From Promethearchaeota archaeon (GTDB taxonomy: Archaea; Asgardarchaeota; Lokiarchaeia; Sigyniarchaeales; SOKP01), in NCBI GenBank assembly GCA_048939995.1, contig JBHLOY010000003.1, forward strand, positions 384,001-448,000: 64,000 bases of DNA, in the 5' to 3' direction. The translations under genes and the position numbers were made by a program. The notes below the pieces were generated by a model that saw only the letters and a list, made by a program, of their open reading frames with translations, was not told the DNA's origin and did no database searches. This document shows positions 1 through 64,000 of this stretch, one piece after another. The number at the start of each line of letters is the position of its first letter. Within the stretch, counting starts at the first letter, position 1.

Positions 1-2720
1 GTTTTTTTATCTAATACCTGAACTGTAGCTTTTATTTCATTAATGGGAGGTACCTCTAATAAGTTAACAATTTCTGCACTTTTAAAATTCACTTGCTCAC
101 AAAATCTGAGGGTAGCTTTCTCATAGTTTGGAGATATGTTATAAAGTCTAATAATTAAATAATTACCTTCTTCAGATCTTTTCAAAATACTTAATACTAT
201 CTTATTATTATCAATTTTTAAAAAGCTTAGTTCAAGAGGTAAAACAGGCTCTACAGGTTTATCTTCTGCCAAACCAAAACCAACAATTCGATGAGTAGGA
301 AAAAGTACTGTTTTATTAAGCATTCTAAAGGGTAATTTAAGCATATTTAAAAATAATACTTTAAAGGGATTATTGAACTCCTTTCCTTTAACATGAATTT
401 CTGATTCTAGCCAACCACTCTTATTCTCTTCAATAATTAATGATAAATCAAATGAATGCTTTCCAAGACATTGTGCTTCTGGAGTATTGAATGCGGGACC
501 AGCCATATCTCTTCGAGTAACAAAATCATCCCTAGAAAGCCATTCAATACAACGTAAAATAGTTATCGCTAGACTTATTGTCCCATCTGGGTTTTTAATG
601 GTTTCATATTCAGGTAATCCTTTATTCAATATAGCAAATGTTCGTAATCTATCATTTACTGATATAAAATCTTTTTGATGATTAGTAGGGCGAGGATTTT
701 GATACCAATTATCGACTTTCGGTATCTCCACATTTCTAGATATAATATAGAAATGTCCATCACAGTCTACTTTTTCAGATTCAATTCCTGTAGGGAATAA
801 CACTCTAATCCGATGATCTTTACTTTTATTCTCTAATTCGAGTTTAAAGTCTATACGCTTAATTTCCTTATATAGCGTAATGTAAATAGTGATTAAATTT
901 GAAACTAAAACAGGTTCTCTATTAAACCTATCTTCCGAAAGGGATTCTGGTAAATTTAAATTGAGATCTAACTTTATAGTTTTTTGTGTAGATCCATCAA
1001 TATATGGCTTAATCCCTAAAAAATTCAAATCCTCAGAAGTATATATAAGATCTGTTTGATTTTCATTTGGACCTGAAAAATCATACTCATCGCCCCAATC
1101 TCCAACATCCTCAAACAAGAAAATTTTTTCATACCATTTCTTAGCTTTTTTATCATAAACATCTATCATTCCATTTAAATTTACTTTCACAAGGAAAAAT
1201 TGATTTTCTAAAGTGTTTTGGGTCATTTTAAAATCTTTATCTTCCTTTGGAAAGGTTTTAGCTTTCTTTCCAGGAACTAAATAATAAATTTTATACCCTA
1301 ATGCTGGCATCTCAGCTAAAAAACAACATAAATAACTTGTACTTGACATGCTCTTAAATCTTGGTTCTTCTTCCACTCTAATATATTGATATTCTATTTC
1401 TTCTCCATTTGTATCAATTACTTTAAAATTAGTAGAGGTTTTGTACCCAAAGAATTCAGTTATAAAATTAAATTCAACTAAATCTTTTCGCTCCCACGGC
1501 AAGGGATTAAATACAAAAAGAGGAATTTTTGTCCAACTTTTCTTAAATCCTATTAGCCTTATTAAATATAGAAAAGAGTTCTTAATGATCTCATTTCCTA
1601 TTTGTTCTGCCCAATCAAAACGAGTACTCATCTCATTATGAACCTGATCAATTGAACAACCACAAATACTATCATGAGGATGATTCTTAATTAACCATTT
1701 AAATCCAACTTGAATATATGAAGCAGGATAAGGGAACTCATGGTATTTATCAAGAATCCATGTGATTGTAGAAAATGGTTCCGTATACTTCTCAAATAAG
1801 TATTCTATTTTAGTATTTCTTTGTTTTATCCACATCCTTGTTGAAAGTATGCTAGCAATAATATTTGAGTATTTACCTCCTCTTAATTCTCCTTGATAGG
1901 ATTTTAATTGAGGTTTGCATTCTAGCACTTTACTGATATAATATTCAAAATCATTTTGTTCCATAATTTTATCGGGGTATTTTTTATTCCAACGGCTTAT
2001 AATTTCTGGAAGTTCTGGATGTGCTTCATGATGATCTGAACCACTATTTAGTAGAACTATGGGAGTAGCAGTGTAATTTTCTAATTTGGAGACAACTTCC
2101 TTTAATTTATTTAATACTCTAATATAATCTCCACTTTTATCTGAAAAGTTTAAATCTGCAACTGAACCATAGCCCAAGATTAAATGAATAGCTAAAATAG
2201 AAGCAGCACTTCCTGGTGATTTCCAAATAAATTCCATATTTAATTTCTGAGTTTCAAACTCATCACCAAAACCACGTTGAAAAATAATTGATGGTAGTTC
2301 AAATCCTTTCAGAATCTGAGGTAATTGAGCAATGTGTCCAAAAGGATCGGGAATGTAGCCTGCTTTCATAACTCTCCCATAACTTCTAGAGATTTGATGT
2401 CCTATCATTAAATTTCTTATCAAAGATTCTCCGCTGATTAAAAATTCATCTGGTAAGACATAACTGGGACCAATTGAAAGTCTCTTTTCCTTTACATATT
2501 TTACTATTTCTTCTTTTTTTTCAGGTCGAACCTCGAGATAATCTTCAAGGGGGATAACTTGTCCATCAAGTGTAAAATTAGTGTAATTTGGATCTTGTTT
2601 CAAAACATCTAAGAGCTTATCCATCATAATAACTAACCGTGCTCTATATTCTTGAAACGGAAGATACCATTCACGATCCCAATGAGTTTCTGGAACAATT
2701 ATTATATTTTTTGAATCCAT
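1..2720 (-). CDS. Glycoside hydrolase family 38 alpha-mannosidase (3' end outside window; absent from ORF track)
   Basis: Manual translation from ATG at 2720: MDSKNIIIVPETHWDREWYLPF...FTLDGQ...YVLPDEFLISGESLIRN...GYIPDPFGHIAQLPQI, which are GH38 N-terminal motifs. The same frame is still open at the window edge. Confidence 0.93.
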   Translation of the reverse strand, partial: MDSKNIIIVPETHWDREWYLPFQEYRARLVIMMDKLLDVLKQDPNYTNFTLDGQVIPLEDYLEVRPEKKEEIVKYVKEKRLSIGPSYVLPDEFLISGESLIRNLMIGHQISRSYGRVMKAGYIPDPFGHIAQLPQILKGFELPSIIFQRGFGDEFETQKLNMEFIWKSPGSAASILAIHLILGYGSVADLNFSDKSGDYIRVLNKLKEVVSKLENYTATPIVLLNSGSDHHEAHPELPEIISRWNKKYPDKIMEQNDFEYYISKVLECKPQLKSYQGELRGGKYSNIIASILSTRMWIKQRNTKIEYLFEKYTEPFSTITWILDKYHEFPYPASYIQVGFKWLIKNHPHDSICGCSIDQVHNEMSTRFDWAEQIGNEIIKNSFLYLIRLIGFKKSWTKIPLFVFNPLPWERKDLVEFNFITEFFGYKTSTNFKVIDTNGEEIEYQYIRVEEEPRFKSMSSTSYLCCFLAEMPALGYKIYYLVPGKKAKTFPKEDKDFKMTQNTLENQFFLVKVNLNGMIDVYDKKAKKWYEKIFLFEDVGDWGDEYDFSGPNENQTDLIYTSEDLNFLGIKPYIDGSTQKTIKLDLNLNLPESLSEDRFNREPVLVSNLITIYITLYKEIKRIDFKLELENKSKDHRIRVLFPTGIESEKVDCDGHFYIISRNVEIPKVDNWYQNPRPTNHQKDFISVNDRLRTFAILNKGLPEYETIKNPDGTISLAITILRCIEWLSRDDFVTRRDMAGPAFNTPEAQCLGKHSFDLSLIIEENKSGWLESEIHVKGKEFNNPFKVLFLNMLKLPFRMLNKTVLFPTHRIVGFGLAEDKPVEPVLPLELSFLKIDNNKIVLSILKRSEEGNYLIIRLYNISPNYEKATLRFCEQVNFKSAEIVNLLEVPPINEIKATVQVLDKK

Positions 2721-2786
2721 AAAAATACTCCATTATGCTTCAATTATAATCTAATATATTTTGAATAATTTTAAAAGATGAATGAA

Positions 2787-4292
2787 TCATCTTAATACAG
2801 ATTCACCTACGACAGATTTGTCTGGGTTTAATCCCAATAAATCTAACAAAGTAGGGACCATATCTGTTGTCTTACAATACTGCAAGTTAATTGAAGGTAT
2901 ATTCTCTGCTCCTCCTATTATAAAAGGCACAATCATAGAACTTCTTAGCCCAATATCATGAGAGAATGGAGAATTACTTCTGGTCTTACCATGTTCATAA
3001 TTAAATCCATGAGTACCAAGGGTAGAAACAATTATATCACAAGATCTTGGATTTTTAAAATAGCGAGGGATTTGATCAACCACTAGTGGAAAATCTATCT
3101 CGTTTGTTAATAGCAACCACTCATCAATTGAATAATATTTGCTTTGATTTACTTTGTTTTCATAATTGAAAATATCATCCCCGTTATAACTATACATAGT
3201 TTTTTGATTTTTTCCATAACCTCGATATTCTATAGTTGCTCTAGAAATAACCTTACTTTTTTCATTCTTTTTGAGTATATGAATTTTCCCATTATCCGAT
3301 TCAGCATCATCATCTCTGTAATACATCATTTTAACTCCTTGTATCTTCCAGAGTGTCTCAAATAAATTTACTTTTCTTTTCCCTTTTCCACTTATTTTAT
3401 AGTTCTTAAGTAATTTAGTAGTGGGATGATGATACCAATCTTCACCTCGAAAATTGAAGAAACCCATCGATCCAAAATTTGCGTCAAAGTCTCCTGTACC
3501 ATTTTGAGGATTATATGGAATAAGACCATTATAATCGAAAAAGGGCTCAAGATCTATGACATTTTCAGCTTTAAAATTGCCATGATCTGTAATTATACCA
3601 ATTGCTGTAGTATCATCGTAACCTGTTTCTTTTAATGTCTGTATGAGAGAACCAATATATTCATCACATTCAATTAATAAATTAATATAATCAGGATGAC
3701 TAAATCCCTTTTCATGCATAATATCATCAATATGAGGGATATAACCCACACTTATTATTGGAACATCTTTATCTTCAAAATAATGACTTGGATTTCTATA
3801 TGCTCTCTCAATATGCTGAATTATAGGATGTACTTTATGATAATCTTCGGAAACCGCAAAATATGACCCTCTGTGTAGAAAGCTCATAGCACTGAGAAAA
3901 TTTGCTTCCCCTGCTTGTTCAAAGATAGTTTTAACGTTCTTTCCTATATCCTTATTTATTCTTAATAAATCACTTCCATTCCCGTAATTACGATAAAATG
4001 GCCACTTCTTATCTTTAGAAGGAGGATCCTTTCTGTTTAACCAATGATAAAGGGGAACAGCGCTACCTTCTTTAGGGAAATAATCTGAATAAGCCCCCGT
4101 AATAATATTACTATAACAAGGAAAAGTTATACTTGGATAGGATGTGATGCAATTTTTACATACAATCCCACTTTCAGCAAGTTTTGATAAATTAGGAAGT
4201 CTATTTTTTCCCATTAAATCAAAAAAGTGAGAAGAACGAATATCATCAAGAATTATAAGAATTATTTGATTAACTTTTGATTTTTTGCTCAT
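2787..4292 (-). CDS. Alkaline phosphatase superfamily / nucleotide pyrophosphatase-phosphodiesterase
   Basis: IILDD, YPSITFP nucleophile motif, DDIMH, TDHG, SHD, DMVPTLL. Confidence 0.85.
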   Translation of the reverse strand: MSKKSKVNQIILIILDDIRSSHFFDLMGKNRLPNLSKLAESGIVCKNCITSYPSITFPCYSNIITGAYSDYFPKEGSAVPLYHWLNRKDPPSKDKKWPFYRNYGNGSDLLRINKDIGKNVKTIFEQAGEANFLSAMSFLHRGSYFAVSEDYHKVHPIIQHIERAYRNPSHYFEDKDVPIISVGYIPHIDDIMHEKGFSHPDYINLLIECDEYIGSLIQTLKETGYDDTTAIGIITDHGNFKAENVIDLEPFFDYNGLIPYNPQNGTGDFDANFGSMGFFNFRGEDWYHHPTTKLLKNYKISGKGKRKVNLFETLWKIQGVKMMYYRDDDAESDNGKIHILKKNEKSKVISRATIEYRGYGKNQKTMYSYNGDDIFNYENKVNQSKYYSIDEWLLLTNEIDFPLVVDQIPRYFKNPRSCDIIVSTLGTHGFNYEHGKTRSNSPFSHDIGLRSSMIVPFIIGGAENIPSINLQYCKTTDMVPTLLDLLGLNPDKSVVGESVLR

Positions 4293-4437
4293 AATTTATT
4301 TTAATTTTTTAAACATCTAAAATTTGCAACCAGTTAATAAGTTTGTTAAAATAATATAAAACAAATAAAATAAGTTAGGAAATAAATAAAATGTAATTAA
4401 AAATGATTAAAAAGCATCAAAATCCTGAATAATAGAT

Positions 4438-5649
4438 ATGTTTGATATTAAAGAGCCCAAAATTTATTTTAAAAGTTCAGAATCAATGGAAGAAGTTAAA
4501 GATAATTCAATTCAGTTAATTCTAACTTCTCCTCCTTATGGTAAAATAAAGGATTATGGTGCTAAAATTCAGATTGGGTTCACTGACTCCTTTAAAGAAT
4601 ATTTTCAAAGACTAAGAAATGTATGGACAGAATGTTATCGGATTTTAGAACCGCAATGTAGAATGGTAATTAATGTGGGAGACCAGTATCTAAGAGCCGC
4701 AGAATATGGGAGATACCGAATTTTATCGATTGCTAGTAAAATAATTGAGGATTGCCAAAAAATTGGTTTTGATTATCTTGGGGATATCATATGGCAAAAA
4801 GTCAGTACAACTAATACAACAGGGGGATGTTCTCTAATGGGCTCAATATATTACCCTCGTAATGGATTATTAACATATGACTATGAACATATACTTATCT
4901 TTAAAAAACCTCACGGAAGAGGAAGAAAAGTAGATACTATGATAAAAGAAATGTCCAAAATATCGCTTAGTGAATGGAAAAGATGGTTTGTCGGGCACTG
5001 GAACTTTCCAGGAATTTTACAAAAAGAACATATTGCTATGTTCCCTGAAGAATTACCCCAAAGATTGATACGGATGTTTACATTTATTGGAGATACGGTA
5101 TTAGATCCCTTTGTAGGCTCGGGAACAACATTAAAAATCGCAAAATCTTTATTTCGAAAGAGTGTTGGATATGAAATCAATACTGAGTTCCGCCCTATTA
5201 TCCTGAATAAGGTAAAGGAAGCACATATTGGTTACTTCAAAGATTATCAATATCTTCTATATATATTATTTACTAAATCTCAAGGATCTAGTGATTTTAA
5301 AATTCTCTACCAAGAACAAAAAAAGAAAGGGATTATTGCCCTTCAAAATGAAAGTGATAAAAAAATTGTATTGGATTATCTGTCCTTGGAGAGTTTTAAT
5401 CCAAATAAAGAAGAAATCAAGAGGGAGGTTGGTGCTAAACTGGAAGAAAACACCGTAAGAAATTTTTTAAATAAAAAACCTGACTGGGATAAATTCTCTG
5501 ATTATATAATCATTATTAATTCGACTCAAACAATTTTTCAAAAAATTCAAGATTATTTTAATAAGCATGAGTCTAAAAAATTAATACACCTACTGCAATT
5601 TCGAGAGATACTATCTAAAGAATATGATTTTACTAATCTATTTATTTAG
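4438..5649 (+). CDS. Beta-class amino-DNA methyltransferase (probably m4C) with C-terminal extension
   Basis: Catalytic TSPPY precedes the SAM-binding motif VLDPFVGSGTT; HIAMFPEELP. Confidence 0.9.
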   Translation: MFDIKEPKIYFKSSESMEEVKDNSIQLILTSPPYGKIKDYGAKIQIGFTDSFKEYFQRLRNVWTECYRILEPQCRMVINVGDQYLRAAEYGRYRILSIASKIIEDCQKIGFDYLGDIIWQKVSTTNTTGGCSLMGSIYYPRNGLLTYDYEHILIFKKPHGRGRKVDTMIKEMSKISLSEWKRWFVGHWNFPGILQKEHIAMFPEELPQRLIRMFTFIGDTVLDPFVGSGTTLKIAKSLFRKSVGYEINTEFRPIILNKVKEAHIGYFKDYQYLLYILFTKSQGSSDFKILYQEQKKKGIIALQNESDKKIVLDYLSLESFNPNKEEIKREVGAKLEENTVRNFLNKKPDWDKFSDYIIIINSTQTIFQKIQDYFNKHESKKLIHLLQFREILSKEYDFTNLFI

Positions 5650-5663
5650 AATAGACGATTAAT

Positions 5664-6146
5664 TTGCTTATGAGAACATTAGATATTCCCAACTATGGTA
5701 AAATCACAATTAAAAATATAGTTTTTGATGTTAATGGTACTATTCAATTTAAAGGACGTATTTCTAAAAAATTCATTAAATACATCAAAGATTTAAAAAG
5801 ATTTTATGAAATCTACTTGATATCTGCTGATACACGAGGAAATTTAAGGCATCTTGCTGAAAAATTGCATGTAAATTACCTTAGAATTTTCTCAGTCGAA
5901 ACATCAGAAGCAGAAGCCAAGAATAATGAATTATTAAAATTAGGTAAAGATATAACCGTTGCAATAGGAAATGGAAATAATGATTATCTAATGTTAAAAA
6001 ATGCAATTATTGGAATTGCAATCTTAGGCGAAGAGGGCTCAACAAAGAATGCTATACTAAATAGTGATGTAATTTTGACAAATGTTATTGATGCAATTAA
6101 TTTCTTATTAGATGAAAAAACTATGATTGCAACACTTAGAGCCTAG
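5664..6146 (+). CDS. HAD-family hydrolase (soluble P-type ATPase-like)
   Basis: FDVNGT, SADT and AIGNGNND motifs. Confidence 0.85.
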   Translation: MLMRTLDIPNYGKITIKNIVFDVNGTIQFKGRISKKFIKYIKDLKRFYEIYLISADTRGNLRHLAEKLHVNYLRIFSVETSEAEAKNNELLKLGKDITVAIGNGNNDYLMLKNAIIGIAILGEEGSTKNAILNSDVILTNVIDAINFLLDEKTMIATLRA

Positions 6147-6157
6147 AAAATAGTAAA

Positions 6158-6230
6158 ATCCTCACTCGCACAGAGTATTCATCAAATAACTTTCAAATCT
6201 GACTTTTTTATTTGAATCATTATTTCGGAT
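6158..6230 (-). promoter_or_regulatory. Putative eukaryote-type SECIS element in the 3' UTR of the 6231-7160 gene
   Basis: Minus-strand RNA AUCCGAAAUA-AUGAU-UCAAAUAA-AAAAG-UCAGAUUUGA-AAG-UUAUUUGA-UGAA-UACUCUGUGCGAGUGA-GGAU. It has an AUGA/GA core, a perfect 8-bp helix II, unpaired apical adenines and a mini-helix. Confidence 0.75.
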
Positions 6231-7160
6231 TTACTTTTGAGTACAATCAACTCCTTCTTGCAGATTTATTTTTAAAAATGCTTCCTCTTGTTGATTTCTT
6301 TGCGCTGATTTAATTGACCTATTAACTTGGGCAAGATATTTTATCGCATTAACTTTTCCTTCTTTAATATTCTGAATTAACTCTTCTTTACTTGATCCCC
6401 CAGATATAGTCAATGCTGTTTGAAATGAATGATCAGGAGTTAATGTTTGAAATTTAATTTGTAATGCAGATAAAACTTCTCCCTCTCTTTCATAAATTCT
6501 GTTTGATAAATCAAGTTTTGTATTGTCAATCTTGAAATCCTTAGTTAAACAAGTTTCAAAGTTTGTTGATCGTGAGATCGGTGAGAAACCTGCGTATAAT
6601 CCTGTATTATCATATTGGTATATGATATCATTTTCATCATCATACCCTGAAAAGTCGTTATCAAATCCCTCTAGACCATTAATATCAAAGTCAAATACAA
6701 AATACATCGAAAAGTCAATTAAATCGTAATCTGATATATTTTTTAGTGTAAAAAATGTGTTAATATACGGAACTTTTGGACGATTAAATACGTCGATGTA
6801 CAAACGGATTAGAGAATGTTGTTTCTTAACTTTTAATGTTTCCATTTTTCCCTCTTTCATTAGCTTCATCAAATATTCCTTGATATCAAAATCAAGAGTA
6901 ATTCTATCAATTAGAGTCCCAGTTCGCGTGTTAACCATCTTATATATAGGAGTAGGTTCTATGTTTTTCAAAATAATAGGAATAACACCTACTTTTTTCC
7001 CTGTTAATTTGAAGCTAAACCATGGACCAGCCATTTCCTGCTGTGTCAAGAATAACAAATGCTTCCCTTTATACGTCAATTCTTTGATTGAAAATCCCAT
7101 AAGATACCCTGCTGTATTTCAAGTTGCAAAAATCTCGTTGAAGGCTACCTTTAGAACTAT
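6231..7160 (-). CDS. Uncharacterised protein, putative selenoprotein (309 aa; Sec14 at TGA 7121-7119; ATA start). The ORF track calls only 6231-7100.
   Basis: SD AGGAGGTCAT, 6 nt, then ATA. In-frame (M)VLKVAFNEIFAT-TGA-NTAGYL-MGFSIK continues into the 289-aa ORF, and a SECIS-like hairpin follows the stop. The CDS body is well supported; the extension is inferred. Confidence 0.72.
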
Positions 7161-7261
7161 TTTTCTATGACCTCCTTGACATTTTAATTTTTTTTTTTCA
7201 TAAATTATTTGCTCTAATTTTAATTAATTAAGCCGTTTAAAAAATTTTATAGATTATCTAA

Positions 7262-8236
7262 TTAAATCTTCTCTATAAATCTATAAGCAATATATAAGAA
7301 TGCCTCGTTTACATTCTCACCTGTCTTAGCAGAAGTAAGAATATAATGAAGATCTAACTCTTTTGATACAATTTTAAACTGTTCCTCTGTAATAGCAATT
7401 TGATTCTGTAAATCTGACTTGTTTCCTACTATTACAATTGGGATGTGATCTGGAACTGACTCTTTTATATCATTATGCCAGAATTTTATGCTTTCTAAAT
7501 GACTTCGAGTTCTATCAACTACTATAAATGCCGCATTTGCCCCATCATAGAATCGTTGTCTATAAGGTCGAATTTGACCAACCTGTCCACCGATGTCCCA
7601 GAGTACGAAATTTAATTGGGTATCTTCATCCATAATTATTGACTTTTTCGAGATTTCTACTCCGATTGTGCTTATATAGCTTTCTTTAAAACTATTCTCG
7701 ACAAATCTTTTTATTAGGGAAGTTTTACCAACTTTAAAATCTCCAGTTAGAATAACTTTAGATGTAAATTTTCCTTTCGGTAATTTTCCTTCTCTTCTTT
7801 TAGATAAAACCCTTATAATTTCGGGAATTTCTATTGAAACATTATCATTTCCTTCTAATAACATTTCAATTTTGCTAGCGATGTGTTCAGAGTAAACTTT
7901 TAACTCAACATCAGAAGTGGAAGGATCAGCAATAGTAGTTAGGATTGAATGATGCCCCATTGAACAGTATGCAAATTTTCTGTTTTGCAGTGAGGTAATA
8001 TTAAAAAAATTACTTTGGGTCTTGTATTCACTTTTTATTCGATCAATATATATATCTAAAAATGCTGAAATTGCTCCGATAATGGAGTCAGAATCTTCAT
8101 TTTCCTTCTCCTTGCTTTCAGAAGCTATTATGAAGCCATCTCTGTCACATAATGCAACAGCTGCAGCACCATCCACTTCATCCATATAATTTTTCAATAA
8201 TGAAGTAATACGGCTAATGTTGGGAAGGTGTTCCAT
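7262..8236 (-). CDS. Roadblock/LC7-like domain fused to Rab-like small GTPase
   Basis: N-terminal VDGAAAVALCDRDGFIIAS roadblock pattern; G1 GDFKVGKTS, G2 STIGVE, G3 WDIGGQ, G4 NKSD, G5 TSAK. Confidence 0.92.
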   Translation of the reverse strand: MEHLPNISRITSLLKNYMDEVDGAAAVALCDRDGFIIASESKEKENEDSDSIIGAISAFLDIYIDRIKSEYKTQSNFFNITSLQNRKFAYCSMGHHSILTTIADPSTSDVELKVYSEHIASKIEMLLEGNDNVSIEIPEIIRVLSKRREGKLPKGKFTSKVILTGDFKVGKTSLIKRFVENSFKESYISTIGVEISKKSIIMDEDTQLNFVLWDIGGQVGQIRPYRQRFYDGANAAFIVVDRTRSHLESIKFWHNDIKESVPDHIPIVIVGNKSDLQNQIAITEEQFKIVSKELDLHYILTSAKTGENVNEAFLYIAYRFIEKI

Positions 8237-8391
8237 TGAGGCTTCACTCTTTAAATTATGTACTTACAAATAATATATGTTTACTTAATATAAATATAGG
8301 TACTAGAAAAATATTAAATTCATTATCTTAATCTATCTGAATATCCTCGTAATATAGCGTTTTTTATTTTTTAATTAGGGTTAATACCTCC

Positions 8392-8541
8392 ATGGTCAAG
8401 AATAAGATACAGGAACATGAAGAAAATATCGCTAAAATATTAGATCGCGTAATTTCCTTCTGTAAGCAGTCGGGATTTATAGATTTAGCACAAAAAGGGG
8501 AATATACTTTAAGAAAGTATTCCAACTCAAAAAAACAATAA
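8392..8541 (+). CDS. Small helical protein, 49 aa (paralog of 8634-8807)
   Basis: Manual translation MVKNKIQEHEENIAKILDRVISFCKQSGFIDLAQKGEYTLRKYSNSKKQ; aligns without gaps to the next ORF. Confidence 0.65.
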   Translation: MVKNKIQEHEENIAKILDRVISFCKQSGFIDLAQKGEYTLRKYSNSKKQ

Positions 8542-8633
8542 GATAATGTGTTCTCATTACCACTATTGTATATTCTAGTAGTTATATCACCATATTATAA
8601 TCCTTTTTAATTAAATTACTTTTTTCTTAATTT

Positions 8634-8807
8634 ATGACGGAAAATGTTAAGCTAAACTATGATATAGCAGATGAAGCAGAAATTATCCAAGTATTTGATC
8701 GCGCAGTGAAATTATTTGAAAAAACAGGTTTATATGATTTAGCTGAAAAATGGAGCAGAATTTTAAAAACTTACACGAATCGAGAACATATAAGTGATCT
8801 AATTTAA
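8634..8807 (+). CDS. Small helical protein, 57 aa (paralog of 8392-8541)
   Basis: Manual translation MTENVKLNYDIADEAEIIQVFDRAVKLFEKTGLYDLAEKWSRILKTYTNREHISDLI. Confidence 0.7.
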   Translation: MTENVKLNYDIADEAEIIQVFDRAVKLFEKTGLYDLAEKWSRILKTYTNREHISDLI

Positions 8808-8830
8808 GATTTTTTTTCCATAAGGTCAAT

Positions 8831-10714
8831 CTAACGATTTTCTTTCAAGAAATCTAAAATATGTAATTTTTTTTCATTGGATATCTTGTAGATCTCGAAG
8901 ACTAAGTGATTAATTTCTGCTTGTAAATCCTTCATTTGTTTATTATTTCCACCTTTAAGGTCTAGTATTTTTTTTACACTTCTTTGAATATTTCTAGCAA
9001 TTAGGACTTCTTTTGGATTTCTAGGCAACAAAATTGGTAAATTTTTAATTTTTTCAATAAGGATTCTTGGGAATAATTCTTTATAAGAACTAAACATTTT
9101 GATAAAATAATAGGATAATAATTGTGAATTTAGTAATCCCAATAAGTAATAGTGATTAAATTCAGGTAAAGAAGATTTAATAATCTTTAAATTATAGAAG
9201 GATTGAGAAGTTAGTGAATATTTATCATATGTAGCACAAATCATATTATTTTGGCTTAATTGCCTTATAACAATCCGATTTTTATAAATTCCTAAGTCTT
9301 TATAGTTTATTCCCTTCTTTTTAATGTTGATGTATTTATAGGCTTTAATAAAGTATCTACTCATTGAAAATAAGAAAGGCTCATAATCATTCTCCGATTC
9401 TTGAGGAATATTATCAACAACAATTTTCTCTATGTTATCCAAATTTAAGTATGAATCGCAATATTTACAGGTTTTGTTTTTTGCTGGTAAGGGGATATAA
9501 TTTTGGCATTTTTTACAATATAAAATTTTTCCATGCTTTCCTATTTCTACACCTCTAGAGATTTTTATTTTGAAGCTGGGACTTTTGTTTATTTCTTTAA
9601 TATTTAGAAATTTAGAAATAAGGTAATCTAAGATATTAACGTCATTGTCATTTAGGTTAAGTAAGAAATTGTAATTCCATTTTTTTAGGACTATTTGTAT
9701 AATTGCTCGATTGAAGTGATTTTTAAGTATGATCTGATTTTCAAGTCTTTTTTTCTTATCCTCCTCTTTTTCAAGAATAATTATAACATTCGATACAACA
9801 GGATCGTTAAAACATTTACCAATATAAAATAATTCTCTAATCTTAGTTTTTGTATATATAAATTTCCTTATCACTCTCCTGTTAGAAAGCACCAAAAGGG
9901 AATCTGGTACAATAAAACCAAGATAACCAGAATTTTTTAACACCCTAATTCCTAATTCAATAAAAACTTGATAATAATCATATTGACCCTTGATTGTTTC
10001 AAAATTTCCTATTTTTATTAAATGTTTATCATTTGAATCAATATTTCTTAGAAATATATAAGGAGGATTTCCTACCACAAAATTAAATCTATTAAATTCA
10101 TTAAATTCTAAAGCATTTATATTATAAATTTTAAATTTAGGAATTTTAAAATCAGGATTATTTTGAATGGCGATCTTGATTAAATTATAGATGGAAAAAT
10201 AAAGATTAATACAGCATAAAATACAAGCTAAAGGATTTATGTCTAAACCATAAACATTCTCTTGAATATCGTTTATAATTAATAGTACCTGATCATAAGA
10301 TAAATCAGATAAGTTTACTAAGCTATAATCTTTAAGATGGAATTCAACTAACCTTTTTATAATCTCAACAAGAAAACTTCCACATCCACAACTTAAATCG
10401 ATTATTTTCATACTTTCCAATTCATTATTGGAAGTATAACCAATACTATTTAAAATGTATTCTACAATATTTATTGGGGTATAAAATTCACCATATTTCT
10501 TCTTTTGACTATTTGGAATCTTCTTTTCGTATAGTTTACCAACTATATCATTTGCATTTAAATTAATATTTTCTTGTACTTCTAAATTATACAAATCGTC
10601 AAGAAGTATATTTATAGTATCTGTATCCTTTGACTCATCTTCTTTTAGATTGTAAATGTTTCTTAATTGTTGGACAATATTGTTCTCTCTAAGATAGTCT
10701 ACAAAATCTTTCAT
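8831..10714 (-). CDS. Gamma-class N6-adenine DNA methyltransferase (Eco57I/TaqI-like) with TaqI_C-type target recognition domain (TRD) and a CxxC/CxxC insert
   Basis: GEFYTP, DLSCGCGSF, VGNPPY, YLLGLLNSQL; CKKC...CKYC. Confidence 0.88.
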   Translation of the reverse strand: MKDFVDYLRENNIVQQLRNIYNLKEDESKDTDTINILLDDLYNLEVQENINLNANDIVGKLYEKKIPNSQKKKYGEFYTPINIVEYILNSIGYTSNNELESMKIIDLSCGCGSFLVEIIKRLVEFHLKDYSLVNLSDLSYDQVLLIINDIQENVYGLDINPLACILCCINLYFSIYNLIKIAIQNNPDFKIPKFKIYNINALEFNEFNRFNFVVGNPPYIFLRNIDSNDKHLIKIGNFETIKGQYDYYQVFIELGIRVLKNSGYLGFIVPDSLLVLSNRRVIRKFIYTKTKIRELFYIGKCFNDPVVSNVIIILEKEEDKKKRLENQIILKNHFNRAIIQIVLKKWNYNFLLNLNDNDVNILDYLISKFLNIKEINKSPSFKIKISRGVEIGKHGKILYCKKCQNYIPLPAKNKTCKYCDSYLNLDNIEKIVVDNIPQESENDYEPFLFSMSRYFIKAYKYINIKKKGINYKDLGIYKNRIVIRQLSQNNMICATYDKYSLTSQSFYNLKIIKSSLPEFNHYYLLGLLNSQLLSYYFIKMFSSYKELFPRILIEKIKNLPILLPRNPKEVLIARNIQRSVKKILDLKGGNNKQMKDLQAEINHLVFEIYKISNEKKLHILDFLKENR

Positions 10715-10794
10715 AATCTTATTTTTATGTTATAATATACTAGATTCAAAATTAGGAATAAATTTTTTTATTAAAGAGTGAGTAATTAATAACT

Positions 10795-11301
10795 ATGGAA
10801 ATAATTAATGGAAGTCTTAAGAGTTTCAAAGAAAGGAAATTTCCAAGAAAAATTTGTTTCAAACCAATAGGAATCGTCCAATCACCCTTTAAGAGTCTAA
10901 AAGGGATACCAATTCAATCGACTATGTCAAATACTAAAGGAGAAATAAAAATATTTCCTCAATTCATTGAAGGTTTAAAAGGTTTGGAAGAATTTTCACA
11001 CATAGTTTGTCTCTATATTTTTGACTTGGTAAAATTACCGGTGCCATTGCAATCTAAACCATTTTTACAAAATGATATTAAGGGTATTTTTGCAATTCGA
11101 ACACCTTTCCGAATTAATCCAATTGGGTTATCAATATTAGAACTACTAAAAATTGAAGAAAATCTGGTTTATGTAAATAATCTGGATATACTAGATCAAA
11201 CTCCTGTTCTCGATATAAAACCGTATGTTCCTCAATTTGATTTTAGAGCTACTAATAAGATTGGATGGTTAAAGGGTAATATACGTGATAAGACAAGTTA
11301 A
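10795..11301 (+). CDS. tsaA: tRNA (N6-threonylcarbamoyladenosine(37)-N6)-methyltransferase TrmO/TsaA
   Basis: KPIGIVQSPF, GLKGLEEFSH, GIFAIRTPFRINPIGLS, LDQTPVLDIKPY. Confidence 0.92.
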   Translation: MEIINGSLKSFKERKFPRKICFKPIGIVQSPFKSLKGIPIQSTMSNTKGEIKIFPQFIEGLKGLEEFSHIVCLYIFDLVKLPVPLQSKPFLQNDIKGIFAIRTPFRINPIGLSILELLKIEENLVYVNNLDILDQTPVLDIKPYVPQFDFRATNKIGWLKGNIRDKTS

Positions 11302-11400
11302 GGAACTTATTTTTCATTTAACCAATATTTATATAAGTATAGTTATATAATTTGATGATTAAAAATCAATTAATTAGTATTTACGGATCCAAGAATCTAA

Positions 11401-12504
11401 ATGATAGGAATTCTTTATATATCTATTTTCGTAGGGATAGTACTAATCGGATTCATTTATAGTATCTATTACCGAGAGAACTACGAAGCTGAAATCGAAT
11501 TTGCCATCGTGATACTAGTTTATTTCATAAATCAAGCATTATACTTTATCCTATTTAATCTAGCAATAGAAAATTATTTTGACAGTCAGATTTCAATAAT
11601 CATATGGAAAATATCAATCTTTATTGGAGCTTTTTCTATAGGATTATGGTCTTCAATTCATATTGCAGAATTACATAAATATAATCTCCTTAGTTTTTTT
11701 GTAATAATCATTTACTTCTTATTGGAAGGAATTATAATTAGTTTACTCTTTTTTCCAGCTTCTTTTCACGTAATTCTTGATAATAATGATTATTTTTATA
11801 TTTTTCAAGATTTCTTTTTATTAGGCTTTATTTTATTATTCTATTTTTTAGTTATTATCGTTTCTATAATCTCTCAAATAATGGGTTTGAGGAACTTTAA
11901 TGACAAAGATTTGGCTAATTTTTTTACTGGTTATATTTTTCTAATATCACTAAACACAATTATATATTCCATATTTCTTATCACTCAAAATATCCTATTT
12001 AGAACTACACATATAATTCTATACATATTAAATACGGCATTCATGCTCTATGTAATTATAAGAAAGCCAGCTCTATTTTTGGTATTCACCAATAAAATTT
12101 ATGACTTTATCATCTTTCATAAATCTGGAATTCTACTTTATGCCTATAATTTTCAAACAAGTAAAGAAGTCGATGATTCCCTGTTAAAGGGGAGTATTTT
12201 AATAGGTATAAATCATATTTTGGCTAATTTTTCTGGTATTGAAAATCAACTAAATCATATAAAGATGAGTAATAAAGGAATAATGTTTAATTTTCAAAAT
12301 GAATTAGGTTATGCGGTTTTATTAATTGCGAGACATAAAAATAAAACTCTTGAGAAGGCTTTGCAAAATTTTATAGACAAATTTTCTGCCTACAATAAAG
12401 AAAAATTATTAAATTTAAATGGATTAATTGATGTTTCTATGTTTAAGGACACAAGAAAATTAATTATAGAATGTTTTGGTAAATATAACGTTAGATTTTT
12501 ATGA
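11401..12504 (+). CDS. 7TM membrane protein with C-terminal longin-like domain
   Basis: Seven hydrophobic segments, then IIFHKSGILLYAYNF...GSILIGINHIL, a longin-like pattern. Confidence 0.7.
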   Translation: MIGILYISIFVGIVLIGFIYSIYYRENYEAEIEFAIVILVYFINQALYFILFNLAIENYFDSQISIIIWKISIFIGAFSIGLWSSIHIAELHKYNLLSFFVIIIYFLLEGIIISLLFFPASFHVILDNNDYFYIFQDFFLLGFILLFYFLVIIVSIISQIMGLRNFNDKDLANFFTGYIFLISLNTIIYSIFLITQNILFRTTHIILYILNTAFMLYVIIRKPALFLVFTNKIYDFIIFHKSGILLYAYNFQTSKEVDDSLLKGSILIGINHILANFSGIENQLNHIKMSNKGIMFNFQNELGYAVLLIARHKNKTLEKALQNFIDKFSAYNKEKLLNLNGLIDVSMFKDTRKLIIECFGKYNVRFL

Positions 12505-12534
12505 AAAACTACAAAGCAAAATTATAGAATAATC

Positions 12535-13683
12535 ATGAATTATTTCCCAAGCATTTCGATTATTATTGGATATTTTATAACCTTATGTCTTACATTTATT
12601 ACAATGCTTAATATAATAAAAAAGCATAAGTTATTTGGCACAAAAACTATTGCTTATCTAAGCCTTGTGACAGTTCTTAACTCTGGGTTCATCTTTTCTA
12701 CGTGTTATTTATTCTCTGTAGTTTTATATATTTCAAATACCATCAATTTAATATTATGGAAAATCTCATTGATTTCTGAATCCATATCCTTAATTTTAAG
12801 TTCCATTATTTATTCGTTTTTTAAGGAATATAGGAAATTCCAAATATTACCTGCTTTAATGATCACAGTTCTTTTTGGGTTACAGATTGGCGCGTTATTA
12901 TTGCCTGCATCTATTATAATAAATGTTTCTTCTCCTCCTTCATATCTTTTTTCAATAATAGATGTGTCTGCGATTAACTATTATTTCGATTTTTTAACTT
13001 CTGCTATTATTATTATAATGCAAATTTGTTTTGCTGTTTATTTTTTATATATCTCTATTTATGTTGGTTTAAAAACAGATAAACCAATGGAAAGTATACC
13101 AGTTTTTTTGAGTACAATTTTCCTAACCATTCCTTTAGCTTTTTTTGCCCTTTACATTATTCTAAGATATTCATTTCTTAGAGAACTCTTTCTTATATTA
13201 ATATGGATAACCAACTTCGGAGTTGATATTATGTTGATATTCAAACCCAATACTTTTCTTATTTTGCCTAATAAAATATATTCAATTAATATTTATCATA
13301 AATCTGGTATTTTACTCTATTCGTATAATCTTAGAAAAGAGAGCGCATATATAGATAATTCAAAGATTTGGGGAAATGTTATAATTGGATTAAACCATAT
13401 TCTATATGAATTCGTTGATAAGACTGATAAAATTGATGTTATTCAAACTAAACAAGCAGATATCGTTATGAATTATGATAATGAATATGGTTTTGCCATT
13501 ATAGTAATAACCTCAAAAAAGAATGTGATTGTTGAGAGATTAATTCAAAACTTTTCCCAAGAATTCAAATCTTTCTATAAAAATGAACTGAATGAAATCC
13601 AAGATTTAAATCGGTTAATCAATGTTTCAGAATTCAAAGATACAGGAAAAATAATTGAGAAACATTTTCAAATATATTTCTAA
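12535..13683 (+). CDS. 7TM membrane protein with C-terminal longin-like domain (paralog of the previous gene)
   Basis: Same architecture; shared motifs ILWKIS, NKIY, HKSGILLY, IGLNHIL, LINVSEFKDT. Confidence 0.7.
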   Translation: MNYFPSISIIIGYFITLCLTFITMLNIIKKHKLFGTKTIAYLSLVTVLNSGFIFSTCYLFSVVLYISNTINLILWKISLISESISLILSSIIYSFFKEYRKFQILPALMITVLFGLQIGALLLPASIIINVSSPPSYLFSIIDVSAINYYFDFLTSAIIIIMQICFAVYFLYISIYVGLKTDKPMESIPVFLSTIFLTIPLAFFALYIILRYSFLRELFLILIWITNFGVDIMLIFKPNTFLILPNKIYSINIYHKSGILLYSYNLRKESAYIDNSKIWGNVIIGLNHILYEFVDKTDKIDVIQTKQADIVMNYDNEYGFAIIVITSKKNVIVERLIQNFSQEFKSFYKNELNEIQDLNRLINVSEFKDTGKIIEKHFQIYF

Positions 13684-13776
13684 ATTTTAAAATTACTAAA
13701 TCATAAATATCTAAACATTTTTTAATGTTTATTTCTATAAAACCCATAAAAAAATAACATTTATAACTATACACAA

Positions 13777-13989
13777 ATGAACCAAATAGAGATCCAGGAT
13801 AAAGAATGGGCTCATGATTGGAAAATTATTGTCAGTATTTATGATACCATTGATCAATTAAAAGCATCATTTGCGAAATTAGATGTTCCTTATTTACGGG
13901 AGATTCAACAAAAAGTTCTCATTTTAAATCTTGAAAAATATGCATGGTCTCTGCAGAACTACATCATCGAAAAATATTCTCGAGAATAA
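13777..13989 (+). CDS. Hypothetical helical protein, 70 aa
   Basis: ATG start, coding-like composition, occupies its own intergenic slot. Confidence 0.7.
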   Translation: MNQIEIQDKEWAHDWKIIVSIYDTIDQLKASFAKLDVPYLREIQQKVLILNLEKYAWSLQNYIIEKYSRE

Positions 13990-14086
13990 AATGGTAATTC
14001 TCTTTTGATGATTATAAAAAGGCTGAAGGCTTAACTGCCTCAAAAATAGTCTTACCAGATGGTATTGAGATTAAAGAAAATGATAC

Positions 14087-14821
14087 TTAATCACTTTCTA
14101 TATCGGAATTTTTAATACTATCATCAATTTCCACTTTTTGCAAAAGTTCAGTAAGAACAACTTTATTATAAGATAAAAGCATTCTTGGGACATAATTTTC
14201 GGCTAAATAAGCGCCATCCTCAACCTCTTCTTTTAAAGGAAATAGATCTTTTTCCTTGATAACTGAACCTAGATAATTACGGTCATATTCTTTATAACCA
14301 AATAGTTCATTTCTTACAATAACCATTTTTCGCTCATATCCTTCTGGTAAACCAGCCTTTTCAAGTAATAATAATATCTTCTCTCGAGATAGCGATTCTA
14401 ACAATTCAAGATCTTCTCGAGTCCCTTCATAAGTTGGTCCAGTTTGGCTCACCTCATAATCAATTTCTTCTTCTATTCCAATCATGACTTTGAAAGCTTG
14501 AGTCTCATTTTCTTGATCTACAGCAGTTATTTTAAAAGCAATTCCGTGTTTATCTCTAATCGGGGCAGCCATTTTAGCTGCTAGAAACTTCATCCTAGTT
14601 GTGGTATTAGAACCATGCCATAACCAGACCCGATAATGTTGAGGGTCTACGAAGAGGAGAACGAAATCATCATCCAATAAATCCTTCAAATTTACGTCTG
14701 TATCGATAACTAGCTCCTCAAAATCTCCTATAGTGTCATTAAATTGATAGACTATTATTGGTTGTTCTTGTCTTCCTACTTTAGTCAATTCTTCTTTGCC
14801 TTCAGATTGCTTGTTTGACAT
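14087..14821 (-). CDS. Gelsolin-like domain protein (Asgard type)
   Basis: LDDDFVLLFVD..YRVWLWHGSNTTTRMKFLAAKMA...VDQENETQAF resembles the gelsolin repeat consensus. Confidence 0.75.
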   Translation of the reverse strand: MSNKQSEGKEELTKVGRQEQPIIVYQFNDTIGDFEELVIDTDVNLKDLLDDDFVLLFVDPQHYRVWLWHGSNTTTRMKFLAAKMAAPIRDKHGIAFKITAVDQENETQAFKVMIGIEEEIDYEVSQTGPTYEGTREDLELLESLSREKILLLLEKAGLPEGYERKMVIVRNELFGYKEYDRNYLGSVIKEKDLFPLKEEVEDGAYLAENYVPRMLLSYNKVVLTELLQKVEIDDSIKNSDIESD

Positions 14822-15008
14822 TTTAAATTAAGAAAGTAGTTGAATATATTACTTATAAGTTCTAATAATATATTATTATTTTCCGTATTAAAATAGATAT
14901 GTTGAATTGTTTACCATCTAAAAAATAAAAATTAGAGTTTTAAACAATTTTATAGATTATATAATAATGACATAAATATGTAATTTTCACGTACTTTTTT
15001 AGAAATAA

Positions 15009-15093
15009 GCGGGAATCGCCAAGTTTGGTCAAAGGCGCTGGACTCAGAATCCAGTCCCGTAGGGGTTCGGGAGTTCGAATCTCCCTTCCCGCA
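15009..15093 (+). tRNA. tRNA-Leu(CAG), no intron, CCA not encoded
   Basis: Acceptor stem GCGGGAA/TTCCCGC, anticodon stem CTGGA/TCCAG with loop CT-CAG-AA, long variable arm, T arm GGGAG-TTCGAAT-CTCCC, discriminator A. Confidence 0.97.
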
Positions 15094-15109
15094 TAAATAA
15101 CCCTTCTTC

Positions 15110-15316
15110 TTATCTTAATTCTAATCTAATTTTACAATAAGGACAATGTAATGGTAATTCTTCATTGCATGTCTCTAATTCTTCACTACTTAATATATTT
15201 TTCCAGCAAATCAATTTATCTCCTCTTTTAATCATATCCCTTCCATGATGTTGGGGTATAATATCTTTTGTTTGACAGTTATCGCAGATTACCAATTTTG
15301 CTTCGTTTTCCAGCTC
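15110..15316 (-). pseudogene. Displaced, diverged copy of the C-terminal Cys/His-rich domain of the P1B ATPase (may be a standalone protein from TTG 15376)
   Basis: 51 of 68 aa identical to the ATPase C-terminus (16712-16918) by manual alignment. Confidence 0.75.
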
Positions 15317-15680
15317 CCACTGAATAAAATATATCTGAAACTCTGCGACAAACTTCGGTTTCAAAGCTTTTATCAACGCACTTCAAAATGAGATGTACAA
15401 CTTGCATATATTGTTTTCGACTAATTTTTTGGTGAATAAAATCTTGTGAGGTTACATCCAAAATATCTAAATAGGTGGTAATAGGTGTTTCAGTAACCTC
15501 ATTGAAACAGTCTAACTTTTTCTTAAAATCCTCAGCAGAGATAATCGGGAAGTTTTCGCCAATAGCTTTTCGTAAAATCATGTTTTTAAACATACGTGCT
15601 ACCCGATATGAAAAATGATACTGAGAATTCCATGTTTCAAAAAACTTAAATATCATCTTATTTTCATTATTGATTGACAA
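15279..15680 (-). CDS. Hypothetical protein, probably 3'-truncated at the junction with the ATPase fragment
   Basis: 133-aa ORF whose last codons run out of frame into the duplicated fragment. Confidence 0.4.
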   Translation of the reverse strand: MSINNENKMIFKFFETWNSQYHFSYRVARMFKNMILRKAIGENFPIISAEDFKKKLDCFNEVTETPITTYLDILDVTSQDFIHQKISRKQYMQVVHLILKCVDKSFETEVCRRVSDIFYSVGAGKRSKIGNLR

Positions 15681-15819
15681 TCTAATGTAAAGTGATTGAT
15701 TTCTATAAGTAATTCAAAAATTTTTTTTAAATATGATCATAGATTCAGTTTTAGATGATCATTTCTGAAAATATGATAAATAAGAATTAAAAGAAAAAAT
15801 ATTAAGAGAGAGAGTTTGA

Positions 15820-16371
15820 ATGAAAAAACAAACAGTTTCATGGATATTAATAGGAATGTTATTTCTTATAGGTATATCAGGAATTATGATCCCTGTTTCA
15901 GCGCAGAAACCTACTCAAATATATATTACCTTTGAGGTAGAATTTACTGTATATACACCTCAGGGGAATATTTTAGCCTATATCCCAAGCATGGTCGTCG
16001 AACAGCCGTTTTTGAAAACTGGGAGTGGATATCATACAGACAAAATGTGGCATTTAATACCTTGGTTATACCCCGAAGACATAACTGGTTCACCAGTAAT
16101 TATATCTCAAGGACAATTCCACTGCTGGTTGAGTTTTATGTCACACTGGCCTGAACCACCCCTTCCGTTAGTTCAAGAATTTTGGGGGGATTTGACTATC
16201 ATTTATGATCAAACGATGATGGGTAATTATTTCGACCGTGGATATGTAATTAGTGAAGAATTTCCATGGGATTTTTATATTCCGGATTTGATGATTCCTG
16301 TGCAAATTGGTAACACAGATATTTGGTACCTAGGGTATACTTTATACACTGTTAGTCCAGTATACTCATAA
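15820..16371 (+). CDS. Secreted/exported hypothetical protein
   Basis: MKK, a hydrophobic stretch, then VSA-Q: signal-peptide pattern. Confidence 0.75.
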   Translation: MKKQTVSWILIGMLFLIGISGIMIPVSAQKPTQIYITFEVEFTVYTPQGNILAYIPSMVVEQPFLKTGSGYHTDKMWHLIPWLYPEDITGSPVIISQGQFHCWLSFMSHWPEPPLPLVQEFWGDLTIIYDQTMMGNYFDRGYVISEEFPWDFYIPDLMIPVQIGNTDIWYLGYTLYTVSPVYS

Positions 16372-16413
16372 CTATTAATTAATCATTAAAATGATTAATT
16401 GATTATTAAAAAG

Positions 16414-16452
16414 AACTCTGGAACTGAGTGTTTCAGAGTTAAAGTTTTTTTT
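16414..16452 (+). terminator. Hairpin plus T-tract after 15820-16371
   Basis: AACTCTGGAAC-TGAGT-GTTTCAGAGTT followed by AAAGTTTTTTTT. Confidence 0.5.
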
Positions 16453-16711
16453 ATATCTTTAATCGATTCTCAATTAATTAGTTGAAGAATTTGGTTATAA
16501 ATACATATTTATTATCCTACACTTATTTAAGATTCGTAAGAGCTATGTGGTATGAATTTTGTAATGACAAAATTTTCTAAATATACTTTTAAATGATTTG
16601 TATATTTATAAAAACCCTTTACCCCACTCCGGGGAGTGGCATTCTTTCAGGTGAAGAAATTAAAGTTCAAAAAGATAAAATAGAAAAATAATAGCCTTGA
16701 ATATAGTAGAG

Positions 16712-18862
16712 TTATTTCAATTCTAATCTGTTATTACAGTAAGGACAATGGAGAGGAAGTTCCTCATCACATGCTTCCATTTCATCATTACTTAATATAT
16801 TTTTCCAACATACAAGTTTATCTTTTCTTTGGACCATATCACGTCCATGATGTTGTGGGATAATATCTTTTGTCTTACAATTATCACATATAATCAGAGT
16901 TGCCTCACTTTCCAAATCCTCTGTTGAGGCTTCCTTATATTTAAATTTATATCTGAAAATAGTTAGACTGTTAAGTAAAACTAGGAGAGATACCCCCATG
17001 TCCCCTGCTCCTACAGCGAGCCAGAGTGTCATAAAGCCAATAACAGTTAAAATCGCAAATGAAACTTTAACAATTATGGATGTCCAAATATTTTGCTTTA
17101 TTTTTCTATTTGTTTTCTTAGAGATGTCAATATAAGTAAGAATTTTTTTCAAATCATCACCAATAACTATAATGTCAGCAGTTTCTAATGTAATGTCTGT
17201 AGCTGAAGCTCCTATAGCTATTCCTAGATCTGCTAACGCTAAAGCAGGAGCATCATTTATTCCGTCCCCTACCATAGCTATTCCTTTATTTTCCCTTTTT
17301 AGGGCTTTAATTTCTTCTAGTTTTTGATCTGGTAAATGTTCACCATAAGTTTTATCAATATTTAAACAAGATCCAATTGAATTGCACACATTTTGATTAT
17401 CACCGGAAATTAATACAGTTTCATAACCTCTTTTTTTCAAACCATTAATTAGAATTGGAGCAGATATTCTTAATACATCTCTGATAGTAATAATTCCTAA
17501 TAGATGTTGTTGATTTCCTAAAAGTATTGGGATAGTTCCAGAAGTTTCAATATCAGTAATATCCTTGAGAGGAAGATTATATTTTAGTTCTTCCATAAAG
17601 CTTTTACTACCAACGTAAAAAATCTCTCCATTTATCTTTCCCCTTATACCCTTTCCTTTTATTACTTCAAAATCATCAACTGAGTGGAATTCTAAATTCA
17701 TCTCTTTTGCTTGGTTCACTATTGCTTTACCAATTGGGTGTTCTGAAAGAGATTCCAAGCTAGCTGCAATGCTTATTACATCTTGCTTTTTAACATTATT
17801 ATAAGAAAGGATATCAAATATCTTTAATTTACCCTCAGTAAGAGTTCCTGTCTTATCAAATGCGAATATTTTGATATCTTCTAATTTTTCAATAAATTTA
17901 TTCCCCTTGATTAATATACCTTCTCTTGCTTGTTTTGTTAACGAAGCTATATTCGCTAAAGGTGTGGATAGAGTTAGAGCACAAGGGCATGAAACCACAA
18001 GTAATACTAACCCTCGATAGAACCAATCATAAAAATTAAATCCTAATAAAGAGGGAATAATCATAACCAAAATGGATGATAAAAGAACAATAGGTGTATA
18101 ATATTTTGCAAATTTTTCAATAAATTTTTCTTGTTTACTTTTATTTTGTTGAGCAAGCTTCACACTTTCTGCAATTTGTGCTACTATTGTATTAGCACTT
18201 TCTCTTGTTACCTCAATATCGACGAAACTATCTGAATTTAAACTTGCAGCAAACACCTCATTGCCTTCTTTTTTAAAAACCGGTACAGATTCACCAGTAA
18301 TAGCACTTTCATCAAAATATGAACCTCCTTTAATGATGATACCATCTAAAGGGACTTTCATTCCAGGTTTTATCCCAACAATACTTCCAAGTTTTATTTC
18401 TCTTGAAGGAACATTCTTATAGCCATTCTCAGTTTTTAGAAGAGCATCATCAGGGGCAAGTTCAAGTAGTTCTTTAATTGCATTCCTTGATTTTTCAGTA
18501 GTTATTTCTTCTAATCTTTCCGCTATGGCATATAAAAGCAATGCAGTAGCCCCTTCTTGACCGTGAAATATGAAAAAGGAAGCAACACCAGCGATTAACA
18601 TCAATAAATTAGCGGTGATTTTTTTCTCTCTCACATCCTCAATAGCTTCCTTCACAATACCAAAACTCGAAAGAAAAATTGAAGAAACAGCAAGAATTTG
18701 AGCAATTAACACAATTTCAAATGCAAATTCTAAAAAGATTGAAATAGCAAGTAAAATTGCTGAAGGAATAATAAAATACCAAAAATTCCTTTCAAAAAAT
18801 GATTCTCCTTCTTCCTCTTCTTCGATTTCGCAAAGGGATGATGAACATTCTATAGTTGTAAT
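16712..18862 (-). CDS. Heavy-metal P1B-type ATPase (ZntA/CadA-like); probable ATT start at 18862 (track starts at 18712)
   Basis: TGES, SCPCAL, FDKTGT, SEHP, GDGINDAP. The frame is open 50 codons upstream of the track start, encoding CSSSLC, an acidic run and TM1, and follows SD AGGTGAGG. Confidence 0.93.
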   Translation of the reverse strand: MTTIECSSSLCEIEEEEEGESFFERNFWYFIIPSAILLAISIFLEFAFEIVLIAQILAVSSIFLSSFGIVKEAIEDVREKKITANLLMLIAGVASFFIFHGQEGATALLLYAIAERLEEITTEKSRNAIKELLELAPDDALLKTENGYKNVPSREIKLGSIVGIKPGMKVPLDGIIIKGGSYFDESAITGESVPVFKKEGNEVFAASLNSDSFVDIEVTRESANTIVAQIAESVKLAQQNKSKQEKFIEKFAKYYTPIVLLSSILVMIIPSLLGFNFYDWFYRGLVLLVVSCPCALTLSTPLANIASLTKQAREGILIKGNKFIEKLEDIKIFAFDKTGTLTEGKLKIFDILSYNNVKKQDVISIAASLESLSEHPIGKAIVNQAKEMNLEFHSVDDFEVIKGKGIRGKINGEIFYVGSKSFMEELKYNLPLKDITDIETSGTIPILLGNQQHLLGIITIRDVLRISAPILINGLKKRGYETVLISGDNQNVCNSIGSCLNIDKTYGEHLPDQKLEEIKALKRENKGIAMVGDGINDAPALALADLGIAIGASATDITLETADIIVIGDDLKKILTYIDISKKTNRKIKQNIWTSIIVKVSFAILTVIGFMTLWLAVGAGDMGVSLLVLLNSLTIFRYKFKYKEASTEDLESEATLIICDNCKTKDIIPQHHGRDMVQRKDKLVCWKNILSNDEMEACDEELPLHCPYCNNRLELK

Positions 18863-19037
18863 ACTTCCTCACCTAAGTAGTGATTGGATATCGTTCAATT
18901 AGAACTTAACATTTATTGAGTATAAAAGAATGCATCCAAGTATGAACTTTATTTATGATTTTTTATTTTTATTATTATTTTTAATAAATATGAGGATATA
19001 AAAGAAATTTATAATCTGAGATAATATAAAAATAATG

Positions 19038-20468
19038 CTATCCTTGATTGAGATTCATTGCTAATTTTTTTAAATAATTTCGTTTCTGGAGCAAAATTTC
19101 AATTTGGTCGTTAATTTGCGCTAAATTCATACGTTCTAACATCTTAGCTTCTGAAGCTTTAATTTTTTCCCATTTCGCAAGATTATTAGATAATTCGTAT
19201 TGCTCATTTATTAAGCGTTTAGCTAATCGACTTAAACCATATTTTTCAGCAATATTATGAGCTTTAATTAACAAATTCTGAGCCTCTTCAAACTCAAAAA
19301 TTATTAATTTTAACTTAGCTTGAAATAATAATGCTTCAGCTAGTAGCCAAAATGACTCTTGTTTTTTGGCAATATTTTCTATTTGAATAACATAAGGATG
19401 AATTCTCTCTAATACTTTTAAATCATCAGTTTTACTTAATTCTTCTAAAAATAACTCACATAAGTTTATTAAAGCAAGATATTCAAACTCAACAAAAGTA
19501 CCCTCTTCCTCAATAATTTGCTTGAAAATCTCTTTTGCTTTTAAACGATTGGTGTCTTGAGGTTTCTTCTTTAATAAAATTGCCTTCTTAAGACGATAAT
19601 TATCATCTAGACCTCGAATATTTTCTTGATCTCTAAATACTCTAATCCTGTTTAGGCAGTACTGAGCCTTTTCAATTAAATTTATATTTATGTATAAATC
19701 AAAAAGAGAATCAAGAATATAAGGTGTTTTATAACTGCTAATCTCATCGCATAATAGTAAACTTTGCTCTAAATAACCTAAAGCCTGAGTAAATTCACCT
19801 TTTTGAGACAGAATCAATCCAATGATGTTAAAAGCACCAATAATTTCTTGCTTATTATTTATTTCCTCTGCAGCTGCTAAATAATATTTACTATATTCGA
19901 GAGCAAGGTCAATTTTACCCAAAAGATTATAAGTAGCGGCAAATAGTTTTGTTGCTTGCATTATAAGCTCTTTACTTTTAATTTCTTTAGCGATTGTTGA
20001 GACTTCTTCAGCGTATTTTAAAGAACAATTTAAATCACCCAAACTAAAATAACAGAAACCTTTATTAAGGGCCAAAAATGCGCTTTTCACTTCACATTCT
20101 ATCGAAGATTCTTGAATGATCGTGTGAAGTATTTGTTCGGCTTTTTCAATGATCTTAAACGCTATATTTACATCTTCCCCTCTTAGAAACGAACTCTTGA
20201 GAAGGAGAACATCAATAATTTGAAGTTTATTTTTTAATTTTTGACTCTCTCTATAAGCTAGTTCAATATATTTTAGAATTTCATTGGATTTTGAAGGTCC
20301 AAGTTCTAAAAGGAGACAAGCCTTTAAATAATAACAATCAAATTTTTCTTGGTCAGTTAGATCTTGGTCTTTTTCAAGCTCATCTACAATTCGAAGAGCT
20401 TCATTAAATTTAAATTCTTCAATCAACTTTTTTGTATTGAAAAAGTCTTTTCTATATAAATATAACAT
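19038..20468 (-). CDS. Tetratricopeptide repeat protein
   Basis: Repeated helical TPR-like units such as AFNIIGLILSQKGEFTQALGYLEQSL. Confidence 0.85.
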   Translation of the reverse strand: MLYLYRKDFFNTKKLIEEFKFNEALRIVDELEKDQDLTDQEKFDCYYLKACLLLELGPSKSNEILKYIELAYRESQKLKNKLQIIDVLLLKSSFLRGEDVNIAFKIIEKAEQILHTIIQESSIECEVKSAFLALNKGFCYFSLGDLNCSLKYAEEVSTIAKEIKSKELIMQATKLFAATYNLLGKIDLALEYSKYYLAAAEEINNKQEIIGAFNIIGLILSQKGEFTQALGYLEQSLLLCDEISSYKTPYILDSLFDLYININLIEKAQYCLNRIRVFRDQENIRGLDDNYRLKKAILLKKKPQDTNRLKAKEIFKQIIEEEGTFVEFEYLALINLCELFLEELSKTDDLKVLERIHPYVIQIENIAKKQESFWLLAEALLFQAKLKLIIFEFEEAQNLLIKAHNIAEKYGLSRLAKRLINEQYELSNNLAKWEKIKASEAKMLERMNLAQINDQIEILLQKRNYLKKLAMNLNQG

Positions 20469-20657
20469 TTATTTTGACCTTAATGATCTTTCATCCAATT
20501 CTTATTTTTTTAATTCTCTTGATTTCGTTTTTTTATTACAAATACAATAGTTAGGGGTAAAAATATGTCAAAATATACAAAAGGCTCTTCAGTATTTAAA
20601 TCTTGTTCTATATATAATTTATTTAAAACGAGAAAAAAATTGAATTGAATAAAAATA

Positions 20658-21404
20658 TTAACCTGGAGTGTTTTTGATTAATGGTTCTAATTTAAATACT
20701 ATTTGTTCATCTAATCGAGCTCGTTTAATTTTTCTTCTTAATTCAAATAGAGCAGCTAAGGGTAAAGACATATCAAAATATACAAAAGCCTCTTTAGTAT
20801 TTAATTCTTCTTCCATAGCTAATCTATGTAGTTTTAAAACATATTCAGAACGTAAATCCATGAATTTTTGAGCCCTCTTTTTGTCAAAGTATAAAAAGAC
20901 TGGCTCGTCTATATATGATAAATACTCATCATAGGTATTTTTAGCTTTCTTAAGATCTCCTAATTGGTTTTGAAGTAGATCTAACAATGGATCTAAATAA
21001 TCAAGTAACTGGGTAATATTATAACCTATATATCTGTAATTTTTGATCTCTCTTTTAAAAAATTGTTTAAGTTTCTGAGGATCGCCCGAAAGATCTATCT
21101 CATCAAATTCTAAATCCTGCTCTTTAAACTTTGGATTAATTTGAAAAATCTTTGGGGGGATCCTCCCTTTAATATCTGTTTCTCCAGCCCTCGATACAAG
21201 AAGTCCATCTTTTTCCATTAACTTAAGATGTCTCGCAACAGTTGATTTACTGTGCTCTATATAGTGAGTAATTTGAGTTACATTTAACTCTTTATGAAGC
21301 TCAAGGATAGCCCATATCTCGAATCGTAATTTATGTTTAGCTATTAATTGATCCCATTTCTCTCCAAAAGTATCATGTTTTTCATCATTCAATTGATCTT
21401 TCAT
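20658..21404 (-). CDS. ArsR-like winged-helix transcriptional regulator
   Basis: LRFEIWAIL..ELNVTQI...SKSTVARHLKLMEKDGLL. Confidence 0.85.
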   Translation of the reverse strand: MKDQLNDEKHDTFGEKWDQLIAKHKLRFEIWAILELHKELNVTQITHYIEHSKSTVARHLKLMEKDGLLVSRAGETDIKGRIPPKIFQINPKFKEQDLEFDEIDLSGDPQKLKQFFKREIKNYRYIGYNITQLLDYLDPLLDLLQNQLGDLKKAKNTYDEYLSYIDEPVFLYFDKKRAQKFMDLRSEYVLKLHRLAMEEELNTKEAFVYFDMSLPLAALFELRRKIKRARLDEQIVFKLEPLIKNTPG

Positions 21405-21706
21405 ACCCCTTTTCTAATTAAGTGTTAAAGTTTTCCTTAAGTCTTAATTATTTCCTTTAGTATTACTTTCTTTTAATAATATTCTTAAAAATTCAAATTA
21501 AAGTTCAAAAAACGTTCTTAAATTTTATCTCTTTAATATATATATTTCTTATATATATAAATATTTGATCATAACATTTAAATATAAAACGTTCTATTCA
21601 TATGATATTATGGCACGTCAATATTTTTAAACTATAAAAAAATGAAAGAAGATGTCATAATTTTAGAGAAAAAAATTTGAAAACAAAATTTAGAGTTGAA
21701 AAATAA

Positions 21707-22444
21707 ATGAATAGTTCTAAAATAATACCCAAATTAATAGTACTTACGACAGTAGGAATTCTTATTTGTAGCTTCATACCTATAGTTATTGCAAGTGAAG
21801 GAAAAGGAAGGATAACCACTAGACCAATAGAAGATTGGCTGATCCCTAATAATAGTGATATTGATCTTGCTGTAGGGGGATGGTTGGATTTTGAGACTTG
21901 GTTAGTTATTTGGCCTCATCTTGTTGATCCAGCGGCATTCCTGAACCCACCTACTCCAAGTTGTATGCCAATATTAAGTTGTTCTTATACTGGCTTCATA
22001 CTTCAACGAGAACTCAACGATAATAAACTCTCGATCACTATAAACTTACATGTTGAGGATGTTCCTTTTTATGTCTGCCTAAACCCACTTACACCGATAT
22101 TTAATGGAGATATGGATTATACATATCATTTCAAATTCTTAATTGACTTAAACTTGTATCCTGAGTTTCTATTTGATGAGTTTGGAAATGTAATGTTTGC
22201 TCCATGGTATATGTATGTTTATTTTCCAGATATGATGGGGACTGAATTAGTTTCAATCCATTTAAATGGTGAGGGAGAAGGTTCCTTTTTGGAATCATGG
22301 AACTCATGGGAAGCGGGAGACATAGGGAAAATGAAAGTGAATAACATCTTGCTTATAAAGGATGATTTTAAACAAGATCACCCTAATTATAATCTATATG
22401 GTTTGAACGAGCTATTACCAGTAGCTTTCATTTTCTTACATTAA
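21707..22444 (+). CDS. Secreted/exported hypothetical protein
   Basis: N-terminal basic plus hydrophobic segment ending VIA-S; divergent from the regulator. Confidence 0.75.
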   Translation: MNSSKIIPKLIVLTTVGILICSFIPIVIASEGKGRITTRPIEDWLIPNNSDIDLAVGGWLDFETWLVIWPHLVDPAAFLNPPTPSCMPILSCSYTGFILQRELNDNKLSITINLHVEDVPFYVCLNPLTPIFNGDMDYTYHFKFLIDLNLYPEFLFDEFGNVMFAPWYMYVYFPDMMGTELVSIHLNGEGEGSFLESWNSWEAGDIGKMKVNNILLIKDDFKQDHPNYNLYGLNELLPVAFIFLH

Positions 22445-22491
22445 AAGTCTGAAAAGAATAATAGGAGAGGGTTGGAATCTCTAAATAAAAG

Positions 22492-22581
22492 TATAGAATA
22501 AGGAGGATATTGTTTAGATAATTGGCTTCTCGAAAACCACACCTAAACTCATATTCCTCCAATTCTATATATCTTTTTTTT
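22492..22581 (+). other. Long imperfect hairpin followed by a T-tract between convergent genes
   Basis: Nested pairings TATAGAAT/ATTCTATA, GGAGGA/TTCCTCC, GTTTAG/CTAAAC, TGG/CCA. Confidence 0.6.
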
Positions 22582-22620
22582 CCTTTTTATTATTTGCTAA
22601 AAAAAAAAAATTAATTAGCA

Positions 22621-23514
22621 TTATTTTATAATATACACTAGTTTTTGACCTTCTTGTTCCTCAAGATTTAGTTTACGTCTTATTGCATTTCTTACCAAGT
22701 ATCCCCCAACATGCAAAATCGAATCTTTTAATATAGGATCTTGTTCCATTGAGGCATTACAAGGATAGGCATGGTGAGCCTTACTTATCCTTTCGTTTAA
22801 TGAAAGGTCTCCACTCTCTCCATTTTTAAAATACTTTGCTTTTAATTGCTGGCAAACGTAATATGTACTTCCACATGGAGCGCTTTGAATAACACACGTA
22901 TCATCTATCGATTCTTCGTCTTTACTTAATAGAAATGAGACAATAGGTTCACCAATTTTAAAATAATCTATGAACTCATAAATAAGATTGTGAGTTTCAG
23001 TTAAATGAAAGCCAAATTTATTATATTGATTTACTTCTTTACTTAATGAGCAAAAAGGCTTGGGAAAGGCGGCTTGAATCCCACATTTCTCAAACTCTTC
23101 CAGAACTTGAACCTGTAGTCCAGCAGGCACCCATTTTGGATCTTCTATTGGAACAATTACTGCTTTTATTCCCTTATTTTTAAGATAAGGGGGAAGACCA
23201 GAGAGTAAGTCTTGATGGATTCCTACAACCATTAAAAAATCGACAGGAGGTAAATTTTCTGGTAAGTAATTTTCTGGTTCTTCAATGAATTCAGGTACAT
23301 TTTGGCCGATTTTTTCATAAAAATAGATTGAACTTGAATAATTCGTTAAATGCTCACGGCATTTATCGCATTTTACGTTTTGTTCCAACACTTCACAAGC
23401 TTTACAAAAATCCTCATGGTTAATAAGATTTCCAACAAACTTTTGAGTTAGCATTTCTGTGTCTGGATTGGTTCCGTAAAATATTCCAAGAGTATAATGT
23501 TTGTCAGCCATCAC
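22621..23514 (-). CDS. DUF166-family protein
   Basis: PEFIEEPENYLP, HQDL, FPKPFCSL, SAPCGST, HHAYPCNASM. Confidence 0.8.
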   Translation of the reverse strand: MMADKHYTLGIFYGTNPDTEMLTQKFVGNLINHEDFCKACEVLEQNVKCDKCREHLTNYSSSIYFYEKIGQNVPEFIEEPENYLPENLPPVDFLMVVGIHQDLLSGLPPYLKNKGIKAVIVPIEDPKWVPAGLQVQVLEEFEKCGIQAAFPKPFCSLSKEVNQYNKFGFHLTETHNLIYEFIDYFKIGEPIVSFLLSKDEESIDDTCVIQSAPCGSTYYVCQQLKAKYFKNGESGDLSLNERISKAHHAYPCNASMEQDPILKDSILHVGGYLVRNAIRRKLNLEEQEGQKLVYIIK

Positions 23515-23732
23515 GTACTATATTAATCCTTAATTTTTATCTGTGATTCTAATAATCTAAAACTTTTATAATTTTTAACCCGAACATCTTCATATCATAA
23601 TGTTAAAAAAACTTTCTAGAAAAAAAAAGAAGAAGAGGGAATTCATTTAAGAATATAATTTAAATATCATATAAGTTATGCTTCACATATAAGACCATAT
23701 TTTAATAAGCAGCTAATTAGCGATAATAAGAA

Positions 23733-24569
23733 ATGGAAATATTAGAAATAAGGAAGCGATTAATCATTGATTTAAGGGAAGATATTCCAGAATTAGTGGA
23801 CAAATTCAATCATTTTATCTTAAAAAAACTACCCAGTAGAAGAAATTCTGTTTTAAATATAGTGTTTAACCGTAATACTGACCGTTTTCCTAAAGAGTTC
23901 ATCATTAAACTGTTTAAAACTGAAAATTTCAAAAATGAATACAATACCCTAAATAGTTTAGCAGAACAGAAATTACTGATTCCTAAAATTATTTTTTATA
24001 AAGCACCATATTTATTTTTAGAGAAAATCCCTGGTATAAATTTATGTGATTTCATTAATGATAGTTTGCGTAATGTAGTAAGTTTAGATGATTTAGAGAG
24101 AGAATCTAAAAAGGAAATTTTTAGGAGTTTAGAAAGATTAGCTTCCTGGTTAGCTCAATTACATAAAACTAATAAATCTGATGATTCTAGCAATTCTGAA
24201 ATTATCGTTTTAAATAAAGGGGATACGCGATTGAGAGATTTTATTTACAATATTGAAGAGGATAAAATAACTGGATTAGATTTTGAAGATTCTTATTATG
24301 GAAATCATTTAAATGATATTGCGTGGATTTGCTGTGCATTACTTGACACAAATCCGGGTATTTTCGAATTAGATGATCCCAAATTAAAAATTGACCTTTT
24401 TAATTTCTTTTTAAAAAGTTACTACAAAATAAATAAAAATTTCCAATTTAATTATAACTATTTTGCCGGCCAATTAATTGAAGATCTTAATCTTGTAATG
24501 AGAAGGAGAAATATTAATTTGACTCTTGATAAGACATACTTTATTAAGGAGATTTCGAAAGAAATCTAA
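23733..24569 (+). CDS. APH/choline-kinase-like phosphotransferase with an atypical catalytic loop
   Basis: IIKLF, LEKIPG, WLAQLH, KGDTRLRDF, LDFED, DIAW. Confidence 0.75.
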   Translation: MEILEIRKRLIIDLREDIPELVDKFNHFILKKLPSRRNSVLNIVFNRNTDRFPKEFIIKLFKTENFKNEYNTLNSLAEQKLLIPKIIFYKAPYLFLEKIPGINLCDFINDSLRNVVSLDDLERESKKEIFRSLERLASWLAQLHKTNKSDDSSNSEIIVLNKGDTRLRDFIYNIEEDKITGLDFEDSYYGNHLNDIAWICCALLDTNPGIFELDDPKLKIDLFNFFLKSYYKINKNFQFNYNYFAGQLIEDLNLVMRRRNINLTLDKTYFIKEISKEI

Positions 24570-24694
24570 TAGCTCTTCTTATAATCGTCTATATAAATAA
24601 GATTTGGTAAGTAGATTAGTATAAATATATAAAATTTTATCTATAATACATCAAATTTAATTAACTATATTCCAAAATTATAGGAGATTTAATA

Positions 24695-25447
24695 ATGAGC
24701 AACCCATTATTGGACACAAAAACCTCGTTAAAGAAAATGATATCTAACGTCGATTATTTAGAGAGTCTAAATAAAGATTATATCCCCAAATTAAAAGAAT
24801 TACCAACCAATTTACTAGAGGCAATTCAAAAACTTGAAGATGAAAAATCCAAAATATTAAAGATGATTGATAATAATTTAGTTGAAATTGATTCATATAA
24901 AAATAAAATATCTGAAAGTCAGAGAGATGTATCAAAACTCGAGGATTTTAACTCAGAATTGTCTCAACAGCGTCAAAACCTTATTGATAAAATACAAATC
25001 AAGCAAACTGAATTAAAGCAAACAAAAGATAAAATTAGAGAAAAAAATGAAGAATTTTCAAATCGTACGAAAAGATTGAGTGACTTAGAGGATAAAATTA
25101 ATGATTTATCTAGAGATCTAAGTCAGTTGGATGATAACCTAAAGGAGATTGAAAGAGATCTGGAAAATACTTTTCTTAAGAAAGAAAGACAAGTCCAGAA
25201 TTTTGGCTATCGCGTACAGGGAATGAAAATTCTAATTAATAAGAAGTATATTAACTCATCATTATATCAGTTCATAAGAGCATTACAGGTAGGAAGCACA
25301 TTAGATTTGAAGAACATCTTATTAGCAATCGATATGAGGGAAGATCAAGCAATAAAGATTCTTAATAAAATGTTAGACGAAAATGGTCCGATTGAATTCG
25401 ATTCTACAACTGGGACAGTGAAATTAAAACAGGAGGTGGACTTCTGA
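24695..25447 (+). CDS. Long coiled-coil protein with a predicted C-terminal winged helix
   Basis: Heptad-rich ~170 aa, then LDLKNILLAIDMREDQAIKILNKM...IEFDSTTGTVKL. Confidence 0.75.
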   Translation: MSNPLLDTKTSLKKMISNVDYLESLNKDYIPKLKELPTNLLEAIQKLEDEKSKILKMIDNNLVEIDSYKNKISESQRDVSKLEDFNSELSQQRQNLIDKIQIKQTELKQTKDKIREKNEEFSNRTKRLSDLEDKINDLSRDLSQLDDNLKEIERDLENTFLKKERQVQNFGYRVQGMKILINKKYINSSLYQFIRALQVGSTLDLKNILLAIDMREDQAIKILNKMLDENGPIEFDSTTGTVKLKQEVDF

Positions 25448-26184
25448 TGAGTTCGTATTTAAAAAATGTATTTGGTTTGATTGAAACTCTCGAAAAATCC
25501 TTGGATGGATACCGCCAGTATTTTCAAGAAACTCACGAAACATTAACCCAAGATTTGGGTACTAGCTGGAAAAGAATGAAAGATGAGCAAAAAGAAATTG
25601 AAGATCTCGAAGCTGTTGTCCGTTCTCAAAATTCCGAAATTACGGAATTAAAGCTTAAATCTGATGAATTATCCAAAAAAATTGAGGAACTACAAAACAC
25701 TAAAACTGAATTAACATCAAAAATTTCTGAATTAAATAGTTCTTTAGAAAAGGTAACTGATGACCTTAAAACACCTCAACTAGAATTAGACAATTTAAGG
25801 TCAAAGCTTAATTCTTTAAATCAAAAAATTACGACGAAAGAAGATGAAAAATCAGCAATGGAACAGGAAAAGCTAGATTATCAGAACCGCGAGAATTACC
25901 TTAAAACCATATATTCTGAAGAAAAGATGGCAGATCTGAACAGAAAATTATCTCAATTAAAAAGAAATAATTTCTTTACTTCCTTTTTAATTGAAAATTC
26001 AGAAGAAGAGATTTCAGAAGTTGATATAATCGCTACTATTATGACTCAAGGGAGTGTAAATCTTGATGAACTTAAAAAGTTACTTGACGTTCCTCCAATT
26101 ATGGCAGTGAGGACTATCAAACAACTGGCAGTTGCTGGTATTATAAATCTAGATGAAAATACTAATATAATCACTATGCCATAA
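25447..26184 (+). CDS. Long coiled-coil protein with a predicted C-terminal winged helix (translationally coupled, same architecture as the previous gene)
   Basis: TGATG overlap with SD AGGAGGT; VNLDELKKLLDVPPIMAVRTIKQLAVAGIINLD. Confidence 0.78.
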   Translation: MSSYLKNVFGLIETLEKSLDGYRQYFQETHETLTQDLGTSWKRMKDEQKEIEDLEAVVRSQNSEITELKLKSDELSKKIEELQNTKTELTSKISELNSSLEKVTDDLKTPQLELDNLRSKLNSLNQKITTKEDEKSAMEQEKLDYQNRENYLKTIYSEEKMADLNRKLSQLKRNNFFTSFLIENSEEEISEVDIIATIMTQGSVNLDELKKLLDVPPIMAVRTIKQLAVAGIINLDENTNIITMP

Positions 26185-26266
26185 TCAAATTTTTCAATCT
26201 TATTTATTCTTTTTACGTTTTAATTCTTTTTTAATAGGTTTTTAAAATTACAAATATAAAAAATGG

Positions 26267-26290
26267 CGTTATGTTTTACCGGTAATAACG
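26267..26290. promoter_or_regulatory. ModE-type operator upstream of tupA
   Basis: CGTTAT-N12-ATAACG perfect arms, directly before a TTTAAA TATA-like box at 26291. Confidence 0.75.
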
Positions 26291-26347
26291 TTTAAATTTG
26301 AGGCAAATTTTGCATTAATATAAATTAATCAAAATTTTTGAAAAAAA

Positions 26348-27385
26348 ATGCCCTCAATAAGAAATTTATTTAAAAAGTCATTAACTGAACATAAAACAGC
26401 CTTTTTAATATTAGTTTTAATAATTGTGGGAGGAGTAATTGGAGTATATTTCGTAGTGGATTACTTAAATGCACAAAATCCAGAAAAAATAACATTAGCT
26501 ACTACAACATCAACTTACGATTCTGGATTATTAGATTATTTATTACCAAAATTTACTGAATTAACTGGAATTCAAGTTAGTATATTATCAGTAGGTACAG
26601 GAACCGCAATACAATATGGTAAAGATGGAAATGTGGATGTGATTCTCGTTCATTCGAGATCAAGAGAGGATGATTTTGTAAATGCAAGTCTTGGTGTCAA
26701 TGGAATTTCGTTTGGTATTCATCGTGCATGTGTCATGTTTAATGATTTTATTATTGTTGGACACGAATCAAATCCTGCCAATTTACAAATCGGTGATAAT
26801 ATAACAACAGTTATGATAAAATTAAGAGACGCTATTGATATAGGTAACATGACATTTTATTCAAGAGGAGATAATTCTGGAACTCATTCGAAAGAAAAAG
26901 AATTATGGGGATTAATTGGTGTTATTGCAGAGACAAGATGGGCTTTAGCACCTGATAAATATACAGAAACAGGACAAGGTATGGCAGAAACACTATTAAT
27001 GACTTATGAAGATATCGATCCTGCCCATGAAGGATACACCTTAGTTGATAGAGGTACATGGCTTTCCTTCAACGATACATACACCTCACTAAACATTTTA
27101 GCTGAATCTGTTATTGGTGAGAATTTCCTACTTAATCCATACGGTGTTATTCCTATTAATCCAATATTATATCAAAATATAAAATATATTTCTGCTTGCC
27201 GATTTGTAGGGTTCCTTACCTCAAATTACGGACAGTCATTAATTAATTCATTCAAAAAAAATAATGCTACTTTATTTCACGCTGATTTTGGAACATGTAA
27301 TTATGAAACAAGCTGCATGACAACTGAGGATGAAATAGCTATCTGGACTCCTTTTCAAGCTGAATTCGCAGGATTAACAATATAG
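26348..27385 (+). CDS. tupA: Tungstate ABC transporter substrate-binding protein
   Basis: LATTTSTYDSGLL, GTGTA, SRGDNSGTH, DRGTW; N-terminal TM anchor. Confidence 0.93.
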   Translation: MPSIRNLFKKSLTEHKTAFLILVLIIVGGVIGVYFVVDYLNAQNPEKITLATTTSTYDSGLLDYLLPKFTELTGIQVSILSVGTGTAIQYGKDGNVDVILVHSRSREDDFVNASLGVNGISFGIHRACVMFNDFIIVGHESNPANLQIGDNITTVMIKLRDAIDIGNMTFYSRGDNSGTHSKEKELWGLIGVIAETRWALAPDKYTETGQGMAETLLMTYEDIDPAHEGYTLVDRGTWLSFNDTYTSLNILAESVIGENFLLNPYGVIPINPILYQNIKYISACRFVGFLTSNYGQSLINSFKKNNATLFHADFGTCNYETSCMTTEDEIAIWTPFQAEFAGLTI

Positions 27386-27438
27386 AATTACATTTTTCAA
27401 TTTCAATTTAAATAGAAAAATAACTTTAAAACAAGATA

Positions 27439-28134
27439 ATGGTAAATGAAATTATTGAAGGAATATTAGAAGCAATACGTTTAATATTTACATTTGATCC
27501 CGAGGTTTGGGGTATTATTGGTGTTTCTTTTCGAGTTTCTTTAACCTCAACTTTTCTTGCTGCTTTAGTAGCACTACCAATTGGGTCATTTATAGGTTTA
27601 AGAGAATTTAAAGGAAAAAGAAGTCTAACTAATCTGATTAATACTTTTATGGGATTTCCTCCTGTAGTTATGGGATTAATAGTTTATTTACTACTTTCTC
27701 GAACTGGTCCTCTTGGTGCTTTAGGGTTATTGTATTCGACAACTGCCATGATTTTTGTTCAATTTCTTTTGGCAGTTCCAATAATTATGGGAACAGCAAA
27801 GGCTGCCATTGAAAGCGTGGATCCTACTTTAAAGGAAACTGTGCTCTCATTGGGGGCAAATGAACGTCAGTTATGGTGGGAATTAATAAAAAGTTCAAGG
27901 AGATCAATAATAGCAGGATTTCTTGTTGCTTTTGGTCAAGCTATTTCAGAAGTAGGTGCCGTTATAATAGTGGGAGGTAATATCAGGTGGGAAACAAGAA
28001 CATTTACAACCGCGATTGTACTTCAAACTCGTATGGGAGAATTTGGAATGGCAATAGCGTTAGGGATTATTCTTCTTCTAATCGCTTTTATTATAAATTA
28101 TGGAATGACTCGTTTACAATCTAGGGCTAATTAA
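27439..28134 (+). CDS. tupB: Tungstate ABC transporter permease
   Basis: PPVVMGL...LSRTGPLG, SEVGA..IVGGNI...TR.FTTAI. Confidence 0.93.
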   Translation: MVNEIIEGILEAIRLIFTFDPEVWGIIGVSFRVSLTSTFLAALVALPIGSFIGLREFKGKRSLTNLINTFMGFPPVVMGLIVYLLLSRTGPLGALGLLYSTTAMIFVQFLLAVPIIMGTAKAAIESVDPTLKETVLSLGANERQLWWELIKSSRRSIIAGFLVAFGQAISEVGAVIIVGGNIRWETRTFTTAIVLQTRMGEFGMAIALGIILLLIAFIINYGMTRLQSRAN

Positions 28135-28135
28135 T

Positions 28136-29227
28136 ATGAAAATAATTGAAATTAGTAATCTTTGCAAAGAATACTATAAAGAAAAGGAATCTTCAATAAG
28201 GGTTCTCTCTAATATTAGTTTTTCAGTTAATAAAGCAGAATTTTTTGTTATTATCGGTCCAAATGGAAGCGGTAAAACTACTCTACTTAGGTTAATAGGC
28301 TTGCTTGATTCACCAACAAGTGGAAAAATATATTATAATAATAAAGATTTAACAAATATTTCACGAAAAGAGAGAGTAAGAATACGAAGGCAATTCTCTT
28401 TTGTTAGACAAAAACCGGTAGTAAGGAATACAACTGTATTCAATAATATTGCTTATGGTCTTAAGATACGTGGCGTTAAGTTTAATGAATATAAAAAATC
28501 TGTAGAGGAAATAATTGAATTTATAGGATTGAAGGGTATGGAAAACAAAAATGCACGGTCATTATCTGGTGGAGAAATGCAGCGTGTAGCAATTGCAATG
28601 AATTTTATTATTAATCCCGAAATTTACCTATTAGATGAAGTCTCAGCAAATCTTGATTCAATGAATCTCAAATTATTAGAAGATTTTATAATGAAAATAA
28701 AGCAAGAGAGAGGAAAGACTATCATTATGAGCACTCATGATCCAATTGAAGCTATAAAATATGCAGATCGTATTGCCGTACTAAATAGTGGACAAATAAC
28801 TCAAATTGGAACTCCAAATGAGATATTCACCGCACCAAAAGATGAATTTACAGCTCTTTTTATGGGATATGAAAATATTTTTCATGGATTTGCAAAATTA
28901 GATGAATCTTCAGGATTATTACTGGTTAAAGTAAATGATTTAGTTATAACAGCATCCAGTCAGCAGGAGGGTGAGGTAAAAGTATGCATTCGCCCAGAAA
29001 GTATAGGGATAGTTAAAGAGTCTGTGGAGGATACGAGCTATAGAAATACATTTAAAGGAATCATTGAGAATGTCCGTGAACTCGGTAATATTTGTCATTT
29101 AATTGTTAAATGCCAATCTGAAAAATTCTTGATTACAGTAACAGATTTATCAAGAAGGAATTTAGCACTAGAAATCAATTCTGAAGTGTTTATCAATTTT
29201 AAAGCGACAGACGTTAAAATATTATGA
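28136..29227 (+). CDS. tupC: Tungstate ABC transporter ATPase with C-terminal TOBE-like region
   Basis: GPNGSGKT, LSGGE, LLDE; operon position. Confidence 0.88.
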   Translation: MKIIEISNLCKEYYKEKESSIRVLSNISFSVNKAEFFVIIGPNGSGKTTLLRLIGLLDSPTSGKIYYNNKDLTNISRKERVRIRRQFSFVRQKPVVRNTTVFNNIAYGLKIRGVKFNEYKKSVEEIIEFIGLKGMENKNARSLSGGEMQRVAIAMNFIINPEIYLLDEVSANLDSMNLKLLEDFIMKIKQERGKTIIMSTHDPIEAIKYADRIAVLNSGQITQIGTPNEIFTAPKDEFTALFMGYENIFHGFAKLDESSGLLLVKVNDLVITASSQQEGEVKVCIRPESIGIVKESVEDTSYRNTFKGIIENVRELGNICHLIVKCQSEKFLITVTDLSRRNLALEINSEVFINFKATDVKIL

Positions 29228-29264
29228 ATAAATTTTTAAGAAATATCAATTTAAATTATTTAAC

Positions 29265-29288
29265 CGTTATGTATCGCGAGTGATATCG
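29265..29288. promoter_or_regulatory. ModE-type operator upstream of moaC
   Basis: CGTTAT-N12-ATATCG with the same spacing as 26267, lying between TTTAAA (29250) and the ATG. Confidence 0.7.
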
Positions 29289-29293
29289 TTAAA

Positions 29294-29728
29294 ATGATTG
29301 ATATATCTAACAAAGAAACAATTCTTAGGATAGCCACAGCCTCGGGCGGGATTAAACTAAAAAAAGAAACAATTGATAAGATTAGGAATAACCAAGTTGA
29401 AAAGGGAGATGCATTAACTATAGCTAAAATTACTGCTATTAGTGCAGTAAAAAAAGTTCCTGAATTAGTTCCTTTTTGTCATCCCATTGACATAACAAAT
29501 GTTGATGTAGATTTTGAGATCGAGGATGAAAAAATAAATGTAATATGTAAAGTTAAGAGTATCGCTAAAACAGGAGTTGAAATAGAAGCTCTAACTGGAG
29601 TTAGTATCGCCCTTTTGAACTTATGGGATGTAGTTAAGAAATATGAAAAGGATGATAAGGGACAATATCCCACAACAGAAATTTTTGACATAAGTGTTGT
29701 AGAAAAAATCAAAAAATGGAACTCTTAG
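29294..29728 (+). CDS. moaC: Cyclic pyranopterin monophosphate synthase
   Basis: [31 protein letters not shown]. Confidence 0.95.
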
Positions 29729-29731
29729 GAT

Positions 29732-30652
29732 ATGAAAGATAAATGTAACAGAGAAATTAAGCACATTAGATTTTCTATTACCTCTAAATGTAATTATGAT
29801 TGCATTTATTGTGATCAAGAAGGTTTTATCCCTAAAACTTCAGATTTAACTGTTAAAGAAATCACTAATTTATGTAAAATATTAGCTGAAATACTTAAAG
29901 TAACAAGAATTAAGTTTACTGGAGGAGAACCTTTATGTCGAGAAGAAGTCGTTCAAATAATAAAAAATGTGGCTGATCTGCACTTATACAAAGATATTTC
30001 CATAACTACTAATGGATTGCTTTTATATGAAAAAGCAGATGAATTATATAAATCAGGCTTAAATAGGATAAATGTTTCATTGGGATCACTCAACCGAGAA
30101 GTATATAAATTTATATATGGTTCAGATACTCTAAATAGGGTTTTGATGGGTTTAAAACTAGCGAAAGAAGTAGGGTTAAATCCAATAAAATTAAATTTTG
30201 TTTTAATGAAGGGACTTAATGATAATGAATTAGAGTCTATGTTCGACTTTTGCGGAAAAAATGGATACATTCTACAATTAATTGAATTACACGAAGTATC
30301 AAGTTCAGTAGTAAAGAATGGTGAATTTTATAGTAAATATCACATGGATATTAAACCTATCATAGATAAACTTGAATCAAGAGCAAAAAAAACAATAATA
30401 AGAGGTTCTATGCAAAATCGAAAAGTCTTCATATTACCTAATTCAGTAACAATTGAAACAATCACACCTAGTCATGAATCTTGTATGGGCTGCACTAAAT
30501 TGCGTGTAGGATGTGATGGAAATCTTTTTGGATGTTTATATCGATCTGAACTTGGAAAGAATATTAAGGAAGCTCTGAAGAATCATTATTCATTATCCAA
30601 ATATGAAGAAATTGTCAAACAAGTGGTAGATTCACGAGAGCCTTACTATTAA
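29732..30652 (+). CDS. moaA: GTP 3',8-cyclase (radical SAM)
   Basis: CNYDCIYC, TGGEP, CMGCTKLR...GC. Confidence 0.95.
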   Translation: MKDKCNREIKHIRFSITSKCNYDCIYCDQEGFIPKTSDLTVKEITNLCKILAEILKVTRIKFTGGEPLCREEVVQIIKNVADLHLYKDISITTNGLLLYEKADELYKSGLNRINVSLGSLNREVYKFIYGSDTLNRVLMGLKLAKEVGLNPIKLNFVLMKGLNDNELESMFDFCGKNGYILQLIELHEVSSSVVKNGEFYSKYHMDIKPIIDKLESRAKKTIIRGSMQNRKVFILPNSVTIETITPSHESCMGCTKLRVGCDGNLFGCLYRSELGKNIKEALKNHYSLSKYEEIVKQVVDSREPYY

Positions 30653-30678
30653 CAAATATTAAAATATGAATTGAAATT

Positions 30679-30957
30679 ATGAAAGTAGAAGTTCTATATT
30701 TTGCGGAATTTAAGGAGATAACAAGAAAAGAGAAAGAGGAATTTAATTTATCTAGTGAAAATTTACTGGACCTATTAAATTTATTATTTGATAAATATAA
30801 GCTAAAAGATTTAATTTGGGATGAAAGATGTCAAAAAATACATGATATGATTTCAATTATAATAAATAACCAATCTATTCAAGAGAAAAATCCTTTATTA
30901 ATTAGTTTAAAGAATGGGGATAAAGTTGCTTTTTTATTACCAGTATCAGGAGGGTAA
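30679..30957 (+). CDS. moaD: MoaD/SAMP ubiquitin-like sulfur carrier
   Basis: MKVEVLYFA...GDKVAFLLPVSGG. Confidence 0.92.
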   Translation: MKVEVLYFAEFKEITRKEKEEFNLSSENLLDLLNLLFDKYKLKDLIWDERCQKIHDMISIIINNQSIQEKNPLLISLKNGDKVAFLLPVSGG

Positions 30958-30963
30958 AATCTA

Positions 30964-31407
30964 ATGAAAGGTGGGATAAAAATTAAATCTGGGATATATA
31001 ATAAAGGAGAAATTGAATTAGAAAGCATAATTAATTCTGTTAAGGCAAATCCCAAAATAAAGGAAGCTGGATCTATCCATACTTTTACTGGAATTGTAAG
31101 GAATAGTTCTAATAATGGCAAACCAGTAATTGGAATGAAAATTGATGCATATGATGAATTAGCCAGTAAAAGTATAACTGATATTTGTGAAAGATTGAAG
31201 AGAATAAACGGAATTATAGATATTAAAATTATTCATTTAAAGGGAGATTTTAATCTTTCTGAAGATTTAGTTTATGTTGTTGTAGCATCTGCACACAGAA
31301 AAGAAGGGTTTGAGGTTATTAAAAAAGCGATTGAAATGTACAAAAAAGAAGTAGCAGTTTGGAAGAGAGAAGATTTTAATGATGGAACATCAGAATGGAT
31401 TCATTAA
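30964..31407 (+). CDS. moaE: Molybdopterin synthase catalytic subunit
   Basis: AGSIHTFTGIVR, ASAHRKEGF, VWKRE. Confidence 0.93.
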   Translation: MKGGIKIKSGIYNKGEIELESIINSVKANPKIKEAGSIHTFTGIVRNSSNNGKPVIGMKIDAYDELASKSITDICERLKRINGIIDIKIIHLKGDFNLSEDLVYVVVASAHRKEGFEVIKKAIEMYKKEVAVWKREDFNDGTSEWIH

Positions 31408-31449
31408 ATTGATTTAGAAAATACTAAATTATGAGTTTTATATACAAAA

Positions 31450-32679
31450 ATGAAATTTCTAAAGACTATTAGCGTGGAAGAGTTTAGAACTATACTTAAT
31501 TCAATAGAAAAGATTACTCCCTCCGATGAACTAGTCTCTTTAGAAGATAGCTTTAAGAGAATAATTTCTAAAGACATAGTTAGTCGAATAAATGTTCCAC
31601 ATTTTAGAAAGTCACGGATGGATGGGTATGCTGTAATTGCTGAGGACACATTCGAAGCAGAAGAAGACAATTTAGTCGAGCTTGAATTAATTGACACAAT
31701 AAAAGCGGGAGAAATCCCTCAAAGGAAGCTAAAAACCGGTCAATGTTCTTATGTAGCAACAGGAGCTGCAATCCCAGATAATTCTAATGGAGTAGTAATG
31801 GTCGAGTTCACAGAAAAATTAATAAATAATAAAATTTTAATTTCTAAGGCTATAACCCCTGGAACTCATATTATAGAAATCGGACATGATATAAAAAAGG
31901 GGGATATCATTGTGAAAAAAGACAAATTGATTGATTTAGCTACTTTAGGGATTTTTGCTTCATGTGGTATCAGAGATGTACCTGTTTATGAGAAACCAAT
32001 CGTTAGTCTTATAAGTACCGGTAATGAATTAGTAAATCAAGATACAGAAGAATTAGAAATTGGAAAGATATATGATGTAAATTCAATCCTTCTAAAAAAG
32101 GCTTTAGAAAACACAGGAGTTCATGTGAATTTTTTAGGCGTAGTGAGGGATGATTATGAAGATTTGAAGAATGCTATGGATACTGCCTTAGAAAATAGCG
32201 ATATTATCATATTATCAGGTGGAACATCTAAAGGAGAAGGTGATTTAGGACCAAGACTTTTAGAACAATATAAGGATATCGAAATTGAAGTACATGGAGT
32301 CAAAATTAAGCCAGGAAAGCCAATAATTTTTGCTAAACTAAAGGAAAAAATAATCTTTATTTTGCCAGGATATCCAACCTCTGCGTTAAGTTGTTTTTTC
32401 CTTTTTATAGATAATTTCTTAAGGAGAATGTCAGGTTATCCTTTAAGAGACCGATTTTCAAAAGAACTAGAAATTGGAGAGAGAATTTATAGCACCCTTG
32501 GCAGACATGAGTTTAAAGCCGTACAAATGCAGGAAGTGGACGGAAAAAAGAAAATATTTCCTATAAAGACGGGATCAGAAGCGATAAGTACAATGTTCTA
32601 TGCAGATGGATATATAGAGATTGAGGAGTTGGAATCAGTTATAGAAAAGGGAGATAAAAGAATGATATATTTCTTCTAA
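31450..32679 (+). CDS. moeA: Molybdopterin molybdo/tungstotransferase MoeA
   Basis: SRMDGYAV, STGNEL, SGGTSKG, KPGKP, LPGYP. Confidence 0.93.
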   Translation: MKFLKTISVEEFRTILNSIEKITPSDELVSLEDSFKRIISKDIVSRINVPHFRKSRMDGYAVIAEDTFEAEEDNLVELELIDTIKAGEIPQRKLKTGQCSYVATGAAIPDNSNGVVMVEFTEKLINNKILISKAITPGTHIIEIGHDIKKGDIIVKKDKLIDLATLGIFASCGIRDVPVYEKPIVSLISTGNELVNQDTEELEIGKIYDVNSILLKKALENTGVHVNFLGVVRDDYEDLKNAMDTALENSDIIILSGGTSKGEGDLGPRLLEQYKDIEIEVHGVKIKPGKPIIFAKLKEKIIFILPGYPTSALSCFFLFIDNFLRRMSGYPLRDRFSKELEIGERIYSTLGRHEFKAVQMQEVDGKKKIFPIKTGSEAISTMFYADGYIEIEELESVIEKGDKRMIYFF

Positions 32680-32705
32680 ATAAATTAATTTAAATTAATA
32701 AAACA

Positions 32706-33275
32706 ATGATAAAAATGGTAAAAGAAGTAAAAGTTCCAGAAGAACATAAAAAAAATGCTCCTGAAAAAATAAATTTGGCTCTGATTATTGTAAGCACTAG
32801 TCGATTTAATGAGATCGAGTCTGGAAAAAAAAGTTCGGATAAAACTATCCCTAGAGTACAACAAATATTAGATGATAATAACTCGCTTTCATTAAACTTT
32901 ACATCTATTATATCAGATTCAGAAGAACATATAGAAAAAACCCTCTCTCAGGTAATGAAGGATCCTACTATTGATGCAATAATCTTTAGTGGTGGCACTG
33001 GATTGTCAAGAAAAGATATTACCTATGAAACCTTGGAACCGCGATTAAAAAAGAAAATTAATGGTTTTGGAGAACTTTTTAGATCACTTTCTTTCAATGA
33101 AATTGGGGCCTCAGCTATGCTATCAAGGGCAACGGCAGGTATTTTGAGAGGTGAAGAGAAGAATAAAGCTATTTTTTTACTGCCAGGGTCTCCAAATGCA
33201 GTGAAATTAGCTTTAAATCATATTATAATACCTGAATTGGGACATATTTTATATATAATCAATAAGCAAGAGTGA
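32706..33275 (+). CDS. moaB: Molybdopterin adenylyltransferase MoaB/MogA
   Basis: SGGTGLSRKDIT, GFGELFR, AMLSRATAG, LPGSPNA. Confidence 0.92.
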   Translation: MIKMVKEVKVPEEHKKNAPEKINLALIIVSTSRFNEIESGKKSSDKTIPRVQQILDDNNSLSLNFTSIISDSEEHIEKTLSQVMKDPTIDAIIFSGGTGLSRKDITYETLEPRLKKKINGFGELFRSLSFNEIGASAMLSRATAGILRGEEKNKAIFLLPGSPNAVKLALNHIIIPELGHILYIINKQE

Positions 33276-34528
33276 TACTTGTGGAAAAACTCCGAAAAAT
33301 TGGATTTTCCAAGTTAACACCGATAAATGATGCTTTAGGCAAATTATTTTCAAAAATTCAAGAAAGTTCAATTGAAGAAATTGAAATTAAGCATGCTCTA
33401 AATCGCATTTTAGCAGAAGATATAGTCAGTGAATTGGATATCCCTCCATTTGATCGATCAGCTATGGATGGTTATGCTATTAAAGCAGAAGATTCATTTA
33501 ATGCTTCACTAAAAAACCCGAAAAAGATTAAACTTATTGGAATTATTGAAATCGGAGAATCTGCAAACTTTAAAGTTCATAAAGGTGAAGCGTGTAAAAT
33601 TTCCACAGGGGCACCACTACCAGAAGGTACTGATGCAGTTATAAAAATTGAAGATACAGAATTAGAAAATGATTTAATTAGTTTATACACATCTTTAGTC
33701 CCAGGAAAAAATGTTTCAAAGAAAGGAGAAGATATTAAGAAAGGAACCCAAGTATTAAAAAAAGGTTTGGACCTAAAGGCTGAACATATTGCACTTCTCT
33801 CTTCTTTAGGGTATAACTATGTAAGAGTAAAAGTTAAACCAAGAGTAAGTATTTTTGCATCTGGAGATGAACTACTTGAACCTGGTGATACCTTGAAACC
33901 GGGTAAAATTTACAATTCAAACACTCTAATGATCTCAACCTTAGTGAATTTATATGGAGGGCTTGTCATTAGAGCTGAAACTGTTAAAGATGACAAATCC
34001 ATTATTAAAAAGAGACTAATTGAAGCAAAAGATGACTCTCAGATTCTAGTCTTCACCGGAGGCACATCAGTTGGCACAAAAGATTATCTACCTGAAATAA
34101 TTAATGAATTAGGTATCATTTTAACTCATGGTATAGCAATGAGGCCAGGATCACCTGTTTTATTAGGTCTCCTTAATGATACTCTTATTTTTTGTCTACC
34201 TGGTACACCAGTCGCAGCATATGTTTCATTTTTAAAAATAACTGGACTTGCTATTAGAAAAATGTTAGGATGCTCTATCTTAGATCCAAGAGTCGAAATT
34301 TTAGCAATAATTAATAAAGATGTTCCTGTTTCAAGCTTAGGAATTCTACATTATTTAAGAGTAAAAATAGAACAAGATAATTATAACTATGTAGCTTATC
34401 CAATTAAATTGAAAGGTTCTAGTATTATAACTTCATTGATACACTCAGATGGAATAGTTGAAATCCCTCCAAATCAAGAAGGATTGAAAAAGGGAGAAAT
34501 AGTCAATGTGAAACTCTTTCCTAAATAA
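33272..34528 (+). CDS. moeA: Second MoeA paralog
   Basis: PPFDRSAMDGYA, SGDEL, TGGTSVG, RPGSP, LPGTP. Confidence 0.93.
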   Translation: MILVEKLRKIGFSKLTPINDALGKLFSKIQESSIEEIEIKHALNRILAEDIVSELDIPPFDRSAMDGYAIKAEDSFNASLKNPKKIKLIGIIEIGESANFKVHKGEACKISTGAPLPEGTDAVIKIEDTELENDLISLYTSLVPGKNVSKKGEDIKKGTQVLKKGLDLKAEHIALLSSLGYNYVRVKVKPRVSIFASGDELLEPGDTLKPGKIYNSNTLMISTLVNLYGGLVIRAETVKDDKSIIKKRLIEAKDDSQILVFTGGTSVGTKDYLPEIINELGIILTHGIAMRPGSPVLLGLLNDTLIFCLPGTPVAAYVSFLKITGLAIRKMLGCSILDPRVEILAIINKDVPVSSLGILHYLRVKIEQDNYNYVAYPIKLKGSSIITSLIHSDGIVEIPPNQEGLKKGEIVNVKLFPK

Positions 34529-34637
34529 GAATATAGTAGAATTCTGTTTTCTATTTTCTTCTCCTTCAATGTGTCAGAAAAATTTTGAAAATTCTCGTCT
34601 TAGTTTAATTTTTTAGAAATAAAACATTATTAAAATT

Positions 34638-35510
34638 ATGGTTAATACCTCAGAGATAGTTAAAGATCTACAGCAAAAATATCGAATTATTGGAAGAAAT
34701 ACGGAACTAAGCAAGATTATACTTGCTAGATCTGTTGGAAAGCATATTTTGATTGAAGGTGAAGTCGGTGTTGGAAAAACTACTATAGCTCGCGCAATAG
34801 CATCTTATTTTGATTCAGATTTTTATAGAATAGATTGTAATGAGGAAACTTTATCGCACAATTTGGTTGGGTTTTGGGATCCTCCCTTAGTAATCGCGAA
34901 AGGTTATATCGAAGAATCATACGTTTATGGACCGCTTTCTTCAGCTATGTTAAAAGGGGGATGTTTATTCATTAATGAAATAAATAGAATGCCAGAGAGC
35001 ACTCAAAATTCTCTTTTAACCGCTTTAGATGAAGGAATAATTGAAATTCCTAAATTAAAAACAATAAAATCCGATAAGAAATTCTTTGTTATTGCCACGC
35101 AAAATCCTGGAGCTCATGTAGGGGTAACTGTTTTAGGTGAAGCTTTAAAGGATAGATTCATATGGATCAAATTAGATTACCAAACACCAGAAGAAGAAAT
35201 CTTAATCATAAAAAAAGAAGCAAATTTAAATAACTCTAATACAGATAAGATCGCCAAAATTTGCCAAAATATAATTCAATTAACAAGAGAAAGTGCTTCA
35301 ATCCGAAGAGGTAGTTCAATTAGGGGCGCAATAGATCTTGCAGGATTAGTTTTGAATTCAGGAAAACAAACTAGCACAAGAAATTGGGTAGAAGCAGGTA
35401 TTATGGCTCTATACAACAAGATTGAATTAGAAGATGGAGTAACTAAATCTAAAACAGAAATAATTACAGATATTATCCTTTCCACTCTAACTAAGCTGGA
35501 TTTTCAGTAA
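34638..35510 (+). CDS. MoxR-family AAA+ ATPase
   Basis: GEVGVGKT, FINEINR, ATQNP, ALKDRF. Confidence 0.92.
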   Translation: MVNTSEIVKDLQQKYRIIGRNTELSKIILARSVGKHILIEGEVGVGKTTIARAIASYFDSDFYRIDCNEETLSHNLVGFWDPPLVIAKGYIEESYVYGPLSSAMLKGGCLFINEINRMPESTQNSLLTALDEGIIEIPKLKTIKSDKKFFVIATQNPGAHVGVTVLGEALKDRFIWIKLDYQTPEEEILIIKKEANLNNSNTDKIAKICQNIIQLTRESASIRRGSSIRGAIDLAGLVLNSGKQTSTRNWVEAGIMALYNKIELEDGVTKSKTEIITDIILSTLTKLDFQ

Positions 35511-35547
35511 TCGATGATTTCTCTTCAAAAAAGTCTGAAGAGATTGA
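35498..35547 (+). other. Candidate -1 ribosomal frameshift signal
   Basis: G_GAT_TTT in the MoxR frame, 6-nt spacer CAGTAA, then a stem-loop (TCGAT/ATTGA below CTCTTCA/TGAAGAG). Confidence 0.55.
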
Positions 35548-36622
35548 GAATAAACGGTTACATGTAAGGTTAACAGAAAAACTTCCCGATAAAGAAATTT
35601 TAAGATATGAAATCATTAGAAAAAAGAGAAAAAGACCTAATTATTATCAACATCTAGCAAATTCTTTGGATTATAAACAGATTAAGGAATTAACCTATTT
35701 AGCAATTGAATATAAAAATCTAGAGGCTATTATCGGTTTACTCAAGTCAAACGTTTATGCTGCGACTGATGCCTTAGATTGCGATGAGGGTGTTAAATTT
35801 TTCTCTGAAAAAGCAAAAGATTCGGCAACCTCTATGGCAGAGGTTTACTTTTTTATAAGACGACCCATATCTGAAAAGTATAAAAAGATATTTAGGAGAT
35901 TAGCTCGGCAAAGTATATTGAAAACAGCGCTCAAAATCACGAGTAAAGGTATAAGAGGAAATTACAAGAAAGTTATCCCTCATTACGAAATCGGTATGCC
36001 CGAATTTGATTTGGATGAGACAATTCAGCATAATCCGTTAAAAATCTATCAAAAAACTCTTACCTATAACGATATTTATGGCATTAAAAGAATGCAACAA
36101 AAGCGTAAGATTGTATTGATTCTAGACACAAGTGGGAGCATGTATGGACGACTACTTCTCAATGCGGCTTTAACAGCTTCTGTGCTTGCCTATAATATGG
36201 AAAAAGAAGATTATGCGATAATATTATTTAACTCAACAGCAATGATCTTAAAAAAGATCGATGAAAAAAAACCTATTACAACTATTATAGATGATATTTT
36301 AGACTCTGAAGCAAGTGGTTTTACAAACATCTATATTGGTTTAGAAAAAGGATTAAAAGAATTAAATAAAGTTAAAAAGGAACCGAGAAATCAATTCGGA
36401 ATTTTAATAACAGATGGAAATTATAATCGAGGCGAAAACCCACTTAACTTGGCCGAAGATTATTCTAAACTGCATGTAATAGGAATGCCAGCTGAAAACG
36501 ATGCAGATAGAGGAATTGATGTATGTAAAGAAATCGCCAATAAAGGAAGAGGAAAATTTTATGCGGTAAAAGATTATAAAGAAATTCCAAGAGCCCTAAT
36601 AGATTTATTATCACAATATTGA
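35504..36622 (+). CDS. VWA (MIDAS) domain protein; frame open from 35495 with no canonical start until TTG 35666
   Basis: LDTSGSM, GFTNI, ITDG; the upstream in-frame sequence SVIDDFSSKKSEEIENKRLHVRL... looks coding. Confidence 0.85.
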   Translation, partial: SVIDDFSSKKSEEIENKRLHVRLTEKLPDKEILRYEIIRKKRKRPNYYQHLANSLDYKQIKELTYLAIEYKNLEAIIGLLKSNVYAATDALDCDEGVKFFSEKAKDSATSMAEVYFFIRRPISEKYKKIFRRLARQSILKTALKITSKGIRGNYKKVIPHYEIGMPEFDLDETIQHNPLKIYQKTLTYNDIYGIKRMQQKRKIVLILDTSGSMYGRLLLNAALTASVLAYNMEKEDYAIILFNSTAMILKKIDEKKPITTIIDDILDSEASGFTNIYIGLEKGLKELNKVKKEPRNQFGILITDGNYNRGENPLNLAEDYSKLHVIGMPAENDADRGIDVCKEIANKGRGKFYAVKDYKEIPRALIDLLSQY

Positions 36623-36637
36623 TTATAAAGAATAGAT

Positions 36638-37111
36638 GTGTTTTTAGTGGAAAAGATAATAAGATACGCTAATGAGAAAGATTTTAATCTTTTAAGAGAA
36701 ATGTACTTAAATGAAGTTGAAAATCATGAACAGAGAGCTGGAAAATTCGCAGAAGACTTAATTTTTAGATTAAAGACAATCATCTGCATAGCTAATCTTA
36801 AAATTATCGGAACTGTTTCATGGGACACTCGTGGTGGATTAAATGATGGAGTTATTGAGTTAATTGGGCTTGGGGTAGTTCAAGGTTATAGAAGGCAAGG
36901 AATAGCAAAGGAGTTAGTATTAACATTAATCAACGAAAATAAAAGCTTTTTTAAACTAAGAGGTTATAAATTACGAGTTATATATTTTTTCATGGAAAGT
37001 TTAAATGAGAATGGACGAGCATTCTATAAAAGTATGGGATTTCGAGAAGTGTCAAACATTCCTGCTTTTTATCCTAATGATGCTGCTGTTATTTGGATTA
37101 AATACTTTTAA
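36638..37111 (+). CDS. GNAT acetyltransferase
   Basis: GVVQGYRRQGIA, NENGRAFYKSMGF. Confidence 0.88.
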   Translation: MFLVEKIIRYANEKDFNLLREMYLNEVENHEQRAGKFAEDLIFRLKTIICIANLKIIGTVSWDTRGGLNDGVIELIGLGVVQGYRRQGIAKELVLTLINENKSFFKLRGYKLRVIYFFMESLNENGRAFYKSMGFREVSNIPAFYPNDAAVIWIKYF

Positions 37112-37221
37112 GAATCATTCGATTTTTCTAAAGGCTTGAAATTTAATAACTCAACGCTTAAAGCGTTAATACTTTATGGAATTGTTCATCTAATTTCTGG
37201 TATCCAAAGTAAATAGAAAAA

Positions 37222-38358
37222 TTACAACCATTTTTTTCTTTTAAAATAATAAAGCATCAAACCTCCTACTATTATCATTCCAATTATTAATAAAGGATAA
37301 GCGAATGGATTTGATAATTCAGGCATATATTGAAAATTCATTCCATAAAATCCCGCTAGAAATGATAATGGAATGAAAATTGTTGAAATTATCGTTAAAA
37401 CTTTCATTATCTCATTCATTCTATTACTAATGCTTGAAAGATACATATCTAGCATTCCAAAGATTATATCACGATAGCCTTCTAAAAGATCATTAATTTT
37501 GTAAATATGATCATATAGATCTCTTAAATATATTTGCAAACTATCCCGAATCAATTTAGTTGGCTCCCTTTGCAGCATGTTTACTAATTCTCGCAAAGGC
37601 CAAACAGATTTCCTTAGTTCAATTGTGGCTCTTTTAAGTTTATAGATTGCTTGAAGAGTATCAGGTGAAGGATTAGAGATCAACTCATTTTCAATATCCT
37701 CTATTTTTTCACTTGTAATCTCTAAGATTATAAAATAATTATCAATAATAATGTCAATTAGCGCATAGAGTAGATAATCTGCTGCCATAAATCGTACTTT
37801 TCCTCTTGGGACTCTAATTCGTTCGATAATGGGATTAAAAATGTTAGTTTCATGTTCTTCTAGTGAAATTACATAATTAGAACCTAAAATTAAACTCACT
37901 TGCTCGTGTTCGAAAACCGCGTCTTCCACATTCCAAAAGATTCTTTCAATTATAATAAAAATATAATCTCCGGACACTTCGAATTTAGGTCTCTGATATG
38001 TGTTTAATATGTCTTCTAACACAAGGGGATGTAAATTAAATTGCTTTCCTATTTCCTCAATGATATCTACTTGAGCTAATCCTGTTATTTTAATCCATCT
38101 AACTTTATTCTTTTCAATTTGGTTAAAATTATCTTCTATATCACTATATTCTTTAAAATCGTAGCTTTCTTCATCATAATCGATTACTTTTATTTTCGTA
38201 TCTACTTTTTTTTTATCTCCAGTATATACTAAAGTTCCAGGGGGATATCCTACTTTTTCTTTCTTCTTTATGCGAGCAATTCTTCTACGAATAGATGGCG
38301 TTTTCAAATCACCCTTATAAAATATAAAAAATTGATATATATGTAAATCGGAATTCAA
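37222..38358 (-). CDS. corA: Magnesium/cobalt transporter CorA (true start may be slightly downstream)
   Basis: PPGTL, LHPLVLEDI, QRPK, MNEIMKVLT, YGMNF, MPEL. Confidence 0.95.
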   Translation of the reverse strand: MNSDLHIYQFFIFYKGDLKTPSIRRRIARIKKKEKVGYPPGTLVYTGDKKKVDTKIKVIDYDEESYDFKEYSDIEDNFNQIEKNKVRWIKITGLAQVDIIEEIGKQFNLHPLVLEDILNTYQRPKFEVSGDYIFIIIERIFWNVEDAVFEHEQVSLILGSNYVISLEEHETNIFNPIIERIRVPRGKVRFMAADYLLYALIDIIIDNYFIILEITSEKIEDIENELISNPSPDTLQAIYKLKRATIELRKSVWPLRELVNMLQREPTKLIRDSLQIYLRDLYDHIYKINDLLEGYRDIIFGMLDMYLSSISNRMNEIMKVLTIISTIFIPLSFLAGFYGMNFQYMPELSNPFAYPLLIIGMIIVGGLMLYYFKRKKWL

Positions 38359-38487
38359 GATAATAATATCTTATGATTATTTGATAATTGTAAGTTTTAA
38401 GAGTTATTTAATGACATTAGAAAAAAATATTTAAATTAAGCGAGGAATTCTTAAATCTAAAGTGTATTCTCGAGGTTATTTTGAAAT

Positions 38488-39414
38488 ATGAAACGAGTGT
38501 ATAAGATTATTATTTGGTTAGGAAGTATTGGAATTTTATTATGGCTTTATTTTGGAGTGATAAGAAACTATTTGGATTTTATTGTGGGTTATGAACCATT
38601 AATAAATTTACTCATCTTAAACATTATTGCTTATTTTTTAAGATCTCTTTTCATTAACTTGATGGATGCTTTTATTAAAAAACTATTTGCTCGTTATATA
38701 GCTAAGATATTAATAAATATAACATGGTTAGTATTTCCTTTTTGGTTAATTTTCAGTATCTCGCAGATTTACTTCATAGCAATTATATCTTTCTTAGTGG
38801 TAGCAATATCATTAACCTTTCAAAATATCATTAACAATGTTGTTTCAGGTATTATGCTTTTATCATCAGAAGGTTTTGAAGCAGGTGATTTAATTGAAAC
38901 AAATGGAATTGAAGGAATTGTAAAAGATATTACGCTAAATTACGTAAAGTTAGAAGACTTTGACGGTTCATTGACTTATATACCTAATAAAAATGCGTTT
39001 AATTCATCTACTGTTCGTTATACTCACAAACCAATTAAAAAGGAAGTTAAGTTTGGGATTACGGATGTTATTAAAGCGATTAGCAAGATTTTAACAAAAG
39101 AGGAGAAAATCACTCGTTATAGAAAAGTAGTCGAACTTCTAATTTCAGTTGACATAGAAAAACTAGATGAATTGCTAGACCCTGTTTTTGAAAAGTATAA
39201 AACCATATTTGGCGTAAGACCATATTATTATGCTAATAATACTGTTACGGGAATAACCAACAGATTAAGTATCACTATACAAATTATAACAGAAGATCCA
39301 AAGTTAATCTTAACATACACCGACCTATTAATGAGAGATATCTTGTTTAAAATCTATGATAAAGAAATCAATTATCAGTGGAATTCTGATGATATATCTG
39401 GGGAGGTTGATTAA
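38488..39414 (+). CDS. MscS-family mechanosensitive channel-like protein
   Basis: TM helices, then FQNIINNVVSG..FEAGDLIE..GIEGIVKDI...IPN. Confidence 0.8.
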   Translation: MKRVYKIIIWLGSIGILLWLYFGVIRNYLDFIVGYEPLINLLILNIIAYFLRSLFINLMDAFIKKLFARYIAKILINITWLVFPFWLIFSISQIYFIAIISFLVVAISLTFQNIINNVVSGIMLLSSEGFEAGDLIETNGIEGIVKDITLNYVKLEDFDGSLTYIPNKNAFNSSTVRYTHKPIKKEVKFGITDVIKAISKILTKEEKITRYRKVVELLISVDIEKLDELLDPVFEKYKTIFGVRPYYYANNTVTGITNRLSITIQIITEDPKLILTYTDLLMRDILFKIYDKEINYQWNSDDISGEVD

Positions 39415-39416
39415 AT

Positions 39417-40325
39417 TTGGTAATTTTTAATACCGATTTGGAAGCATTAATTTATTTCTTAATCATTGTAATAGCCCTTTATCTTCTTAATAAACTGATT
39501 TCTTCAACTATAGGTAAAAGCAAAAAAATTGCGTTAAGAAAAAAAATAATCATTAATTTTGGTTTTAAAATTATAATGGTATTTATTATCGCATATTTTA
39601 TTATTGAAGGTTTCCCTGTTATTTCTTTAATCGATCCTACGTACACCGCAATAATTACTGGAGCAATAAGTACTGGTATAGCTTTTGCATCTAGTGGGAT
39701 ATTTACAAATTTTATTTCTGGAATAGTTATAATGTTAGTTAGACCCTTTGAAGTCGATGATCTAATCAAGATTGAGGGAGATAAAGGAATTGTCCGAGCA
39801 ATTAACTTAACTAAGATAAAATTAGAAAATTTTGATAATATTATAATTGAAAAATCTAATGCTCAAGTCCTCTCCTCAGAAGTTATAAATTACACAGTGA
39901 AACTCGGAAAGAAAAAATCTTTTAAACATTTTAAGAATAAGATTCTAGCACCTCAAGATAAAGGTTTTAAGGATATTTATGATGGTATTCCAGAATCAAA
40001 AAAAGAGTTCGAGCGTAATCTAAAAAATGTTTATGAATCCTTTTCGGGTAAATATTACCCAAAACTTTATAATTTTACCTTTAGAATGGCTTTCCCTTAT
40101 AAGGGATTCAATATGATGATGAACAAAGTCACAGAATTGTGTAATTTATATAATGAAAAAGGAATCTTCAAGATAAAACCGCAATTTGATATTATATCCT
40201 TTAATATAAACATAATAGTCAAATTTAGGTTATTAACTTTTAATCCACAAAAAATTTTCGATTTTCAACCTAAATTTGCTCAAGATGTCTATAATATTAT
40301 AAGAAAAAATTATACGGAAATCTAG
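39417..40325 (+). CDS. MscS-family mechanosensitive channel-like protein
   Basis: GIAFAS..IFTNFISG...RPFEVDDLIKI.GDKGIV. Confidence 0.82.
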   Translation: MVIFNTDLEALIYFLIIVIALYLLNKLISSTIGKSKKIALRKKIIINFGFKIIMVFIIAYFIIEGFPVISLIDPTYTAIITGAISTGIAFASSGIFTNFISGIVIMLVRPFEVDDLIKIEGDKGIVRAINLTKIKLENFDNIIIEKSNAQVLSSEVINYTVKLGKKKSFKHFKNKILAPQDKGFKDIYDGIPESKKEFERNLKNVYESFSGKYYPKLYNFTFRMAFPYKGFNMMMNKVTELCNLYNEKGIFKIKPQFDIISFNINIIVKFRLLTFNPQKIFDFQPKFAQDVYNIIRKNYTEI

Positions 40326-40347
40326 AAAGTCTAATCGATTATCTTAA

Positions 40348-41181
40348 GTGGTTTACTTGAAAAAAGGAACTATTGTTGGAAAAGGGAGAGAGGCGGAGGT
40401 AATAGCTTGGGATGATGGGTACGTTCTAAAGTTATTCTATAATATCGTTTCAAGACAACGTATTGAATATGAATTTAAGGTAAACATTTTAGTTCAAAAA
40501 GTTTTTGATAATTGCCCTAAAGCATTTAAAATTATAGAAGAAAATGAAAGAATCGGCATTTTATTTGAATTTATTGAGGGTAAGAATTTAGGAGAAGTTG
40601 GGGGTAAAAATATCTTTAAGCTAGTTAAATTGGTTAAATTAGTTGCGAAATTACATGCTGAATTGCATAAACACAAAATTAATAATTTAAACCTTCAAAA
40701 AGATGTCTATACCCGCTCAATTCAACGTACTCCACTCCTAAATAAACTAGAAAAAATGAAGATAATTAAATATTTGGAGAGAATATCGGAAGGAAATACT
40801 ATTTGTCATAGTGATTTTCACCCAGAAAATATAATTATATCCCAAAGTAAATTATACATAATTGATTGGGCAAATACAACGTTAGGTAACCCAAACGGAG
40901 ATGTCGCTAGAACCTATTATTTATTAAAGTATGGAATGGGTCCCGATGATGTTGAGCTTATCGAAAAAAGTGTATTTCATAAACTTATATTTAGATTATT
41001 TAAGAAAATTTTATCAAAAGTATACTTAAAGCAATATATTAAATTAACTAGTTCTTCATTAGAAAATATCAAAGAATGGGACATTATTATATATGCTGCT
41101 CGCTTGAATGAAGATATAGAAGAAGAACAGGAAATCTTACTCAATTTGATACATCAAAGATTAAAAAACTTGGATTTTTAG
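40348..41181 (+). CDS. Aminoglycoside phosphotransferase-family protein
   Basis: GKGREAEV, CHSDFHPENI, IIDW. Confidence 0.88.
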   Translation: MVYLKKGTIVGKGREAEVIAWDDGYVLKLFYNIVSRQRIEYEFKVNILVQKVFDNCPKAFKIIEENERIGILFEFIEGKNLGEVGGKNIFKLVKLVKLVAKLHAELHKHKINNLNLQKDVYTRSIQRTPLLNKLEKMKIIKYLERISEGNTICHSDFHPENIIISQSKLYIIDWANTTLGNPNGDVARTYYLLKYGMGPDDVELIEKSVFHKLIFRLFKKILSKVYLKQYIKLTSSSLENIKEWDIIIYAARLNEDIEEEQEILLNLIHQRLKNLDF

Positions 41182-41549
41182 TCTCCTGTAGGTATAATTG
41201 TGCTCTTTTCTATCAATAACACAGAAGTGCGGGAAGGAGCTCTTGTTCGATGTTTTACGCCTTTAGGCACTACAAATCCTTGTTTGGTTCCTAATCTAAT
41301 TGTCTCATCTTCTAAATCTATCAAAAGAAATCCTTCGATTACAAAAAAAAATTCATCCTCCTTTTCATGTTTATGCCAATGGAATTCTCCTTCAATAATA
41401 GCAAGTCTAATAACAGAATCATTAACTTCACATAAGGATAAGTTTTGCCACTTCTTTGTACTTTCAGTTATTAACTCTGGGATGTTAATAATTTCCAGAG
41501 GTTTAAATTTAACTTCAAGATCAATAGAATATTTGTTATAATCATTCAT
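41178..41549 (-). CDS. Cupin domain protein
   Basis: GEFHWHKHEKEDEFF, VPKGVKHR. Confidence 0.9.
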   Translation of the reverse strand: MNDYNKYSIDLEVKFKPLEIINIPELITESTKKWQNLSLCEVNDSVIRLAIIEGEFHWHKHEKEDEFFFVIEGFLLIDLEDETIRLGTKQGFVVPKGVKHRTRAPSRTSVLLIEKSTIIPTGD

Positions 41550-41700
41550 TTTTAGTTCCTTTAATTGAGAATTAAAATTTATAATTAAATATGACTATCT
41601 TTAGATTTATTTCAATTTTTATTTTTTGAAAATTGCTTTCCTTTGGACTTAGAGAAGAAAATTGCCTATATTTTTAAATGGTTTAAGATTTTTTTAAATA

Positions 41701-42696
41701 ATGGCAGAAAAGCGAAAAGAAACCCAAAATTATCCACCAATAAATAATATTACTCATACTTTTTATCCTAAACGGAGGATAGGGATTTCATTATCATTTA
41801 TCTCATTCTTTCTTCTTGGAATACTACCAATTATATCAAATAGTCGCCCTTCCTCTTTGGATGCATTGGCTTTTGCCTTCTATTTATCTTTATGGGAGCT
41901 AATTTGTTCATTTCCCTTACTTTTCTTTGAATTAACTAGAAATGATAAAGGGATCTTTCAAAAGGGAATAAATATTAAGGTGCGTAAAAAAACTCTTACA
42001 ATTATGGTGATTACAGGTATAATTTTTACAATTTCAACATTTTTCTATGTCTATGCTTTTGAGACTGCAGGCACCGTTAGTGCGGCTATTGCTATCCAAA
42101 CTTACCCTTTATTCTCAATCCTTATGGAATTCATTATGTTTAAGAAGAAAAAACGATTGCTTGAGCTCCTATTCACTTTAAGCATGATTATTGGTATATA
42201 TTATCTTGGTACAGAAGGTACTTGGCTTATCTTGGGTTTTTCTCCTTGGTTTGCATTAGCCTTAATTGTTCCTTTTTTATGGAGTATTGCTCATGTAACT
42301 ATTAAGCATACATTAGATAATTCTCCAATTACTCCGAATCAAGTTACTTTCTTCCGTGTGTTCTTATCCTCATTATTATTACTTATAATATCCTCTTTAG
42401 TAAGAGGGAGTACTGACATTATCGAAGGATTATTGAATCCGGAATATCAAATATTTGGATTCCTTATGGGAATAGTTTATTATTTAGAACTTGTTAATTG
42501 GTTTTATGCTGTAAAACATATAGAAGTATCAGTGGCAAGTACAATTACTACACCAAATCCAGTAATTACTATGATTTTAGCTTTATTTATCCTAAAAGAA
42601 CCTATTGAATTATATCAGATTATCGCTATGATTATTATCTTTGCTAGTCTTTATGGATTAATCTGGTCAGGAAAAGCATATCATAAAGAACAATGA
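41701..42696 (+). CDS. DMT/EamA-family transporter
   Basis: About 10 TM helices in two repeats; PLFS and PVIT motifs. Confidence 0.85.
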   Translation: MAEKRKETQNYPPINNITHTFYPKRRIGISLSFISFFLLGILPIISNSRPSSLDALAFAFYLSLWELICSFPLLFFELTRNDKGIFQKGINIKVRKKTLTIMVITGIIFTISTFFYVYAFETAGTVSAAIAIQTYPLFSILMEFIMFKKKKRLLELLFTLSMIIGIYYLGTEGTWLILGFSPWFALALIVPFLWSIAHVTIKHTLDNSPITPNQVTFFRVFLSSLLLLIISSLVRGSTDIIEGLLNPEYQIFGFLMGIVYYLELVNWFYAVKHIEVSVASTITTPNPVITMILALFILKEPIELYQIIAMIIIFASLYGLIWSGKAYHKEQ

Positions 42697-42744
42697 ATTT
42701 TAACTATTTCCACTAATCTTTTATGATTTAATTAATTAACCGTA

Positions 42745-44529
42745 TTGTTAAAGGATATGAGTATAGAATATAAAGAGTATAAAAATTACTTAAGATGGCT
42801 TTTACACCACCTTTTAAAGCAAAAATATCTGGTTTTGTGTGTAATAGTTGGAATAATTCTGGTAACATCTACGAGAACTTTAATCCCATTGATACTGGGA
42901 GACATAATTGATAAAATTCCAACTATAAGTAACATTTCAGAGATTTTACCACTAATTTTCACTGCACTAGTAATTTATGGAGTAAATATCATTTTAGACT
43001 ATAGTTCTATGATGGCAGGACATTTTTTGGGTTTGAAAACAGAAAAAAATATGCGCACAGAATTTTTCGATATAATCCAATCGAAATCTTTAAAATATCA
43101 TGACAGCGCAAGAACTGGGGATTTACAAGCACTTGCGACATATGATTTAAGAATTGTAAACACAATGGTCTCCCATGGTGCGTTTTACATATATCCATTT
43201 ATACAAGTATTTGTAGCGTTAATTGTTTTGTTTAATAACCTTGATTTAAGATTAGCGTTACTATTTTTGCCATTTCTTTTGTTTTATTGTGTTTTTATTT
43301 TGTATTATCGAAAGAAACTTGTTCCAATTGTAAGAGCACGTATGGAAAAGCACTCGAATATAGCAGTAACCCTTCAAGATAATATAAGTGGTTCCAAAGT
43401 GATTAAAATCTTTACAAAAGAAAGATTGGAAAGAAAAAAATTCCTTTCAGCTGTTCGAGCATTTAGAGATAATTGGATTGCAGAAAATAATGTACAATCG
43501 AAATATTATCCTCTATTAATTCTTTATCTTGCAATAAGTATATTATTTCTAATAAGTTGCTTTTTTGTTTATTTTAACACGCTTACAATTGGTGAATTAG
43601 TTGCTGCTAATTTACTTTTAATCACTCTGATTGATCCAACTAACTTGATTTTTTGGGCTACAAATGATATGACTAGTGGTTTTGCAGCTTGTTCTCGTGT
43701 ATTTAATGCTCTTTCAAAGGGTGAAAAGGAAAAATCAAATCCTAATGCTAAGGAAATTACTACTAAATTTAAAGGGAAAATAGAATTTAAGGATATATCC
43801 TTTTCATATGAAGATAAGAATCATAAAATCACTACTGTGTTTGAAAATCTTAATTTCATTATAAATCCAAAACAGAAAGTTGCCTTAGTGGGACCTACAG
43901 GATGCGGTAAGACAACTCTCGCCAAAATAATTTTATCGTTATATGAACCACAGAATGGGGCAATCTATATAGATGATATAGATATAAAAAATTATACTTT
44001 TGAGAAATTAAGGAAACGGATAGGGTATATTGAACAAGATATCTATCTATTCCCAAGATCAATCAAGGAAAACATTGCTTTTGGCAAACCAAATGCCTCT
44101 GATGAAGAGATTAAGAAAGCTGCTAAACTAGCACAAGTTGATGATTTTGTAAAGAACTTTCCAAATGGTTATGATACAATTGTTGGTGAACGTGGAACGA
44201 GACTTTCAGGAGGAGAAAGACAACGTATAGCAATTGCACGTGCATTGTTAACTGATCCAGATATCATTATTCTTGATGATTCTGTTTCTGCCGTAGATAG
44301 TGAGACCGAAGAAAAAATAGGTAAAGCAATTGACAATGTCTTAAAGAAAAGAACTACGCTGATTATAACTCATCGTTTAAATACAATCCGATCTTCTGAT
44401 AAAATTCTAGTACTTAAAGATAGAAGTATTGTGGCAGAAGGGAACCACCAAGAATTATTAAAAAGATCACAAGATTATAGAAGGATATTCGGAAGAGCTA
44501 TTCCATTGCCTGATATAAAAATAAAATAA
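42745..44529 (+). CDS. Heterodimeric ABC exporter, subunit with degenerate Walker B
   Basis: TMD plus NBD; GPTGCGKT, LSGGE, ILDDS (Asp in place of catalytic Glu). Confidence 0.92.
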   Translation: MLKDMSIEYKEYKNYLRWLLHHLLKQKYLVLCVIVGIILVTSTRTLIPLILGDIIDKIPTISNISEILPLIFTALVIYGVNIILDYSSMMAGHFLGLKTEKNMRTEFFDIIQSKSLKYHDSARTGDLQALATYDLRIVNTMVSHGAFYIYPFIQVFVALIVLFNNLDLRLALLFLPFLLFYCVFILYYRKKLVPIVRARMEKHSNIAVTLQDNISGSKVIKIFTKERLERKKFLSAVRAFRDNWIAENNVQSKYYPLLILYLAISILFLISCFFVYFNTLTIGELVAANLLLITLIDPTNLIFWATNDMTSGFAACSRVFNALSKGEKEKSNPNAKEITTKFKGKIEFKDISFSYEDKNHKITTVFENLNFIINPKQKVALVGPTGCGKTTLAKIILSLYEPQNGAIYIDDIDIKNYTFEKLRKRIGYIEQDIYLFPRSIKENIAFGKPNASDEEIKKAAKLAQVDDFVKNFPNGYDTIVGERGTRLSGGERQRIAIARALLTDPDIIILDDSVSAVDSETEEKIGKAIDNVLKKRTTLIITHRLNTIRSSDKILVLKDRSIVAEGNHQELLKRSQDYRRIFGRAIPLPDIKIK

Positions 44530-44544
44530 AAAGAGATAATAGAA

Positions 44545-46326
44545 ATGTATCGAAGTTTAATAAAAGAAAAACGTCAACGGAGATATTCGGATCGTGAGTT
44601 ATTTAGCAGATATATTAAAAGATTAGTTCCCTTTAAAAAGAATATGCTAATTGTTGCATTATTTATCTTTATAGCAACAATAGCAGAAATTCTTGGTCCT
44701 TTAATTATAGGATTTACTGTTGATCAGTTAGCCATCATATCCAATCAATTTATCTTGATACTATCTCTTGCTCTAAGCTATGTTTTCCTTTCTACTATTC
44801 AATGGATTATGTTCTTTTTACGGAGAAGAGAATATGGTAAATTTGTACCTTTTTTTCTAGAATATTTACGGATGGATATTTTTGAAAAATTACAAACACA
44901 AGATATAGGTTTTTTTGATAAATATCAAAGTGGGGCTTTGAATACAAGAGTATCAAATGATGCGTTAGATTTTGGTGACATAACAGCGCTTATTTCAGAA
45001 ACAATAGGAAATTTTCTTGTAAGTATATTAACCTTTACTATCTTAGCGCTTCTAAATCTCTTTTTAGCATTAATCGCGTTAATCGCAGTGCCAATTGTAT
45101 TACTTTTAATGTTTTCTTTGCGAAAAATAGCACGAATAGTCAGTAGAGCATATAGAAAAGCAATAGAGAAGGTTAATAATGCTATGGTAGAATCAATTGA
45201 AGGAATTCATGTCTCTAAAAGTTACGGTCAAGAAACTACAATCTCAAATCAATTTAGTGATATAAATAAGGAATACTTTCGCTCAACTTTTAAATTAACA
45301 GCTATTACTCATTTGTGGAGGCATATATTGAACTTAATAGCCTCAATTACTATATTGATTATAATTTTTTATGGAACTCAAATTTTTTTAGAGGGTTATT
45401 TAACTACGGGCATAATTTTCACATTCATTCTCTATCTACAGAGCTTTTTTAGACCGATAATTGTTCTTGCTACATTTTTTCCACAATTAAGTACTGGAAT
45501 GGCTGCATATGAAAGAATTTTAGAAATACTAGATTCTAAACCTATGGTTGAACAAAAAATTAATCCAATTAATGTGGGAGAATTAGAAGGCAAAATTGAG
45601 TTTGAAAATGTTAATTTTCGTTATGGAGATAATCACTGGATTTTCAAGGATTTTAATCTTAAAATACCTAAAGGAGAGAAACTGGCAATTGTAGGTCATA
45701 CTGGCGCAGGTAAAACATCATTGGTGTCATTATTAGCCCGATTTTATGAATTTCAAGGCGGAAGTATTAAAATTGATGGCATTGATATCAGGGATATGAC
45801 TTTAGATACCTATAGAAAAAATATCGCTATGGTTCAACAAGAAATATTCTTATTTTCAGGTACTCTAGAAGAAAACATCCGTTATGGAAAACGCAATGCT
45901 TCAAAGGAAGAATTGGAGAGAGCAATTAGAGCTGTACATGGCGAGGAAATAATTAAATATTTACCTGATGGTATTAAAACCAGAGTGGGTGAGAGAGGAA
46001 AAGGATTATCTATGGGGCAACAGCAAATTATTAGTTTTGCAAGAGCAATTTTAAGTGATCCAAAAATTCTTATTCTAGATGAGGCAACTTCTAGTGTTGA
46101 TGCGTATACAGAGGCAATAATCCAAGAGGCTCTTCAAGAGTTAATGTTAAATCGTACTTCTATAATAATCGCTCATAGATTATCAACTGTTCTTAATGCT
46201 GACCGTATAATAGTCATGGATCATGGAAAAATTATTGAAGAAGGAACTCATGCATCATTAATTGCACAAAATGGAAAATATGCTGAACTTTATAAACAAT
46301 ATTTTGAACATCAGAGCTTAAATTAA
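44545..46326 (+). CDS. Heterodimeric ABC exporter, second subunit
   Basis: GHTGAGKT, degenerate signature LSMGQ, ILDEAT, AHRLST. Confidence 0.92.
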   Translation: MYRSLIKEKRQRRYSDRELFSRYIKRLVPFKKNMLIVALFIFIATIAEILGPLIIGFTVDQLAIISNQFILILSLALSYVFLSTIQWIMFFLRRREYGKFVPFFLEYLRMDIFEKLQTQDIGFFDKYQSGALNTRVSNDALDFGDITALISETIGNFLVSILTFTILALLNLFLALIALIAVPIVLLLMFSLRKIARIVSRAYRKAIEKVNNAMVESIEGIHVSKSYGQETTISNQFSDINKEYFRSTFKLTAITHLWRHILNLIASITILIIIFYGTQIFLEGYLTTGIIFTFILYLQSFFRPIIVLATFFPQLSTGMAAYERILEILDSKPMVEQKINPINVGELEGKIEFENVNFRYGDNHWIFKDFNLKIPKGEKLAIVGHTGAGKTSLVSLLARFYEFQGGSIKIDGIDIRDMTLDTYRKNIAMVQQEIFLFSGTLEENIRYGKRNASKEELERAIRAVHGEEIIKYLPDGIKTRVGERGKGLSMGQQQIISFARAILSDPKILILDEATSSVDAYTEAIIQEALQELMLNRTSIIIAHRLSTVLNADRIIVMDHGKIIEEGTHASLIAQNGKYAELYKQYFEHQSLN

Positions 46327-46406
46327 GCATAAAATTATATATTTCAGATTCAGATAATTCTATTGAAAAACTCGACTTAAAAAGTTTAATCTATAAAAAT
46401 TGATTT

Positions 46407-47213
46407 ATGAGCGAATGGAAAAAGGCTATTGAATTTATTAATCAAAACGGAGTTTTACTTGATAGGCTCAGAATTAAAAATTTATTCAAACTATCTTATA
46501 AGAAAAGTGAAGTTGAAGAAATATTATCTGACTATCAATTTCCAAATGGAAGTTGGGATTATAAATCTTCTGAGGAAAATTTAGATCGAATAGGTTCATT
46601 AGGAGGAACTATTCATTGTCTAAGATGGATAAGGGAATTTCATCTTGAAAAATCAGACAAAATGAAATTAACTTTACCCTTCTTGCAAAAAATTCAAAAA
46701 GACGATGGTTCTTTCTATGAAACTCCAGCTAAACTTAATCATTCACCGCAAAGGTGGCTTAATGAAGATCGCATTATTGATACATTCTATTTTACAGCAG
46801 CAGTACCTATGCGGCTTTTTTCATTAGGATATAAAAAAAGTCCCATCATTCAACCCTCTTTAAATTGGTTAAAGTTAAAATGGAATGATTGGAATATTGT
46901 TGCTGGAACTTGGTATGGTGCTTGGGCATTATTATGTTTAAATTCTTATAATATTGGTCTTGATACGTCTCTTTATAATCATTGTAGACAATATACTTTA
47001 GATTGGTTACCAAGACTGCCCGCACAACCTCTTACTTGGCTCTTAGATGTCCTAATTGCTGCAGAATACTCCTTAGATGATGAAATTGTTAAGAAAGGTA
47101 TTAACCATCTGAAATCTTTACAAAATTCAAATAGTCTATGGAATGATAAGAAATATTCAACAATAGAGACTACAATAACCGCAATTCGAATTATTGAGTT
47201 ATTAAACCATTAG
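46407..47213 (+). CDS. Prenyltransferase/squalene-cyclase-repeat (alpha/alpha toroid) protein
   Basis: QW-like motifs YQFPNGSW, IQKDDGSF, LQNSNSLW. Confidence 0.7.
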   Translation: MSEWKKAIEFINQNGVLLDRLRIKNLFKLSYKKSEVEEILSDYQFPNGSWDYKSSEENLDRIGSLGGTIHCLRWIREFHLEKSDKMKLTLPFLQKIQKDDGSFYETPAKLNHSPQRWLNEDRIIDTFYFTAAVPMRLFSLGYKKSPIIQPSLNWLKLKWNDWNIVAGTWYGAWALLCLNSYNIGLDTSLYNHCRQYTLDWLPRLPAQPLTWLLDVLIAAEYSLDDEIVKKGINHLKSLQNSNSLWNDKKYSTIETTITAIRIIELLNH

Positions 47214-47283
47214 TTAAACTTTTTTTTTGAATTTGTATCAAAATTTTATTATGATTGGTTCCTACCCCGTTTTAACTCTAAAC

Positions 47284-49653
47284 CTAATTCGTTATATTGT
47301 GCATATTCGTTAATTCATCGGAAAACGGTTCAAGTTCTTGAGGGATTTCCAACTTAATAGGTGATCTGAGTGAAATTTTTTGTTCATTTTTTTTCTTCCA
47401 AACCATCGAGTTAAACTCCAACAAAGGTTTGCTGTATTTCAAATAATCTTGGACGTCATCTGGTTTGTACAGCTCTGGAAATGATTCATCGTGAATATCA
47501 ATATTATATAAATCCATACAGATACGATATGTGAAGAAAGGGATAATTGGGGATAGTAATTTCAAAATAACTTTCAATACATGATGAAGAGATGCTATAG
47601 TTGCCGGATCTCCTTGATAAGCCTTATCCTTTGCGATCTCAATGAAATGGGATGCAAATTTTCCCATTGCAAAAATTCTAACAGAGTCAGCAGGAACTTT
47701 GAAGTTAAATTCATCATATCCCTTACCTGCAGTTCTGATGAGTTGATTTACTTCTGCCAGTATCCATTTGCTAAGGGGTGAAAGCTCAAACTTATCTAGA
47801 TCGCTGGAATTATCCTCGAATAATGAAACGAACCGGCAAAGATTAAAAATTTTAGTTATTACCTTCTGGGTTGCAGCAATCTTTCTCTCGTCAATACGAA
47901 AATCTTCACCTACATTGCATACACTAGCAGCCCAGAACCGAAACACATCTGCTCCATATTTTTCTATGATTTCGTCCGCATCAATTATGTTTCCTAATGA
48001 TTTACTCATCTTTCTTCCTCGAGCATCGAGCCCCATCCCTGAAATCCACACGTGTTCAAACGGTTTTTTGCTTAGTAAAAGCCAGTTTTTCAACATCGTG
48101 TAATAAAGCCAAGTTCGAATAATATCTTTACCCTGTGGTCGGATGGAGCATGGATGATGCATCATGAAGAATTCTGGGTCTTTAGAATATTTCAAGGTAT
48201 AAAGGTTACTATTTGAGCTATCCATCCATGTATCAAAAGTCTTTTCTTCTCCAACATAACCAGCCGTATTACCACATTTTCTACATGGTAGTGTCGCAAA
48301 AGGTGGATCCTCTCGCCATGGTTGGACATATAAACCTTTCGGGGCTAGATGGATCTCACCGCACTGCTTACATTTCCAGAGGGGTATTTCTGTATGGTAA
48401 TATCGTCTTCTAGAAATGGGCCAGTCAATTGAGATACGTTCTATCCAGTCAAGGAGCCATTGCTTATTTTGGTCAGGATGAAATTGCATTTCACCAACCA
48501 TGTGCTTTAGATCCTCAACAAATTCTAGTTGTTTAATATAGTATTCCTTTAGCATGACAATTTCAAGACTATCACCAGATCTTTCACAAATAGGATAACG
48601 GTGTGGAACTTCTTCCACGTTTTCCAGTAGCCCCCATCCTTCTAAATCGTCAACGATATACTCGCGTGCTTTCTTTGTTGTTTGTCCAATATATTTTCCT
48701 GCAACCTCAGTTAATAACCCATGTTCATCTAAAGCAATAACTGGCTCAAGATTCAACTCACGGAATAGAACAATGTCAGTTTGGTCTCCAAACGAACAGA
48801 TCATTAAAGCTCCAGTTCCGTATTCCATGCTAGCGGATGGATGTGTTATAATGGGAACTGTTCGATCATATAACGGTAATTTGGCTAGTTTTCCTACGAA
48901 TTTTTTATGTCGGTCATCATCGGGGTGTATCAAGATAATCTGGCAAGCGCAAATTAATTCTGGTCGAGTGGTTGCTACTAGGATATACCCGTCTTCATCG
49001 TCTAATTCTTTACTTTCGATTTGAAACTTTATATAATATAGGTTAGTCATTCCTTCCTCGTAATATATCTCCGCATCTGCGATTGTAGTCTGGCATCCAG
49101 GACAAAAATTATTCGGACGATAATCTTCAACAACTAGTCCTTTCTCGTAAAGTTCAATAAAAGTACGCTGAGTACAAGCACGATATTCATCACTATCAGT
49201 CATATAATAATCCTGGTAATCAGGGGAGAGTCCAATTCGTTTAGCAATTCTTGTCATATCATCAGAAATCTTTGTAATCTCCTCACGACAGCGGGTAATA
49301 AAATCAGCCCGATCAAATTCAAACAAACTTTTTTTCTCCTTCTTCTCTATAACGAGTTCGATGTTGATACCATTGCGATCTAATCCCCAAGGGAATAAAA
49401 CATCGTATCCCCGTAAACGTTGGATTCGGGCTATCATATCAATCAAGGAGTAGTGGGCTACAGCACCAATATGCCACTTTCCAGAGGGATATGGTGGAGG
49501 AGTATCAATGCTAAAGAAAGGTTTTGACTTATCTCTCTCATGAAAGCTAACCTTATCATAGATATCTTTTTCTTCCCACTCTTTTAGGATCTCAAACTCT
49601 TCTTTAAAATTCCATCGTTTCAATGAGAGTTTAGACTTGTATTTATTGGACAA
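47284..49653 (-). CDS. valS: Valine--tRNA ligase (archaeal type)
   Basis: IDTPPPYPSG-WHIGA (HIGH variant), ATTRPEL, FDTWMDSS, RPQGKDIIRTW, KMSKS. Confidence 0.95.
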   Translation of the reverse strand: MSNKYKSKLSLKRWNFKEEFEILKEWEEKDIYDKVSFHERDKSKPFFSIDTPPPYPSGKWHIGAVAHYSLIDMIARIQRLRGYDVLFPWGLDRNGINIELVIEKKEKKSLFEFDRADFITRCREEITKISDDMTRIAKRIGLSPDYQDYYMTDSDEYRACTQRTFIELYEKGLVVEDYRPNNFCPGCQTTIADAEIYYEEGMTNLYYIKFQIESKELDDEDGYILVATTRPELICACQIILIHPDDDRHKKFVGKLAKLPLYDRTVPIITHPSASMEYGTGALMICSFGDQTDIVLFRELNLEPVIALDEHGLLTEVAGKYIGQTTKKAREYIVDDLEGWGLLENVEEVPHRYPICERSGDSLEIVMLKEYYIKQLEFVEDLKHMVGEMQFHPDQNKQWLLDWIERISIDWPISRRRYYHTEIPLWKCKQCGEIHLAPKGLYVQPWREDPPFATLPCRKCGNTAGYVGEEKTFDTWMDSSNSNLYTLKYSKDPEFFMMHHPCSIRPQGKDIIRTWLYYTMLKNWLLLSKKPFEHVWISGMGLDARGRKMSKSLGNIIDADEIIEKYGADVFRFWAASVCNVGEDFRIDERKIAATQKVITKIFNLCRFVSLFEDNSSDLDKFELSPLSKWILAEVNQLIRTAGKGYDEFNFKVPADSVRIFAMGKFASHFIEIAKDKAYQGDPATIASLHHVLKVILKLLSPIIPFFTYRICMDLYNIDIHDESFPELYKPDDVQDYLKYSKPLLEFNSMVWKKKNEQKISLRSPIKLEIPQELEPFSDELTNMHNITN

Positions 49654-49806
49654 TCAAATCACAACAATATTCCTTGTATATATTTAAAATTTTCTTCGAG
49701 TGTGTGATATGTATAGTTTAATTTTAATCAATTTTAATACTTTTTCACAAAATTTTCAATAAAATCAGACTCCGAATCGACCTTTCTGTCAAATTAATAG
49801 CTTCCT

Positions 49807-49856
49807 ATCGAAACTTCAATTACCGCAATTCGAATTATTGGATCGTTAGACCGTCA
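49807..49856 (+). repeat. Diverged direct repeat of the 3' end of gene 46407-47213 (other copy ~47163-47212)
   Basis: ACCGCAATTCGAATTATTG identical at 47178-47196 and 49822-49840; translations IETTITAIRII and IETSITAIRII. Confidence 0.8.
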
Positions 49857-49878
49857 AGGCCAATTCTTTCTAAAACTT

Positions 49879-50277
49879 TCAAAATTTGATAATATAGGGT
49901 TTCTTTCCCCTTTCAATTCTAATTAGATTTTCATACGCTTTCCTATGATGAGTCCCTTGCTCAACCCATTTTTTATATTCGTCACATGGAAAATCTCCAC
50001 ATTCAGAACAATTATTTAATTGTTTCTTATCAATGCAGCATATCAAAAGAGAGCAATTTGAAGCCCAATGGAAATCTGTTCTATCACTTCGGCAACCCTT
50101 ACAATAATCTTTATTCTCTATTATGTTGGAGACGGTTTGATCTTCTCGATACCATCCTTCAGATTGAAACCATTCCAGTACTTCCTTTCCAGATTTTTCA
50201 TCCCAAGGTAAATTTAATAACGGGCATGAATTGCATGTTAGTCCACATACGCTAATGTTTAGATCTTCTTTCTTCAT
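49879..50277 (-). CDS. DUF3795-like Cys-rich protein
   Basis: CGLTCNSC, CKGCRSD, CSLLICC, CSECGDFPC. Confidence 0.82.
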   Translation of the reverse strand: MKKEDLNISVCGLTCNSCPLLNLPWDEKSGKEVLEWFQSEGWYREDQTVSNIIENKDYCKGCRSDRTDFHWASNCSLLICCIDKKQLNNCSECGDFPCDEYKKWVEQGTHHRKAYENLIRIERGKKPYIIKF

Positions 50278-50314
50278 CTTACTTTTAAAATACTCATCCC
50301 AAATAAATATTAAA

Positions 50315-51589
50315 TTATAAAATTGTTATTTTTTGAATTTTTTCTCTTGAGTTTCTTACATCCAATAGTTTGGAACAGTTATCAATACTTAAAATATCAG
50401 CCCAATCATTCAATTCTTTAGCGTTTCGATCTGAAACTTTCTTAGATTCAATTAATTCATGATATTGGGACTCCATTTTTATTATTGCATTTTTATTACC
50501 GGCTCCATTCCTTCTTAAATTATTGTATTTTGCAAGATTAATATCTGACTGACTATTCCTATATTCACTATCTTCCAATGAATTATGAATGAAATAATTG
50601 TGCCATATCTTATTTTCAATTGGTGGAATTGTTAAAATCGATAATGTATCACTCAATTTTCCGTATAGATTATTTCTTAAATAATTTCCTACACTTTCCT
50701 CAAAACCAAATAGAGAAAGAAAGATAATTTGGGGATAGATATGATTATATAGGTTAAAGTCTTTCTTATACACTAAGTGAGTAAATCTCTTTACTTCCTC
50801 TAATAACTTTAACATCTGAATTAATTTTAATGGTGCCTTCTTCTTATGGGCAAATACAAACGTAATTTTAAGATTAAGTTTTTTTTCATTTAAATTCTGT
50901 GAGTTATTAAGAGAGTTTCCTGAATATTTTTCTTCTTCACTAATGATTAAATCAGCAATTCGCTGATAGTAAGCATTCTCTAATGCAAAATCATAATTTC
51001 TAAATACTTTTAAAGAGTTATTTTTAACATTTATAAACTTATTTTCTAATAGCTCAATATATTGGCGATATATATCATACCATATTTCCCAAGAACCATC
51101 AATATCACTTAAAGAGAAAGGATATTTTCTTAAACCATCATTATAATCATAAATTTCTTGCAATGAATCTAACAAATTCATTAGTATCTCTTTTTCAATT
51201 TCAATCAATTGATTTAGTAAACTCTTTTCTTCTATTCGCTTAATTTTTAAATTTGAAAATACATAATTTTTCTCATTTTCTTTCCTAAGCTTGGTTAAAT
51301 TATATAAAGTCTTTCCTAATGGTTTAATAGTCTTATTGGATGAATTATGATCCTTAAATATTTGATTGTTAAATAAAGCTAAAATAGAAAAAGAAGTTCG
51401 ATTTTTTGATTTATTAACGGAACCACGTACAATAACGGATTGATCTTTTCTATTTATTCCTATAATTAATAAATTAAGATCATCTGTATTAGAATTCTTA
51501 TCAATTTCAAAGTTGGGTTTAATTTTATTTTTTATGTTCGAAAAAATATCATTTAATCTAATTACTCTTTCAATTGTATGGACTCTCAT
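50315..51589 (-). CDS. Hypothetical protein, 424 aa
   Basis: Long ORF in very AT-rich DNA; no recognisable motif. Confidence 0.7.
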   Translation of the reverse strand: MRVHTIERVIRLNDIFSNIKNKIKPNFEIDKNSNTDDLNLLIIGINRKDQSVIVRGSVNKSKNRTSFSILALFNNQIFKDHNSSNKTIKPLGKTLYNLTKLRKENEKNYVFSNLKIKRIEEKSLLNQLIEIEKEILMNLLDSLQEIYDYNDGLRKYPFSLSDIDGSWEIWYDIYRQYIELLENKFINVKNNSLKVFRNYDFALENAYYQRIADLIISEEEKYSGNSLNNSQNLNEKKLNLKITFVFAHKKKAPLKLIQMLKLLEEVKRFTHLVYKKDFNLYNHIYPQIIFLSLFGFEESVGNYLRNNLYGKLSDTLSILTIPPIENKIWHNYFIHNSLEDSEYRNSQSDINLAKYNNLRRNGAGNKNAIIKMESQYHELIESKKVSDRNAKELNDWADILSIDNCSKLLDVRNSREKIQKITIL

Positions 51590-52397
51590 TCAATTTTCAC
51601 TTACTTTTTTGATTTTAAAAATTTTTTTAAACATTAAAGAAGGGAACGAAATATTTAATTACTCGTTATTTTACTCTACTTCCTCAACTATTTGAAGATC
51701 TACTGTTCATATTATAAAATTAATGATAAACTCCTTTGCCCATACTCTTTATATATAAGAGAAAATATAAATCGAATCTGTTAAATTAAATTCTTCAATC
51801 TTAATATCATATATTAATCCATTTTTATATGAAAGAGATAATGGTATCTTGATTACAATTTTATATTCATCTAAATATAAGTTATTATAATAAACCCTTT
51901 CATTTTTATTAAAGTCAATAAACTTATTCAAAAAATTTTTGGATCTACTATTATTCTTATTTTTATTCATTGAAACATCTCTAATTCAAGTTAAATCTGG
52001 TGATTTTCACCATATTTTCTTAAATGAAACGAAATAAAGTTTTTGAGTTTTCGTTATCAAAATGGCAAATAATGATCTAAGAAATATGATTAAAAGAGTA
52101 AATCAGAAATTTCAAATTTTTAAGAATTTCAAATTTCTTTACTGTTTGAAGTAATATAGTTAAAAATAATATTTAAATTTATCGCTAAATAATTCTAAAT
52201 TCTTAAATCCTAACAGAGGTAAAACTTTTATTTATTAAAGTTACAGAACTGAACTCTATTTAACTTTTCCTTTTAATTTTCTCCTTATCTGACTAAATCT
52301 TTTCTCTAATTATATTATTTTTCAATTTCATTTGAATTTGGAATAAGAAAAGTATAATAACATTTTTATCTGTAGTTTCAAATCCACTTAAGCCTAT

Positions 52398-52823
52398 TTA
52401 AAAGATGCCTTTAGATAAAACTTTCTCAATTTCTAAATCTAATTCATCTGTAGGGGTCTTAACACACCCTATTTTTGCAATTACTTGAATTCCAGTTGGT
52501 TTCATAATTTTTGCGATATCATTACAAATTTTAGGAGGACCCGTTTTAGATGTTCCTGTAGCAAATACGATAAGTTTTTTTCCTTTCAGATTAAAGTTAG
52601 TAATTTTTTGTAGGAATTCTTTATACTCCTTTGCTATCTGAAAATAGTGTGTAGGAGAACCCAAACATATGATCTCAAAATCATTAAAAGAATTATTTTG
52701 TTCAAAATTCTTATCTTGATAAATCTGAACTATTATATGAAGCGTTTCTAACCTATTTTTAATTTTTTCTGCCAAAATTTTAGTATTTCCTGAACGCGTA
52801 TGAAATATTATAACTGCTTTCAT
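52398..52823 (-). CDS. Flavodoxin-like protein
   Basis: FHTRSGNT, LGSPT, VFATG. Confidence 0.88.
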   Translation of the reverse strand: MKAVIIFHTRSGNTKILAEKIKNRLETLHIIVQIYQDKNFEQNNSFNDFEIICLGSPTHYFQIAKEYKEFLQKITNFNLKGKKLIVFATGTSKTGPPKICNDIAKIMKPTGIQVIAKIGCVKTPTDELDLEIEKVLSKGIF

Positions 52824-53002
52824 TTTTATTGGTTTACTCTTTAAAAAATTTAAATTTATTCTATCCTTCTTACTTAAATAAAATTTTGTATCTTAAATAT
52901 ATTAATCCAGATTTTCAGTAATGTATAAAATTCGCAAAAATTATTATCTAAAAATTTCTTTTTGAGCTCTTTCTGCCTGATCCTTCACAAAATCAATGAA
53001 AT

Positions 53003-53086
53003 CTAATTATTTTCCAAAAATATTTCATCTTCCTTGGAAGCAGGGATTTCCTCTGGTTGGGATTTATTTTTAATTATTATACTCAT
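53003..53086 (-). pseudogene. Diverged 5' fragment of the regulator gene 53199-53687
   Basis: Encodes KNKSQPEEIPASKEDEIF versus KNKSKPEENPASKEDEIF in the intact gene, then stops. Confidence 0.75.
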
Positions 53087-53198
53087 TTTAAAGATTCGAA
53101 TATTTAATAAATTATAGGAGTACAAGTTTTTAAAGAAAGGGTGCATTAAGAGAGGGAAATTTTAAATTTATTTGATAAAAAGCTTTTCGATTTGATAG

Positions 53199-53687
53199 CT
53201 AAGTGTAGCGGCTTTTTAGTTGTCCAAGAATAATCAAATTGATTGTACAAATTACATTTATCGTGATTTGAATTATTAAATTGGAAAGAGTTTTAGGGGA
53301 AATGAACCAAAAAGCAAGAGGAGTTAATATTTCAGCAGCTATCCAACAAAGCAGTGTTATTACATAAGCATAAACGAAATTTCTTCTATATCGTGACATT
53401 TTTATAGATTGGTCTGTTTTTGTAAGAAGCAATAATGCAGCTCTTCCAATATCAGAGAAGGAATATTTAGTATTTTTTTGAATTATAAATTGCTTCATGC
53501 TTTTGAGGTGATAGGAAAGAGTTGGACTATCAATTGGTTCTAATCCTCTTTTTATTTCTGAGAAAGTCAAATCCTTATTACCGAGTACCTTTATAATACT
53601 CCGACGTGTATCATGTGTTAATATTTTAAAAATCTCATCTTCCTTAGAAGCAGGATTTTCTTCAGGTTTAGATTTATTTTTATTCAT
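53199..53687 (-). CDS. Winged-helix regulator with two C-terminal TM helices
   Basis: IFKILTHDTRRSII..LTFSEI...SPTLSYHLKSM, followed by two hydrophobic segments. Confidence 0.82.
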   Translation of the reverse strand: MNKNKSKPEENPASKEDEIFKILTHDTRRSIIKVLGNKDLTFSEIKRGLEPIDSPTLSYHLKSMKQFIIQKNTKYSFSDIGRAALLLLTKTDQSIKMSRYRRNFVYAYVITLLCWIAAEILTPLAFWFISPKTLSNLIIQITINVICTINLIILGQLKSRYT

Positions 53688-54086
53688 CTTAATTATTATA
53701 ACCCTTTTATTACTTATAAAAATTAATATCGTTGATATTTGACCGAAATAAGTTATTGAAATTTATCCATTTATATAAATTCCAAAAATATAATAATAAT
53801 TTATGATAAAAATTCAATATATTAACCAAAAAAATTCGATGTTAGCCCTATTTTTATTAATCCTGATTATCATGATAAATTTTTCTATATTCAGAATCCC
53901 GATTGATTTAGCAAATCAATTTTTTTGATAGTCAACACTTCTATACCATGTTTGGGATAGTCAAACTCCCTTTACTAAACGGTTCTACACTTACTAGGTT
54001 AAATATTTTTGAAATCCTAATAAAATTAAATATAAATGTGAATCAAACATGAAAAAAAATAACGAAATAAGAAGAGGTGTTTATGA

Positions 54087-54905
54087 GTGATAAATAATGA
54101 AAATATAAGATACTCTAGCAGCGAATCAGTCCATATTTCGGATAATTCAAATGCAATTGAAGTCATTGATTTGAAAAAAGTATATAAAGATAAAAGACGT
54201 GTTGAAGAAGTTAATGCTGTTGATGGTATATCGTTTTCAATAAAGAAGGGTGAGATATTTGGTCTATTAGGACCAAATGGAGCAGGAAAAACTACCACAA
54301 TAAATATTTTAAGTGGTCTAATAGAGCAAACCGAAGGAGAAGCTTTTGTTGGAGGTTATTGCGTAAAGGAGGAACTTCAGGACATCAAAGAAATAATTGG
54401 TGTTTGTCCTCAACAAGCAGCAGTTTATCCATATCTTAATGCTAAGGAAAATATTGAGTTTTTCGGGAAATTACATCTTATGGATAAAGAAGAAATAAAC
54501 AGAAGGGCTGATAAATTTTTAGATTTATTAAGTTTATCTAAAGCAAAGGGTAGAAAAGCTAAGAACTATAGTGGGGGAATGTTAAGACAATTAAATCTTA
54601 TTATAGCTTTAATAAGTGACCCTCCCATTTTGTTTTTGGATGAACCAACAGTTGGAATGGATCCACGAGTCAGGCGAATAACCTGGAAATTCATTAGCTC
54701 TTTAAAGGAATCGAATAAAACAGTAGTTTTAACAACGCATTATATAGAAGAAGCGGAAGAGCTTTGTGATCGAGTTGCTATAATTGAATATGGTAAATTA
54801 ATTGCGATAGGATCACCAAAAAATTTGATCAGGGAACATACTGCAAAAGACTTGGAAGAAGTATTTTTAAAAATTACAGGAAGAAGAATTATGGAGGGAG
54901 TTTAA
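54087..54905 (+). CDS. ABC-2 (DrrA-like) exporter ATP-binding protein
   Basis: GPNGAGKTT, YSGGM, FLDEPTVGMDP, LTTHY. Confidence 0.92.
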   Translation: MINNENIRYSSSESVHISDNSNAIEVIDLKKVYKDKRRVEEVNAVDGISFSIKKGEIFGLLGPNGAGKTTTINILSGLIEQTEGEAFVGGYCVKEELQDIKEIIGVCPQQAAVYPYLNAKENIEFFGKLHLMDKEEINRRADKFLDLLSLSKAKGRKAKNYSGGMLRQLNLIIALISDPPILFLDEPTVGMDPRVRRITWKFISSLKESNKTVVLTTHYIEEAEELCDRVAIIEYGKLIAIGSPKNLIREHTAKDLEEVFLKITGRRIMEGV

Positions 54906-54907
54906 AA

Positions 54908-55657
54908 ATGAAAAGTAAGAGAATTTTCGCTATTCTGAAAATACAATATAAAAATCTTATAAGGTCACCAGCCCCACTATCTATAATACTTTTACTCCCT
55001 ATAGTATTAACATTGATATTTAGCCTGATGTTTGGATCGGTGATCATAGAAGATATGGGAAAGAGCGTATTTGAATTACTTGTTCCTGGTTTATATGCCT
55101 TTAGTGCTCTTTTTATGGCAATACCAGTTGCTTTATCATTTTCAGAGGACCGAGAACAAGGTTTGTTAAAAAGAATTAACACGACTCCAACGACTGGGAC
55201 AGAGTTCATAGTAAGTCACCTATTATCAAATATAACCATGTCAATCATTCAAGTAGCAATTATTGCCGTTCTTACTTTTCTAATGGGATATCGTGGATCC
55301 ACCGAGGGAACCTTCCTTGCGTTTGTCTTAATGGTTATCTTTTCCATGTCTACTATTGGTTTTGGATTAATAACGGCAACTATCGCAAAAAGTGCCAAAG
55401 CAGCTGGAGGAATAATTCAAATTTTCGTGCTCCCTCAACAGATGCTTGCCTCTGGGTTATATCCCTTGCCATCTGAAGCTAAGGCAGTTAGTATGTTCAT
55501 GCCTTTACATTATGTGTCTGATGCTTTAACTCTCCTCTCTAACGGTGTACCGCTAATTGATTTAAGAATTTGGGGTGATTTGTTAATACTTATAATCTTC
55601 AGCCTTGTAATTATTAGCATAGGAATCTTATTGTTTAAAAAGTATAGCAAAGTATAA
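54908..55657 (+). CDS. ABC-2 type permease
   Basis: Six TM helices, DREQGLLKRI..TP, PLHY. Confidence 0.9.
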   Translation: MKSKRIFAILKIQYKNLIRSPAPLSIILLLPIVLTLIFSLMFGSVIIEDMGKSVFELLVPGLYAFSALFMAIPVALSFSEDREQGLLKRINTTPTTGTEFIVSHLLSNITMSIIQVAIIAVLTFLMGYRGSTEGTFLAFVLMVIFSMSTIGFGLITATIAKSAKAAGGIIQIFVLPQQMLASGLYPLPSEAKAVSMFMPLHYVSDALTLLSNGVPLIDLRIWGDLLILIIFSLVIISIGILLFKKYSKV

Positions 55658-55911
55658 TTTTTTATTTTCTTTTTTTTTATTAAATAAGTGTGTTTAAAGA
55701 AAAAAAAAAAATCTATTCTTCGATTTTAAGTTTTCTTTCCTTTAAAACCATTTTTAATTTAAAATCATTAAGAATATTTGTGAATCGATATCTTCAATAG
55801 AAAATTTATATTATTTTTTCTATAAATGTTAAAAATTTATACTCTTTTAACTTTTTAATAAGTAAGAGTATTATTATAATTATATTCTACTACTTTTTAA
55901 GCGAAAAAAGA

Positions 55912-57243
55912 TTGGTTCGGCCTCCGACTGAAGGAAATATTTGTCTTAGATGCAAAGGCTCAAGGTTATTATGCGGTAAAAAATCTTGTCCTATTCTTCT
56001 AAAGAAATCAGTTTTAAAATCAATGGTACCATTTAAACTGGATACAGGGATAAGGGATGTTGAAATCTTCGGTGCAAGTCCTCCAGGAGTATTTGTAGGG
56101 CATTTCAATTATCCTAATGTATATATTGGACCACTCGTTCCTTATCAAGAATTTCATTTAAACTTAGACATTTCGGATAACTATATTCTTGATGCTCCAG
56201 AACTTTGGTTTGGAAAGGAAATGACTGATGTCATAAGATATAGAAGTAGTTTGGTTCGTAATAATTTTAAGTCAAATGTAAGGATTGGTCAAACTAGTAG
56301 AAAAAACACTCCCCCAATCAGAGTGCAAAGACTATTAGATACTTCACAAGAGTTAGCTATGGCAGCAAAACCAGTAGATACTGAAACAAAATTAAAAAAA
56401 ATGAACTTTAGAATGTTAATGGATAATCATGCTCCACCACTTGGACCTACTGGTATGACTGAAAAAATCAATATTACTGAGAATGTAAAAGTCCATCCAA
56501 AAGTTGAATATTGCGTATCAGACACAGATTTAAAAGCAACTGAGGCTGTATCTGATTATTTATATTTTGATGGGCATGTCCCAGAATCAACAATAAGGAG
56601 AGTTTTTTCTGCGGGATTACTTGGCCAAAAGTCAAATAGAAGACTCGTCCCAACTCGTTGGAGTATAACAGCTGTTGACGATATCATTTCAAAGGCTTTA
56701 ATTGAGGAAATCAAAAAATTCCCCGAGATAAACCAATTTCAAATTTTTGAATCAACATACCTAGATAATCATTTCAAAATTTTACTTTTTCCTGGAAGCT
56801 TTATGTATGAAATGAATGAAGTTTGGGCTCCAAATACGTTATGGAATATCTCTCTTGATGGTAGTCCTCGGAAATTAAAGCCTCAGATAATGACAGATTA
56901 TGAATTTTATCGCGGAAGGAAGAATTATGCAAGTAATATTACAGGGGCATATTATGCTGCTCGGCTCTCAGTATGCGAATATCTTTATAATATTAGACGG
57001 CAAGCAAGAGTTCTCATTTTCAGAGAAGTTTCAGGAGGTTATCTTGTTCCTCTAGGAGTATGGGTAATTAGAGAGACAGTTCGGAATGCTATGTTAGCGA
57101 GTGACCCTGTTATCATAGACAATTTTGATGATTCTATCTATAAAATGGCAGATGGCTTTATGGTAGATTATAAATTCTGGAGAAATAGCAGTAAAATAAT
57201 TAATTATATCAAAACACAGAAAACAATCAAAGATTTTTTATAG
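55912..57243 (+). CDS. Nre-family DNA repair protein with C-terminal PCNA-binding PIP box
   Basis: CLRCKG..LCG...CP, SPPGVFVG, RRLVPTRWSITAVD, PLGVWVIRE, QKTIKDFL. Confidence 0.93.
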   Translation: MVRPPTEGNICLRCKGSRLLCGKKSCPILLKKSVLKSMVPFKLDTGIRDVEIFGASPPGVFVGHFNYPNVYIGPLVPYQEFHLNLDISDNYILDAPELWFGKEMTDVIRYRSSLVRNNFKSNVRIGQTSRKNTPPIRVQRLLDTSQELAMAAKPVDTETKLKKMNFRMLMDNHAPPLGPTGMTEKINITENVKVHPKVEYCVSDTDLKATEAVSDYLYFDGHVPESTIRRVFSAGLLGQKSNRRLVPTRWSITAVDDIISKALIEEIKKFPEINQFQIFESTYLDNHFKILLFPGSFMYEMNEVWAPNTLWNISLDGSPRKLKPQIMTDYEFYRGRKNYASNITGAYYAARLSVCEYLYNIRRQARVLIFREVSGGYLVPLGVWVIRETVRNAMLASDPVIIDNFDDSIYKMADGFMVDYKFWRNSSKIINYIKTQKTIKDFL

Positions 57244-57297
57244 AATTTTAGATTATAACCAGTTTTAGTTAAACGAAAACAATAAGATTATTATTAT

Positions 57298-58110
57298 ATG
57301 GACGATAAAGAAGTAGGTAAATTTTGGGATGAGAATGCGGAAAATTGGACTACGCTTGCCAGATTAGGGTACGATCGGTGTAGAAATTTGATAAATACGC
57401 CTGCCTTTTTTAAAATGCTCCCTGACATCTCAGGTTTAAGCGGTTTAGATATAGGTTGTGGAGAGGGATATAATACACGAATAGCAGCAAAAAAAGGGGC
57501 GAATATGACAGCAATCGATATATCTGAAACCTTTATTAAATATGCTAAAGAGTCTGAACAACTAGAACCTTTGGGAATTAAATTTCAAATTGCGAATGCA
57601 GTGGACCTTCCTTTTCCAGATGATTATTATCATTTCATAATAGCTACTATGAGTTTAATGGATATAGCAGATCATAAGAAAGCCTTAAAGGAGGTTTTTC
57701 GAGTTCTCAAACCCAATGGATTCTTTCAATTTTCTATAAGTCATCCAATTTCAACAGGTATATGGGAATGGGTTAGAGATGAAAATGATAAGGTACGTTC
57801 TTCTGATGGAACTTTTCAACCCAGAAAGATAGGATTCATTATTAAGGATTACTTTAAGAAAGTTGAAGGGGAAATAGATGAGTGGATATTTGGTGCTGCC
57901 CCAATAGAAATGACTGAAAAGATGAAGAAGTTTAGAATTCCAAGGTTTAACCATACTCTTTCTGAATGGCTTAACCTACTTATAAAAACAGGGTTTAAGC
58001 TGGAGGAGTTCTGTGAACCTTATGCTAGTGATGAAATTTTAAAGGAATATCCTGAAGAGTATGATTCTCGTATAGCTCCCTTTTTCTTAATTATTAGATG
58101 CAGAAAGTAA
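57298..58110 (+). CDS. Class I SAM-dependent methyltransferase
   Basis: LDIGCGEG, RVLKPNG. Confidence 0.9.
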   Translation: MDDKEVGKFWDENAENWTTLARLGYDRCRNLINTPAFFKMLPDISGLSGLDIGCGEGYNTRIAAKKGANMTAIDISETFIKYAKESEQLEPLGIKFQIANAVDLPFPDDYYHFIIATMSLMDIADHKKALKEVFRVLKPNGFFQFSISHPISTGIWEWVRDENDKVRSSDGTFQPRKIGFIIKDYFKKVEGEIDEWIFGAAPIEMTEKMKKFRIPRFNHTLSEWLNLLIKTGFKLEEFCEPYASDEILKEYPEEYDSRIAPFFLIIRCRK

Positions 58111-58264
58111 AATTAATTATTAGAAGAACCAAGCAGTTAATCTATGGAGGATGAATTTTCTTAATCGAATTTTAGATATTCTATTATTTAAAACTTTAAA
58201 TTGAATCTTATCAATTATATGATTTATATAATCAAAAGTTTAATATAAAAAAAAGTGAATAATT

Positions 58265-59497
58265 ATGGCTTTAGCTGGTGAAAAAGTAGGAATTCCCTCT
58301 GCTGATGAGGCTCCCATGATCGTTATGGCTCGATTTAAGCAACCATTAGCAGGAATTTTATCAATATTGCTTGTATTTGTTATTGCTTGGGTTACATGGT
58401 TAATTTTTTTTGACCCTCGTTTACATCCAACTGAGAGTTGGGCAATCATGGGTTATACTGCTTGGGCAACTGTCATTGGTGGTTTTGGATTAATTGGAGT
58501 AGTGTGGGCAATATGGTTTGAGAATTGGCCTTATTATAATTGGTTCAAAACTCCTTGGAAAGTAGGATTAGTAGGTACTGCAATTAACGCGGGTATTATT
58601 ATCTTGTTTACCTTTATCTTGCTTCCGACGTTTAATATATTTTATGGAAGTGAAACGACAAATCCTTCGCCAATAATTAATATATATATAAGCTGGTTTT
58701 TAGGAGCATCCATCTTTGGAGCATTGAGTGGTTCTTGCTTTTCTTTTGCTGTTTTATGGGTAGCTGGGACAATGTATTGGCCATTCTTTAAAATAAAGCA
58801 ACCTAAACGTGGAATAATCGTGTGGTTAATTGGAAATGCTATAACTACGGTTATTTGGCTTATATTGTTCCTTCCAACGGGTGTACGTACAACTAGTTCT
58901 GAAGCTGGAGCTGTTGTAGACGTCTACCATTTTCCTAGTTATGCGTTCTCACTTGGATGGACTCAGTGGATAATATTTTTCTCACTTCTCACCCTTATGG
59001 TATTTGAATATTGGCCATGGAGTAAGTTAGGTAGGAAGCAGCCCTTTATAGGAATAATTGCGTTTGTTTCGTGTGTTTTATTGGGGCTATTAATTTCTGT
59101 ATATTTCCCATACGTCGCAGGTTTTCTTTTCGATCCTTTTTTTCAGGCAATCGGTGGAGATCCTATTGATTCTGTAACTCAATTTAAAGGGTGGTACATG
59201 ATGAGTATTACCTATGCAATATTTCTGATATGCGCTGTTGTATTAGTATCGTTATTCTTTGATAATTGGCCAAAAAAATATGCGCAATGGAAGAATTTTC
59301 TTTTCAGATTTTTACTTGTTATAGCTATTGGAACGGCAACTTTTTTTGGTTATTACTTATTATCCCCAGTTTTGTTTGGTGATGATACAAATTACTGGAG
59401 AATGAATCCAACTCCTTTTACGTTATGGTTTTTATGGATTGAAATTTTATTTGCCTATGTCTGGAGAAAGTGGCCGATTTATAGAGCAGTAGGGTGA
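58265..59497 (+). CDS. Polytopic membrane protein with five internal WP repeats (putative transporter)
   Basis: About 10 TM helices; FENWP, MYWP, FEYWP, FDNWP, RKWP; first gene of the operon. Confidence 0.7.
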   Translation: MALAGEKVGIPSADEAPMIVMARFKQPLAGILSILLVFVIAWVTWLIFFDPRLHPTESWAIMGYTAWATVIGGFGLIGVVWAIWFENWPYYNWFKTPWKVGLVGTAINAGIIILFTFILLPTFNIFYGSETTNPSPIINIYISWFLGASIFGALSGSCFSFAVLWVAGTMYWPFFKIKQPKRGIIVWLIGNAITTVIWLILFLPTGVRTTSSEAGAVVDVYHFPSYAFSLGWTQWIIFFSLLTLMVFEYWPWSKLGRKQPFIGIIAFVSCVLLGLLISVYFPYVAGFLFDPFFQAIGGDPIDSVTQFKGWYMMSITYAIFLICAVVLVSLFFDNWPKKYAQWKNFLFRFLLVIAIGTATFFGYYLLSPVLFGDDTNYWRMNPTPFTLWFLWIEILFAYVWRKWPIYRAVG

Positions 59498-59505
59498 GAT
59501 TCTAA

Positions 59506-61056
59506 TTGGTTAGAGTAGAAAACAAAATAATTCCCGATGAATTCAGTTGGATTGGTGATTGGGCCAAACGACGTGCCACTTTGACCCCAAATCGGCATGC
59601 AATTGTTGATAATATTGATAAAAACCTCTATACATATCAAGATCTTAATTTAAGAGCAAATAAACTCGCTAGAGTACTGTTGAATGAAGGAATCTCTAAA
59701 GGAGATCGTGTAGCAATGTTTTCTACTAACAGAATTGAATGTATCGATCTTTTTTTAGCTACAGGGAAAATAGGAGCAATCCTAGTTCCGTTTAATATAA
59801 GGTTATCACTCCAAGAACTTGAATACTTATTAAAAAAGATTAAACCGTTAATTTTTTTCTATGAACCTAAATTTGAAGAAATAGTCAATCAAATTAAACA
59901 AAAAGCTGTAATTCGAAAATGTGTTGTAATGGGGAACGGAACTAGTTTAAATGATCCTTCTACCATTTCTTTAACAAAAAAAGTTTCAAAATTAGAAATT
60001 GATCGGCCTATTGTAAATTTTGAAGATCCACACCTCATATTATTTACAGGTGGTACAACTGGACTTCCTAAAGGGGCTGTACTTTCTCATAGATTAATCT
60101 TTTGGAATTCTGTGAACACTATAATATCTTGGAGTTTAAATTCCGATGATATTCAACCGTTATTATTTCCACTCTTTCACACTGGAGGGTGGAATGTTCT
60201 TCTAGTTCCATTTTACCATCTTGGAGCAAAGACCATATTAATGGGAGACTTCAACCCGGAAGAGACAATTAACATCATAGAAAAAGAAAATTGCAGTATT
60301 GTTATAGGAGTTCCAACTATGTTTCATATGATGGCAAATTCACTACTTTTCGAGAAAACCAATTTTAAGTCTGTTAGAATATTCATCTCAGGAGGAGCTC
60401 CATGTCCCGTAGCGATAATGGAGAGATACTGGGCGAAAAATAAGTTATTTAAGATGGGTTATGGTCTAACTGAAGTCGGTCCTAATAATTTCTATCTTCC
60501 TGAAGAAATAATTAAACAAAAGCCCACTTCAGTAGGTTTACCTGTATTTCATTGTGACATGAAAATAATCAATACAAAAACGGACAAGATTGTGAACCAA
60601 GGAGAAGTCGGAGAACTCATGCTCAAAGGACCCCATATTTTTTCAGGATACTGGGATGAACCAGAAGAAACTAAAAAGACTATTGGGCCAGATGGATGGG
60701 TTCATACGGGAGATTTAGCGATGCAAGATGACGAAGGTTTTTATTATATTGTAGGTCGCAGGAAAGAAATGTATATTAGTGGAGGAGAAAACGTATATCC
60801 TGTAGAAATCGAGGAATTATTATTCAAACATCCCGCTATTGATCTAGCTGCTGTTATAGGAGTATCTGATGAGAAATGGGGCGAAGTTGGAAAAGCATTT
60901 TTAACCTTAAAACCAGATCATAAAGTTACTGTTGATGAAATTCGGAATTATTTGACAGAACGATTAGCAAAATATAAAATCCCTAAATATTTCGAGATAC
61001 GGGATTCTTTACCGACAAGTGCAACTGGAAAGATCTTAAAACGTGAATTAGAATAG
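59506..61056 (+). CDS. Long-chain acyl-CoA synthetase (AMP-forming)
   Basis: FTGGTTGLPKG, GYGLTE, HTGD, SGGENVYP, GKILK. Confidence 0.92.
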   Translation: MVRVENKIIPDEFSWIGDWAKRRATLTPNRHAIVDNIDKNLYTYQDLNLRANKLARVLLNEGISKGDRVAMFSTNRIECIDLFLATGKIGAILVPFNIRLSLQELEYLLKKIKPLIFFYEPKFEEIVNQIKQKAVIRKCVVMGNGTSLNDPSTISLTKKVSKLEIDRPIVNFEDPHLILFTGGTTGLPKGAVLSHRLIFWNSVNTIISWSLNSDDIQPLLFPLFHTGGWNVLLVPFYHLGAKTILMGDFNPEETINIIEKENCSIVIGVPTMFHMMANSLLFEKTNFKSVRIFISGGAPCPVAIMERYWAKNKLFKMGYGLTEVGPNNFYLPEEIIKQKPTSVGLPVFHCDMKIINTKTDKIVNQGEVGELMLKGPHIFSGYWDEPEETKKTIGPDGWVHTGDLAMQDDEGFYYIVGRRKEMYISGGENVYPVEIEELLFKHPAIDLAAVIGVSDEKWGEVGKAFLTLKPDHKVTVDEIRNYLTERLAKYKIPKYFEIRDSLPTSATGKILKRELE

Positions 61057-61064
61057 GTGAGAAT

Positions 61065-62093
61065 ATGAAGTATCGTTCTGTTGGCTTGGAATCATGGGGG
61101 ATTTATCTTCCAAAAGAGAGACACTCAAGCTATCTGATATCAGAAGAGACTGGGATTCCTAAAGATGTCATTGAGGAGAAGTTCGGATTGAAAAGTAAAA
61201 CAGTTCCTGGAAAAGAAGATCACACGGTTGCAATGGGTGCAAAAGCAAGTTTTCAAGCTCTTGAACGAGCAAAAATTGCCCCTAATGATCTTGATCTGAT
61301 TATTTGGGCTGGAGAAGTCTATGCAGAAAGACCAATGATGACATACGGGATAAAACTGCAGCAATTATTGGGAAATCCAACACATCCATGGGCGTTTGAT
61401 ATCAATCAAAGATGTGGTACATTTTTGGTTGGAATGCTGTTAGCCAAAAGTCTAATTCAAACAAACGCTGAAATAAATAAAGTATTGGTTGCCAGTGGGT
61501 ACAGAAATTCTGATCTGATTAATTATAAGAATCAAAGATCTCGCTTTATGATAAGTTTGGCAGCGAGTGGTGCTGCAGCTGTTATCAAAGGTGATTCTAA
61601 AAAGAATGAAATTTTAGGAATATCTGCTATATCAGATGGTAGATTTGCCGATGATGTATATGTACCGGCTGGTGGAACCATACAGCCAATTTCTCCTAAG
61701 GCTATTGAAGAAGAGTTAGTCTATTTGGATGTTCCCGATCCAGAAGGGTTGAAAGAAAGATTAGATCAATTTTCTATGGATTCTTTTATTAGGGTAATTG
61801 ATGATGCTTTATTCAAATCTGGTTATAAAAGAGAGGATGTTGATTACTTAGCTCTTTTACATATGAAAAGAAGCGCCTTTGAATATGTTGCTAACACAGT
61901 GGGAGTTGATCCTTATAAGCAAGCTACCTATTTTGAGGATATCGGGCATAATGGGCAAAATGATGGTATAATTTCTTTAGAGTACGGAGTTAAAAGTGGA
62001 AAAATTAAAGATGGAGATATAGTGGTACTTACAGCTGCAGGGATTGGATGGGCATGGAATGCTGGAGTAATTAAATGGGGCCCAATAAAATAA
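61065..62093 (+). CDS. 3-oxoacyl synthase III (FabH-like) condensing enzyme
   Basis: Catalytic Cys in QRCG, LHMK, GHNG, AAGIG.AW. Confidence 0.88.
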   Translation: MKYRSVGLESWGIYLPKERHSSYLISEETGIPKDVIEEKFGLKSKTVPGKEDHTVAMGAKASFQALERAKIAPNDLDLIIWAGEVYAERPMMTYGIKLQQLLGNPTHPWAFDINQRCGTFLVGMLLAKSLIQTNAEINKVLVASGYRNSDLINYKNQRSRFMISLAASGAAAVIKGDSKKNEILGISAISDGRFADDVYVPAGGTIQPISPKAIEEELVYLDVPDPEGLKERLDQFSMDSFIRVIDDALFKSGYKREDVDYLALLHMKRSAFEYVANTVGVDPYKQATYFEDIGHNGQNDGIISLEYGVKSGKIKDGDIVVLTAAGIGWAWNAGVIKWGPIK

Positions 62094-62114
62094 AATTTTA
62101 TAATTCTTTTTTTC

Positions 62115-62891
62115 TTATTTTTTCCAAAAATTTAATGTGAGGTCATTAAATTCTTTAGGATGATCTAATATAGTTAAATGGCCGGCATCTGGCATGATTA
62201 TTAATTCTGATTGAGGAAGCCATTCGTGAATCATTTCACTGGCCCATACAGGTGTAGTAATATCTTTTTTACCTACCAAAACTAAAATTGGAATTTGAAG
62301 ATTTTTTAGATGCTCACAAATATTGAAACCTGCAGAAGCGGCAGTTGCTTGAAGACAATCTTTTTTTGTCATATGGTCTGTCACTAATTTAGCCACAAAT
62401 TCAGCCACCTCTTGATTATAAGGGAGTAAACCCCTTACACTAATGCCAATAGCAAATCTTTCTAATTTACTGCTATTAACTCTTCCCAATACATCAGTAA
62501 TTGCTTCTTGGCTGATAAAACAAAAGCTATCTGCCACTACCATCTTTTTAACATGAGAAGGATTTTCAAGACCGTAAACTAAAGCAATCATACCCCCTAG
62601 AGAGTGTCCCACTAAATACAAATCTTGAGTCCATCCAATATGACTTAATAAGGATGTCATATCATCAACATAATTCCGAATGGTAAAGCGTTTTTTTGGT
62701 TTTGTAGATCTTCCATGGCCACGAAGATCGAATCTAAGTATATTAAATATATTTTCAAATTCGGAAAGTTGATATTTCCAACAATCACTGTTCAAGAAGA
62801 GGCCATGTAATAAGACCATTTTAGGCCCATCAGCTTTCCCACTGATAATATAGGCAATATCGATGCCTTTTTCGGGAGAGAAGTATTCCAT
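62115..62891 (-). CDS. Alpha/beta hydrolase
   Basis: LLHG, DLRGHG, GHSLGG, D..TP, AGH. Confidence 0.92.
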   Translation of the reverse strand: MEYFSPEKGIDIAYIISGKADGPKMVLLHGLFLNSDCWKYQLSEFENIFNILRFDLRGHGRSTKPKKRFTIRNYVDDMTSLLSHIGWTQDLYLVGHSLGGMIALVYGLENPSHVKKMVVADSFCFISQEAITDVLGRVNSSKLERFAIGISVRGLLPYNQEVAEFVAKLVTDHMTKKDCLQATAASAGFNICEHLKNLQIPILVLVGKKDITTPVWASEMIHEWLPQSELIIMPDAGHLTILDHPKEFNDLTLNFWKK

Positions 62892-63083
62892 TGTTTTAAA
62901 TCTCGTTAATATTTAAATTCATTTATAAATAATTCTAATAACATATTGTATTATTTATATCTAATTCTAAGCTTTTAGGGAAAGTTTAATCTATTAAAGA
63001 AATGTTTATATAGAAAATTAATAAATTATAGATTAAATCTTAATCTTAAATCTTAATTAAAAAATTATTATAAAGGGTTAAAA

Positions 63084-63926
63084 ATGAAAAAAACAAAATT
63101 GTCAATTTTAGCCGTAATTTCCTTAGCTTTGACTCTTTCATTTGTTCCCTCTGTAGTTCCTCAAGTTGGTACATATACATTTCATGGATCAGCAGGAAAT
63201 GTTAAAATCTTGAAAGTCAATACGGTAAATAATGCTAGTTTGGCAAGTTTATTTGGAGATCCAACATGGCTTAGTGTTATTGGAGTTTTTGGGGCAGGTG
63301 CTGTTAATGTAGGTGCTAGATCAAAATCTTTAGTAACTGCTGTTAATTTTAGTGCAATCTATGATTCTGTATTTTATGGAGTATATGACGTAACTACATA
63401 TAACACAAGTAATTGGGAATTTACAACTGGAGCATTCAATGCTACACCTGATTCTGTAGGAGATATTGTAACTAGCTTTTATGATCCGACCAATTTATCT
63501 TATTTTATACACACATTATGGGGCGGATTCCCATATTTTGTCAATGTAAATATTTCTCTACACACTGCTGGTGCTTATCTTGCACAACTTCCAACTCCAG
63601 TAGAACAATATTTAGGTGCTTTAATTTGGGAACCCAAATGGGAAAATATAGGAAATACTATTGTTCACCATGCAGAAGCACTTGATACCGCATTTTATTA
63701 TGGATTCACTTATTTAGAAAATTGTACTGAAATATGGACCTATGATACAACATATGGAGCATGGATTGGCTATAAGATCCTAGATTATGCTGATAATGTA
63801 ATTTATGAATTCTCAATTGAGTTAGCAATTCCGGGTATTCCTGGTTTTGAACTTCCAATCTTTTTAGGGATTACAGGTATAACTTCCGTAGGAATAATTT
63901 ATGTTGTAATGAAAAAGAAAAAATAA
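63084..63926 (+). CDS. Secreted surface protein with a PGF-CTERM-like sorting signal
   Basis: Signal peptide; several N-x-S/T sequons; C-terminal IPGF, TM helix, then KKKK. Confidence 0.82.
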   Translation: MKKTKLSILAVISLALTLSFVPSVVPQVGTYTFHGSAGNVKILKVNTVNNASLASLFGDPTWLSVIGVFGAGAVNVGARSKSLVTAVNFSAIYDSVFYGVYDVTTYNTSNWEFTTGAFNATPDSVGDIVTSFYDPTNLSYFIHTLWGGFPYFVNVNISLHTAGAYLAQLPTPVEQYLGALIWEPKWENIGNTIVHHAEALDTAFYYGFTYLENCTEIWTYDTTYGAWIGYKILDYADNVIYEFSIELAIPGIPGFELPIFLGITGITSVGIIYVVMKKKK

Positions 63927-64000
63927 CATTAAAATTCCTTTTTTTTTTAAATTTTATTTGTAAGAAAATTAGTTTCTTCAAATTTTTGATTACAAATAAT

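Follow-up and report, generated by a model that had tools for sequence, protein, structure and literature searches.

What does the interrupted reading frame near the left end of this DNA encode? On the minus strand of the analysed stretch of 64,000 nucleotides (the window), a frame of 309 codons is interrupted by one TGA and followed at once by a hairpin. A preliminary description, made from the sequence, proposed that the TGA specifies selenocysteine (Sec), that translation starts at a non-AUG codon, and that the product is an undescribed selenoprotein. The gene was compared with its relatives in Asgard genomes, and the protein was modelled. The following features of the locus are referred to below.

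6231-7160, minus strand: full coding sequence of 309 codons plus TAA, with AUA start, predicted Sec14 and Cys306; encodes a predicted beta-supersandwich with C-terminal helices
7167-7176, minus strand: Shine-Dalgarno (SD) sequence AGGAGGTCAT, followed by 6 nt and then ATA
7158-7160, minus strand: AUA, non-AUG start codon
7101-7160, minus strand: unannotated 20-codon N-terminal extension (strand beta1 and hairpin tip)
7119-7121, minus strand: in-frame TGA, predicted selenocysteine 14
7098-7100, minus strand: internal ATG (Met21) used by the annotation, start of the truncated 289-aa database protein
6675-6692, minus strand: conserved acidic DFD-x-x-G loop, residues 157-162, common to a domain of large secreted proteins
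6243-6245, minus strand: Cys306, candidate partner of Sec14
6156-6232, minus strand: eukaryote-like (type II) SECIS element with helix I, AUGA/GA core, 8-bp helix II, apical adenines, mini-stem and side hairpin
7262-8236, minus strand: gene for a roadblock-Rab small GTPase, upstream of the window gene (Pfam Ras E 9.5e-36, weak roadblock matches)

Start site and coding extension

Re-reading of the minus strand placed the SD sequence (7176-7167), the ATA (from 7160), the TGA (7121-7119) and the ATG (from 7100) exactly where the preliminary description had put them. The frame closes with TAA at 6233-6231, and the TGA at codon 14 is its sole other stop. The 6-nt spacing between SD and start was also observed at the site at 25447, to which the arrangement had been likened. 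Database annotation begins at the internal MGFS in all 120 of the closest homologues. The annotated ATG had been said to lack a good SD, and an SD-like word was indeed found near it in only one of 29 loci of the genus, while GGAGG stands 8-12 nt ahead of codon 1 in 29 of 29. An upstream ATG at 7201 was rejected as the start; it lies one base out of frame over a run of 11 As, and homologues are not conserved there.

Of the 31 genes from the genus, 29 have ATA as codon 1; the other two have ATC and TTG. Other genera of the window's family (f1) have near-cognate or GTG starts, and ATG was found in none. The AUA aligns with the ATG of the Cys-containing orthologues described below, which precedes the Sec/Cys position by 13 codons in eight of ten. 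A conserved AUA start is unusual, because strong-SD open reading frames of this genome mostly begin with ATG, TTG or GTG (81 such starts among the long frames, versus 11 near-cognate candidates). Its purpose is perhaps low expression. A scan for sigma-70 promoters and terminators, with a model ill-suited to archaea, gave matches at chance level.

Exactly one in-frame TGA was present in all 34 same-genus matches, window's genome included, and it was codon 14 in each of the 31 aligned genes. No TAA or TAG occurs within the 20 codons of the extension in these 31 genes. Variation at the three codon positions of the extension (0.148/0.051/0.317) was close to that of the annotated frame (0.155/0.097/0.388) and unlike that of the DNA upstream of the AUA (0.359/0.400/0.297). 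By this pattern of variation the 20-codon extension is coding sequence. Conservation of the 20 upstream residues and TGA or Cys at position 14 of homologues had been named as checks of the proposal; coding-type evolution was observed across the genus, and nearly all matches to the family carry the TGA.

A pseudogene, a nonsense mutation or a sequencing error would account for the stop codon itself, and the 11-A run upstream could hide an indel. The same TGA is found, however, at the same codon in about 100 independent assemblies from five lineages, in frames that are otherwise intact, and the DNA ahead of the AUA is unconserved and holds in-frame stops in 23 of 29 loci. With such cross-genome conservation this explanation can be regarded as refuted, its probability being negligible.

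The SECIS element

The 5' core of the element, AUGAU, begins at 6220, 10 nt past the stop codon. Helix II is formed by 8 bp between 6215-6208 and 6189-6182, and is followed by apical As (6207-6203) and a mini-stem of 3 bp (6202-6193). The 3' core UGAA occupies 6181-6178, and helix I pairs 6232-6227 with 6161-6156. The core, 8-bp helix II, apical As, third helix and closing helix claimed for the 3' UTR were all located. That description did not include a side hairpin at 6176-6164, which is conserved and separates the 3' core from helix I; one like it follows known SECIS elements. Such a short hairpin was seen in nearly all Loki, Thor and Borr SECIS elements inspected, known and new (for example L111, L112, L114 and L157 besides the window), and no mention of it was found in the accessible parts of the descriptions of the lokiSECIS model.

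A folding energy of -15.4 kcal/mol (z -2.35) was calculated for the region, and the hairpin has every property of published type that was tested: proximity to the stop, AUGA, a stem of 7-15 bp, apical adenines, GA and an energy below -5 kcal/mol. Among 32 distinct sequences from the genus, helix II was paired in 100% of cells, and four of its pairs were altered on both sides, each in a single sequence. The whole structure was 88% paired, compared to 28-56% for slid controls. A covariance model built from only seven known VhuD and Prx SECIS elements ranked the hairpin first in the 64-kb window with a modest score (20.8 bits, E 0.017), and did not list it in a run over the whole genome. The low score fits a type II element, since the type II SECIS of selD likewise escaped the type I model of Mariotti et al. 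(PMC4989117). No SECIS family was matched in an Rfam scan of the region.

A SECIS confined to TGA-bearing orthologues had also been predicted. A strict descriptor found the element in 55 of 77 TGA genes, in none of 12 Cys genes and in 0.4% of random windows; these are counts and not a statistical test, as related genes are not independent and the 12 Cys genes come from three clades only. Most of the TGA genes missed by the strict descriptor look visibly SECIS-like, and one Cys gene from Thorarchaeia retains a degenerate SECIS remnant. The position of the element varies among lineages. In Thorarchaeia it begins at the TGA stop itself, which AUGA overlaps, in Ca. Borrarchaeum it begins 14 nt inside the coding region, and in family f4 it lies about 42 nt inside the coding region and has a longer apex. 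The stems of these three lineages are unrelated in sequence. The elements of these distant lineages are stronger evidence than covariation within the genus. In one f4 gene (L042) the core letters are deviant, and the 3' end of the f3 gene is masked.

When applied to the 3.75 Mb of the window's genome, a similar descriptor gave 11 matches. Six of these follow known selenoprotein genes (four VhuD, one Prx-like and one of MvhA/VhuU type); the remainder are the window gene and four unexplained matches. Two good SECIS elements, at C16:9821 (+) and C11:426328 (-), follow paralogous ubiquitin/MoaD-like frames. The two frames close with a pair of TGA codons (preceded by HAD and VGC), past which both stay open for about 37 codons in similar tails, and they are candidates for further selenoproteins. 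A SECIS-like element at C36:9833 (+) follows a small frame with one hydrophobic stretch and GGGG-TGA, a candidate small membrane selenoprotein. Another, at C17:215786 (+), follows a 36-codon CxxC/CxxC zinc-ribbon frame that ends in TGA and has no internal TGA, and is possibly an orphan SECIS or belongs to an unrecognised upstream gene.

Cysteine orthologues and lineages

The genomes are labelled by family: f1 is the window's family, f1 and f2 are two families of Lokiarchaeales, f12 is Thorarchaeia and f21 is Ca. Borrarchaeum. Ten f2 genes, 20-28% identical, encode orthologues with CxxC, among them those of Promethearchaeum syntrophicum (DSAG12_02345), Ca. Lokiarchaeum ossiferum (NEF87_004727) and Ca. 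Harpocratesius. The second Cys of the motif aligns with the TGA and is residue 14 from the ATG in eight of the ten. In DSAG12_02345 and NEF87_004727, which have no SECIS, Cys14 is exactly 13 codons past the ATG. One gene from Thorarchaeia also has Cys in place of Sec, and one further clade has CxxCxxC. CxxU was found in f3, f4, one f1 genus, Thorarchaeia and Ca. Borrarchaeum. The earlier statement that the protein has no CxxU therefore stands for most of f1 and fails for Thorarchaeia, Borrarchaeum and three other Loki groups. Position 14 is the sole invariant Cys/Sec column of the alignment. A quick tree contained five Sec groups and three Cys groups, and its root was uncertain; ancestral Sec with repeated change to Cys would be the simpler reading. 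About 2 kb downstream of the gene in two genomes of genus g20 (L188 and L190; G177 C10:16300-16554 and G223 C88:266-529), the C-terminal part of the family is matched a second time over a short stretch with internal stops, possibly a decayed duplicate.

These orthologues bear on the possibility that the UGA is a real stop, with a 13-codon leader, re-initiation at Met21, a main product of 289 residues and a purely regulatory role for UGA and hairpin. Met21 is widely kept in f1 and chosen by gene callers, and AUA is a weak start. Met21, however, has no SD and is replaced by Phe at position 21 in genus g20, and codons 15-20 show conservation at the protein level. The Cys orthologues, which have no stop, have the homologue of the leader as their strand beta1, and the SECIS tracks the TGA across lineages. 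Termination at codon 14 is therefore considered highly improbable.

Selenocysteine machinery and distribution

Decoding of UGA as Sec requires its machinery, and the presence of tRNA-Sec, PSTK, SecS and EFsec in the genome had been named as a check. All were found, SecS as SepSecS (E 4.8e-112), together with a SelD gene that has an in-frame TGA. PSTK (161 bits) and EFSec (236 bits) scored under the TIGRFAM cut-offs and far above the next matches. The gene for tRNA-Sec adjoins SepSecS on its upstream side (contig C23, about 113474-113628, plus strand, locus L122). It was missed by ARAGORN and by RF01852 because of two introns, and was located by nhmmer searches with the tRNA-Sec of P. syntrophicum and L. 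ossiferum. One intron lies in the D arm (about 113491-113525), the other in the T loop (about 113584-113613); without them the tRNA forms a 9/4 cloverleaf whose anticodon is UCA. The T-loop intron of tRNA-Sec has been described before (PMC4989117). ARAGORN found only nine intron-less tRNAs in this genome, which suggests that its tRNA genes are heavily interrupted. Of the outcomes that had been named as refuting the proposal (homologues that start at MGFS and lack a conserved upstream extension, Trp, Arg or Gly at the position, an unconserved hairpin, missing machinery), none was seen. Sequence features and machinery together indicate that UGA14 is very probably decoded as Sec.

Among 301 Asgard genomes, profile matches were obtained in 63 of 68 genomes of f1, 5 of 7 of f2, 63 of 76 of f12 (where a few are weak domain matches only) and 5 of 5 of f21. 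SepSecS is present in all four families. No full-length member was found in the searched families without SepSecS, in three small Sec-using families, or with a sensitive profile in one genome each of f5, f13, f18, f24 and f8. Part of this co-occurrence is accounted for by shared ancestry. The gene very probably represents a real, widespread and unlisted family of Asgard selenoproteins.

A candidate intron next to the Sec codon in related genomes

In four of 135 genomes with the family, all of one genus, an insertion of 28-31 nt was found one base past the Sec TGA (loci L197, L198, L199 and L200 of genomes G350, G287, G355 and G305; lengths 28, 29, 31 and 31 nt). Each insertion has a central helix of 4 bp (CTTG/CAAG), two bulges of 3 nt and an inner helix. 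If each bulge is cut behind its second base, an open frame of 306-307 aa is regained, and SD, start codon and SECIS are intact in all four genes. The insertions are candidate bulge-helix-bulge introns of the tRNA type in pre-mRNA, as published for crenarchaeal cbf5 (PMC2738675). The site, CU-UGA-A/A, would resemble position 37/38 of the loop of a tRNA with a UGA anticodon. The window's own gene has no intron, and a metagenome pattern search for the intron gave no matches.

Predicted fold and role of Sec14

AlphaFold2 gave a confident model of the window protein (pLDDT 85.9, pTM 0.86) as a beta-sandwich of about 15 strands with C-terminal helices; the Cys orthologue was modelled with pLDDT 88.6 and pTM 0.89. 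The preliminary description had foreseen a beta-rich body and no thioredoxin fold, and this agrees with the model, for which supersandwich domains were the best structural matches and the thioredoxin fold was not obtained. The fold is predicted to be a stand-alone beta-supersandwich of GH15/GH94 type with linker helices. Residue 14 is placed where strand 1 ends or in the turn after it, at the tip of the first beta-hairpin, in a part of the model with low pLDDT (about 54-64 for the N-terminal 20 and the last 9 residues). No signal or membrane segment was found in the protein family, a PDB sequence search with the window protein found nothing, and a search for longer fused forms of the family returned none (weak evidence).

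The terminal Cys noted earlier is Cys306, and a Cys within the last eight residues is kept in 119 of 120 close homologues. It is present in all 59 scored genes of Lokiarchaeales, including 46 of 46 from f1. The first Cys of the motif, at -3 from Sec, is absent from 43 of the 46 f1 genes; the window's genus is, from this comparison, one that lost the first Cys and kept Cys306. Thorarchaeia and Borrarchaeum have kept the -3 Cys and have no C-terminal Cys, and both residues are present in f2 and f4. Of 79 scored genes, 78 have one or both of these cysteines; the exception, from Thorarchaeia, has neither.

Very probably, ribosomes start at the SD-led AUA, and EFSec and tRNA-Sec decode UGA14 under the control of the type II SECIS just beyond the stop, about 900 nt downstream. 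The product would be a cytoplasmic selenoprotein of 309 residues whose beta-sandwich binds the substrate. Sec14 would act as the reactive nucleophile of a redox cycle and attack the substrate, and a partner Cys (the one at -3 in CxxU lineages, Cys306 in f1) would then resolve it through a selenenyl-sulfide. Given a selenoprotein, such a redox cycle is slightly favoured, because the partner cysteines are complementary among lineages.

Alternatively, Sec14 of the selenoprotein may be a metal ligand, the CxxU/CxxC hairpin forming a knuckle for Zn, Ni or Fe-S together with the C-terminal Cys, a third Cys or a second subunit. The Sec of VhuU, VhuD and HdrA sits at metal or cluster sites, CxxU-G at the predicted hairpin tip resembles a metal knuckle, three-thiol variants are known (CxxC plus C-terminal Cys, and CxxCxxC), and HypD is a divergent neighbour in three loci. 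The loss of the first Cys in 43 of 46 f1 genes and of the C-terminal Cys in Thorarchaeia and Borrarchaeum, on the other hand, reduces the common minimum to two ligands per chain, and position 14 alone is invariant. Metal binding is thus judged a serious but rather unlikely role.

Gene neighbourhood

The preliminary description had placed the gene just downstream of a roadblock-Rab GTPase. This is correct for the window, and in nearly all loci of f1 and most of f2 the GTPase gene (DSAG12_02346 in P. syntrophicum) adjoins it in the same orientation, with a gap of about 20-240 nt. The synteny does not extend to Thorarchaeia, Borrarchaeum, f3, f4 and one f2 locus, where other neighbours were found. 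The adjacency in f1 and f2 would be expected if the protein were a redox-sensitive partner or effector of the GTPase, but the core function cannot depend on it, since other lineages have different neighbours, and such a role appears improbable. A complex prediction for the P. syntrophicum GTPase and Cys orthologue scored 0.00 and is given no weight for or against.

In Ca. Borrarchaeum (L157-L160) the gene lies between a divergent radical SAM gene, NifB-like by motif, and a co-directional GcvH-like gene, next to SepSecS. The substrate is not indicated by the gene neighbourhood. Genes resembling DNA methyltransferases flank the region in the window (4438-5649 and 8831-10714, both plus strand), and the one at 4438-5649 is often found downstream of the gene across the family. 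Between it and the SECIS, and convergent with the latter, lies a HAD-family gene (5664-6146).

Taken together, a tentative and still rather doubtful picture is that of an ancient family of Asgard selenoenzymes whose spread through Lokiarchaeia and Thorarchaeia roughly equals that of the Sec machinery. The family would use a beta-supersandwich of glycosidase type for redox or metal chemistry with selenium. A role in the handling of selenium or sulfur is conceivable (in Borrarchaeum the gene is beside those for SepSecS and a GcvH-like carrier), and output may be tuned by the weak AUA, by Sec supply and, in one clade, by tRNA-type splicing close to the Sec codon.

Comparison with known systems

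Homology searches based on known selenoproteins have given seven families in Asgard archaea (Huang et al. 2024, PMC11227280), and a 2026 review counts 119 prokaryotic and 11 archaeal families (PMC13188914). The new family is not among the seven or the 119, and two further Asgard papers list known families only. Pfam and NCBIfam gave no match for the window protein and no consistent match for 25-27 family members, and the locus tags of the orthologues were cited nowhere found in a literature search. The claim of an undescribed family of 309-residue selenoproteins agrees with these lists and models. The 11 archaeal and seven Asgard families are nearly all shared with bacteria or methanogens; the new one is Asgard-specific. 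Its supersandwich fold is not listed for selenoproteins, and the gene is mis-annotated as a truncated hypothetical protein. The family supplies about 100 natural SECIS variants, some inside the coding region. Its function is directly testable, since the Cys orthologues of P. syntrophicum and L. ossiferum, both in culture, need only the standard code for expression.

The closest resemblance in recoding is to the lokiSECIS genes, especially type II SPS/selD (PMC4989117, PMC11227280), with which the new family shares the AUGA/GA core, an adenine-rich apex ending in AG, an extra apical stem, a SECIS directly after or overlapping the stop, and the decoding machinery. The protein itself is unrelated to SelD, VhuU/FrhA, HdrA, VhuD, Prx-like, AhpF-N and DsbA-like proteins. 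In contrast to these genes, those of f1 have a conserved near-cognate start, and homology-seeded surveys missed the family.

In fold, the N-terminal supersandwich and linker helices of GH15 glucoamylase and glucodextranase (1lf6, 1ulv), of GH94 phosphorylases (2cqs, 8rf9) and of GH116 match the prediction (Z 20.7-18.5, rmsd 2.3-3.4 A over 213-237 residues, about 12% identity). Unlike these enzymes, the new protein has no catalytic (alpha/alpha)6 barrel in the chain, which ends at residue 309, and carries the Sec/Cys hairpin. An unnamed domain with a DFD/DWD loop in large secreted or surface proteins (S8 peptidase and T9SS-tail proteins, Asgard surface proteins) is similar over profile positions of about 120-270, with a TM of 0.69-0.75 when the 289-aa frame was the query. 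That domain is part of larger proteins in the matches inspected and the CxxU/C hairpin lies outside the match, whereas the new family stands alone.

The CxxU redox selenoproteins (SELENOW-like, GrdA and AhpD-like; PMC13188914) likewise have CxxU or CxxC with Sec second, and Cys orthologues. The new family differs from them in having no thioredoxin or AhpD fold and in a first Cys that is dispensable where the C-terminal Cys is kept. The recoding system is thus a known one; the family, its fold among selenoproteins and its conserved near-cognate start are new relative to the searchable literature.

Follow-up and report, generated by a model that had tools for sequence, protein, structure and literature searches.

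A conserved -1 programmed frameshift probably joins a MoxR-type AAA+ ATPase to its VWA partner in Asgard archaea

We present comparative evidence that a MoxR-type AAA+ ATPase gene and the start-less VWA gene immediately downstream of it, in an Asgard archaeon of the Lokiarchaeia type, are probably a single recoded gene expressed via a conserved -1 programmed frameshift. We put the probability of this reading at about 0.8; it rests on comparative evidence only, without RNA, ribosome-profiling or protein data. The window referred to below is the whole stretch of DNA that was analysed, 64,000 nucleotides in length, and the features of the locus within it are as follows.

34638..35510, + strand: MoxR-type AAA+ ATPase ORF (P0002), zero frame; 290 aa, the product of standard decoding
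35492..35494, + strand: -1-frame stop TAA, bounding on its upstream side the region where a shift is possible
35495..36622, + strand: -1 frame ORF with the VWA domain (P0001); 375 codons
35501..35504, + strand: putative slip core U_UUU, i.e., the zero-frame Phe codon 35502-35504 and U35501 before it
35508..35510, + strand: MoxR stop codon TAA, one codon past the slip codon
35511..35549, + strand: bulged stem-loop fitting a kink-turn, recognized by conservation, pairing and frozen synonymous sites
35666..35668, + strand: TTG, the first canonical start of the VWA frame, not conserved as a start

The MoxR ORF ends with CTG GAT TTT CAG TAA. The VWA frame is -1 relative to it and opens at 35495, right after the -1 TAA, and the heptamer G_GAT_TTT lies at 35498-35504, so that its U_UUU lies in the stretch open in both frames, bounded upstream by the -1 stop (35492-94) and downstream by the zero-frame stop (35508-10). 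ATG, GTG and TTG are absent from the VWA frame for 57 codons, until the TTG at 35666. All of these points, namely the coordinates, the end of MoxR, the -1 frame, the position of the heptamer and the 57 start-less codons, had been claimed in an earlier reading made from the sequence alone, and all held on direct reading; the length of 661 aa and the junction peptide LDFSVIDDFSSK that it gave for the fusion are likewise correct by translation. The predicted fusion consists of 289 + 372 = 661 aa, where Phe 289 is the last residue common to the 290-aa MoxR and the fusion and the following 372 residues are fusion-specific; reading in the -1 frame from 35501 would give the C-terminal 373 residues.

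In the mechanism that we propose, most ribosomes would terminate at UAA 35508 and yield the 290-aa AAA+ ATPase. In a minority, tRNA-Phe on UUU 35502-04 would slip one base back and re-pair with UUU 35501-03, after which UCA GUA AUC and the following codons would be read to give a 661-aa protein composed, in this order, of MoxR, an acidic linker of ~30 residues, a helical domain and a VWA/MIDAS domain. A probable stimulator of the slip is the structured RNA at 35511-35549, which is compatible with a kink-turn; its possible binding by L7Ae is an inference. The fusion would place one tethered VWA adaptor into a ring of mostly free MoxR subunits. That slippage takes place at all, its efficiency, the existence of two products, the ribosomal site (P or A) that UUU occupies, any part played by L7Ae and a stoichiometric purpose are all inferred from comparison, and the sequence-only reading's claim that the fusion sets ring stoichiometry stays an inference as well.

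The comparison set consists of 175 non-redundant orthologous loci from 21 Asgard families. These loci are phylogenetically related and the counts given here consequently overstate the independent support. The VWA frame is at -1 in 166 of the 175 loci, which on its own is weak evidence because stop/start overlaps of 4 nt yield the -1 phase automatically. The arrangement recurs far more often than chance would allow: U_UUY occurs in the open -1 stretch just before the MoxR stop in all but one of the 166 -1-phase loci, taken from independent assemblies, and at least 19 Asgard families share the arrangement. All 165 of these loci have U immediately before the Phe codon, which follows a codon for Asp, Asn, His, Gly, Arg, Pro or Leu, residues for which the background use of U in the third position is 16-77%, and the Phe codon itself is TTT in 161 of the 165 (background 66%). 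Since U is fixed irrespective of the residue encoded and TTT is preferred, selection acts at the nucleotide level. Two relatives (L105 and L106) pin the shift to the UUU codon because their -1 stop directly abuts it. The offset from the MoxR stop to the UUU codon is 0, 3 or 6 nt in relatives (15 nt in one locus), and the downstream hairpin holds its distance to the UUU codon while this offset varies.

What is conserved is U_UUU (or U_UUY) and not the whole heptamer. The canonical pattern X_XXY_YYZ is present in only 64 of 165 loci, G_GAU_UUU of the window is not canonical, and the first base of the heptamer can be G, A or U even inside the window's own family. The two properties of a slippery site, a tRNA able to re-pair in the -1 frame and a stretch in which both frames are open, are nevertheless met, with slippage itself remaining an inference.

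A functional start of the kind needed for coupling through a stop/start overlap was not found: the window reads GTA ATC at the overlap with the MoxR stop, and 134 of the 175 loci have no ATG, GTG or TTG within 30 nt of that stop. The codon overlapping the stop differs by lineage (ATA, GTA, CTA or TTA), and in family f16 it is TTG in 8 loci and TTA in 5, an alternation that arises because the stop is TGA or TAA. We considered and rejected TTG or GTG at the overlap as evidence of a start, both because a TGA stop makes the overlapping codon NTG, of which three in four are start codons by chance alone, and because of the alternation of TTG with TTA in f16.

Comparison among relatives shows that the 57 start-less codons evolve as coding sequence. 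Entropy is 1-1.8 at their third positions and low at the amino-acid level, the lengths of indels in the variable region after the stop are divisible by three, and the helices that AF2 places at residues 32-55, within the start-less part, are part of a confident fold. The 37 codons preceding TTG 35666 have the codon-position pattern of translated sequence, and at the TTG itself Leu is conserved but its codon varies (position-1 entropy 1.0). The VWA ORF, as the comparison shows, has no initiation signal of its own, and selection on it as coding sequence starts at the shift site.

Two distant families have an ordinary start, and one of them has another phase: f5 has TTG at the stop overlap and neither a U-run nor a hairpin, and f31 is in the +1 phase with TTG and usually ATG, again without a hairpin. 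We read both as replacements rather than refutations because both lack the slip-plus-hairpin cassette; these exceptions behave as the frameshift reading expects.

In ten families a hairpin begins exactly 10 nt past the UUU codon, that is, 7 nt past the next codon, and is followed by RAUGA. The anchors of the hairpin were set without regard to structure, 10 nt after the Phe codon on one side and at the base before RAUGA on the other. All five base pairs form in 36 of the 39 loci of these families and four form in the remaining three; the stem sequences are quite different and carry compensatory changes. Outside the window's family 84% of positions pair, compared to 38-63% when the anchors are slid, and hairpins are 8-fold enriched over control positions in the same genes. 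A downstream structure at a fixed short distance and with covariation is thereby shown by comparison in ten families.

The element in the window's own family is conserved but its covariation is limited. In the kink-turn reading, UC 35511-12 would pair with GA 35548-49, GAU 35513-15 forms the bulge, GA 35516-17 stands opposite GA 35546-47 and UU 35518-19 opposite UU 35544-45, followed by a stem of 35520-27 with 35536-43 and a loop at 35528-35. Within the family, 80/80 sequences agree at ten of the 11 core positions of the kink-turn, and the eleventh (L1) is a purine (G in 77, A in 3); synonymous sites are frozen in exactly the two arms, and pairing is found in 82.9% of cells compared to 31-53% in slid controls. 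The local fold is more stable than shuffled sequences (z -2.5), the 55 nt following the slip codon reach -12 kcal/mol (z -3.2), and the RNAalifold consensus of the 80 sequences is weak at -4.6 kcal/mol. Part of the conservation of the arms is at the protein level because they double as Glu and Ser/Asp codons, and the C-stem has only 2 Watson-Crick pairs. The support for a stimulator is weaker for the window itself than for the ten hairpin families.

The sequence-only reading had proposed the pairings TCGAT 35511-15 with ATTGA 35543-47 and CTCTTCA 35521-27 with TGAAGAG 35536-42. Both are present in the window, but the outer helix is less supported than the kink-turn pairing: it is broken in 9-14 of 80 relatives while G57, A58, G59 and A60 are invariant, and a kink-turn-like pairing therefore fits better. 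Its central claim, a programmed -1 frameshift, was favored by all the comparative tests it had suggested. Across orthologs the -1 phase is conserved throughout the phylum, no start codon is conserved and a covarying structure was found; conservation of the full GGATTTT, which it had suggested checking, did not hold.

The two parts of the predicted fusion meet the expectations for a MoxR/VWA pair, namely a MoxR-class AAA+ protein (AAA_3/AAA_5) adjoining a VWA protein with an intact MIDAS. The MoxR part matches Pfam AAA_5 at 1.4e-21 and AAA_3 at 1.9e-20, and Pfam Mg_chelatase at merely 1.5e-5; among single-domain PDB chains the closest is the MoxR-type 2r44 (68 bits). The top PDB match was midasin (134 bits), but the idea of a midasin precursor was dropped, as this score sums seven AAA stretches of at most 40 bits each, every one of which is outscored by 2r44. 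The -1 ORF begins with an acidic, disordered linker, continues with a helical domain and ends in a VWA domain that carries a MIDAS motif. Pfam VWA covers its residues 206-365, and the motif is intact, with DTSGS, T277 and D307 invariant among relatives. In the AF2 model (mean pLDDT 82.8) residues 1-26 are disordered, 32-148 helical and 196-375 VWA, and the closest folds to the VWA part include NorD VWA chains. A link to the molybdenum cofactor was also considered; MoeA/MogA are adjacent in only 26 of ~100 loci of the window's family and in 0 loci of the other families, where less flank was taken in, and no functional conclusion was drawn.

The rival that deserves most consideration is termination-reinitiation, or translational coupling, where ribosomes that have finished MoxR would start again on a non-canonical codon overlapping or adjoining the stop (GUA/AUC in the window, AUA/AUC in relatives) and make a separate VWA protein without any fusion. 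The -1 phase would follow automatically from a 4-nt overlap, the overlap codon is TTG or GTG where the stop is TGA (f5, f8, f10, f13, part of f16, and L112), and ATA or ATC lies within two codons of the stop in every locus of the window's family, so that a non-AUG restart cannot be excluded there. Against this, many lineages have CTA, TTA or GTA at the overlap, TTG and TTA are interchanged in f16, and eight loci (L025, L026, L028, L029, L115, L129, L132 and L133) have no near-cognate codon for 9-60 codons. Reinitiation also leaves unexplained both the U fixed before the Phe codon together with the preference for TTT, and a covarying hairpin or kink-turn at a fixed distance to the UUU codon rather than to the stop. 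We consider it unlikely.

Two further explanations are very unlikely. The assumption made by ORF callers is that the VWA protein initiates independently at TTG 35666, which would give 318 aa and make 35511-35665 an untranslated spacer. This TTG is indeed the first canonical start in the frame, and public gene models start at such codons, with lengths of 296 to 367 aa. However, the codons upstream are under strong coding constraint, the TTG is not kept as a codon, the first canonical start falls anywhere between codons 0 and 121 among the first 30 related loci and as late as codon 217 in a single locus further away in relationship, and a start at TTG 35666 would remove two helices of a confidently folded domain. 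The other possibility is that the frame changes at the level of RNA or DNA, whether by transcriptional slippage on a T-run, by removal of a BHB-type intron that includes the stop, or through an indel in the assembly or a pseudogene; we rate these jointly, and in their favor there is a T-run at the junction. The run is only 4 bases long in 98 of 165 loci, and 4 bases are too short for known transcriptional slippage. The bases after the stop are not intronic because they evolve as -1 codons (in f2, Ala as GCT/GCA/GCG and Asn as AAT/AAC; in f16, the third positions of the spacer vary) and because indels there come in multiples of three. Transcriptional slippage and the BHB intron were rejected on this codon-level evidence, and assembly error or a pseudogene is excluded because 165 independent assemblies agree and both ORFs are under purifying selection.

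If the frameshift is real, the annotation of hundreds of Asgard genes would be corrected, the public VWA models being truncated. The RNA signal is well defined and covarying and therefore directly testable.

The closest known case is the frameshifted chlD gene (fs-chlD) of Mg and Co chelatases (Antonov et al. 2013, PMC3711429; Kuznetsov et al. 2022, PMC9227772), although it involves another AAA+ family and another signal. In fs-chlD, as proposed here, one locus is decoded in the standard way to an AAA+-only protein and, after a -1 shift, to an AAA+-linker-VWA protein, and it is annotated as two adjacent genes; its carriers include archaea (Methanocaldococcus, Methanococcus). The slip sites of fs-chlD are poly-A runs (A_AAA_AAA...), whereas in the Asgard locus a hairpin comes after U_UUU. 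For chlD there are relatives fused in frame, whereas a search for Asgard MoxR-VWA proteins of at least 658 aa, a check also suggested by the sequence-only reading, found none, which is weak negative evidence. The locus is neither fs-chlD nor a BchD/ChlD chelatase medium subunit: the ATPase falls far below the chelatase cut-offs (BchD-ChlD model TIGR02031, 23 bits with a cut-off of 500; Cob-chelatase model TIGR02442, 21-24 bits with a cut-off of 779), and a large-subunit partner, CobN/ChlH (PF02514), was not found in the 98.3%-complete genome while positive controls responded. The JGI name of the VWA part, 'Mg-chelatase subunit ChlD', is a generic label. By inference, the locus suggests a route by which a MoxR ring could gain exactly one tethered adaptor, a stoichiometric recoding comparable to fs-chlD.

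The -1 frameshift in fucA1 of Saccharolobus solfataricus (PMC1616953) was, according to a 2021 review (PMC8211752), the sole demonstrated archaeal -1 case in cellular genes, and the Asgard locus, if confirmed, would be a second kind. Both are cellular archaeal genes expressed, or in our case presumably expressed, by -1 slippage, and slippage in the P site only is among the mechanisms considered for fucA1. They differ in that fucA1 uses A_AAA_AAT in a single species and requires the shift for its only functional product, whereas two products are expected from the Asgard locus and its signal is conserved across the phylum. The dianthovirus RCNMV has a -1 site G_GAU_UUU with a downstream stem-loop, in a viral RNA read by eukaryotic ribosomes. 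Its heptamer is identical to that of the window but the first base is not conserved in the Asgard loci, and the resemblance beyond U_UUU is probably coincidental.

At the protein level the locus resembles the MoxR/VWA chaperone pairs NorQ/NorD, CbbQ/CbbO and RavA/ViaA, each a MoxR-class hexameric ATPase with a MIDAS-bearing VWA partner (NorQD cryo-EM, PMC13036017). In those pairs each partner is translated from its own start as a separate polypeptide, and recoding is not known. By analogy, a covalent MoxR-VWA tether would mimic the geometry of NorQD.

At the RNA level the element resembles the kink-turn of box C/D RNAs in its helix, RAU bulge, tandem G.A/A.G pairs, non-Watson-Crick 3b.3n pair and second helix. 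Pairing in the NC-stem reaches 76% in other families and shows covariation, and L7Ae genes are present in the genome; Rfam returned only chance-level matches (E of at least 1.8), four of them to C/D-box families. A bolder reading, which we advance tentatively and rate as less likely than not, is that this is a true kink-turn bound by L7Ae or a paralogue, and that this trans-acting protein sets the efficiency of frameshifting and with it the MoxR : MoxR-VWA ratio. The literature searched contained no K-turn described as stimulating a frameshift, and an L7Ae-bound kink-turn here would be a new class of stimulator. SECIS with SBP2 is a recoding signal of the K-turn type; if the bolder reading is true, the Asgard element would be its conceptual parallel and the first frameshift signal to work through a protein-dependent K-turn, and this in the archaea most closely related to eukaryotes.

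We consider it likely (probability roughly 0.8) that the MoxR-VWA junction is a conserved -1 programmed frameshift, a verdict that is inferred from sequence comparison alone and rests on several independent lines of comparative evidence. The host genome is a 3.75-Mb Asgard genome of the Lokiarchaeia type, and the features of the junction are as follows:

34638-35510, + strand: MoxR-class AAA+ ATPase (P0002, referred to as MoxR), 290 aa, zero frame; Pfam AAA_5 1.4e-21, AAA_3 1.9e-20
35495-36622, + strand: VWA-encoding frame (P0001), -1 relative to MoxR, opening at 35495 after a TAA and overlapping with the MoxR stop by 13 nt
35502-35504, + strand: zero-frame Phe codon UUU (slip codon), preceded by U35501
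35508-35510, + strand: MoxR stop TAA
35511-35517 and 35546-35549, + strand: core columns of the putative kink-turn
35666, + strand: TTG, the first ATG/GTG/TTG of the VWA frame, preceded by 57 codons without a canonical start

The 3' end of MoxR reads CTG GAT TTT CAG TAA, and the local fold of the junction is more stable than shuffled sequence. A sequence-only reading had reported the gene ends, the -1 frame, the missing start and two stem pairings (TCGAT with ATTGA and CTCTTCA with TGAAGAG), all of which we confirmed, and had proposed that -1 frameshifting on a heptamer G_GAU_UUU fuses MoxR to VWA; comparative evidence supports the frameshift, and the heptamer only in part. The top PDB match of P0002 (34638-35510) is eukaryotic midasin at 134 bits; a specific midasin affinity was rejected, this score being a sum over seven AAA stretches of no more than 40 bits each.

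Orthologous loci were taken from related genomes, from named public contigs (all Promethearchaeota) and from a phylum-wide draw, giving 175 non-redundant junctions in 21 GTDB families. The VWA frame is at -1 in 166 of the 175, and in 165 of these 166 the zero-frame Phe codon is preceded by U, and this U_UUY falls within the short overlap of the two open frames, ahead of the MoxR stop. L105 and L106, both from the window's family, have a -1 stop immediately next to the UUU codon, and in them the frame can change only on that codon. The codon ahead of Phe encodes Asp, Asn, His, Gly, Arg, Pro or Leu depending on the lineage, with U as the third base in 165/165 loci, compared with 77, 73, 75, 32, 16, 40 and 20%, respectively, in the remainder of the same MoxR genes. 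The Phe codon itself is TTT in 161/165 loci versus a background of 66%. Because the U is fixed whatever the preceding residue and TTT is preferred, selection for U_UUU acts at the nucleotide level, which would be unexplained if the -1 frame were not read there. The conserved slip element is the tetranucleotide U_UUU rather than the heptamer, since even among members of the window's family the first heptamer base can be G, A or U, and a canonical X_XXY_YYZ heptamer, in either register, is found in only 64/165 loci.

The stretch without a start shows the signature of translation. A codon alignment of 79 members of the window's family, with codons numbered from the slip codon, gives third-position entropies of 1.0-1.8 at codons 19-56 together with low amino-acid entropy, and TTG 35666 is a conserved Leu with a variable codon. 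Indel lengths in the variable region after the stop are multiples of three. The codons right after the stop vary synonymously in family f2 (Ala GCT/GCA/GCG, Asn AAT/AAC), as do the spacer codons directly behind the stop in f16. An AlphaFold2 model of the 375-residue VWA frame (mean pLDDT 82.8) comprises a disordered segment (residues 1-26), a helical domain from residue 32, which begins upstream of TTG 35666, and a VWA domain (196-375); NorD VWA chains rank among its best fold matches, and the VWA MIDAS residues do not vary among aligned relatives. The same genome encodes a paralogous 833-aa protein (L002, G000:C23:5297-7798) with a C-terminal VWA domain, 23% identical to this one, and no recognisable N-terminal family; relatives of 830-870 aa are found in most related genomes. 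Directly upstream of MoxR (32706-34528) are MogA/MoaB-like and MoeA molybdenum-cofactor genes, an arrangement shared by about 26 loci of the same family (L003, L032, L064 and others); they were not seen beside the pair in other families, where shorter flanks were fetched. Gene neighbourhood alone suggests a possible role in metal-cofactor insertion.

No ATG, GTG or TTG occurs within 30 nt of the stop in 134 of the 175 junctions. In the first 30 related loci the position of the first canonical start ranges from codon 0 to codon 121, and one more distant locus has it at codon 217; consequently, public gene models of the VWA part scatter from 296 to 367 aa. These models begin at arbitrary internal codons and in public protein databases the orthologues are often labelled 'Mg-chelatase subunit ChlD' by JGI, both of which are probably annotation artefacts of the missing start. 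Overlap with the stop forces the codon there to be NTA or NTG. Across lineages this codon is ATA, GTA, CTA or TTA, and TTG or GTG only where the stop is TGA. Because of this dependence, and because TTG (8 loci) and TTA (5 loci) interchange within f16, the cases in which it happens to be a start codon are incidental.

Ten families (f10, f12, f14, f16, f18, f19, f20, f25, f28 and f29) carry a hairpin of 5-13 bp that starts exactly 10 nt past the first UUU codon, i.e., 7 nt past the next codon, whichever of 0, 3 or 6 nt separates the UUU codon from the MoxR stop, and that is immediately followed by RAUGA. The stem sequences are wholly different among families (GGAGGU/ACCUCC; GGAGAU/AUCUCC; AGGAAUU/AAUUCCU; AGAGUU/GGCUCU; GGGAAUUC/GAAUUCCC; GAGGACAUUU/AGAUGUCCUU; GGGUGA/UCACUC; GGCUC/GAGCC). 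With anchors picked without looking for structure and a slid partner as control, 84% of positions pair versus 38-63% when slid; all five pairs form in 36/39 loci of the ten families and the remaining three form four. Such hairpins are about 8 times as frequent as at control positions within these genes. The design in f2 and f4 is the same, but its spacer is 13 nt long.

In the window's family this hairpin is gone and GAUGA directly follows the stop. Synonymous sites are frozen in two arms, codons 1-7 (TTT TCA GTA ATC GAT GAT TTC) and codons 14-16 (GAG ATT GAG), and 80/80 sequences share the core nucleotides U19, C20, A22, U23, G24, A25, G57, A58, G59 and A60 of the putative kink-turn, which lie at 35511-35517 and 35546-35549. 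The layout of the other families is 5'-helix-GA-[hairpin]-RAU-GA-helix-3', where the flanking helix reaches 76% pairing at two positions and shows covariation. Like known K-turns, these elements usually lack a Watson-Crick pair at 3b.3n; within the window's family, 68 of the 80 sequences have U.U there and all 80 have a purine at L1. At the level of sequence fit only, kink-turn pairing accounts better for the invariant positions than does the outer helix TCGAT/ATTGA, broken in 9-14 of the 80 sequences. The C-stem has only two Watson-Crick pairs in this family. An Rfam search of the element returned nothing significant; four of six sub-threshold hits in 35507-35590 (+ strand, E 1.8-8.6) are C/D-box snoRNA families, which fit the GAUGA...UGA motifs yet remain at chance level. 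L7Ae genes are present in the genome, without binding data, and no paper describing a K-turn as a frameshift signal was found in the literature searched.

Families without the cassette carry an ordinary start, which is expected if the cassette is the normal route of expression and also means that some lineages can do without the fusion. The single f5 locus has TTG at the stop overlap and neither U-run nor hairpin. Families f8 and f13 read AAU UUU UGA, lack a hairpin and have TTG at the overlap, and so may express VWA by coupling. Family f31 (nine loci) departs from the otherwise conserved phase, with the VWA frame at +1. Here a TTG is conserved 20-23 nt upstream of the stop, usually accompanied by an ATG some 10 nt downstream of the stop, and no hairpin is conserved. 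The f31 junction (L134, L138-L145) is conserved as AAG TTT TTT CGG NCC (NNN) stop, which the MoxR frame translates as K-F-F-R and the VWA frame as S-F-F-G-P. Expression could start at the upstream TTG or the downstream ATG, or a +1 slip could occur on UUU_C ahead of the rare codon CGG.

The most serious rival is non-AUG re-initiation at the MoxR stop, with VWA made separately. ATA or ATC is always near the stop in the window's family, and re-initiation at ATC 35510, which the sequence-only reading had offered as its alternative, is not excluded there. Overall it is unlikely: it leaves the fixed U, the TTT preference and the covarying structure unexplained, and it fails in lineages without a near-cognate codon. 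Initiation at TTG 35666 has very little to recommend it, as it conflicts with the coding constraint on the codons ahead of that TTG.

Transcriptional slippage on the T-run is equally improbable, since the run is only 4 bases long in 98/165 loci. An assembly error, the indel that would have refuted the frameshift, or a pseudogene can be practically dismissed given 165 independent assemblies with this arrangement and purifying selection, and so can a stop-containing intron, as the bases just behind the stop evolve at the codon level.

The nearest precedent for the frameshift reading is frameshifted chlD, where one locus yields AAA+-only and AAA+-VWA products by -1 frameshifting (PMC3711429, PMC9227772). 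The Asgard system differs in that its ATPase is of MoxR type and falls far under chelatase model cut-offs, no CobN was found in the 98%-complete genome, no in-frame fused relatives were found, and the slip site combines U_UUU and a hairpin or K-turn-like element, where chlD has a poly-A run. A 2021 review (PMC8211752) lists one demonstrated archaeal -1 frameshift, fucA1. In NorQD structures (PMC13036017) the N-terminal domain of the VWA partner docks on the C-terminal subdomain of one NorQ in the hexamer, and a long linker connects this N-terminal domain to the VWA domain; by analogy, a covalent VWA tether via the MoxR C-terminus may be mechanistically plausible.
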